NCBI GenBank assembly: GCA_012839015.1
Contig: DUOF01000143.1
Coordinates: 1 to 32,380, forward strand
Origin: a bacterium
GTDB taxonomy: Bacteria > Bacillota_I > Bacilli_A > RFN20 > DUOF01
DNA: 32,380 nucleotides
Direction: 5' to 3'
Shown one piece after another: positions 1-32,380 of this stretch. The notes under the pieces were generated by a model. The model worked only from the letters and a program-made list of their open reading frames with translations. It ran no database searches and was not told where the DNA came from. Positions within the stretch are counted from its first letter, which is position 1, and each line of letters begins with the position of its first letter. The translations under genes were made by a program, and so were the position numbers.

Positions 1-182
1 CCATTAGCATATGGTGGCCCATCATGAAGTACAAAGGGTTTCTTGCCTTTGTTTTTCTCTATTAGAGAATCATATATCTTTAGTTGCTGCCAACTCTTTC
101 TAATATTTGGTTCCTTAACACTTAAGTTTCCCCTCATCTCAAACTTTGTTTTAGGCATCAATAGTGTTTTCTTGATTTCCAT
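1..182 (-). CDS. ileS: Isoleucyl-tRNA synthetase, N-terminal fragment (gene runs off the left edge)
   Basis: Minus-strand translation from ATG at 182..180 gives [61 protein letters not shown]. This is the typical IleRS N-terminus ending in the DGPPYANG lead-in to the HIGH motif. AGGAGG (190-195 on plus) lies 7 nt upstream. It is absent from the ORF track because it is truncated. Confidence 0.9.
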
Positions 183-432
183 AACTTTTCCTCCTTTAAA
201 TAAAAAAGGTACCTTAAGGAACGTCATCTAGACGCGGTACCATCCTTTTTCATAAATAAAATTTATGCTCTTATACATTAACGCAGTCTCACGACTTTAG
301 TTACTAATTTCACTAAAGTAGCTCCAAAGTGATAATCCTAAACTAGTTATTAGTGCTTTTCACCATCCAGCACCTCTCTATAATAACTTTTGTCTAAGAT
401 CTTGTCTTTTTCTTAGCCTTTTTAATTTATAC
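183..432 (-). promoter_or_regulatory. T-box riboswitch leader of ileS (candidate Ile AUC specifier)
   Basis: The minus strand carries the T-box sequence GGATGGTACCGCG (245..233). It also has a Stem-I distal module, AGAGAG-GTGCT-GGATGGTGAAA-AGCAC, flanked by AGTTATTA/TAATAACT pairing (about 395..345). ATC followed by A lies in the descending strand (333..330). A terminator-like GGTACC...GGTACC helix with an inner CGTC/GACG pairing, followed by TTTTTT (241..202), sits just before the ileS SD. Confidence 0.75.
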
Positions 433-438
433 TCGTCT

Positions 439-467
439 ATTATCACATAGATGAGTAATATTTTCAA
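439..467 (-). promoter_or_regulatory. Putative sigma-A promoter for the ileS T-box leader
   Basis: Minus strand has TTGAAA (467..462), a 17-nt spacer, then GATAAT (444..439) with an upstream TG (TGTGATAAT). Confidence 0.5.
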
Positions 468-500
468 TTATTTTTAGTATTTATACTTTTGCTATAACTA

Positions 501-1031
501 CTATCTAATTGATTTCATGGCTTTAGTCCAGGTAACTAATTGATCTAACATGCTTTCAACACTCTTAACATGGAAGTCAGCCGGTTTAAAGACTGTACCA
601 TTTTCAAAATCAGTAAACAAGTTAAAGGCTACATTAGTTCTTACATCAGCGATTTGAAGTTCTCCCATTACTGCTCTTAAGTGTTCAGCTGCTCTAACTC
701 CACCAGTTGAACCATAACTAACAATAGCAGCTGCTTTATTAGCCCATGGCTCCCTAGCTAAGTCTAAAGCGTTCTTTAAAGAACCTGATAGACTATGGTT
801 ATATTCTGCAGTGATGAAGATAAAACCATCTAAAGATGCTAACTTCTCGTTCCAGGCTGTAATGCCTTCAACTACATCGCTCTCACCTAAAAGTGGTAAC
901 TTATAGTCTTTTATATCAACAACTTCAAAAGTTGCATCATCTCTTTTTGTAGCAATATTCTTAATATATTCGCCTACTTGAGGGCTAACTCTTCCCTCTC
1001 TTGTACTACCTAACAAAATACCTATTTTCAT
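501..1031 (-). CDS. NAD(P)H-dependent FMN reductase family flavoprotein
   Basis: 176 aa. N-terminal MKIGILLGSTREGR and the central FITAEYNHS and SYGSTGG segments are typical of the flavodoxin-fold NADPH:FMN reductase (YieF/ChrR-like) family. GGAGG lies upstream. Confidence 0.8.
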   Translation of the reverse strand: MKIGILLGSTREGRVSPQVGEYIKNIATKRDDATFEVVDIKDYKLPLLGESDVVEGITAWNEKLASLDGFIFITAEYNHSLSGSLKNALDLAREPWANKAAAIVSYGSTGGVRAAEHLRAVMGELQIADVRTNVAFNLFTDFENGTVFKPADFHVKSVESMLDQLVTWTKAMKSIR

Positions 1032-1109
1032 ATTTTTTCCTCCTTAAAAATAACTATTTAAATCAATTATAGATTGAATTATAAAAATCTCCTATAGAAA
1101 AGAGACTTA

Positions 1110-1421
1110 TTATTTACCTTTATTAACTATAAACTCAAATTCTATTTTAGAATTTCTTTTAATTTCACCATTTAGGGCAAATATGACTCCACCTAAAAAG
1201 TTAATCATCTTTAGTGCATCAGTTTTATTAAGTTCACTAATATCTAAAATAACATTAGTATTGTTTTTTAGATCACTGGCAATTGATTGAGTTTGTTGAA
1301 AACTAATCGGTTTATGAATTACGCTTGTCTTAGAGGTATTCTTAGGTTTTTCTATGTGATAAAAAAGAGTTTCTTCTTCATCTGGAAATAATTTCTTCTT
1401 TATCTTTTTAGAAAATCCCAT
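1110..1421 (-). CDS. sepF: Cell-division protein SepF-like (short form)
   Basis: 103 aa. It has a basic amphipathic N-terminus (MGFSKKIKKKLF) and a C-terminal core, KPISFQQTQSIASDLKNNTNVILDISELNKTDALKMINFLGGVIFALNGEIKR. That core follows the SepF/YlmF pattern (ePrsfedaqeIad.lk....vvvNL..l....a.RivDFlsG.vyal.G.i.r). Its position between a sigG-like gene and ileS mirrors B. subtilis sigG...sepF...ileS. Confidence 0.7.
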   Translation of the reverse strand: MGFSKKIKKKLFPDEEETLFYHIEKPKNTSKTSVIHKPISFQQTQSIASDLKNNTNVILDISELNKTDALKMINFLGGVIFALNGEIKRNSKIEFEFIVNKGK

Positions 1422-1473
1422 AGTTACACCTCAATCCCATTATACTACAAAAATAATGAAGTTAAAGAATATT

Positions 1474-2247
1474 TTAGAAATAACTTCTAAGAGACTCAAT
1501 CGCGCTCTTTTCTAGTCTTGAAACTTGAGCTTGTGAAATATTAAATTCACTAGCTATTTCAAATTGGGTTTTACCAAGGTAATAACGGTCTTTGATAATG
1601 GTTCGCTGTTGTTCATTTAACCTTTTTATGGCATTTCTAAGCGTTATATAGTTAACTAGTTTTTCATTACTATAGTAATCATCTCCGAGCTGATCTATCA
1701 AATAGATAGCGTCATCCCCTTCACCATATATTGGATCATAGAGCGAGACTACGCTCTGAGTGGAACTTAAAGCCTCCTGAATACTCTTAACATCGACTTC
1801 AAGGATCTCTGCGATTTGTTCTTCGCTAGGTTCATTATGATACTTCATAATGTACTCTTCTTTAACCTTCATGCTTTTGTAGGCCAAGTCTTTAATCTGC
1901 CTTGAGATTCTAACCGGGGTATTATCCCTTAAGTATCTTTTTATCTCACCGATAATCATCGGTACTGCATAGGTAGAGAAGCGAAGATTATAACTTAAAT
2001 CAAAGTTATTAATCGCTTTAATTAAACCGATACAACCGATTTGAAATAAGTCATCAAGATTATCAGTTCGATTAGAAAACTTCTTAATAACCGATAAGAT
2101 AAGCTTTAAGTTGCCATTGACGATCTCATTTTGGACTGAAGCGTCTCCTGCTTGTAGTCTTTTTATAAGCTGAATTGTCTCTTCATTTTTTAGAACCTTA
2201 ATATTACTAGTTTCTACACCAGTAATAACAACTTTATGTCTTGCCAT
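1474..2247 (-). CDS. Group-3 sigma-70 factor of the forespore SigF/SigG type
   Basis: 257 aa. N-terminus ITGVETSNIKVLKNEE; region 2 LILSVIKKFSNRTDNLDDLFQIGCIGLIKAINNFDLSYNLRFSTYAVPMIIGEIKRYLRDNTPVRISR; region 4.2 GKTQFEIASEFNISQAQVSRLEKSAI. It is nearly collinear with B. subtilis SigG as I recall it (VNGNLRLVLSVIQRF...FSTYAVPMIIGEIRRYLRDN...ISQAQVSRLEK). Confidence 0.85.
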   Translation of the reverse strand: MARHKVVITGVETSNIKVLKNEETIQLIKRLQAGDASVQNEIVNGNLKLILSVIKKFSNRTDNLDDLFQIGCIGLIKAINNFDLSYNLRFSTYAVPMIIGEIKRYLRDNTPVRISRQIKDLAYKSMKVKEEYIMKYHNEPSEEQIAEILEVDVKSIQEALSSTQSVVSLYDPIYGEGDDAIYLIDQLGDDYYSNEKLVNYITLRNAIKRLNEQQRTIIKDRYYLGKTQFEIASEFNISQAQVSRLEKSAIESLRSYF

Positions 2248-2296
2248 TTTATCACTCTCAAAATGAGTTTGCCCAAAACGGCGGGTTTTATTCTAT

Positions 2297-4849
2297 TTAA
2301 AAGTCATCATCTAATAGATCTAGAATAGAGATTTTCTCATAGTCTGTCTCTTTAGTATCATTCTTCTTTGGTGTGTCAATACTACTTGTTCCAATACTCA
2401 CACTAGGGCGATAAATAAATGTATTATTACCAACGATGTCAACATGATTGCTAGATGCCGTGATTATTTGTTCATTATTAGCAATCTGTAAGTTATTTTT
2501 CATATTACGCTCTAGCGGTGAAGGTTTTTCACCTAAATCTAATTCAATTAGATTATTTGTGCTAAGAGCGAATGCTTTTTCACCTTCGTTTACTAAACCA
2601 AAGTAAACCGCTTCATGTGGGTCTGATTTGAAACATTTAAAGATAGAAGTAGGTTTATTAACCCTGCCAGTAGTATCAATACTATCCGGGTTAATTACCT
2701 TAAAGCCACCTTGCCTACTAACAAGATATGTATTCTTGGTATTGTTCTTGTGTAGGACTGCCATACCAATTGGATTTCCATATCTCTTTAAATTACTAAT
2801 AGCTTTAACACCAGCAGCCTTAACACCGATCGGTGAAACTTCTTCTTCATGATACTTAACAGCATAACCCTGATCAGTAGCGATAATAATCTGACTATCT
2901 CCGTCTCCAAAACCAACACCGATTAGATAGTCATCTTCTTTATCAACTTTAGCACATTTATATGTTTTAGTGTATCTTTGTACTTCAAACTCAGAAAGAC
3001 TTGTTTTTTTAATTAAGCCTTTATGGGTTGCTAGGATAATATTAACATCACTATTAAACTCGCTAACTAAGATACCACCTACAATAAACTCATTGCTAGA
3101 CAAGGTGGCAATATTATTAATGTGCTCACCATCGTCTTTCCATTTACCTTCTGCTAATTCAAAGACTGGGATGTATATATAGTTACCTAGAGTGGTAAAT
3201 AAGAGTAAGACATCAGTCGTCATTGCACTGGTGACTCCTACTAGTATATCATCATCCTTAACGTTAGGTAGTTCATCTTGAGTAGCGTTATAAGACTTAA
3301 GTGAAGATCTCTTTGCATATCCTCTTCTAGTAAAACTAACCATAACCTCCTCTTTAGTTATCATATCTTTTTTATCAATAACTATTTCATCAATCTCTTC
3401 TTCTAATGCACTAAGTCTAGGTGAATCATAAGTTTTTCTAATTTCAGTTAGTTCTCTAATAACTAGTTTTCTAAGTTTTCCTTCATCACTTAGTAGTTCT
3501 TTTAACTCTTCTACTTGTTTAACTAACTCTTCTTTTTCATTAACAAGCAAGTCTACATCAGTAGAAGACAAACGATAAAGTTGTAAAGAAACAATCGCTT
3601 CAGCTTGTTTCTCACTTATAGAGTATCTACTTATTAGATTATCTTTAGAGTCACTCTTATTTTTACTCTTTCTAATAATAGCAATAACTTCATCTAGGTT
3701 ATCAACGGCGATAATAAGACCATCGATGATATGTAGTCTGTCTTTAGCCTTGTCTAAATCAAACTGACATCTCTTTGTATCTACTTCAATTTGATGGGCA
3801 TTATAAGCATCAATTAATTCTAAAACTCCTAGTTGCATCGGGCGATTATTATTAATAACTACCATATTATAGTTATAATTTATTTGTAATGAAGTATTCT
3901 TCATCAAGTAATTCAAGATTAGTTCTGGATCAGCGTCTCTTTTAATATCAATAGCAATCCTTAGACCTTCTTTATCACTCTCATCCCTAACTTCGATAAT
4001 ACCGTCAATCTTTTTATCAAAGGCTATTTGATCAATACTTCTAACTAGGTCACTCTTAACAACCTCATATGGTATTTCGCTAACAATAATTTGATACATT
4101 TTCTTCGATTCTTTAATCTCACACTTAGATTTAATAACACATTTACCTCTACCTGTAGCAAAAGCATCTTTAATTCCTTCTTTTCCTTGAACTATACCAC
4201 CAGTAGGAAAATCTGGACCTTTAATAAACTCCATTATTTCTTCTAGCATACAACTTGGGTTCTTAAGTCTATAAATAGCAGCATTAATGACCTCGCTTAG
4301 ATTATGCGGAGGTATTTCAGTAGCATAACCTGCTGCTATACCTTTAGCGCCATTAACTAAAAGGGCCGGGAATCTAGCAGGTAATACCGTAGGTTCTAAC
4401 ATTGTATCATCAAAGTTGTAAACCATGTTTACAGTATCTTTTTCAATATCTTTTAAAAGTTCATTAGCAATTTTACTTAGGCGTGCTTCAGTATAACGCA
4501 TCGCTGCTGCAGGGTCATTATCAATTGACCCGTTGTTACCGTGCATATCAATAAGGATCTCATTGTTCTTCCACCACTGCGACATTCTCACCATGGCATC
4601 ATAAACACTAGTATCACCATGTGGGTGATAGTTACCTATTACATTACCAACAGTTTTAGCAGATTTTCTATGGGGACGAGTGAAAGTATTCCCATCCTTA
4701 TACATAGCATATAGAATCCTTCTTTGGACTGGTTTTAAGCCGTCTCTTACGTCTGGGAGTGCTCTTTCTTGAATAATGTATTTGGAATATCGAGCGAAGC
4801 GATCTCCCATGATATCATGCAGCGAGTAAACTAAATTCTTATCTTCCAT
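2297..4849 (-). CDS. parC: DNA topoisomerase IV subunit A
   Basis: 850 aa. GNYHPHGDTSVYDAMVRMSQ, the catalytic-Tyr segment AAMRYTEARLSKIA, and a beta-pinwheel C-terminal domain. It is coupled (TAATG) to an upstream ParE-type B subunit and adjacent to plsY, as in Bacillus (plsY...parE-parC). Confidence 0.88.
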   Translation of the reverse strand: MEDKNLVYSLHDIMGDRFARYSKYIIQERALPDVRDGLKPVQRRILYAMYKDGNTFTRPHRKSAKTVGNVIGNYHPHGDTSVYDAMVRMSQWWKNNEILIDMHGNNGSIDNDPAAAMRYTEARLSKIANELLKDIEKDTVNMVYNFDDTMLEPTVLPARFPALLVNGAKGIAAGYATEIPPHNLSEVINAAIYRLKNPSCMLEEIMEFIKGPDFPTGGIVQGKEGIKDAFATGRGKCVIKSKCEIKESKKMYQIIVSEIPYEVVKSDLVRSIDQIAFDKKIDGIIEVRDESDKEGLRIAIDIKRDADPELILNYLMKNTSLQINYNYNMVVINNNRPMQLGVLELIDAYNAHQIEVDTKRCQFDLDKAKDRLHIIDGLIIAVDNLDEVIAIIRKSKNKSDSKDNLISRYSISEKQAEAIVSLQLYRLSSTDVDLLVNEKEELVKQVEELKELLSDEGKLRKLVIRELTEIRKTYDSPRLSALEEEIDEIVIDKKDMITKEEVMVSFTRRGYAKRSSLKSYNATQDELPNVKDDDILVGVTSAMTTDVLLLFTTLGNYIYIPVFELAEGKWKDDGEHINNIATLSSNEFIVGGILVSEFNSDVNIILATHKGLIKKTSLSEFEVQRYTKTYKCAKVDKEDDYLIGVGFGDGDSQIIIATDQGYAVKYHEEEVSPIGVKAAGVKAISNLKRYGNPIGMAVLHKNNTKNTYLVSRQGGFKVINPDSIDTTGRVNKPTSIFKCFKSDPHEAVYFGLVNEGEKAFALSTNNLIELDLGEKPSPLERNMKNNLQIANNEQIITASSNHVDIVGNNTFIYRPSVSIGTSSIDTPKKNDTKETDYEKISILDLLDDDF

Positions 4850-6786
4850 TATACTTCACTCCCTTCACTAAAATTATCTTCAAGGGTAAATTTAACGTTA
4901 TCCTCGATCCATTTTCTACGAACATCAACCTTATTACCCATTAAAACACTAACTCGACGATCGGCATTAACAAGGTCATCGACACTAACTTGAATTAGGG
5001 TTCTAGTTTTAGGATCCATGGTAGTTTCCCAAAGTTGTTCGGCGTTCATCTCACCTAGACCCTTATATCTTTGGATAGTGTATTTGTCACCGAGTTCTTT
5101 TTTAGCCTCTTCTAACTCAATTTCATCCCAAGCATACTTAAACTTTTCGCTCTTACCAACCTTTTTACTCACCTTATATAGAGGTGGACAAGCTAAGAAG
5201 ACCCTTCCGTGTTCAATCATCGGTCTCATGAAACGATAAAAGAAAGTAAGTAGGAGTACTTGAATATGTGCTCCATCGGTATCAGCATCAGTCATAATGA
5301 TTATTTTTCCATATCTTGCATCCTTGATATCAAAGTCTTCGCCTACACCTGCTCCAATAGTATGAATGATAGTAGATATCTCCTCATTCTTAAGAACATC
5401 TTCTATTCTAGTTTTCTCACTATTAATAACCTTACCTCTAAGCGGTAAGATGGCCTGATGGTGACGATCTCGTCCCTGTTTTGCACTACCACCGGCAGAA
5501 TCCCCTTCCACTAGGAATAGTTCATTTAACATCTTATTTTTAGATTGAGCCGGAGTTAGTTTACCACTTAAAATCCTTTCAACCTTATTCTTCTTAGAAT
5601 TTCTAGCATTTTCTCTAGCTTTTCTTGCAGCGTCTCTTACTTGTCTTGCTTTAAGCGATTTCTTAATAAGAGTCTGGGCTATTTCCTTGTTTTCCTCTAA
5701 GAATGCTGTTAGCTTTTCAAAAACAACATTCTCAACCGCACCTTTAGCTTCACTAGTACCTAGCTTACCTTTTGTTTGGCCTTCAAACTGAAGCAAATTT
5801 TCTCCGATCTTCAAAGATACAATCGCAGTAAGACCCTCTCTTACATCGCTTCCATCTAAATTCTTTTCTCTCTCTTTTAGGAAATTATATTTCCTGGCAT
5901 ATTCATTAAATGCTTTAGTAAAGGCAGTCTTAAGCCCCACTTCATGGGTACCACCATCAATTGTTCTTAAATTGTTAACAAAAGATAAAACACTTTCTTC
6001 ATACTCATTGCAAAATTGGAAAGCTACTTCTACTTGAATACCACTACTTTCTTGTTCAAAGTAAACTGGCTCATGTAAAGGCGTTTTTAGCTCGTTAACA
6101 AATTCAACAAAAGCAACAAGTCCATTCTCGTAACAAAATGTTTCTTGTCTATTTCCCTTTTCATCAATTAAAATTATTTCCAAACCTTTTATCAAGAAAG
6201 CACTCTCTTTAAGCCTTTCTGAAATAGTATTGTAATTAAAATCTATATCTGAAAATATCTTTCTATCTGGTTTAAAGCGTACTAGGGTACCGTGACGGTA
6301 ACTATTACCTACTACCTTTAAAGGTGAAACGAGGTTCCCCCCTTTTTCAAATCTAATATTATGTATTTTGCCATCTCTATAGATAGTAATATCCATAAAT
6401 TCACTTAAAGCATTAACTACACTCCCACCAACACCGTGTAGACCAGAAGAGGTCTTATAACCACCCTCTTGTCCAAACTTACCACCAGCATGTAAAACGG
6501 TATAAACTACTTCAGGTGTAGATTTACCAGAAACGTGTTTCCCGGTCGGGATACCTCTTCCCTCATCTTGTATAGAAATACTGTTATCTTTATGTAAAGT
6601 AACGACAATTTTATTTCCCCATCCGCCCATTGCCTCATCAATCGCGTTGTCGACTATTTCCCAAACTAGGTGATGTAGTCCTCGATAATCCGTGGAACCG
6701 ATATACATACCTGGTCTCTTCCTTACTGCTTGTAAACCTTCTAAAATTTGAATACTACTCTCATTATAACCACTACTAACGGACAC
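4849..6786 (-). CDS. parE: DNA topoisomerase IV subunit B
   Basis: 645 aa. LEGLQAVRKRPGMYIGST, EGDSAGGSAKQGRDR, PLRGKVIN and IIIMTDADTDGAHIQ. Length and the lack of a GyrB insertion fit ParE. The stop overlaps the parC ATG by 1 nt. Confidence 0.9.
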   Translation of the reverse strand: MSVSSGYNESSIQILEGLQAVRKRPGMYIGSTDYRGLHHLVWEIVDNAIDEAMGGWGNKIVVTLHKDNSISIQDEGRGIPTGKHVSGKSTPEVVYTVLHAGGKFGQEGGYKTSSGLHGVGGSVVNALSEFMDITIYRDGKIHNIRFEKGGNLVSPLKVVGNSYRHGTLVRFKPDRKIFSDIDFNYNTISERLKESAFLIKGLEIILIDEKGNRQETFCYENGLVAFVEFVNELKTPLHEPVYFEQESSGIQVEVAFQFCNEYEESVLSFVNNLRTIDGGTHEVGLKTAFTKAFNEYARKYNFLKEREKNLDGSDVREGLTAIVSLKIGENLLQFEGQTKGKLGTSEAKGAVENVVFEKLTAFLEENKEIAQTLIKKSLKARQVRDAARKARENARNSKKNKVERILSGKLTPAQSKNKMLNELFLVEGDSAGGSAKQGRDRHHQAILPLRGKVINSEKTRIEDVLKNEEISTIIHTIGAGVGEDFDIKDARYGKIIIMTDADTDGAHIQVLLLTFFYRFMRPMIEHGRVFLACPPLYKVSKKVGKSEKFKYAWDEIELEEAKKELGDKYTIQRYKGLGEMNAEQLWETTMDPKTRTLIQVSVDDLVNADRRVSVLMGNKVDVRRKWIEDNVKFTLEDNFSEGSEV

Positions 6787-6856
6787 ACAAAAACTCCTCT
6801 CAAAACGTCAATACTCAATTATTATACAAAAATTATTAGTCAATTGCACTATTTAA

Positions 6857-6864
6857 TGTATAAT
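6857..6864 (+). promoter_or_regulatory. Extended -10 element (TGTATAAT) upstream of plsY
   Basis: TGTATAAT lies about 20 nt upstream of the plsY SD/ATG. No convincing -35 was seen. Confidence 0.35.
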
Positions 6865-6882
6865 TAATGCGAGGTGGACCAT

Positions 6883-7521
6883 ATGTACTACATATTTTCA
6901 TTGAACGTTGGCTATTTGATTGGATCGATTCCTTTCTCATTATTATTAGGTAAAATCTTCTGTAAAAAAGATATTAGGGAAGCAGGAAGTGGTAACTTAG
7001 GTGCCAGTAATGCCGGTAGGGTTTTGGGTAAAAAAATTGGCATCGCCACTCTTTTACTTGATCTTCTTAAATGTAGCTTATCGGTTCTAATAATTTTCTT
7101 ACTACTTAGAAATAATCCTGATATAACCTATCTTTCTCACTACCTATACCTAGCAGGTATAGGAGCATTAATCGGGCATTGTTATCCTCTGTTTGCCTCA
7201 TTCAGGGGTGGTAAGGCAGTTGCTAGTACTTTTGGGTTTTTACTAATCATGAATTTATATTTATTTCTAATCGGGGTTGTTTTATTCTTCCTAATCTTAA
7301 AACTAACTAAGACTGTGAGTCTTTCATCAATGTTTAGTTTGGTATTTGTCGCCATTCTTTCATTCTTACCAATATTCAATAATTCTCTACTACTAGGAGT
7401 TAGCTTAGACCTAGCATTTAGTATTACTTTACTGGTAATGGTTTCACTAGTTATCTACCGACATGAATCTAATATAGTTAAGATAATGAATCGAAGTGAA
7501 AATAAAGTAACCTGGTTATAA
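6883..7521 (+). CDS. plsY: Glycerol-3-phosphate acyltransferase PlsY
   Basis: GSGNLGASNAGR and HCYPLFASFRGGKAVAS motifs in a polytopic membrane protein. The track starts at GTG 6874, but GAGGTGG (6871-6877) followed by ATG at 6883 is the better start. Confidence 0.9.
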   Translation: MYYIFSLNVGYLIGSIPFSLLLGKIFCKKDIREAGSGNLGASNAGRVLGKKIGIATLLLDLLKCSLSVLIIFLLLRNNPDITYLSHYLYLAGIGALIGHCYPLFASFRGGKAVASTFGFLLIMNLYLFLIGVVLFFLILKLTKTVSLSSMFSLVFVAILSFLPIFNNSLLLGVSLDLAFSITLLVMVSLVIYRHESNIVKIMNRSENKVTWL

Positions 7522-7530
7522 AATAGTATA

Positions 7531-7563
7531 AAAAAACAACTTAATCATTATAAGTTGTTTTTA
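7531..7563. terminator. Bidirectional intrinsic terminator between convergent plsY and yneF
   Basis: AAAAAACAACTTA-atcatta-TAAGTTGTTTTT. The perfect 8-bp stem ACAACTTA/TAAGTTGT extends into the flanking A-run and T-run, so it can work on both strands. Confidence 0.65.
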
Positions 7564-7577
7564 TATTTAACAGAGAA

Positions 7578-7787
7578 TTACTTATGTTTATTCATTGAAT
7601 TCATTACTTGTCTAATTTGGGTCTCGGATGGTTTTCTTCCCATTTGTAAGAACATCGCTCTAATCATTTTCTCATTGATCGGAGGATTTTTCTTCATTTG
7701 GTTCATGAACAAGTTTCTTGAAATAAAAAATCCAAGTATACCACCAACAAGTAAACCTCCAACTGCAAGTAAAATATCAATCAACAT
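7578..7787 (-). CDS. yneF: UPF0154 family small membrane protein (YneF-like)
   Basis: 69 aa. One N-terminal TM helix, then KKNPPINEKMIRAMFLQMGRKPSETQIRQVMNSMN. This matches the YneF signature (KKNPPINE.M.R.MM.QMG.KPS). The antisense 88-aa plus-strand ORF (7555-7821) is rejected. Confidence 0.8.
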   Translation of the reverse strand: MLIDILLAVGGLLVGGILGFFISRNLFMNQMKKNPPINEKMIRAMFLQMGRKPSETQIRQVMNSMNKHK

Positions 7788-7828
7788 ATTACAACCTCAT
7801 TTCTTTATCTATTCTAACTAATAGTTTT

Positions 7829-8233
7829 TTAAATTACAAGTCCCAGCCTGGCAATTTTATACTTATTTATATCAATTAAAATTAGGTCCGGAAAGTTTTT
7901 AGAGAGCGTATTTAAGAAGGGGCTCACTTCATAATCAGTTCTAATAACCATATAATTCTTTTTAAGATCTAATATCTCATAATTCTGGGTAATAAAGTTC
8001 TTTAAGTAATAAAAGTCTCCTTCTTGCTTATAATCGTCTCTAACCTTGAATTTTTGATCAATAATCTCTTTAATACTTTCCTTATCAACGTTTCTTAGGA
8101 AGGTTTTAAATTGTTTTTGATAATAGATATCCTCTTTACTTCTTAAATAGAGTTCATATAATGATTTTAAGTTATCATCATCAAACAAATTGGCAAAGTT
8201 ATTGTTCACCTGACACAAAAAATACTCTTTCAT
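7829..8233 (-). CDS. Hypothetical protein, SirA/YneE-like by position and pattern
   Basis: About 134 aa from ATG 8233. GGTGA lies 5 nt upstream, and the track start at 8242 is a GTG sitting inside that SD. The gene lies exactly between tkt and yneF, where B. subtilis carries yneE (sirA). The N-terminal FANLFDDDNLKSLYELY and the C-terminal hydrophobic pattern loosely resemble my recollection of SirA. Not verified. Confidence 0.4.
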   Translation of the reverse strand: MKEYFLCQVNNNFANLFDDDNLKSLYELYLRSKEDIYYQKQFKTFLRNVDKESIKEIIDQKFKVRDDYKQEGDFYYLKNFITQNYEILDLKKNYMVIRTDYEVSPFLNTLSKNFPDLILIDINKYKIARLGLVI

Positions 8234-8282
8234 TTTTATCACCGTTAGTAGTTTAACTAATTACAAAGTCGAATAAAGTAAA

Positions 8283-10232
8283 TTAGTGTTTGATTATACT
8301 CTTTATTTTTTTAGTTACACTCTTAACATCAAATTTATAGTCCTTGATAACATCAGATGCTTTACCACTTTTACCAAACGTATCAATTGAAATATTATGT
8401 TTAGCATATTTACCCCAACCAAAACTAGAAGCCATTTCTATTGAAATAGTTTTATCATAGTCTTTAAATATTTTTCTTTTGTATTTAGCATCTTGAACTT
8501 CAAATAGATCAAAAGAAGGCATTGAAATAACATTTACAAGAATCTCATCCTTCTCTAATTCTTGGGCACACTTCATAGCTAAATTAACCTCACTTCCTGT
8601 AGCAACAAGACTATATTTTGCTGTTAGATGCTCATGGACAAAATAAGCCCCTTTAGCAAAGTCTTCTTCACTAACTTCATAAAGCGTTTCTACGTTTTGT
8701 CTAGTTAGTATTATCGCTGTAGGTTTCTTACTTTGGAAGGCTACCTTATAAGCGTGTTTAGTAGTAAGTTCATTACTAGGTCTAATAACTGAGAAGTTAG
8801 GGATGCTTCTAAGCATTGCTAACTGTTCGATTGGTTGATGAGTCGGGCCGTCTTCTCCGACTGCGATTGAATCGTGTGAGAACAGACAGATTAAAGGCAG
8901 TGACATTAAACTAGCTAGTCTTAAAGCAGGTTTTAAATAGTCTGCAAAGACTAGGAACGTACCAATGAATGGTTTAACACCACCATGAAGTAGCATTCCG
9001 TTACTAATACTAGCCATAGCAAATTCTCTTATTCCAAAATTAATGTTTTGGCCAATAAAGTTAGTACTAGTTATAGCACTAGAATGTTCTAGGTATGTTT
9101 TGGTAGAACTAGCCACATCCGCACTACCACCGATAATAAAATCATTGTCTTTGCTTAGTAAATTAAGGAATTTACCCGAGGCATTCCTAGTAGCAATATT
9201 ATTATCTAGATCAATTGGATAATTATCAATTGAAGTGAAATCTATTTCACTATTTATTGCCCTTTCAAATGCTTCATAATCACTAGCATACTTTTCTTTA
9301 TATTGTTCTACTATAGTAAGCCATTTTTCATAGGCTTCTTGACCTCTTTTACCTAAGTTCTCTTTAAAGTCTAGATAAACCTCTTCACTAATTTCAAAAG
9401 GTTCATTGCTGACGCCTAGGCTCTCTCTTAACTGGATTAAATCATCCGCATCAAGTGGTGCTCCATGGGTAAGTGATTTGCCAGCATTGACTGAACCCAT
9501 ACCAATTATTGATTTATACATGATTAGAGTTGGTTTAGTGCTGTTTTTAGCCTTTTTTAGGGCACGTAGTAGTCTTTCAACATCATTACCATCTCTCACC
9601 TTAATAACGTTCCAATTGCAAGCAGTAAAGCGTTTAGGAACATCTTCACTAAATGAATTATTTAAAGGTCCGTCTAGAGTTACATCATTATTATCATATA
9701 AAACAATTAGTTTATTTAGTTTTAGGTGTCCTGCAAGGGAGATTGCTTCTTGAGTTACCCCTTCTTGCATATCTCCGTCTCCACATAAAGCATAAGTATA
9801 ATGATCAATTAGATTTAAATCCTTTTTGTTGTACTTACTCGCTAATATTTGCTCTGCTAGAGCCATACCAACCGCCATCGGTATTCCTTGCCCTAAAGGA
9901 CCACTAGTAGTATCTACTCCTTTAGTAAGTTCAATTTCGGGGTGTCCTGGGGTAATCGAGTTAACTTGTCTAAATTTCTTTAATTCTTCAATACTTATAT
10001 CAAAACCACTTAAATGTAAAATACCATATAGTAATGCAGAAGCATGACCACTTGCCAAAACAAAGCGATCTCGATTAATCCATTTATCTTCGCTTGGGTT
10101 AACATTTATTATATTGTTGTATAAAGCATACATCGCTGGGGCACTACCAAGCGCCATGCCTGGGTGTCCGCTGTTAGCTTTAGAAATAGAGTCCATCGCT
10201 AACATCTTCAACTCATTAATTGATTGGATCAT
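8283..10232 (-). CDS. tkt: Transketolase
   Basis: 649 aa. SGHPGMALGSAP, the ThDP motif GDGDMQEG...NN, and GEDGPTHQPIEQLA. Confidence 0.93.
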   Translation of the reverse strand: MIQSINELKMLAMDSISKANSGHPGMALGSAPAMYALYNNIINVNPSEDKWINRDRFVLASGHASALLYGILHLSGFDISIEELKKFRQVNSITPGHPEIELTKGVDTTSGPLGQGIPMAVGMALAEQILASKYNKKDLNLIDHYTYALCGDGDMQEGVTQEAISLAGHLKLNKLIVLYDNNDVTLDGPLNNSFSEDVPKRFTACNWNVIKVRDGNDVERLLRALKKAKNSTKPTLIMYKSIIGMGSVNAGKSLTHGAPLDADDLIQLRESLGVSNEPFEISEEVYLDFKENLGKRGQEAYEKWLTIVEQYKEKYASDYEAFERAINSEIDFTSIDNYPIDLDNNIATRNASGKFLNLLSKDNDFIIGGSADVASSTKTYLEHSSAITSTNFIGQNINFGIREFAMASISNGMLLHGGVKPFIGTFLVFADYLKPALRLASLMSLPLICLFSHDSIAVGEDGPTHQPIEQLAMLRSIPNFSVIRPSNELTTKHAYKVAFQSKKPTAIILTRQNVETLYEVSEEDFAKGAYFVHEHLTAKYSLVATGSEVNLAMKCAQELEKDEILVNVISMPSFDLFEVQDAKYKRKIFKDYDKTISIEMASSFGWGKYAKHNISIDTFGKSGKASDVIKDYKFDVKSVTKKIKSIIKH

Positions 10233-10408
10233 TCTTTCTTATCCTCTACTTTGTAAGCAGAAAGTTGTTGTTTAAAACCTTCCTTAAATAATTGCAAATA
10301 TTCTTTCCTAAGTTCTTGTTGTTCAATCGTCTCTTCTTTTGTTAAACCACTTGTCTTTTTTTTATTAGCTAGATAGTTTATTCTCTCTATTAATTTTTCG
10401 TCAATCAT
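10229..10408 (-). CDS. UPF0291/DUF896 small protein (YnzC-like), missing from the ORF track (59 aa)
   Basis: Minus-strand ATG at 10408 is preceded by GGAGG. Translation: MIDEKLIERINYLANKKKTSGLTKEETIEQQELRKEYLQLFKEGFKQQLSAYKVEDKKE. It follows the YnzC pattern (I.RIN.LA.K.K..GLT.EE..EQ..LR.EYL..F). The TGA stop overlaps the tkt ATG (ATGA). ynzC-tkt adjacency matches Bacillus. Confidence 0.7.
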   Translation of the reverse strand: MIDEKLIERINYLANKKKTSGLTKEETIEQQELRKEYLQLFKEGFKQQLSAYKVEDKKE

Positions 10409-10479
10409 TCTACTACCTCCAACACTAGTATAACAATTTTAACTTGTTTATTTAATTAATTATCCCTAATTAATTAGTT

Positions 10480-11130
10480 TTACTTTATTTCCTTAGCTTT
10501 AGGGATGATTAGTAATTTATCATCTTTCTCAATAATACAAATATAAATTTCACTTACATCTAAATAACCTTGTTTCTTAATTTCCTTCTTCACCCATTGT
10601 TCATCCTTTTCTGATTGTTTTAAAACAACCTTATCTATTTCACCATCTCTTATAATTGGAAAAGGCACAAGAGTCTTCTCTTTACCTTTTTGAATTACAC
10701 TTAAGACACCAGAGTTCTCTAATACAGCGAACTTTACATCACTTATAGAATCTACCCCCGAGATTCTTAACTGTTGCATCAAATCATCAACGTTATATCT
10801 CTCCTTCTTCATTAGTTTTTGATCAATTTTCCCGTTTTTAATAATAAAGGCGGGGTCTTGTTCTAGGAAGGTTCTTATTTTGTTACTCTTAAGCACTAAG
10901 AGGGAGATGGTTAACTGAGTTAAGACAATAACCATTATCGGTACTAATGCTTCCATAATTTTTTTATCAGGATCTTCGATTGCAACCGAGAAGATATCAG
11001 AAAGCATAAAAAAGACTACTATATCAAAAGCATTTAATTGTCCTACTTCCCTTTTTCCCATTATCCTCAAGAAAAACCATAGACTAGTTAAGAAAACTAA
11101 AGTCTTAATAATTAAATCAACATATCTCAT
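10480..11130 (-). CDS. DUF421 (YetF-like) membrane protein
   Basis: 216 aa. N-terminal TM helices with RIMGKREVGQLNAFDIVVFFMLSDI, and a C-terminal soluble domain, as in YetF/YkjA-type proteins. Confidence 0.7.
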   Translation of the reverse strand: MRYVDLIIKTLVFLTSLWFFLRIMGKREVGQLNAFDIVVFFMLSDIFSVAIEDPDKKIMEALVPIMVIVLTQLTISLLVLKSNKIRTFLEQDPAFIIKNGKIDQKLMKKERYNVDDLMQQLRISGVDSISDVKFAVLENSGVLSVIQKGKEKTLVPFPIIRDGEIDKVVLKQSEKDEQWVKKEIKKQGYLDVSEIYICIIEKDDKLLIIPKAKEIK

Positions 11131-11190
11131 TAACTTTCTCCTTCTAAATAGAAGTAAAAGACATATATTTTACTAGGAGGTATTTCTTTT

Positions 11191-11547
11191 ATGAAAAAAA
11201 CACTTAAATCATATTTAGTAAGTTTAGCTTTTATCTTTCTATCTAGTTTTATTTATTCCCTTATCTTAGCTTTTTTAAAACACAAAAATCTAATTAATGG
11301 TAATGCCCTATATATAACACTTTTAGTATTATCTTTAGGGTCTTTTTTCCTAGGAGCGATGATTCTTGGGATAAAACAAGAGTCAAAGGGACTGCTTAAT
11401 GGATTAGTATTTATAATACTTTATTTTTGTTTATATTTAATTAGTGGTAGTTCACTAGAAGGATTTAGACAAATTCTAATTTTAATCTCAAAAGGCTTAC
11501 TAATACTAATAGGTACAGTATTTGGGGTAAACCTAAAGAAGGCCTAA
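11191..11547 (+). CDS. Small polytopic membrane protein (possibly TIGR04086/YrzE-like)
   Basis: 118 aa with about 4 predicted TM helices. AGGAGG lies 8 nt upstream of the ATG. Family assignment rests only on size, topology and proximity to ruvAB. Confidence 0.55.
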   Translation: MKKTLKSYLVSLAFIFLSSFIYSLILAFLKHKNLINGNALYITLLVLSLGSFFLGAMILGIKQESKGLLNGLVFIILYFCLYLISGSSLEGFRQILILISKGLLILIGTVFGVNLKKA

Positions 11548-11548
11548 A

Positions 11549-12550
11549 TTATAAGAGTCTTTCTTGATAGTCTATTTCTAAGTGTTTATAAGCCTTGTCG
11601 GTAGCTACCCTACCTCTAGGAGTTCGATTAATCATTCCTATTTGGAGTAAGTATGGTTCATAAACATCTTCTAGTGTGGTTACCTCTTCTCCAATAGCAA
11701 GGGCGATTGCCTCTACTCCAACCGGCCCACCCTTGAACCTTTCGATGATTCCTCTTAAATAAGCGATATCTACATCATCTAAACCTAACTCATCTACTTT
11801 TAAAGCAGTGAGGGTTTTTTTGGTTATTTCTTCATTTATTATGCTTAGTTTTTCTACCGTAGCGAAGTCTCTAACCCTCCTGTATAAACGATTGGCCACT
11901 CTAGGGGTACCCCTAGATCTTTTGGCAATCGATACTGAAGAGGCATCCTCGATAGGATAATCAAATACCCTGGCAGTTCTTTTAATTATTTGTTGTAGTT
12001 CTAGTTCATTGTAATATTCAAGTTTAAATACTATTCCAAAACGGTCTCTTAAAGGAGAGGAAAGATCACCTGCTCTAGTGGTTGCGCCCACCAAAGTAAA
12101 CGGGGGTAAATCGATGGTAATTGAACGCGCTTCTCGCTCTTTACCTACTACTAAAGATATTGTAAAATCCTCCATAGCAGAATAAAGCACCTCTTCGACA
12201 ATCCTAGGAAGCCTATGTATTTCATCAATAAAGAGAATATCCCCTGGTGAAAGGGTGGCTAGAATAGCAGCTAAATCACCTGATTTCTCAATTGAAGGTC
12301 CACTAACTACTTTAATATTACCCTTCATTTCATTGGCTATCACATAAGCCAGGGTTGTCTTACCAAGTCCGGGAGGCCCGTATAGTAACACATGATCTAG
12401 GGTCTCTTTCCTATTTAAAGCGGCACTCATAAAGACCCTTAGATTGCTCTTCATATTGCTTTGTCCTACATATTCATCAAGAGTAGCAGGTCTAAGGGCA
12501 ATGTCTTCATTGTCATCCCTTAATTTATTAACTTCAATAATTCTTTCCAC
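11549..12550 (-). CDS. ruvB: Holliday junction branch-migration helicase RuvB
   Basis: 333 aa. Walker [12 protein letters not shown], Walker [10 protein letters not shown], sensor segment [14 protein letters not shown]. Confidence 0.96.
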
Positions 12551-12561
12551 TTAAATTCCTC

Positions 12562-13131
12562 CTATTTCTTATTTAAAAATTGCAAGGCTTTTAAAATACA
12601 CACATCTACACTTATATTTTCATCTTTTATGCTAGCTAAAGCACGGTCTATTTCACTAACCTTAAAATTTAAAGCCCTCAGCGCTTCTTTAGCTTCTTTA
12701 AAGACTACTGATTCATGAGCTAGGGGAGTGTTTACCTCGACCTTTAATTTACCTTTTAGGTCTAAAATAATCTGTTGTGCAGCCTTTGGTCCAATCCCAG
12801 GTAGTGTCTTTAAATAACCGACATTACCAGTTTCAATTGACTCTGTTAACATTTCAATTGAGCTCCTAGACATGATACCCATCGCTGTTTTAACTCCGAT
12901 GCCTTTAACGCTGATAAGTTTAATAAATGTTTGTTTTTCCTCTAAAGTAGAAAAGCCATATAAACTATTCTCATCTTCCCTTACATGCTGATGTGTATAG
13001 ATCATAACCTCATCATTAAGTTTATAACGCTCACTATTAGATACGAATACTTCGTAACCGATACCATTAACATCGATAATAAGTGAATTAAGCAAAATAT
13101 TGTAAATTGTTCCCCTTAAAAAACTAATCAT
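12562..13131 (-). CDS. ruvA: Holliday junction DNA-binding protein RuvA
   Basis: MISFLRGTIY... start, typical of RuvA, and HhH motifs (GIGVKTA, LPGIGPKAAQQI). ATG at 13131 has AAGGTGA 6 nt upstream. The 11 extra codons in the track are probably not translated. Confidence 0.9.
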   Translation of the reverse strand: MISFLRGTIYNILLNSLIIDVNGIGYEVFVSNSERYKLNDEVMIYTHQHVREDENSLYGFSTLEEKQTFIKLISVKGIGVKTAMGIMSRSSIEMLTESIETGNVGYLKTLPGIGPKAAQQIILDLKGKLKVEVNTPLAHESVVFKEAKEALRALNFKVSEIDRALASIKDENISVDVCILKALQFLNKK

Positions 13132-13194
13132 TTGTATCACCTTAATTATTTTAACATAATACAAACCTTATTTGTCTTATGTTTGTCCTTTAAA

Positions 13195-13225
13195 TAAAAA
13201 AGTTAAGCAGATTAAGCTTAACTTT
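13195..13225 (-). terminator. Intrinsic terminator after the lipoprotein gene
   Basis: Minus strand AAGTTAAGC-ttaatct-GCTTAACTT followed by a T-run. Confidence 0.55.
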
Positions 13226-13252
13226 ATTATAAAACATTAGCCTTTGTTATTA

Positions 13253-13642
13253 CTATGCAGCCGGAATTTCTTTATCAGTTTTTTGATAGTTTTGTGTGTA
13301 TTCATCTTGAGTAAGGTTTAGAGTAGTGTCAGAAGTTAAGTCAATAGCCCATATAATTTTGCCATCTCTTCCCTCAACTAAAAATTCTAGTGTGTTTCCT
13401 TTTCTAGTAAAAGTGTAAGTCTCCTCAGAATGGGAGATTTCCTCACTTGATGCCTTGTAAGTCATTGTTAGTTTATCTTCTTTAAATTCGATGAATGCAT
13501 AATCATAGATCCATCCATTTGAAGTAGAAACCATTTCATACTTTTCATTCAGTTTGTAGTCATTAATATCCTTTTTAAAGCATCCTGTCAAGGCTAACAG
13601 GCTTAAAAAAACAACGAAAATATTTTTAATTATTCTATTCAT
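13253..13642 (-). CDS. Hypothetical lipoprotein
   Basis: 129 aa. Signal peptide with lipobox LALTGC (MNRIIKNIFVVFLSLLALTGC). AAGGAG lies upstream. No recognisable family. Confidence 0.65.
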   Translation of the reverse strand: MNRIIKNIFVVFLSLLALTGCFKKDINDYKLNEKYEMVSTSNGWIYDYAFIEFKEDKLTMTYKASSEEISHSEETYTFTRKGNTLEFLVEGRDGKIIWAIDLTSDTTLNLTQDEYTQNYQKTDKEIPAA

Positions 13643-13736
13643 ACTTTTTCTCCTTAACAGAATAATAACTAAAAAGAAAATATTGTCGATTGTTTTTCAC
13701 CTTAAAATTTGACTGTAATATGTCTATCTAGACAGT

Positions 13737-13763
13737 ATAAAAAAAGGGTGTTTATTCACCCTT
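13737..13763 (-). terminator. Intrinsic terminator of pnp (stop codon lies in the loop)
   Basis: Minus strand AAGGGTG-AATAAA-CACCCTT followed by TTTTTT. Confidence 0.7.
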
Positions 13764-15902
13764 GTCTTCACTTTCTTCTTTAATTAAATCTTTCATGGAA
13801 AGGTTTACTCTTCCCTTGTCATCGATCTCAGTTACGATTACCTTAACTACCTGACCAACCTTTACTACATCACGTGGATTTTCTACTCTTTCATTTCTCA
13901 TCTTAGAAACATGAACTAATCCATCCGTCCCCTCGAATAGTTCTACAAAGGCACCAAAGTTTTCAATTCTAACTACCGTACCCTCATATATTTCACCAAC
14001 TTTGGCTTCTTTAGTTAATTTTTCAATAAACCCAAGTGCTTTTTTGATTGCTGCTATATCTTGGTGATAGATAGTTATTCTACCATCATCTTCGATATCA
14101 ATCTTAACACCATCACATTTTTCAATGATCTCATTGATAACCTTACCACCAGAACCAATAACATCTCTAATCTTGTCTATTCCAATTTTCATTGTAGCAA
14201 CTTTAGGAGCATATTTACCAACTTCTTTTCTAGGTTCATTTATAGTAGCTAACATATTAGCCATGATGGTTTCTCTACCCTTTTTTGCTTGTTCTAGAGC
14301 TTCAGTTAAGATAGATTCATTAATACCTGTTATTTTAATATCCATTTGTAAGGCAGTAATACCATTTTTAGTACCAGCAACTTTAAAGTCCATGTCTCCA
14401 AGGTGATCTTCCATACCTTGAATATCAGTTAGGATTGTATAAGGAGCACCAGAATCTAGTGATCCGTTAGTAATAAGTCCCATAGCTATACCAGCAACCG
14501 GTGACTTAATTGGTACACCGGCAGCCATCAAGGCTAAGCTTGATGCACAAATAGAAGCTTGTGAACTAGAACCATTTGATTCTAAAACTTCACTAACTAT
14601 TCTAATAGTATAAGGGAATTCCTCTTCACTAGGAATAACTTGAAGTAGGGCTCTTTCACCTAGAGCACCATGCCCAATTTCTCTTCTGCCAGGAGAACCC
14701 ATTCTTCCTGTTTCTCCGACGGAGAATGGCGGGAAGTTATAGTGATGCATGAAACGTTTACTTTCTTCTTCGGTAACATTATCAATCTTTTGCTCATCTC
14801 CTTGAGCACCTAGAGTTACTACTGATAGAACTTGAGTTTCTCCTCTAGTGAAAAGAGCACTACCATGAGTTCTAGGAAGAAGATCTATTTGAGAATCTAG
14901 AGGTCTAACCTCTTCAATCCCCCTTCCATCAGGTCTTATCTTATCTTGGGTAATTAGTCTTCTAACTTCTACCTTAACAATATCATCGAGAATGTCTCTT
15001 ACTTGTTTAAGTGTAGCTTTCTTTTCAGTATCGTTTTCATAATTTCTATTAGAATAATCTTCCATAACGCTATCTTTAATATCATCTATAGCGTTATATC
15101 TTTTAAGTTTGCTCTCAGTAATCTTAACTGCTTCTAAAAGTCTATCTTTAGCTAGACTACTTACTTCTTTTTGTAAGTCTTCACTTAGAGTATATAACTC
15201 AACAGTTCTTTTTTCTTTTCCAACTTCCTTAATAATTTCTTCTTGGAAGGCAATTAATTCTTTAATAGCCTCATGACCAAACGCAATCGCCTTTAATATT
15301 GCTTCTTCACTAACTTCTTTAGCTTCTGCTTCAACCATGTTAATCGCGTATTTAGTACCCGCTACTGCTAGGTTGATATCAGATTTTTCCATTTGTTCAA
15401 CACTAGGGTTAATAATATACTTGTTATCTACCCTTCCAACATAAACTCCTGCAACTGGACCATCAAAAGGAATGTCACTTATAGACACTGCCAAACTTGA
15501 ACCAAACATGGCTGTCATCTCTGGAGTTGCATCTTGGTTAACAGATAAAACAGAGTTAACTACTTGAACTTCGTTTCTAAAACCTTCAGGGAACAAAGGG
15601 CGAAGTGGTCTATCAATTAATCTAGCACTCAGTGTTGCATGTTCGCCTGGCCTTCCTTCTCTTCTTAAGAATCCACCAGGGATTCTACCAACTGCATATA
15701 ATTTCTCTTCAAATAAAACAGTTAAAGGAAAAAAGTCTAAATCCTTAGCTTCCCTACTCGCTGTCGCGGTTGAAAGAATTACTGTTTCATCATATCTAAT
15801 TAAAGCTGAACCTCCAGCTTGTTTAGCAATTTCTCCTACTTCTACAATTATTTCTCTACCAGCAAATTCTCTTTTAAATATTTTTTTCGCCACAATTTCC
15901 AC
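13752..15902 (-). CDS. pnp: Polyribonucleotide nucleotidyltransferase (PNPase)
   Basis: 716 aa. Two RNase PH domains ([16 protein letters not shown]), then KH and S1 domains ([20 protein letters not shown]). Collinear with B. subtilis PnpA as I recall it. The start could be GTG 15902 or GTG 15893. Confidence 0.96.
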
Positions 15903-16017
15903 CTCTAGGTAATTTTACACCTTTGAAGATGGTTATTCAATCGTTTATCTCCAGTATTTAGTTAATTTGATACATAGCCATAAGTAATTTTAGTTTATGT
16001 TACTTGGTATTATTTAA

Positions 16018-16851
16018 TTAAAATAAACCTCTTAATATCTTATTATTCTCACACATAGCAATAACACTCTTGTATTTATCAACTATAACATATTGTCCCT
16101 TGTATTTTAGTGACTCTGTTTTACCCTGTTTTACTTGCTCAGCAACATCATCGTTTACTTCAATCATTTTATAATTCTTTAGAGCTTCATACATGTTAAT
16201 ACTTTGGAAATTACCATTTTTTATGTCTTCTATACTATTAGCGTCCTTAACTCTAAGCTCAGCAATTGCAGTTCTTTTTAGATAAGAAACATAACCTAAG
16301 TTGCCAAGTTTGCTAGCTATATCCTGTGCCAAAGTCCTGATATAAGTACCTTTAGAACAAACACATCTAAATGTAAGTGTATTAATATCATAATTTATTA
16401 ATTCTAGTTCATAAATTTCTACTTCTCTTGATTTTATTTCTACTTCTTTGTTTTCTCTTGCATATTCATAGAGTCTCTTACCATCTACCTTAAGAGCACT
16501 GTAAATCGGTGGGGTCTGTGAGATGTTACCTACAAAGGAATCTAATACTTTGTCTATTGCCTCAGTGCTGACCTTTTTCACCTCTTGTTCATCACTAAAA
16601 GGTCCTTCTGCATCTAAAGTAAGTGAAGACTTACCAAAAGTTATCGTGGCAATATACTCTTTTATCCCATCTTCAATGAATCTAGCAATTTTGCAAGCCT
16701 TTCCGGTGACTACTATTAAAAGACCCTCAGCCAGTGGGTCTAAGGTCCCGCAGTGACCGACCTTCTTAATACCAAGAGATCTCTTAACTATTCTTACAAC
16801 ATCAGTACTCCCGATACCGACTGGTTTATCTATTAATAAAATTTTATCCAT
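16018..16851 (-). CDS. truB: tRNA pseudouridine-55 synthase TruB
   Basis: GHCGTLDPLAEGLL catalytic-Asp motif. ATG at 16851 lies 9 nt after AAGGAG. The track start at 16860 is a TTG abutting the SD. Confidence 0.9.
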   Translation of the reverse strand: MDKILLIDKPVGIGSTDVVRIVKRSLGIKKVGHCGTLDPLAEGLLIVVTGKACKIARFIEDGIKEYIATITFGKSSLTLDAEGPFSDEQEVKKVSTEAIDKVLDSFVGNISQTPPIYSALKVDGKRLYEYARENKEVEIKSREVEIYELELINYDINTLTFRCVCSKGTYIRTLAQDIASKLGNLGYVSYLKRTAIAELRVKDANSIEDIKNGNFQSINMYEALKNYKMIEVNDDVAEQVKQGKTESLKYKGQYVIVDKYKSVIAMCENNKILRGLF

Positions 16852-16918
16852 AAAATACAACTCCTTGTGTGCTTTTTTGCAGTGTCTATATTATAATTAA
16901 TATTATTATTTAAAGGAA

Positions 16919-17680
16919 GTGTTAGAGTTGTATTATCCAAGAAGTATTATAGCAAGTGTTAGAAGAGCAGATGAAGACTATTCTCTTATAGAAGACGGTG
17001 ATAGAATCGCCGTTGGTATAAGTGGAGGTAAGGATTCCTTACTGCTTTTATACATTCTTAATCTTTATAAAAAAGTAGTCTCTAAAAGAAAACACTTTGA
17101 AGTAATCGGAATCCATATCAAGATGGGTTTTCCTAATATGGATATTACTAAGATGCTTGAATACTATGAAGATCTTGGTATTAAAATTGAAGTCATGCCT
17201 TCAAATACCTATGATATCTTAAAAGCTAATAAGACTAAAGATGGAAAACTTCCTTGCTCTATTTGTTCTAAAATAAAAAAAGCAATTGTTATTGAAGGTG
17301 CTAATAAGTTTAACTGCAATAAGGTGGCCTTTGCTCACCATGCTGATGATGCAATAGAAACATTACTAATGAACTCAATCTTTGGTGGAAAAATCGCCAC
17401 CTTTAAACCTAAAATGTATTTAGACCGTACCGACACCACCTTTATTAGACCATTTGTCTATGTACGTGAAAAAGATATAATACATGCTAGTAATAAATTT
17501 AATTTACCAATAGTAGAATCAACTTGTCCTAATGATAAACACACCGAGAGAGAAAACATGAAGACTCTACTTAATGACTTGTATAATAAATATCCTTCCA
17601 GCAGGAGTAACTTCCTATTAATGTTACACAATCTAGAAAAGTTAGATCTTTGGGTCAAGGAGAAGAAAAAGGACTCCTAA
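16919..17680 (+). CDS. PP-loop ATPase, TtcA-family tRNA thiolase-like
   Basis: SGGKDS PP-loop, CSICSKIKK, AHHADD, and a C-terminal CPNDKHTERE. The start is uncertain: GTG 16919 abuts the SD, so TTG 16928 is possible. Confidence 0.75.
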   Translation: MLELYYPRSIIASVRRADEDYSLIEDGDRIAVGISGGKDSLLLLYILNLYKKVVSKRKHFEVIGIHIKMGFPNMDITKMLEYYEDLGIKIEVMPSNTYDILKANKTKDGKLPCSICSKIKKAIVIEGANKFNCNKVAFAHHADDAIETLLMNSIFGGKIATFKPKMYLDRTDTTFIRPFVYVREKDIIHASNKFNLPIVESTCPNDKHTERENMKTLLNDLYNKYPSSRSNFLLMLHNLEKLDLWVKEKKKDS

Positions 17681-17747
17681 GAGCCCTTCTTCTACTGACA
17701 TTTTAAGTCACTTTTAATCGATAATCAAATTAATGATCATCATCTAT

Positions 17748-17767
17748 GTGTAGACGACTGTCTACAC
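17748..17767. repeat. Palindrome H1: GTGTAGAC-gact-GTCTACAC
   Basis: Perfect 8-bp inverted repeat in the convergent intergenic gap. No flanking T-run on either strand. Confidence 0.8.
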
Positions 17768-17807
17768 TATAATTATAGCCGGAATTTATCATCATATACC
17801 GATTATT

Positions 17808-18179
17808 TTATCTAGTTATATTAACCTCAACTTCGTTTTCTTCTTCCCTAGATAATCTTTCACTAGTTTTCTTGAACAATATTCCAAAAGCTTGTTTTGG
17901 ATCTAATTCTTTAATGTCTCTTATTTTTGTATTTTCTAATTCCCTTATATATTCTAGATAACTACTATATAAATTATCATAAAAATTATAACCAAATTCT
18001 TCTCTGCAATCAAAGACGGCATTTAATAGTTGACTCTTAAAATCTTTTGCTTTCTTTACTGTTACATTGCCTAGGTCACTTTTATCATTATAAAGTTTAA
18101 CCATTCCCTCAGGATCTAGAGAAATTGATTTCATGTTATCAATTATCTTTTGATATTCTTCCAGGATGTTCCTTTTCAA
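17808..18179 (-). CDS. Hypothetical acidic helical protein (second half of a split ORF pair)
   Basis: Open frame of 123 codons. The track start is a TTG at 18179 with no good SD. The first ATG is at 18134. It overlaps the upstream ORF by 41 nt in a different frame. Confidence 0.4.
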   Translation of the reverse strand: MKRNILEEYQKIIDNMKSISLDPEGMVKLYNDKSDLGNVTVKKAKDFKSQLLNAVFDCREEFGYNFYDNLYSSYLEYIRELENTKIRDIKELDPKQAFGILFKKTSERLSREEENEVEVNITR

Positions 18180-18435
18180 AACTCTCTAGCATCTTAACTT
18201 TAACAAAGTCATAGTTTAATTTAGAAAGTTCTACTTGTTGGCTACCATCCTTATAAAATTTATCGATAGCTTCTCTTACATCTAAAAACTCATTAAGGGT
18301 TATCTCATCACCGACACTTAAATAAGCTTCATATTTAGGAGCAGCATGTTCAATATAATGTTCAATCATTCTAATCCTATCATTCATATACTCTTGTTGT
18401 TTAATTCTCTCTTTTCTTCTCTTAGATCCAAACAC
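18139..18435 (-). CDS. Hypothetical protein (first half of a split ORF pair)
   Basis: 98 codons from GTG 18435, with GGAGG (18449..18445) 9 nt upstream. Basic N-terminus (FGSKRRKERIKQQ). No family recognised. Confidence 0.4.
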   Translation of the reverse strand: MFGSKRRKERIKQQEYMNDRIRMIEHYIEHAAPKYEAYLSVGDEITLNEFLDVREAIDKFYKDGSQQVELSKLNYDFVKVKMLESFEKEHPGRISKDN

Positions 18436-18609
18436 ATTATTATTCCTCCGATTAATTTATAATTCAATTACAAAATTATCTGAACTAGTAGTCAAATACA
18501 ATATTTAAATTCATCTATTATATGAAAAATACTCGCTTGAGTCTTTTCCATTCATGGCTTTAAACCATTCCGACCACTTTAATAATCGACCTTTATAAAA
18601 AAGGGTTTC

Positions 18610-18631
18610 TTGTAGATAATCATATCTACAA
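18610..18631. repeat. Palindrome H2: TTGTAGATA-atca-TATCTACAA
   Basis: Perfect 9-bp inverted repeat about 175 nt upstream of the 98-codon ORF. Confidence 0.8.
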
Positions 18632-18746
18632 TAGTATTATGTTCTGTTATCAATAATTTATACAAAAAAAGAAAAAGGCCCATATAATGAGTCCCTTTCA
18701 TTGTTACTAACTTGAGTTCGTTAGTAGCACCTCAAACGAGGATTTT

Positions 18747-18766
18747 TGTAGATCTCGATATCTACA
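18747..18766. repeat. Palindrome H3: TGTAGAT-ctcgat-ATCTACA
   Basis: 7-bp inverted repeat with the same arms as H2, starting 36 nt downstream of the rpsU stop. Confidence 0.8.
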
Positions 18767-18801
18767 TTCATATTTTAATCAAATATTTAAAAATTATTCA
18801 A

Positions 18802-18984
18802 TTATCTACGTTTTTTACTCTTCTTCCTAGCTTCAATAGATTTTAATTTTCTTTTTACTCCAGGTTTAACGTAATACTTGCGTTTTTTAACAGCAGCAAG
18901 AGTTCCTGCCTTTGATACTGAACGTTTAAAACGACGTAGAGCGTCATCTAAATCTTCATTATCATGAACTGATATTTTTGGCAT
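18802..18984 (-). CDS. rpsU: 30S ribosomal protein S21
   Basis: 60 aa: [60 protein letters not shown]. This is the canonical S21 sequence pattern. GGAGGAGGG lies upstream. Confidence 0.96.
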
Positions 18985-19025
18985 TTAATTTCCCTCCTCC
19001 TGATGCAACTAGCTAACGAATATAA

Positions 19026-19054
19026 ATTATATATAACGGTTTTGATAAAATCAA
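19026..19054 (-). promoter_or_regulatory. Near-consensus sigma-A promoter for rpsU
   Basis: Minus strand has TTGATT (19054..19049), a 17-nt spacer, then TATAAT (19031..19026). Confidence 0.65.
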
Positions 19055-19114
19055 TATATTTTTTAATCTTTTAATCATTTTCGGGGTAAATTCGACTAAA
19101 ACCATCAAATTTTG

Positions 19115-19768
19115 TCAATTATTAACTTCTTCTAATATTTTAATACCATTTGAGGTGCCAACCCTCTTCACCCCTAAATCGATAAATTGCTTAAATTCTG
19201 GGAATGATCTAATACCACCGCTGGCCTTGATCTCTAGGTTGGTATCGATGACACTTTTAATGGTTAAAATGTCATCGATACTAGCACCTCTAGAAGCAAA
19301 TCCGGTAGAAGTCTTAATAAAGTTTACTCCAACATCACTAAGTAACTTAGTTATCTTTATAATTTCTTCTTTGTTTAAGTAAGCAGTTTCAATAATCACT
19401 TTTAAAACTTTGTTAGCACAAATACTTTTAATACTTCTGATCTCACTTTCTAAGTAATCGAAGTTATTGTCCTTTAAGGCTGAGATATTAATAACCATAT
19501 CTATTTCATCTGCCCCATCTTCAATCGCTTTCTTAGTTTCAAATACTTTAGTTTCTATAATGTTAGCACCAAGTGGAAAACCAACGACCGTGCAGACTTT
19601 TACCTCACTGTTGCTTAAATATGATTTAGCAAGGGGGACATGGGCCGGGTTAATACAAACACTGTAAAACCCGTATTCAATCGCCTCACTACATAACTTC
19701 TTAATATCTTCATTAGTAGCATCAGCTTTTAAGTAGGTGTGATCAATATATTTAGCATAGTTATTCAT
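19115..19768 (-). CDS. deoC: Deoxyribose-phosphate aldolase
   Basis: 217 aa. IDHTYLK, VCTVVGFPLG, ADEIDMVINI, the Schiff-base segment FIKTSTGF, and IKASGGIR. Confidence 0.9.
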   Translation of the reverse strand: MNNYAKYIDHTYLKADATNEDIKKLCSEAIEYGFYSVCINPAHVPLAKSYLSNSEVKVCTVVGFPLGANIIETKVFETKKAIEDGADEIDMVINISALKDNNFDYLESEIRSIKSICANKVLKVIIETAYLNKEEIIKITKLLSDVGVNFIKTSTGFASRGASIDDILTIKSVIDTNLEIKASGGIRSFPEFKQFIDLGVKRVGTSNGIKILEEVNN

Positions 19769-21080
19769 GGATTATCTCTCCTAGTAGCTCATTATCTTTA
19801 GAGTCCTTATCAAATCCCTTAATTAAGACATTCTTTATTTGTCCGATTAGTGATTTATCACCGTCTACCTTAACTATCAAATAGTTGGTTGTATGACCTT
19901 TAAGTTTACCTTTTGAATCAACTGTTTCAAAAAGCACTTCCCTTTCACTACCAATAAATCTATTAGCGTATTCATAGTTAGCCTGCTTTGAGATTTCTAG
20001 AAGTTTGTTTACACGCTCTTTTTTTATTTTGCTAGTTACTTGCCCGCTCATCTTACTAGCAGGTGTTCCCTTTCTACTAGAGAAGGGAAAGACATGTATT
20101 GCATCAAAACCTATTTTATTAATTGTATCGACAGTTTCTTCAAATTCCTCATCACTCTCACCAGGAAAGCCAACGATGACATCGGTAGTGATTGCAATAT
20201 CTTTAAAATTATCTCTGATTTTTTTAAGTCTAGCAATAATATAGTCTTTATCATACTTACGGTTCATTCTTCTAAGAACGTTGTTACTTCCTGATTGTAA
20301 AGGTATATGTAGATGATCAACGATAACTCTAGTAGTAGCCATTAACTCGATTATCTCATCGGTAATCTCATGGACTTCAATCGATGAAATTCTAAGCCTT
20401 TTTAGGTCTTTTACTTCATTAACTATATCTTTTAAAAGATCTCCAAAAGAATAGTCATCGAAGTCTAAACCATACCCTCCGGTATGGATACCGGTTAGAA
20501 CAATTTCTTTGTAACCATTCTTAACTAGGGAATTTATTTCATTTAAAACAGAGTCCTTATTTCTAGATTTGACCCGACCCCTAGTATAGGGAATGATACA
20601 ATAACTACAATAATTATCGCAACCATCTTGTATTTTTACATAGGCCCTAGTGTTATCACTATACTTAATAACACTTAAGTTCTCATACTCGCTAAATTCC
20701 TTAGAATCATCTACTTTAATGATTTGAGTATTAGTTTCTTCATATTCTTTTATTAGTTTAGGTATAGAAGAGCGATGATTAGTACCAATAATGATGCTAA
20801 CACCTTCAATACGCGCTATATCTTGATAGTTAAGTTGGCTATAACATCCCATAACTATCATAATTGTGCCCGGATTTTCTCTGATTAAGTGTCTTATCCT
20901 TTGCCTACTTTTAGCATCACTTCTTGAAGTAACACTACAAGTATTTATAAGACACACATCTGCGATGCCATCTTTAGGAGAAGGAAGATATCCGCGTTCT
21001 TCTAACATCAAGGCCAGAGCCTCTGATTCATATGAATTAACCTTACAACCTAAGGTAACTATTTTATATTTCTTCATCAT
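19761..21080 (-). CDS. mtaB: Radical-SAM methylthiotransferase, MtaB (YqeV)-type
   Basis: 439 aa. N-terminal MTTase domain (TLGCKVNSYESE), radical-SAM cluster GCDNYCSYCIIPYTRG, and a TRAM-like C-terminus. It follows rsmE as in B. subtilis yqeU-yqeV. Confidence 0.85.
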   Translation of the reverse strand: MMKKYKIVTLGCKVNSYESEALALMLEERGYLPSPKDGIADVCLINTCSVTSRSDAKSRQRIRHLIRENPGTIMIVMGCYSQLNYQDIARIEGVSIIIGTNHRSSIPKLIKEYEETNTQIIKVDDSKEFSEYENLSVIKYSDNTRAYVKIQDGCDNYCSYCIIPYTRGRVKSRNKDSVLNEINSLVKNGYKEIVLTGIHTGGYGLDFDDYSFGDLLKDIVNEVKDLKRLRISSIEVHEITDEIIELMATTRVIVDHLHIPLQSGSNNVLRRMNRKYDKDYIIARLKKIRDNFKDIAITTDVIVGFPGESDEEFEETVDTINKIGFDAIHVFPFSSRKGTPASKMSGQVTSKIKKERVNKLLEISKQANYEYANRFIGSEREVLFETVDSKGKLKGHTTNYLIVKVDGDKSLIGQIKNVLIKGFDKDSKDNELLGEIIHE

Positions 21081-21801
21081 TACTGCCTCTTTCTAACATA
21101 AACGAAATTACACTAAGTAAATATATCGGTGCTGTTTCACTTCTTAGGATTCTTTTTCCTAGTGATACTTCAATGAAATCATTATCTTTTAGAAACTCAA
21201 CCTCTGATTCACTAAATCCGCCCTCAGGTCCGACAACTAGGGTTATGTCATTGTATTGCTTTTTAAGCAAACTATACAAGATAGAAGTATTAACCTCGCT
21301 AGCACTTTCATAAGCAATTAGGTTTAGTTCGCTCTTATATTTTACAAGTTCTTTTAAAGTAGCAATACTTGTCACTTCTACAAGACTGCTACGGTTTGAC
21401 TGTTTACAAGCCTCGATGGCAATTTTTTGCCATCTAGCGACTTTAGCGTCTTGTTTCTTCTTATCTATCTTAACGACGCTCCTTTTAGCATCAAAAGGAA
21501 TAATCCTACTTACACCAAGTTCACTAGTTTTTTGAACTACTAAATCAAATTTATCCCCTTTAACTAACGCGTAAACTAGATTAATCTTACTAGGCAGTTC
21601 ATTATCGATATTAGTTTCACTACTAATAAGAGCTTTTACTTGTTCACTTATTTCAAGGGTACATAAATATGTCTTACTCTCATAATTAACATAGATCTCA
21701 TCATTATTCTTAAGTCTTAACACATTTAAAATATGGTGATCATCACCCTCGTTAAAGGTAAAATAATCTCCCTCTTTGTTAACTGCAAAATACTGTCTCA
21801 T
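21064..21801 (-). CDS. rsmE: 16S rRNA (uracil1498-N3)-methyltransferase RsmE
   Basis: 245 aa. PUA-like N-terminus (HHILNVLRLK) and the SPOUT knot segment VVGPEGGFSESEVEFL ... LGKRILRSETA. Confidence 0.85.
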   Translation of the reverse strand: MRQYFAVNKEGDYFTFNEGDDHHILNVLRLKNNDEIYVNYESKTYLCTLEISEQVKALISSETNIDNELPSKINLVYALVKGDKFDLVVQKTSELGVSRIIPFDAKRSVVKIDKKKQDAKVARWQKIAIEACKQSNRSSLVEVTSIATLKELVKYKSELNLIAYESASEVNTSILYSLLKKQYNDITLVVGPEGGFSESEVEFLKDNDFIEVSLGKRILRSETAPIYLLSVISFMLERGSNDEEI

Positions 21802-21809
21802 AATATTTC

Positions 21810-22883
21810 CTACTTTAGAAACTCAGGAATTAAATCCTCTTCATCACTAGTTGTTTCACTACTAGTGTCTCCAATATCTAAAGTTGTTTGTTCGATCTTA
21901 GTATTTCTAACTAGGGTATAATTCTCTCTAATATAGTCCTCATCAAAATCAGTAGCAATGATTGATACTTTGATTTGATCTTCTATAGATTCATGTTGAG
22001 AGGCACCCAAAATTACATTTATGTCGCTGCCTGCTGCATCATTAATAATTTCTATTACATCATTAATATCAAATAGGGATAAACTTGTGTCCCCAGTAAC
22101 GTTAACGATGGCATTCTTAGCACCAGCGAAGGAAGCCTCTAGTAGAGGAGAAGAAATAGCCTTGTTAGTAGCATCGCTAACTTTATTAGGGCCATTACCA
22201 GTACCAAAACCAATCATGGCAATACCTTTATTTTGCATAACAGTCTTCACATCAGCAAAGTCACTATTAATAAAGTCGGTAGTACCAATTAAGTCTGTGA
22301 TGGTTCTAACACTCTGAGTCAAAATACCGTCAGCTTTCTTAAATGATTTACTAAATGGCATTTCGCCATCGATTTGTAATAATCTATCATTAGAAACTAT
22401 AATTAGTGAATCAACATGTTCTTTAAGGGCTTGTACACCTTCGCTAGCCTGGAAACCTCTAGTTTTACCTTCAAAGGTAAATGGTTTAGTAACCACTCCA
22501 ATAGTAAGCGCACCAAGTTCTTTAGCAATTCTTGCAATAACTGGCGCTGCCCCAGTACCAGTGCCTCCACCCATTCCTGCAGCAATAAAAATCATATCAG
22601 CACCTTCAAGAGCGGCTTTTATCTCCTCTTCACTCTCAATAGCAGACTCCCTACCAATTTCTGGATTTGACCCAGCTCCTAGTCCTTTGGTAATACTATG
22701 TCCTAAAATTATTCGATTCTGACACTTAGATTTATAAAGTGTTTGAATGTCGGTATTAGCAACCCAAAATTCTACCCCTTCAATTTCTTCTTCTAACATG
22801 TGGTTGACAGCGTTGTTGCCACCCCCACCAACACCGATTACTTTAATCGTGCAAAGTGGTTTTTGTCCGTAATTTTCAGTCAT
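21810..22883 (-). CDS. ftsZ: Cell-division GTPase FtsZ
   Basis: IKVIGVGGGGNNAVN, the tubulin signature GMGGGTGTGAAPVIA, and the C-terminal peptide DLIPEFLK. Confidence 0.97.
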   Translation of the reverse strand: MTENYGQKPLCTIKVIGVGGGGNNAVNHMLEEEIEGVEFWVANTDIQTLYKSKCQNRIILGHSITKGLGAGSNPEIGRESAIESEEEIKAALEGADMIFIAAGMGGGTGTGAAPVIARIAKELGALTIGVVTKPFTFEGKTRGFQASEGVQALKEHVDSLIIVSNDRLLQIDGEMPFSKSFKKADGILTQSVRTITDLIGTTDFINSDFADVKTVMQNKGIAMIGFGTGNGPNKVSDATNKAISSPLLEASFAGAKNAIVNVTGDTSLSLFDINDVIEIINDAAGSDINVILGASQHESIEDQIKVSIIATDFDEDYIRENYTLVRNTKIEQTTLDIGDTSSETTSDEEDLIPEFLK

Positions 22884-22895
22884 AGTTGCTCCCCC

Positions 22896-24131
22896 TTATA
22901 GATCATCTTCATTTAAAGTCAAAGTATCAAAATTAGAGAATTCTTTTTCTTTATTACCTTCATTAGTGATTATATCATTTTCATTTTCTATTTGTAAATT
23001 TTTATATCCCTTTTGTCCTAGATTATTATAAGTGAGTTTAATAAGTCCATAAGTTTGGATATTATTGGCTTTAGTAATCCCTAGAACATTAGATTTAGCC
23101 ACACTAGTTTCGACTTTAGCTAGTTGGTAGAATTTAGCATCTAAATTCTTAATCTCACTACCATAGCCACAAATAACTACTTCAAACTTATCCTTAAACA
23201 AGAGATTATTAGTTTCACTAAGCACTTGCTCTAGCAAAGCATTTAATTTAGCTTCGATTATTTTAGAGAGTTCCCTCTCACTAAGATAACTTACTCTACC
23301 ATTTATTTCTGATTTATAGATAGAATAATCGCTAGCTAGTTCACTCCTAGCATTACCATTTACTAATACTAATTCACGGGCCTGAGCAAGTTCCATATTA
23401 TAGGTAGTTGCCACCTCTTTTATAATACTTTCAATACCTTCTCCAAGAGAAATATATTTTAACAAACGTCCTTTTCTATAGATGTTTAGTCTAGTGGTGA
23501 ATCTAGAAAGATCCAGCACGGCAATATCTAGATCATCTTCACTAAATGCACCTTCATAAAGACAAATAGTATCAAGGAATTGGTATTCAACTTTTAAATT
23601 ACAAGCCTTAATAATTCTCTTATAAGTATTAATAAGTTCTTTTGGTAGAGTTAACAAGTTGTAACGTATTTTAAAAGTAGAAGATCTATATCCAAGTGGT
23701 ACAAAATTATGGGTTTCGTCATTATCTACTGTAAAGTCGATTGGGATGACTTCAATTATTTCTTGTCCCTCTTCAACCCTTGATTTATACGCGATTCTAA
23801 TAGCGTTATCAATATCAGTTTGGGTTATTAGTGAATTTTTACCGTTTACCGGAGAAGTCGCAGTTCTTTCTGAAATAGTAATACTATAAGAAGGAAGGCA
23901 CAGTGAAACGCTATTTATGTCTATCTCAATCTTACGTCTTGCAAGTGCTAGAAGTGAATTAAGTGTGTCGATAACTTCTTTTTCATCTACTATTTGTTCT
24001 CCTGCTAGTCCCTTAGAAGAACTAGTGAAAACATCGTAAATGTAGAAATTTGAATTAAAAAACTCTCCAACAGTTAGTCTAATTTGACCATCAATTAATT
24101 CCAAAGTAGTAAAGATTTGATTTCTATTCAT
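22896..24131 (-). CDS. ftsA: Cell-division protein FtsA (divergent)
   Basis: 411 aa with an actin/Hsp70-fold length and pattern. It sits between divIB and ftsZ. The C-terminus is acidic (…NFDTLTLNEDDL) rather than an amphipathic helix. Confidence 0.8.
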   Translation of the reverse strand: MNRNQIFTTLELIDGQIRLTVGEFFNSNFYIYDVFTSSSKGLAGEQIVDEKEVIDTLNSLLALARRKIEIDINSVSLCLPSYSITISERTATSPVNGKNSLITQTDIDNAIRIAYKSRVEEGQEIIEVIPIDFTVDNDETHNFVPLGYRSSTFKIRYNLLTLPKELINTYKRIIKACNLKVEYQFLDTICLYEGAFSEDDLDIAVLDLSRFTTRLNIYRKGRLLKYISLGEGIESIIKEVATTYNMELAQARELVLVNGNARSELASDYSIYKSEINGRVSYLSERELSKIIEAKLNALLEQVLSETNNLLFKDKFEVVICGYGSEIKNLDAKFYQLAKVETSVAKSNVLGITKANNIQTYGLIKLTYNNLGQKGYKNLQIENENDIITNEGNKEKEFSNFDTLTLNEDDL

Positions 24132-24143
24132 TTAATCACCTAT

Positions 24144-24944
24144 TCAATCAATTGGACATTTATTTTCTAGTAAATAACAGTTTATACTTACCGGATTGTC
24201 TACACTTGTAATTATATCATTTTCTTCTATATATTGACCAACTTTTTCCACTATTTCTTCATATTTCTCTAGCGAAAGTTTAGTGTCTAGGTAGTTTAAT
24301 TCATTGGTAATTAATAAATAACTCTCGTTATCATCTAAAAATAATGTCTTAGCATAATAAAAGGAAGATGAGCCGATTGGTTCTAGGCTTATCTCTAGCA
24401 TATTATTTAGGACTTTAGTGTCGAGTTTAGCCATCTTACTAATGAGCAGTAATTTAGTTTCAGCATCTAGTTGACCACTAATTAATGGCAAATTATTTAA
24501 ATCATTATAATAATGATATTCATGTTTATTAATTGTTTTACCGTTGCTTAGCAAAAGTAGATTGTCTTGATATCCTATCGGTACGATCTCTTCAATGTGA
24601 ATACTTATATTAAACGGTGTTCTTTTAAATCTTACATAACTAACATAAGGGTGTTCATTTAATAGCTCAACCCCTTTAGTCTCATCAATAAGTAACAGTA
24701 AACTGCGCTCATTAATATCCATAATTTCATTTAATTCATCATCACTAATATATACATTACCAGTGTAGGTAATCTTACCTACTCGAGAAACAGGCAAGAT
24801 AAAATATAGGCCAATTAAAGCCCAGATAACAAGTACCAGTAGTAAACGTGCTTTTTTTCGGTTCCTTCTACGTTTTTGATAGTTTTCTCTTTGAACGTCT
24901 AAGGAAAATGTTTTGGTTGTGAAAGCAGCAGTGTCGTTTTGCAA
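24144..24944 (-). CDS. divIB: Cell-division protein DivIB/FtsQ
   Basis: 266 aa. Basic cytoplasmic N-terminus (RRRNRKKAR), a single TM helix, a POTRA-like segment (VSRVGKITYTGNVYISDDEL), and a beta-rich ectodomain. TTG start lies 8 nt after GGAGG. Confidence 0.7.
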   Translation of the reverse strand: MQNDTAAFTTKTFSLDVQRENYQKRRRNRKKARLLLVLVIWALIGLYFILPVSRVGKITYTGNVYISDDELNEIMDINERSLLLLIDETKGVELLNEHPYVSYVRFKRTPFNISIHIEEIVPIGYQDNLLLLSNGKTINKHEYHYYNDLNNLPLISGQLDAETKLLLISKMAKLDTKVLNNMLEISLEPIGSSSFYYAKTLFLDDNESYLLITNELNYLDTKLSLEKYEEIVEKVGQYIEENDIITSVDNPVSINCYLLENKCPID

Positions 24945-24949
24945 TTAAA

Positions 24950-25102
24950 CTACCTCCGATCGATAACTATTATCTCCCTTATTAGTTTGATACCACTGTA
25001 ATGATACACTTTTTTCCTAATTAATTCAATTAAATAAAGCACATCTTTGCTTTTGGCGTCCCCGGTATTTATGATGAAATTAGCATGTTTTTCACTAATC
25101 AT
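24950..25102 (-). pseudogene. murB: Relic of the murB C-terminus (last ~50 codons only)
   Basis: Minus-strand ORF MISEKHANFIINTGDAKSKDVLYLIELIRKKVYHYSGIKLIREIIVIDRR matches the conserved MurB C-terminal block (GG..VS.KHANF.VN.G.A...D...LI..V...V....G..L..EV..IG). The two codons before the ATG still read GG, and an in-frame TGA lies just before those. Its position immediately upstream of divIB is the canonical murB position. Confidence 0.7.
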
Positions 25103-25137
25103 CTTTCCACCTCAAGAAAATATACGAATAAAGCAAA

Positions 25138-25166
25138 TAAAAAATACTAACTAGATTTAGTTAGTA
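25138..25166 (-). terminator. Intrinsic terminator T2 (second of a tandem pair after ftsL)
   Basis: Minus strand TACTAACTA-aatc-TAGTTAGTA (perfect 9-bp stem) followed by TTTTTT. Confidence 0.7.
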
Positions 25167-25176
25167 CAAAAAATTA

Positions 25177-25204
25177 ATAAAAAAGCTATATGTTTATAGC
25201 TTTT
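25177..25204 (-). terminator. Intrinsic terminator T1 directly after ftsL
   Basis: Minus strand AAAGCTATA-aaca-TATAGCTTT (9-bp stem) followed by TTTATTAATTTTTT. The stem overlaps the ftsL stop codon. Confidence 0.7.
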
Positions 25205-25433
25205 AGTCGTTATTCTTTATTTGTGCAGTTTTCACAGTAATTTCTTCAATTAACTTAATATTAACTGATTCAATTTCATTTAATTCTTCTTTCATGACAA
25301 CGTTTTCATTGGCAACAGTGTTTATTCTTGGTACAACAAATATTAGAGTAAACAAAGTAATCATGCTTACACAAATAGCAAATGTCCTTATTTGATAATC
25401 AATTTTTGTTTTCATTTTCTTCTTAATAATCAT
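25203..25433 (-). CDS. ftsL: FtsL-like bitopic division protein
   Basis: About 76 aa from ATG 25433, with AAGGGTGG upstream. Basic N-terminus, one TM helix (FAICVSMITLFTLIFVV), and a short coiled-coil ectodomain. It sits right after rsmH, as ftsL does. Confidence 0.55.
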   Translation of the reverse strand: MIIKKKMKTKIDYQIRTFAICVSMITLFTLIFVVPRINTVANENVVMKEELNEIESVNIKLIEEITVKTAQIKNND

Positions 25434-25448
25434 TGTAACCACCCTTTT

Positions 25449-26399
25449 CTATATTTTTTCTAAAATTCTTAGTTTTGCACTGTGTGAACGTCTGTTCTCA
25501 GTTAGTTCTTCTTCACTAGGTAAGATAACCTTTTTGTTTACTACCTGGTATTTAACTTTATTCTCTGTTGGTAAGCCAAGTGGCATATTTTTGTTCCACT
25601 TCTCGCCTTCTGAGACTTCTTTGAAGATCTTTTTGACTATTTTGTCTTCTAATGAATGAAATGTTATTACTGCTATCCTGCCTCCTTTATTTAATAGGTT
25701 AACCGCTTTTCTTAGAGCAGTTTCTATATTGTTTAATTCATCGTTTACTTCGATCCTTATAGCTTGAAAGGTTCTTTTGGCTGGATGACCTTCTCTTAGT
25801 TTAGAAGGTGGGAAGCTTTTTTTAATTATTTCTACTAGTTCTAGAGTAGTAGCGATATCCTTTTCTTTTCTTTGTTTTACAATATTCCTTGATATGCTTT
25901 TAGCAAACTTCTCTTCTCCATACTTAGAAATGATTTCATATAACTTAGCTTCCGTATAGGTATTAACAACAGTGTAAGCGTCAAGAGTTTGTTCTACATT
26001 CATTCTCATATCTAGTTTTGCATCTTTGTTATATGAGAATCCCCTTTCACCGTTATCAAGCTGGGGAGATGAGACACCTAAATCAAATAATATACCGTCA
26101 ACGTGTTTTACGTTTCTATTAGCTAATTCTTCCTCAATTTTTGAGAAGTTAGCGTGTATCAGTTCATATCGGGGAGATATTGTTGATAGCTTTGACTTAG
26201 ATGCCTCAATAGCTTCTTTGTCAAGATCGAATGCATATAGCATACCTTGACTGGATAATTTTTTAAGAATTTCAGAACTATGTCCTGCCCTCCCTAAGGT
26301 GGCATCTACATATGTTCCATCTTCTTTAATGTTGAGTCCATCAATGGACTCTCTTAATAACACAGAAATGTGTTTTTGCTTCTTAGTTTCCATAACCAC
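25449..26399 (-). CDS. rsmH: 16S rRNA (cytosine1402-N4)-methyltransferase RsmH (MraW)
   Basis: HISVLLRESI, DATLGRAGHS, FDLGVSSPQLD and ITFHSLEDKIVK. Confidence 0.94.
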   Translation of the reverse strand: MVMETKKQKHISVLLRESIDGLNIKEDGTYVDATLGRAGHSSEILKKLSSQGMLYAFDLDKEAIEASKSKLSTISPRYELIHANFSKIEEELANRNVKHVDGILFDLGVSSPQLDNGERGFSYNKDAKLDMRMNVEQTLDAYTVVNTYTEAKLYEIISKYGEEKFAKSISRNIVKQRKEKDIATTLELVEIIKKSFPPSKLREGHPAKRTFQAIRIEVNDELNNIETALRKAVNLLNKGGRIAVITFHSLEDKIVKKIFKEVSEGEKWNKNMPLGLPTENKVKYQVVNKKVILPSEEELTENRRSHSAKLRILEKI

Positions 26400-26814
26400 T
26401 CAGCTTCTCAGCGACTTCTTCTAGTGAATCAGACGCATCTTCGTAGTACTTGTCCCACATTTCTTTTGACCAAATCTCAATACGGTTTAATACTCCTACA
26501 ATTACGCATTCTTTAGTAATGCTAGCTCCTTGAAGCAAGTTGTTTGATAAGTTAATTCTTCCTTGCTTATCAAATTCAACCTCATTAGCACTTCCTACAA
26601 GAACCCTTACATGTTTACGTGCATCCATCGTATTGGCAGGTAATGCCAGTAATGATGTTTGAAATTTATTCCATTCATCTAGCGAAAATAGTGACAAACA
26701 TCCATCAAAGCCCTTGGTAACAACTACTTTACTCGATAGCTTCTCTCTTAGTTTGGCTGGTATGATAATACGTCCCTTGTCATCTATATTATGTAGATAT
26801 TGTCCCATTAACAT
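26383..26814 (-). CDS. mraZ: Transcriptional regulator MraZ
   Basis: MLMGQYLHNIDDKGRIIIPAKLR... and a second SpoVT/AbrB-type repeat, DKQGRINLSNNLL. ATG at 26814 gives the canonical MxMG start. The track start at 26826 is a GTG inside the SD/operator. Confidence 0.94.
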   Translation of the reverse strand: MLMGQYLHNIDDKGRIIIPAKLREKLSSKVVVTKGFDGCLSLFSLDEWNKFQTSLLALPANTMDARKHVRVLVGSANEVEFDKQGRINLSNNLLQGASITKECVIVGVLNRIEIWSKEMWDKYYEDASDSLEEVAEKLSGYGN

Positions 26815-26822
26815 ATTACCAC

Positions 26823-26849
26823 CCACTTTCTACCACTTTCTACCACCTG
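26823..26849 (-). promoter_or_regulatory. Three 10-bp-phased direct repeats, candidate MraZ operator
   Basis: Minus strand CAGGTGG-tag-AAAGTGG-tag-AAAGTGG (plus-strand ccacttt at 26823 and 26833, ccacctg at 26843). The repeats lie between the predicted -10 and the mraZ SD. Confidence 0.6.
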
Positions 26850-26856
26850 CAACCTC

Positions 26857-26884
26857 ATTATAGCATAAAAGACCCCATTGTAAA
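26857..26884 (-). promoter_or_regulatory. Putative sigma-A promoter of the mraZ operon (Pmra)
   Basis: Minus strand has TTTACA (26884..26879), a 16-nt spacer ending in TGC, then TATAAT (26862..26857). Confidence 0.6.
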
Positions 26885-27068
26885 CATTTTTTAATAAAAT
26901 TTTGTTAATTTTTATAAAAGTTAAATTTACACACTTTTATCACCTAATAATTAGTTATCAATCAGCGATAGTCACTGGATTCGTGTGCGTTTTGTGTGAT
27001 TTATTTAAAAGACGGTTAACAACCATGTGCTACCATTAAACCTCATATTTTAATATAGAGGTGTATAG

Positions 27069-27311
27069 ATGAATTGTAATTACAATCGCAGATTGTGGTT
27101 GTGGAGGTATTGTTTTATAAAATGTCTATGTTGGATTAAGTTAGTGTTTTTCTTTTTCCTAAGTTTACTTACAGTAGCTCTTATCGTTCTTAGATTAATA
27201 GGAGTTATTACGTGGCCATGGTGGTTAGTTTTACTTCCTCTTTGGGGTCCACTTTTACTACTACTGATAACACTTATTTTCTATATTGTCAGTTTAACGT
27301 TCACAGAATAG
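27069..27311 (+). CDS. Small hydrophobic Trp-rich membrane protein (hypothetical)
   Basis: 80 aa. AGAGGTG lies 6 nt upstream of the ATG. Two TM segments surround ITWPWWLVLLPLWGP, and the N-terminus is Cys/Trp-rich. Confidence 0.45.
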   Translation: MNCNYNRRLWLWRYCFIKCLCWIKLVFFFFLSLLTVALIVLRLIGVITWPWWLVLLPLWGPLLLLLITLIFYIVSLTFTE

Positions 27312-27450
27312 ATCTGTAAGTCAAAAAGACTGTTACCTTAGCTAATAGTCTTTCTTACTTTAGTTTACCTTTTCCCTAAATGTATTCTAAATGGAGAAGG
27401 TATTTAATAAAATTAATACTCGCAAAATGGTGCTAGAAATAAGTAAATTT

Positions 27451-27458
27451 TGTATAAT
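27451..27458 (+). promoter_or_regulatory. Extended -10 element (TGTATAAT) upstream of the HAD-phosphatase operon
   Basis: TGTATAAT lies 19 nt upstream of ATG 27477, with GGAGATGAG as the SD. Confidence 0.4.
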
Positions 27459-27476
27459 TGAAATGGAGATGAGTAA

Positions 27477-28280
27477 ATGAGTAAGATTATTGCCACCGAT
27501 TTAGACGGTACATTTCTTTATCCGAAGCGTAAATTTTTCTTAGTAGACAAACGCTACAAAAAAATAATCAATCGATATCCTGGTGAAATTGTTTTTGCTA
27601 CTGGCAGGGGTGACAGGTTCTGTCGCCGCATTAATCGATTGTTAGATGCTAAAGAAAATTACATCTGTTTTAATGGTGCTCTAGTTATTAGAGATGGTGA
27701 GATAATTTTTAGACATTCTTTAAGGAAAGTTGCCCTTACCCATTTATACAACTACGTACTTGAAAATTACAGTGGTATTCATTTCTACTTGTTTGATAAT
27801 AAAAATAGAATCGTTCTAAGTGGCAACACTAGTAAATATTTAATGTATAAATCTTATATAAAGAGAATTTTTAGAAGTGGAAGATATAGCGAGTTTTTTA
27901 ATATTAGTCAAAAGCTAACTAATACCCTTTTAAGGGACGAAACCAGTATTTACAAGGCGATGATATATGTCGATAAAAACTTAGAAAATATTTACTATGA
28001 TTTAATCAAGAACTTCGGTGAGTATTTTAACTTTTATCTAAATCTATCCTCGATAGAGATTTCCCCTAAAGGTGTTTCTAAGGGGACAGCTTTAGAGTTT
28101 CTAATAAAAGAAATGGGAATCGATAAGAGTGATGTCCTGGTCGCAGGCAATGATCAAAATGATTTGACCTTATTTGAGATGTTCGAGAATTCCTTTGCTA
28201 TTAGAAATAGCGAAGGATTAATTAAAAACAAAGCAAAATACGTTATTAATGATTTTGCTGAGATTGAAAAATATTTGTAG
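27477..28280 (+). CDS. Cof-type HAD-IIB family phosphatase
   Basis: 267 aa. Motif I TDLDGT, ATGR, the cap region, and motif IV GNDQNDLTLFEM. Confidence 0.85.
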   Translation: MSKIIATDLDGTFLYPKRKFFLVDKRYKKIINRYPGEIVFATGRGDRFCRRINRLLDAKENYICFNGALVIRDGEIIFRHSLRKVALTHLYNYVLENYSGIHFYLFDNKNRIVLSGNTSKYLMYKSYIKRIFRSGRYSEFFNISQKLTNTLLRDETSIYKAMIYVDKNLENIYYDLIKNFGEYFNFYLNLSSIEISPKGVSKGTALEFLIKEMGIDKSDVLVAGNDQNDLTLFEMFENSFAIRNSEGLIKNKAKYVINDFAEIEKYL

Positions 28281-28291
28281 TGGGGGATAAC

Positions 28292-28831
28292 ATGGATAAG
28301 GAAAAAGAACTATCTATCGATGCTAGAAATTTATATTTATCTTTTTATGATCTTCAGTTTGAAAAGTTCAAACTTGACATAAACACTATTTTTGCTTCCT
28401 TTAAAAACAAGAACTATTTAAGTTTTGGTTATGAACAAGCTTATGAAGATAAGAAAAATAATCTTGAAAGGTATTTAGACTCATTAACTGATGGACTTAT
28501 TTTTGATGATGCCCAGAAACTATATGATATTTATTATTCTGATAGTGTTGAAGAGGCTTATTGCTATATTGAGAACTATAATATGAACACCGATCAATTT
28601 ATTGAAGTAATCTTAAATAAAAATGATGCCGTTGTAACTGAATTAGAAAAATTAATCTATCGAATAGATAATGATAAAAGCCGTTTCTCTAATATTAGTG
28701 ACACTGATAAAGTAACTTTGAAAAGCGCTATTAGGAAATATATTAATCGAATGTTAGACTTCTCCCATTCTATTAATATATTAATGAGTGATTTTATTAG
28801 CGATATCGAAGAAATCAAATTTGTAGACTAA
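28292..28831 (+). CDS. Hypothetical acidic all-helical protein
   Basis: 179 aa from ATG 28292, preceded by GGGGGA. The track start at 28280 is a GTG overlapping the HAD stop. No TM segment and no recognised motif. Confidence 0.55.
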   Translation: MDKEKELSIDARNLYLSFYDLQFEKFKLDINTIFASFKNKNYLSFGYEQAYEDKKNNLERYLDSLTDGLIFDDAQKLYDIYYSDSVEEAYCYIENYNMNTDQFIEVILNKNDAVVTELEKLIYRIDNDKSRFSNISDTDKVTLKSAIRKYINRMLDFSHSINILMSDFISDIEEIKFVD

Positions 28832-28863
28832 CTAATTTATTAACATAGAACAGGAGTAAAATT

Positions 28864-29604
28864 ATGAATGATACCAGTTTAATAGTACTAGACTTAACTA
28901 AATCTAATCAGCAAATAAGCGAGCTTATCGAACTTGCTCATACTACTTATGAATATAAGGAGGATCTAGTTGATAAAGCTTTTTTAGATTTGCATAAGAG
29001 TTTTAAAAACGGCTTTCTAAGTAACCTGATTGACCATCTTTTTGATGATCCTAAAGTAATAAAGAGAGTCCTTTCAGGACTTTTTAGATATTATGAATCT
29101 AATAAGAAGATGCTTAAAATGATTGAGTCTAAAAAAGTTAAAGATAAACTTAGTTATATCCACACTATAATCGAATCTCATGATTGTTTAGAGGCCATCA
29201 ACAAATCATTTATTGATCAAAACGAGGGCTTAGATAATAAACTAATTGAATTAATTGGAGTCGGTAACGAACTATATATTGGTTCACTAACATTTGCAGT
29301 ATTTAATTTATTATCAGAATACCTAAAAAAGGACAGCCCTTTTATATACCGTGATGCTGATATTAAGGAATGCCTATATATCTTAGTGTATTGTCAAAAA
29401 GTAAATAAAGACGCTGATGAATTAGGAGAACTACTAGATGATGCTTTCAACTTCTTAAATGACAAAGAAAATCTAAATGAAACTAACGAAACTAAGTTTC
29501 TTGAGATGTATAAAGCGGTTTCTAAAATATGTGTAGACTTAGAATTAAAGAGAAGTGAACTCTATAATGACTTAACCTCTAAAATAAAAAATGAAAACAA
29601 TTGA
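28864..29604 (+). CDS. Hypothetical acidic helical protein
   Basis: 246 aa. AGGAG lies 8 nt upstream. No recognised motif. Confidence 0.6.
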   Translation: MNDTSLIVLDLTKSNQQISELIELAHTTYEYKEDLVDKAFLDLHKSFKNGFLSNLIDHLFDDPKVIKRVLSGLFRYYESNKKMLKMIESKKVKDKLSYIHTIIESHDCLEAINKSFIDQNEGLDNKLIELIGVGNELYIGSLTFAVFNLLSEYLKKDSPFIYRDADIKECLYILVYCQKVNKDADELGELLDDAFNFLNDKENLNETNETKFLEMYKAVSKICVDLELKRSELYNDLTSKIKNENN

Positions 29605-29650
29605 TAGAAAGAATATATTTTGCTACTATCTATAGGTAAGGATGATGAAA

Positions 29651-29929
29651 ATGAATAGAAAAAACAACAAAAGTTTAGCAATTATTATTAAGATAGTTTT
29701 TTATTTGGTGCTAGTAGTTTGGCTTGCATCACTAGTGTTAGCCTATATTGGTAGTTTCTCCCCAGGACTTAGTGAAACTATCGTGGAATTCCTAAAACTA
29801 AATGAAGATCTAAGTTTGGATAATGCCCTACTATATTATTCACAAAGATATTTAATTATCTCTGGTATAGTACTAGCAGTTATCTTACTATTTAATGAGA
29901 TCAAGAAAAGATATATTGATAAGAAGTAA
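29651..29929 (+). CDS. Small two-TM membrane protein (hypothetical)
   Basis: About 92 aa. AAGGA lies 9 nt before ATG 29651; the track start is 29642. TM helices LAIIIKIVFYLVLVVWLASLVLAYIG and LIISGIVLAVILLF. Confidence 0.5.
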   Translation: MNRKNNKSLAIIIKIVFYLVLVVWLASLVLAYIGSFSPGLSETIVEFLKLNEDLSLDNALLYYSQRYLIISGIVLAVILLFNEIKKRYIDKK

Positions 29930-29949
29930 CTCATAATCTTAATTTAATT

Positions 29950-29976
29950 AAAGTAACCGCTGGTTACTTTTTTTAT
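29950..29976 (+). terminator. Intrinsic terminator closing the HAD operon
   Basis: AAGTAACC-gct-GGTTACTT followed by TTTTTT. Confidence 0.75.
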
Positions 29977-30055
29977 TACTATATCCATCTTAAAGATAAA
30001 GTTTAGATAATATTGAAACTAAAGAACATAGGTTGTCTTATAAAGGGGTGACTAG

Positions 30056-31043
30056 ATGATAAAGGTAATAGTTGATAAAAGAACTGAGTTATTAGGGATA
30101 ATTTTACTCATTATTAAATACAAAAAAAGGTATCCGAGTCTAGTAAAGGAACAGGGAAACGATCAATACCGAGATTTTATAATTAATAATTTTTCTTGCT
30201 ACAAGAAAAGTAAAACCATCAAGATCTTCAACAAATTAATTAAGAAGTACTGTTTCAACTATGATCACCAGTTCATTTATTTTTACAGTTAGATGAAAAC
30301 TTTAAGGCAGGAATACTAGCTGATTACCCTTTTAAGGAAAGACTAAACTTAGATAAATTAGTCCTAGATTTAATCGATAGTTTACCTGAGTTTGTGAATT
30401 TAATAAACTTTGAGGATTACTATAAAAATAATGAGCAACTTTACCATAAGTTTATCAATGAGGTAGAAGAACACATAAAGAATAAACAGCTTTGGCAGTT
30501 TGTAAGAAATTACGTGGGCATTAATAGTAACTTTAACTATTTAGTTAATTTGTTGCCTTATAATACCGGTGGTAACTATGGTGCAATAGTAGGAAATAAT
30601 GTTTATTGTAACTTACGTATAAGGCTAACCCCTAATTTAAAAGAAAGTACCTTTATAGGGAGTAACCCTGCCACGTTTGATTCAATGATAGTTCACGAGT
30701 TCTCACATCCCTTCATTAATCCACTTACTGATAAATATATTGAGCATATAAGTCAAAAAGTGTTTGCCAATATTAGAGAAAAAATGAAGCAACTCCCATA
30801 TCATCTTAAGGAGACCCTCATTAATGAACATGTAATAAGAGCATTAAGGCTAGGTATATAGATTTAAATTATGGTAAGCAAGAAGCAGATAACTTCATAG
30901 ATAAGGAATACAAAAATGGTTTTATATATATTGGAAACATCGAAAACACTTTGAAAGTGTATGAAGAAAACAGGAATAAATATAGAACTATTGAAGATTA
31001 TTACGATAAGATTATCGAAAGTTTTAATATAGACCCAGATTAG
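30056..31043 (+). pseudogene. HExxH protein (DUF4932-like by recollection) broken by two frameshifts
   Basis: Three consecutive frames read through as one protein. Frame 2 ends ...KKYCFNYD. Frame 1 reads PVHLFLQLDENFKAG...MIVHEFSHPFINPL...VIRALRL. Frame 0 reads YIDLNYGKQEADNFIDKEYKNGFIYIGNIENTLKVYEENRNKYRTIEDYYDKIIESFNIDPD*. The shifts are near 30266 and 30855. A single SD (AAAGGGGTG) sits at 30056. Confidence 0.6.
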
Positions 31044-31177
31044 TAGATTATAGTAATTTGGAGACTACATTTTTATCTATTGGTGAATCTTGTCGTATAT
31101 CGTTATTATTATCAGCAAATATGGTTTGTTTTGTATTTTAAAACTTTTATCTATGTTACAATAGAATTGGTGATTTA

Positions 31178-32380
31178 TATGAAAATAAAGAATTTTATAT
31201 TTCTTTTAATTGTTGCAATTTTTATCTCTGCCTGTGAAATTAGTTTAGATTTTGCACCCGGAGAGTTAGTACCTAATGAAAATGGTACCATAGATACAGA
31301 CCCTAATGATAATACTCCAGGGGACGATGAAAACCCTGGTGAAGTTATTGTACCACCAGTTGATGAATATGTATTGTTTTCAAGTTTAGAAGAGCCGATA
31401 AGTGAGACTCAATTCACCTCAAATGTTTATCCAGAGGATGTTATAACCCTTGAATCATTTGAAATTGAACTTATTGAAAATAATTTTTTAAATACTCAGT
31501 TCCATGAGCTTGGTTCTGTTTATTATTCAACGACCTATGAAACCTATTATGTTTCTTTTAAGTCGCTAGAAGGTGGAGAGTATTTATCAACCTATGATTT
31601 ATACTTAATTGAAAGACATGCCATAGCTTACTTTCAAAGCGACAGTAATAGAAGTGAAGACAAAGATTACCTAAAGTATGTTCTATTTTATCCAGATCAA
31701 ATAAGTATGTGCGGATATTCAGAATACAGCACGATTAGCGGCTGTGCCGATTATGGTGGAGAATATGCTACTATCATCATTAATGATATAACTTCTATGG
31801 ATGAGTTTCTAAATCCAATAATGGACGGAATCTATCAGTATGAACCTAAAAGGGATACCTTTGCTCATGAATACGGACATGTTTCAACTTTCTACCACAT
31901 GATCTATAAAGGTGATGCCTCATACGAAGATTACTTAAAAATAAGACTAAAGGATAAGTATGATGAGGTTTATCCTGATGGGATACCTAGTAGATATAGT
32001 TCCAGTGATGACTATTACATCCAACCAGAGGAAATACTAGCAGATGACTTTGTAGAACTATTCTATCTTACCGATATTAAATATGAAGGTGATGATCCAA
32101 ATTATATTTTAAACTATCAAGACATGCGCAATTCCCTTAATATTGACGCTACAAAAGACATAGCATACCTAAATGAAAATCTAGAACTTAAAAATGAGAT
32201 AAAAGGATACTATACTAGCAATTTCTACTATTTGAGTAGAACTAGTGAGTATTTCCCGATTGTCATTAAAGCAAAGAATAGTGGTATAATAAATTACTTT
32301 GATAGCCCTGCTCATTTAGGTAATGATGACAATTTAAAAACTATTACTACTAGTGGCACTGTAAAACTAATAGCGTTAGA
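31178..32380 (+). CDS. Putative lipoprotein zinc metallopeptidase (HEYGH), partial, runs off the right edge
   Basis: ATG 31178. Signal peptide plus lipobox MKIKNFIFLLIVAIFISAC, then an acidic Pro/Asp/Asn linker, then TFAHEYGHVSTFYH (HExxH). The frame is open for about 400 codons to the window end. It is not in the ORF track because there is no stop. Confidence 0.7.

Follow-up and report, generated by a model that had tools for sequence, protein, structure and literature searches.

The best-described counterpart of the locus reported here is the Bacillus-type dcw cluster, in which the genes run mraZ-rsmH-ftsL-pbpB-...-murG-murB-divIB-ftsA-ftsZ. In B. subtilis, murB-divIB-...-ftsA-ftsZ are transcribed in part from a sigma-M promoter inside murG (PMC6827917), so that a promoter of division genes lies within the preceding wall gene. 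In wall-less Mollicutes the dcw cluster is reduced to regulatory and division genes and holds no wall-synthesis genes; in a Spiroplasma locus (L022), for example, MraZ and RsmH are followed by FtsZ 1.3 kb further on. Field, Bowerman and Hugenholtz (2024) describe Bacilli orders in which peptidoglycan and sporulation genes have been lost repeatedly and are still being lost, with independent losses in neighbouring lineages and intermediates that persist today; dcw, murB, ftsL, and divIB are not mentioned in that study (PMC10868615). Microhomology-mediated deletions that leave fusion pseudogenes are a feature of reductive evolution, with short imperfect repeats at the junctions. Wall loss has occurred many times in Bacilli and, to our knowledge, has so far been seen only through gene presence/absence in finished lineages.

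The window analysed here, i.e., the whole 32,380-bp stretch of DNA, is a complete contig of an NCBI TPA MAG. Both ends of the Bacillus-type cluster are canonical in it with respect to order and orientation, whereas the interior, from the pbpB start codon to the last ~48 murB codons, is absent. The reading of this site as a deletion scar is strongly supported, and the probability that the short ORF left there is a non-functional remnant of a recent deletion, which removed the peptidoglycan block from a Bacillus-type dcw cluster, is put at roughly 0.8.

The locus and its murB remnant

The gene order in the window is mraZ-rsmH-ftsL-(relic)-divIB-ftsA-ftsZ, every gene being on the minus strand. 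The first dcw gene, mraZ (26383..26826; Pfam MraZ, E = 1.6e-40), is followed by rsmH (mraW; 25449..26399; Pfam Methyltransf_5, E = 1.3e-120) and by a gene for a small membrane protein (25203..25442), which is FtsL-like in position, size, and TM/coiled-coil appearance. Its ORF begins with GTG at 25442 (gene callers use ATG at 25433, which gives 76 aa) and its stop codon occupies 25205-25203. The protein has no match in Pfam or NCBIfam; it is 37-55% identical to the product of the same-position gene in three relatives (L093, L095, and L100), and its pN/pS within the species equals 0. On the other side of the relic lies divIB (ftsQ-type; 24144..24944, TTG start at 24944), with weak Pfam matches to POTRA and FtsQ_DivIB_C and same-species pN/pS of 0.11; 1.84 billion representatives include 190 homologues of it, of which the closest one other than itself has 37% identity. 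It is followed by ftsA (22896..24131; Pfam SHS2_FTSA, E = 5.8e-10) and ftsZ (21810..22883; Pfam Tubulin, E = 1.3e-50, and FtsZ_C, E = 4e-26). The arrangement recurs in 4 other independent assemblies (L001, L082, L084, and L085) and is therefore not an assembly artefact. The flanks of L001 differ from those of the window, and a rearrangement inside ftsA was considered on that account; it was rejected, as these flanks are 100-N scaffold gaps.

Between ftsL and divIB lies a minus-strand ORF of 50 codons (24950..25102), annotated as GXZ34_05245, whose translation is exactly the one quoted in an earlier sequence-only reading of this DNA. Its assignment in that reading to the extreme C-terminus of MurB is borne out by Pfam MurB_C (E = 1.1e-13, profile positions 50-99 of 99) and by the NCBIfam MurB equivalogs (positions 249-300 of 303, E = 3.6e-17). 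The relic carries the MurB motifs SxKHANFIxN and LIELI and is 52% identical to the MurB C-terminus of a relative with an intact block (L099). Its bit scores, however, are below the curated MurB cut-offs of NF010480 and TIGR00179 (62.2 vs 259 and 45.8 vs 144.5, respectively). In comparison with the MurB enzyme (UDP-N-acetylenolpyruvoylglucosamine reductase), it aligns to the last 50 of the 99 positions of the C-terminal domain PF02873 and has neither the first half of that domain nor the N-terminal FAD-binding domain PF01565; the preceding 100 nt belong to the pbpB leader and contain stops in the frame of MurB. The relic product cannot be a MurB enzyme. Its homology is limited to one end of the parent, and it occupies the parent's syntenic position and orientation, as judged from relatives L035, L065, and L099. 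Genetic code 4 (TGA = Trp), which would extend the ORF, was also rejected, because under table 11 every gene of the window has its full length and the TGA in question belongs to the pbpB leader.

When the 53-aa relic was the query of a protein search, it retrieved nothing but itself; this is no evidence of absence, since the search also missed the 245-aa fusion described below, which has identical stretches of 12-18 aa in common with the relic. Only generic MurB fragments (<=61% identity) came from a profile search based on an alignment of MurB C-termini. In the metagenomes scanned, an invariant 25-nt motif of the relic was matched solely by the known FZPS piece, and an Rfam scan of the ftsL-divIB interval detected no RNA family. 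As for annotation, the 50-aa "hypothetical protein" is better labelled a murB remnant.

Deletion alleles, junctions, and relatives

Less-deleted states are found at the same site. Six Logan contigs of the same species (L087-L092) have, at the identical position and behind the same 100-nt leader, a 245-aa in-frame pbpB'-'murB fusion in which the N-terminal ~176 residues of a class B PBP precede the C-terminal ~69 residues of MurB. According to NCBIfam, residues 12-176 belong to SpoVD/PBP2 and residues 177-244 to MurB, with SpoVD TIGR02214 giving the best score for the PBP part (E = 1.1e-40). The fusion retains only the TM segment and part of PBP_dimer, without the transpeptidase domain PF00905 and SxxK; PF00905 and STFK are present in the nearest intact PBP homologues (P0030-P0033). 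Its junction shows a match of about 5 nt (GAAGC/GAAAGC at "..IE|A/SPAW.."). Together with the intact gene order in relatives, this same-site fusion directly supports the proposal of the sequence-only reading that the ORF marks a deletion scar.

The window allele equals the fusion allele minus 585 bp, lost between two imperfect 16-nt direct repeats that explain the breakpoints. The first repeat, GGTGGAAAGATGATTA, comprises the pbpB RBS, ATG, and codon 2, and its partner, GGTGGTGCGATGGTTA, is formed by the murB codons GGAMV 585 bp downstream in the fusion allele (positions 2430 and 3015 in L087). One hybrid copy is left in the window (25096..25111, minus strand). Comparison with the L087 fusion thus shows codons 1-2 of the relic (M, I) to be pbpB-derived and the sequence from about 25095 on to be the last ~48 codons of murB. 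Two junction types are found among the relic-bearing contigs, type (i) in the window, L082, and L084, and type (ii) in L001 and L085. A longer stretch of murB (AGSVFKNPIESPAWKL...) survives in two further contigs, L083 and L086, whose divIB-ftsZ region has 98-99% identity to that of the window and whose assemblies have a coverage of 2.4-3.5x; in L083 this longer remnant contains stops in every frame upstream of AGSVFKNP.

The comparison shows that the ancestor had the order ftsL-pbpB-...-murB-divIB and that its interior was lost in this species by illegitimate recombination at short sequence matches. The sequence of the window allele is the one expected from a crossover between GGTGGAAAGATGATTA at the pbpB RBS/start and GGTGGTGCGATGGTTA at murB GGAMV, which places the pbpB leader, SD, ATG, and codon 2 in frame with the last ~48 murB codons. 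The window allele may have arisen via the fusion allele or directly from the intact cluster, and both routes fit the data. Judging from relatives with 33-37% DivIB identity, the deleted interior would have held mraY, murD, ftsW/spoVE, and murG, about 6-8 kb.

This origin changes how the start of the ORF is to be understood. The in-frame TGA and the "GG" codons noted earlier upstream of the ATG are indeed present (TGA-GGT-GGA-AAG), but the GG pair comes from the pbpB RBS and not from MurB, and the TGA is simply part of the pbpB leader. Similarly, the SD-like GAGGTGG and the ATG, previously taken for the relic's own signals, are the pbpB initiation region, moved next to murB by the deletion. The 100-nt spacer in front of the relic (25103..25202, minus strand), which ends in the pbpB SD GAGGTGG, is the former ftsL-pbpB intergenic leader; the spacer before the fusion ORF in L087 is 93% identical to it, with two single-base gaps. 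RNA folding places two terminator-like hairpins on the minus strand here, AAAAGCTATA-AACA-TATAGCTTTT (25175..25204), which overlaps the ftsL stop codon, and GTACTAACTA-AATC-TAGTTAGTAT (25135..25167). Both are 10-bp, AT-rich, and followed by a T-run, and both fall short of the three G-C pairs of the terminator scan; folding of the 121-nt spacer gave z = -2.4. An equivalent of the first hairpin with its T-run follows ftsL in L087, L095, and L100.

Among more distant relatives, L099 retains murE-mraY-murD-ftsW-murG-murB-divIB-ftsA-ftsZ, and L065 and L035 have rsmH-ftsL-pbp-mraY-murD-murG-murB-divIB. The nearest Bacilli MAGs (L003, L004, L013, and L015) carry unrelated genes downstream of pbp. One sister lineage (L095-L098) holds a frameshifted trace of the block, with a junction different from that of the window; the MurB part of this trace scores E = 3e-16, and the score of its PBP part was reached by 0 of 5000 shuffles. 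In another sister lineage (L100) the ftsL-divIB gap is only 46 nt and no relic is present. A genome-collection scan with RsmH, whose exact-peptide seeding probably misses relatives at 70%, found no genome of the same species or genus (best match 63%), and a literature search on GCA_900198705 and FZPS01 found no mention of them.

When the fusion's PBP part is compared with its nearest intact counterpart, the pbp of L093, identities at codon positions 1, 2, and 3 are 0.75, 0.83, and 0.44, respectively, and mraZ and rsmH show the same profile. These patterns indicate that pbpB was under purifying selection until recently, and hence that the losses are recent and parallel. We infer that the peptidoglycan block was lost independently in at least two sister lineages besides the window species. 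A single old deletion, common to the lineages of the window, L095, and L100 and eroded afterwards, was judged unlikely: the codon-position profile of the pbpB part is still that of a gene under selection, the murB remnant of L083 is longer than the one in the fusion, and the L095 junction differs. The organisms concerned are a group of uncultured Bacilli that is repeatedly deleting cell-wall genes from its division cluster.

Fate of the wall-synthesis genes

Independent losses imply that the block has become dispensable throughout the clade, whether the wall is being abandoned or the functions of the block lie with genes elsewhere. The second possibility, to which we give an even chance, is that the wall is still built from genes at other sites: either there is a second set, or the dcw copy was sporulation-specific like C. 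difficile SpoVD/SpoVE, so that this copy became dispensable and is being deleted. It agrees with the retention of ftsL, divIB, and an LCP gene, with an intact SigG-like factor, and with SpoVD as the best-scoring family for the PBP part of the fusion. In addition, the nearest Bacilli MAGs already have mur genes away from mraZ-rsmH-ftsL-pbp. As for the C. difficile precedent, its dcw-encoded FtsW/FtsI homologues are reported to be sporulation-specific (PMC10693644). Against relocation, no second copy turned up in the contigs examined, which for this species amount to about 60 kb, and the purifying selection on pbpB until recently argues against long-standing redundancy. Besides, murB, murG, and mraY are usually single-copy housekeeping genes.

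The other possibility is that wall loss is in progress, i.e., that no copies of mraY, murD, ftsW, murG, murB, and the division PBP existed outside the deleted block, and that these strains no longer make peptidoglycan. This is conceivable, though we would not bet on it. It gains from the independent deletion of the block in three roughly equidistant sister lineages, from the coexistence of several alleles in one species, and from the stop-ridden murB remnant of L083. Moreover, a search of 5.8 billion protein clusters with the pbpB N-terminal part at >=90% identity returned the fusion only, which speaks against a recently relocated copy of pbpB, and the clade sits in a region of class Bacilli with inferred repeated, ongoing peptidoglycan loss (PMC10868615). 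Against it, all three lineages that lack the block have kept ftsL and divIB intact, with purifying selection on both (pN/pS 0 and 0.11); the two are, as far as we know, understood solely as regulators of septal wall synthases. In GCA_900198705.1 the same scaffold also carries an intact gene for an LCP (TagU-like) glycopolymer-to-peptidoglycan transferase, and the window itself encodes an intact SigG-like sporulation sigma factor, whereas Field et al. did not see large wall-gene loss without loss of sporulation genes (PMC10868615). Wall loss would concern the organism and is compatible with the scar explanation of the locus; the lineage would be turning Mollicutes-like with ftsL, divIB, ftsA, and ftsZ still in place.

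In its fullest form this scenario, which we regard as doubtful, pictures an uncultured low-GC Bacilli clade, known from metagenomes of digester and gut type, in the midst of abandoning its wall: the sole copies of pbpB, mraY, murD, ftsW, murG, and murB would be disappearing through independent microhomology deletions in three sister lineages, with the whole series of intermediates still segregating within one species. These intermediates would be a decaying murB, the in-frame PBP-MurB fusion, the 50-codon relic, and no trace at all, with ftsL, divIB, ftsA, and ftsZ under selection throughout. If the mur genes are absent genome-wide, these organisms would be a rare transitional state, without a wall yet with FtsL and DivIB, that would bear on the origin of Mollicutes and on divisome function, and the clade would offer a natural system for studying the roles of FtsL and DivIB without a wall and the Firmicutes-to-Mollicutes transition. 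If they lie elsewhere, this is an ordinary operon rearrangement, though an unusually well documented one.

Retention of the remnant and comparison with known systems

The sequence-only reading had also placed the divIB SD inside the relic, and this is the case: GGAGG at 24957-24953 lies in its last codons and 8 nt ahead of the TTG, the arrangement of an intact operon, and is kept in all same-species contigs and in L095. Further upstream in the relic is a promoter-like element (25001..25029, minus strand; TTGAAT, 17 nt, TATCAT) with 9 of 12 consensus matches, a level no commoner here than in shuffled sequence. The L087 group has TATGAT as its -10 hexamer, and the sister lineage of L095-L098 has TATAAT, the -35 hexamer and spacing being identical, so that TTGAAT-17-TAT(C/G/A)AT occurs in 13 of 13 contigs of two lineages. 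Across 12 same-species contigs, only one base varies in the 88 nt that reach from the -35 element to the start of divIB, although the adjoining divIB shows differences of up to 6.5%. When the window is compared with L095, third-codon-position identity in this region amounts to 23/33 (70%), compared with 41-52% (about 0.48) in real genes (binomial p about 0.01).

On this sequence evidence, the promoter-like motif and the divIB SD within the nearly invariant 3' 88 nt probably explain why the relic has been retained. Its 3' two-thirds would be kept as a carrier of signals for divIB(-ftsA-ftsZ), namely the SD and a sigma-70-like promoter TTGAAT-17-TATNAT ~55 nt upstream of the divIB start, and deletions going further would have harmed expression of the division genes. 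More generally, a dead-gene fragment can persist by carrying the expression signals of the next, still essential gene.

Some observations speak against this explanation. The promoter is a putative element, recognised as a consensus match, and L100 lives without any relic, which tells against indispensable signals. Some of the nucleotide conservation may also be due to the strongly conserved MurB motif LIELIKKKV and AT-biased codon use.

An alternative reason for retention, also raised in the sequence-only reading, is that the 50-aa product is a selected micropeptide or that its translation is needed to couple translation of divIB. The ORF is intact behind a good SD (GAGGTGG, 5 nt, ATG) in 4 of the 5 relic-type contigs, and its stop lies 5 nt before the weak TTG of divIB, whose SD falls within the last relic codons. 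Its pN/pS is 0.22, as would be seen under purifying selection; this value, however, comes from 13 segregating sites in haplotypes common to the longer alleles, so the signal may predate the deletion. Most of these 13 sites fall in the N-terminal half of the peptide, and the conserved part is the 3' DNA. Furthermore, L085 has ATA in place of the start codon, a +1 frameshift occurs in L083, L095 has a broken frame, its ORF from the pbpB start ending 90 nt before divIB, and L100 dispenses with the relic altogether; the ORF is also preceded by the two terminator-like hairpins. The idea of a selected micropeptide or of obligatory coupling is not supported in view of these differences and is quite improbable; the relic peptide is probably not under selection. 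It would have no function of its own and may be made behind the intact RBS, but only on transcripts that read through both hairpins. Finally, an assembly or binning artefact, with a chimeric contig joining ftsL to a murB fragment, has a practically negligible chance: the source is a MAG and the related record FZPS01000040.1 is a scaffold of small contigs with N-gaps, but the junction was found in five independent assemblies from different projects, and eight more contigs hold related alleles.

Returning to the deletion-scar reading and the described systems, the locus shares with the Mollicutes cluster its reduction to regulatory and division genes but differs in that ftsL and divIB are kept and conserved, a recognisable scar is present, and TGA is a stop codon. 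In B. subtilis the embedded promoter belongs to murG, whereas here the putative element lies in the murB tail, is sigma-70-like, and has a dead host gene, so only the embedded signals would remain under selection. Short imperfect repeats at the junctions are typical of microhomology deletions; in contrast to the typical case, several products of one locus coexist here in one species-level population, with more in sister lineages. The phenomenon is the same as that described by Field, Bowerman and Hugenholtz (PMC10868615), with gene-family presence/absence per genome in their study and nucleotide resolution, junctions, and several alleles of one species in ours. The locus thereby shows the process of loss itself, including breakpoints, the short repeats that mediate them, and coexisting deletion products within a species, and the same block lost in parallel in sister lineages shortly after a period of purifying selection.

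The murB remnant and its junction with pbpB

On the minus strand of the window, the dcw cluster runs through mraZ (26826-26383), rsmH (26399-25449), a small ftsL-like gene (25442-25203), and divIB (24944-24144, TTG start), with ftsA and ftsZ next. The 258-nt interval between ftsL and divIB contains a single ORF, 25102..24950, whose translation is identical to that quoted in the sequence-only reading. Its assignment to the MurB C-terminus is confirmed by profile searches: in Pfam MurB_C (99 positions) the ORF aligns with the final 50 (E=1.1e-13, exceeding the gathering score), and in the NCBIfam MurB equivalog (303 positions) with 249-300 (E=3.6e-17), a match far beyond chance. The divIB Shine-Dalgarno sequence (SD) GGAGG (24957-24953) also lies within its last codons, as had been noted, 8 nt before the divIB TTG. 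The window makes up one whole contig of an NCBI TPA MAG. The ORF, annotated there as hypothetical protein GXZ34_05245, has no FAD domain, half of MurB_C, and a score of 62 bits (cut-off 259 bits). Judged by its composition, it is a murB pseudogene remnant joined to the pbpB initiation region and would encode no MurB enzyme. An assembly artefact is ruled out, since the same arrangement is recovered in 4 other independent assemblies with 98.5-99.5% identity (GCA_900198705.1, GCA_040364275.1, Logan SRR28883303, and JGI 3300002898). Divergent flanks in GCA_900198705.1 are scaffold N-gaps and represent no real difference.

The earlier proposal of a pbpB-to-murB deletion is borne out by 6 same-species Logan contigs (L087-L092), in which both deletion ends are kept and DivIB belongs to the same 90%-identity cluster as that of the window. 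Between ftsL and divIB they carry a 245-codon ORF matching both PBP_dimer and MurB_C. Residues 1-~176 correspond to a class B PBP membrane anchor and pedestal ending in ...GFVGIDNQGLAGIEA (top NCBIfam model SpoVD, E=1.1e-40), and residues ~177-245 to the MurB C-terminus, PAWKLISSVDLKGCKKGGAMVSEKHANF...IDRR; the closest intact PBPs run on with ...GIEAYY... to a transpeptidase domain with STFK. This ORF is a pbpB'::'murB fusion.

The 100-nt leader downstream of ftsL, 'cttgaGGTGGaaagATGATTA' included, is 93% identical between the window and L087, with two single-base gaps. In L087, GGTGGAAAGATGATTA (pbpB SD, ATG, and codon 2) has a repeat partner, GGTGGTGCGATGGTTA (murB codons G-G-A-M-V), 585 bp farther downstream. 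A single hybrid copy, at 25111-25096, is present in the window, from which the 585 bp are missing. Taken together, the leader match and the repeat pair assign the SD-like signal and the ATG, previously regarded as the relic's own, and the two preceding GG codons to the pbpB translation-initiation region. The in-frame TGA upstream is part of the pbpB leader, and the murB-derived part begins only at about 25095. Two junction variants are present among the relic-type contigs: the window, L082, and L084 read GGTGGAAAGATGATTAGTG, and L001 (from GCA_900198705.1) and L085 read GGTGGTGCGAT(G/A)GTTAGTG, so that the crossover was either resolved at different points or occurred twice. Polymorphisms flanking the junction are shuffled with respect to junction type.

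Other alleles, sister lineages, and timing

Two low-coverage ENA contigs of the same species, L083 and L086, are 98-99% identical to the window across divIB-ftsZ and retain more of murB. L083 reads AGSVFKNPIESPAWKLISSVNLKGFKRGGAMVSEKHANF, with GG but without the preceding TGA, and has stops in every frame farther upstream, after which the contig ends. Within the species, at least 2 deletion products, the fusion and the relic (two junction types), are found alongside a longer murB that is itself in decay. Over mraZ-rsmH-ftsL the fusion group matches the window at 98-99% identity, but only at 93.5-95% over divIB-ftsA-ftsZ, and this difference indicates that a recombination breakpoint lies in or close to the scar. 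One relic haplotype, 'FTINTGDS' (seven nt differences from the window), is common to L082 and the long-murB contig L086, and all 4 combinations of junction type and spacer haplotype occur; both observations point to recombination among strains or recurrent deletion.

The nearest other lineage found by way of DivIB (37% identity) is L095-L098, with MraZ, RsmH, and FtsZ at 72%, 70%, and 73%, respectively. Its gene order, mraZ-rsmH-ftsL-[263 nt]-divIB-ftsA-ftsZ-rsmE-mtaB-deoC, is that of the window. The spacer contains 110 nt that are 75% identical to the 3' part of the relic, with two frameshifts (E=3e-16), and a 31-codon ORF MIKIILTSHCYVQLIRNNKFVNKATSEDVHF aligned with the PBP N-terminus (0 of 5000 shuffles reached the score), and holds a decayed scar, with a junction unlike all others. 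A third lineage, L100, has just 46 nt between ftsL and divIB, comprising a hairpin, a T-run, and an SD. A fourth, L093, the closest relative to bear a pbp, keeps one that is 71% identical to the PBP part of the fusion. In this region of L093 (6603-10972), the pbp ORF ends at 327 aa, 200 bp short of the contig end, which could reflect either misassembly or decay of a further pbp. Between ftsL and pbp, L093 has three genes encoding a trypsin-like protease and proteins of 396 and 442 aa, the latter two with no Pfam match.

The more distant relative L099 has the intact order murE-mraY-murD-ftsW-murG-murB-divIB-ftsA-ftsZ-...-sigE-sigG-sepF, and L065 and L035 have rsmH-ftsL-pbp-mraY-murD-murG-murB-divIB. 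By analogy with these 3, the missing interior would span ~6-8 kb with mraY, murD, ftsW/spoVE, and murG. In the nearest Bacilli MAGs of the genome collection, the genes after pbp are unrelated. Among the proteins P0044-P0148, many with PBP_dimer + Transpeptidase from uncultured Bacilli recur at lengths (~299-307, 360, and 418 aa) below those of normal class B PBPs. They could represent a truly short PBP family or sequences truncated at contig ends.

Roughly equal distances separate the window species, L093, L095, and L100 from one another (RsmH 68-71%, MraZ 70-79%). Identity between the fusion PBP part and the L093 pbp at codon positions 1/2/3 is 0.75/0.83/0.44, resembling mraZ (0.73/0.83/0.49) and rsmH (0.77/0.80/0.46) for the same pair. 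By this profile, pbpB was under purifying selection during essentially the whole divergence, and the deletion in the window species is thus recent; it is also independent of those in L095 and L100.

Peptide selection versus DNA constraint

A selected relic peptide is unlikely. Evidence against the suggested micropeptide comes from an ATA start in L085, a +1 frameshift in L083, a broken frame in L095, the absence of the relic from L100, and a terminator-like tandem pair of AT-rich hairpins with a T-run after each (25204-25135, minus strand), located directly 3' of ftsL and 5' of the ORF. A hairpin with a T-run 3' of ftsL is also found in L095 (3600-3650) and L100 (about 1848-1875), and such elements may act as a conserved terminator or attenuator ahead of the next gene. 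The within-species pN/pS of the relic is 0.22, from 13 segregating sites. Because relic haplotypes are also present in longer alleles, this signal probably predates the deletion and dates from functional murB.

The DNA of the relic's 3' part, on the other hand, appears constrained. The 88 nt that begin with TTGAAT (25029) and reach the divIB start have 1 variable base across 12 same-species contigs, with up to 6.5% difference in the adjoining divIB. Third-codon identity between the window and L095 is 70% (23/33) in this stretch versus 41-52% in six real genes (binomial p about 0.01). Besides the divIB SD, the stretch holds a promoter-like TTGAAT-17-TATCAT, whose -10 varies between groups (TATGAT in that of L087, TATAAT in L095-L098). 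On the best explanation, the murB tail has probably been kept for putative expression signals of divIB(-ftsA-ftsZ). A precedent comes from B. subtilis, in which murB-divIB-...-ftsA-ftsZ transcription is driven in part by a promoter located within murG (PMC6827917). Against this, the segment is dispensed with in L100, some of the conservation falls on the conserved MurB motif LIELIKKKV, and consensus promoter matches are not enriched in the relic region.

Possible relocation or wall loss, and known systems

Relocation or redundancy, with wall genes encoded elsewhere and the dcw copy dispensable, has a probability of about 0.5. Several observations favor retention of the wall. Each of the three block-less lineages has an intact ftsL and divIB, and purifying selection acts on both genes (pN/pS 0 and 0.11). 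An intact LCP (TagU-like) transferase gene (L001 12276-13127) shares its GCA_900198705.1 scaffold with the dcw piece. This scaffold (FZPS01000040.1, 645,920 bp) consists of small contigs joined by 100-N gaps (L001 about 6713-6817 and 11090-11190), and genes across the gaps, that for LCP included, have only a loose linkage to the dcw piece. The window also encodes an intact sporulation-type sigma factor (1474-2247, minus strand), closest to SigG (NF006071, 350 bits, cut-off 372, end-to-end alignment), which is relevant to whether sporulation persists in this lineage. It lies downstream of parE-parC; in L099, sigE-sigG follow ftsZ in Bacillus-like order. Moreover, the deleted PBP looks SpoVD-like, and in C. 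difficile the dcw-encoded synthases are reported to be sporulation-specific (PMC10693644).

Genuine wall loss is the somewhat less likely reading. It is favored by the parallel and recent deletions, the decaying murB remnant of L083, the absence of a relocated near-identical pbpB among 5.8 billion protein clusters, and the position of the clade within the region of Bacilli for which repeated, ongoing peptidoglycan loss is inferred (PMC10868615).

As for other window features, a T-box leader is located near the window start (214-423, minus strand; Rfam RF00230, 130 bits, gathering score 93); the gene downstream of it may extend past the contig end. Several ORFs of 120-250 aa, at 7829-8242, 13253-13642, 17808-18179, and 28280-29604, have no Pfam/NCBIfam match. 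Two adjacent plus-strand ORFs beside a HAD hydrolase (27477-28280) are conserved in L082 and L085.

The scar series belongs to a known kind, the reductive wall-gene loss that Field et al. (2024, PMC10868615) inferred for Mollicutes-related Bacilli; dcw, murB, ftsL, and divIB are unmentioned in that study. What is new in comparison is the nucleotide-level scar series, with its microhomology junctions, within-species polymorphism, and parallel loss in sister lineages.
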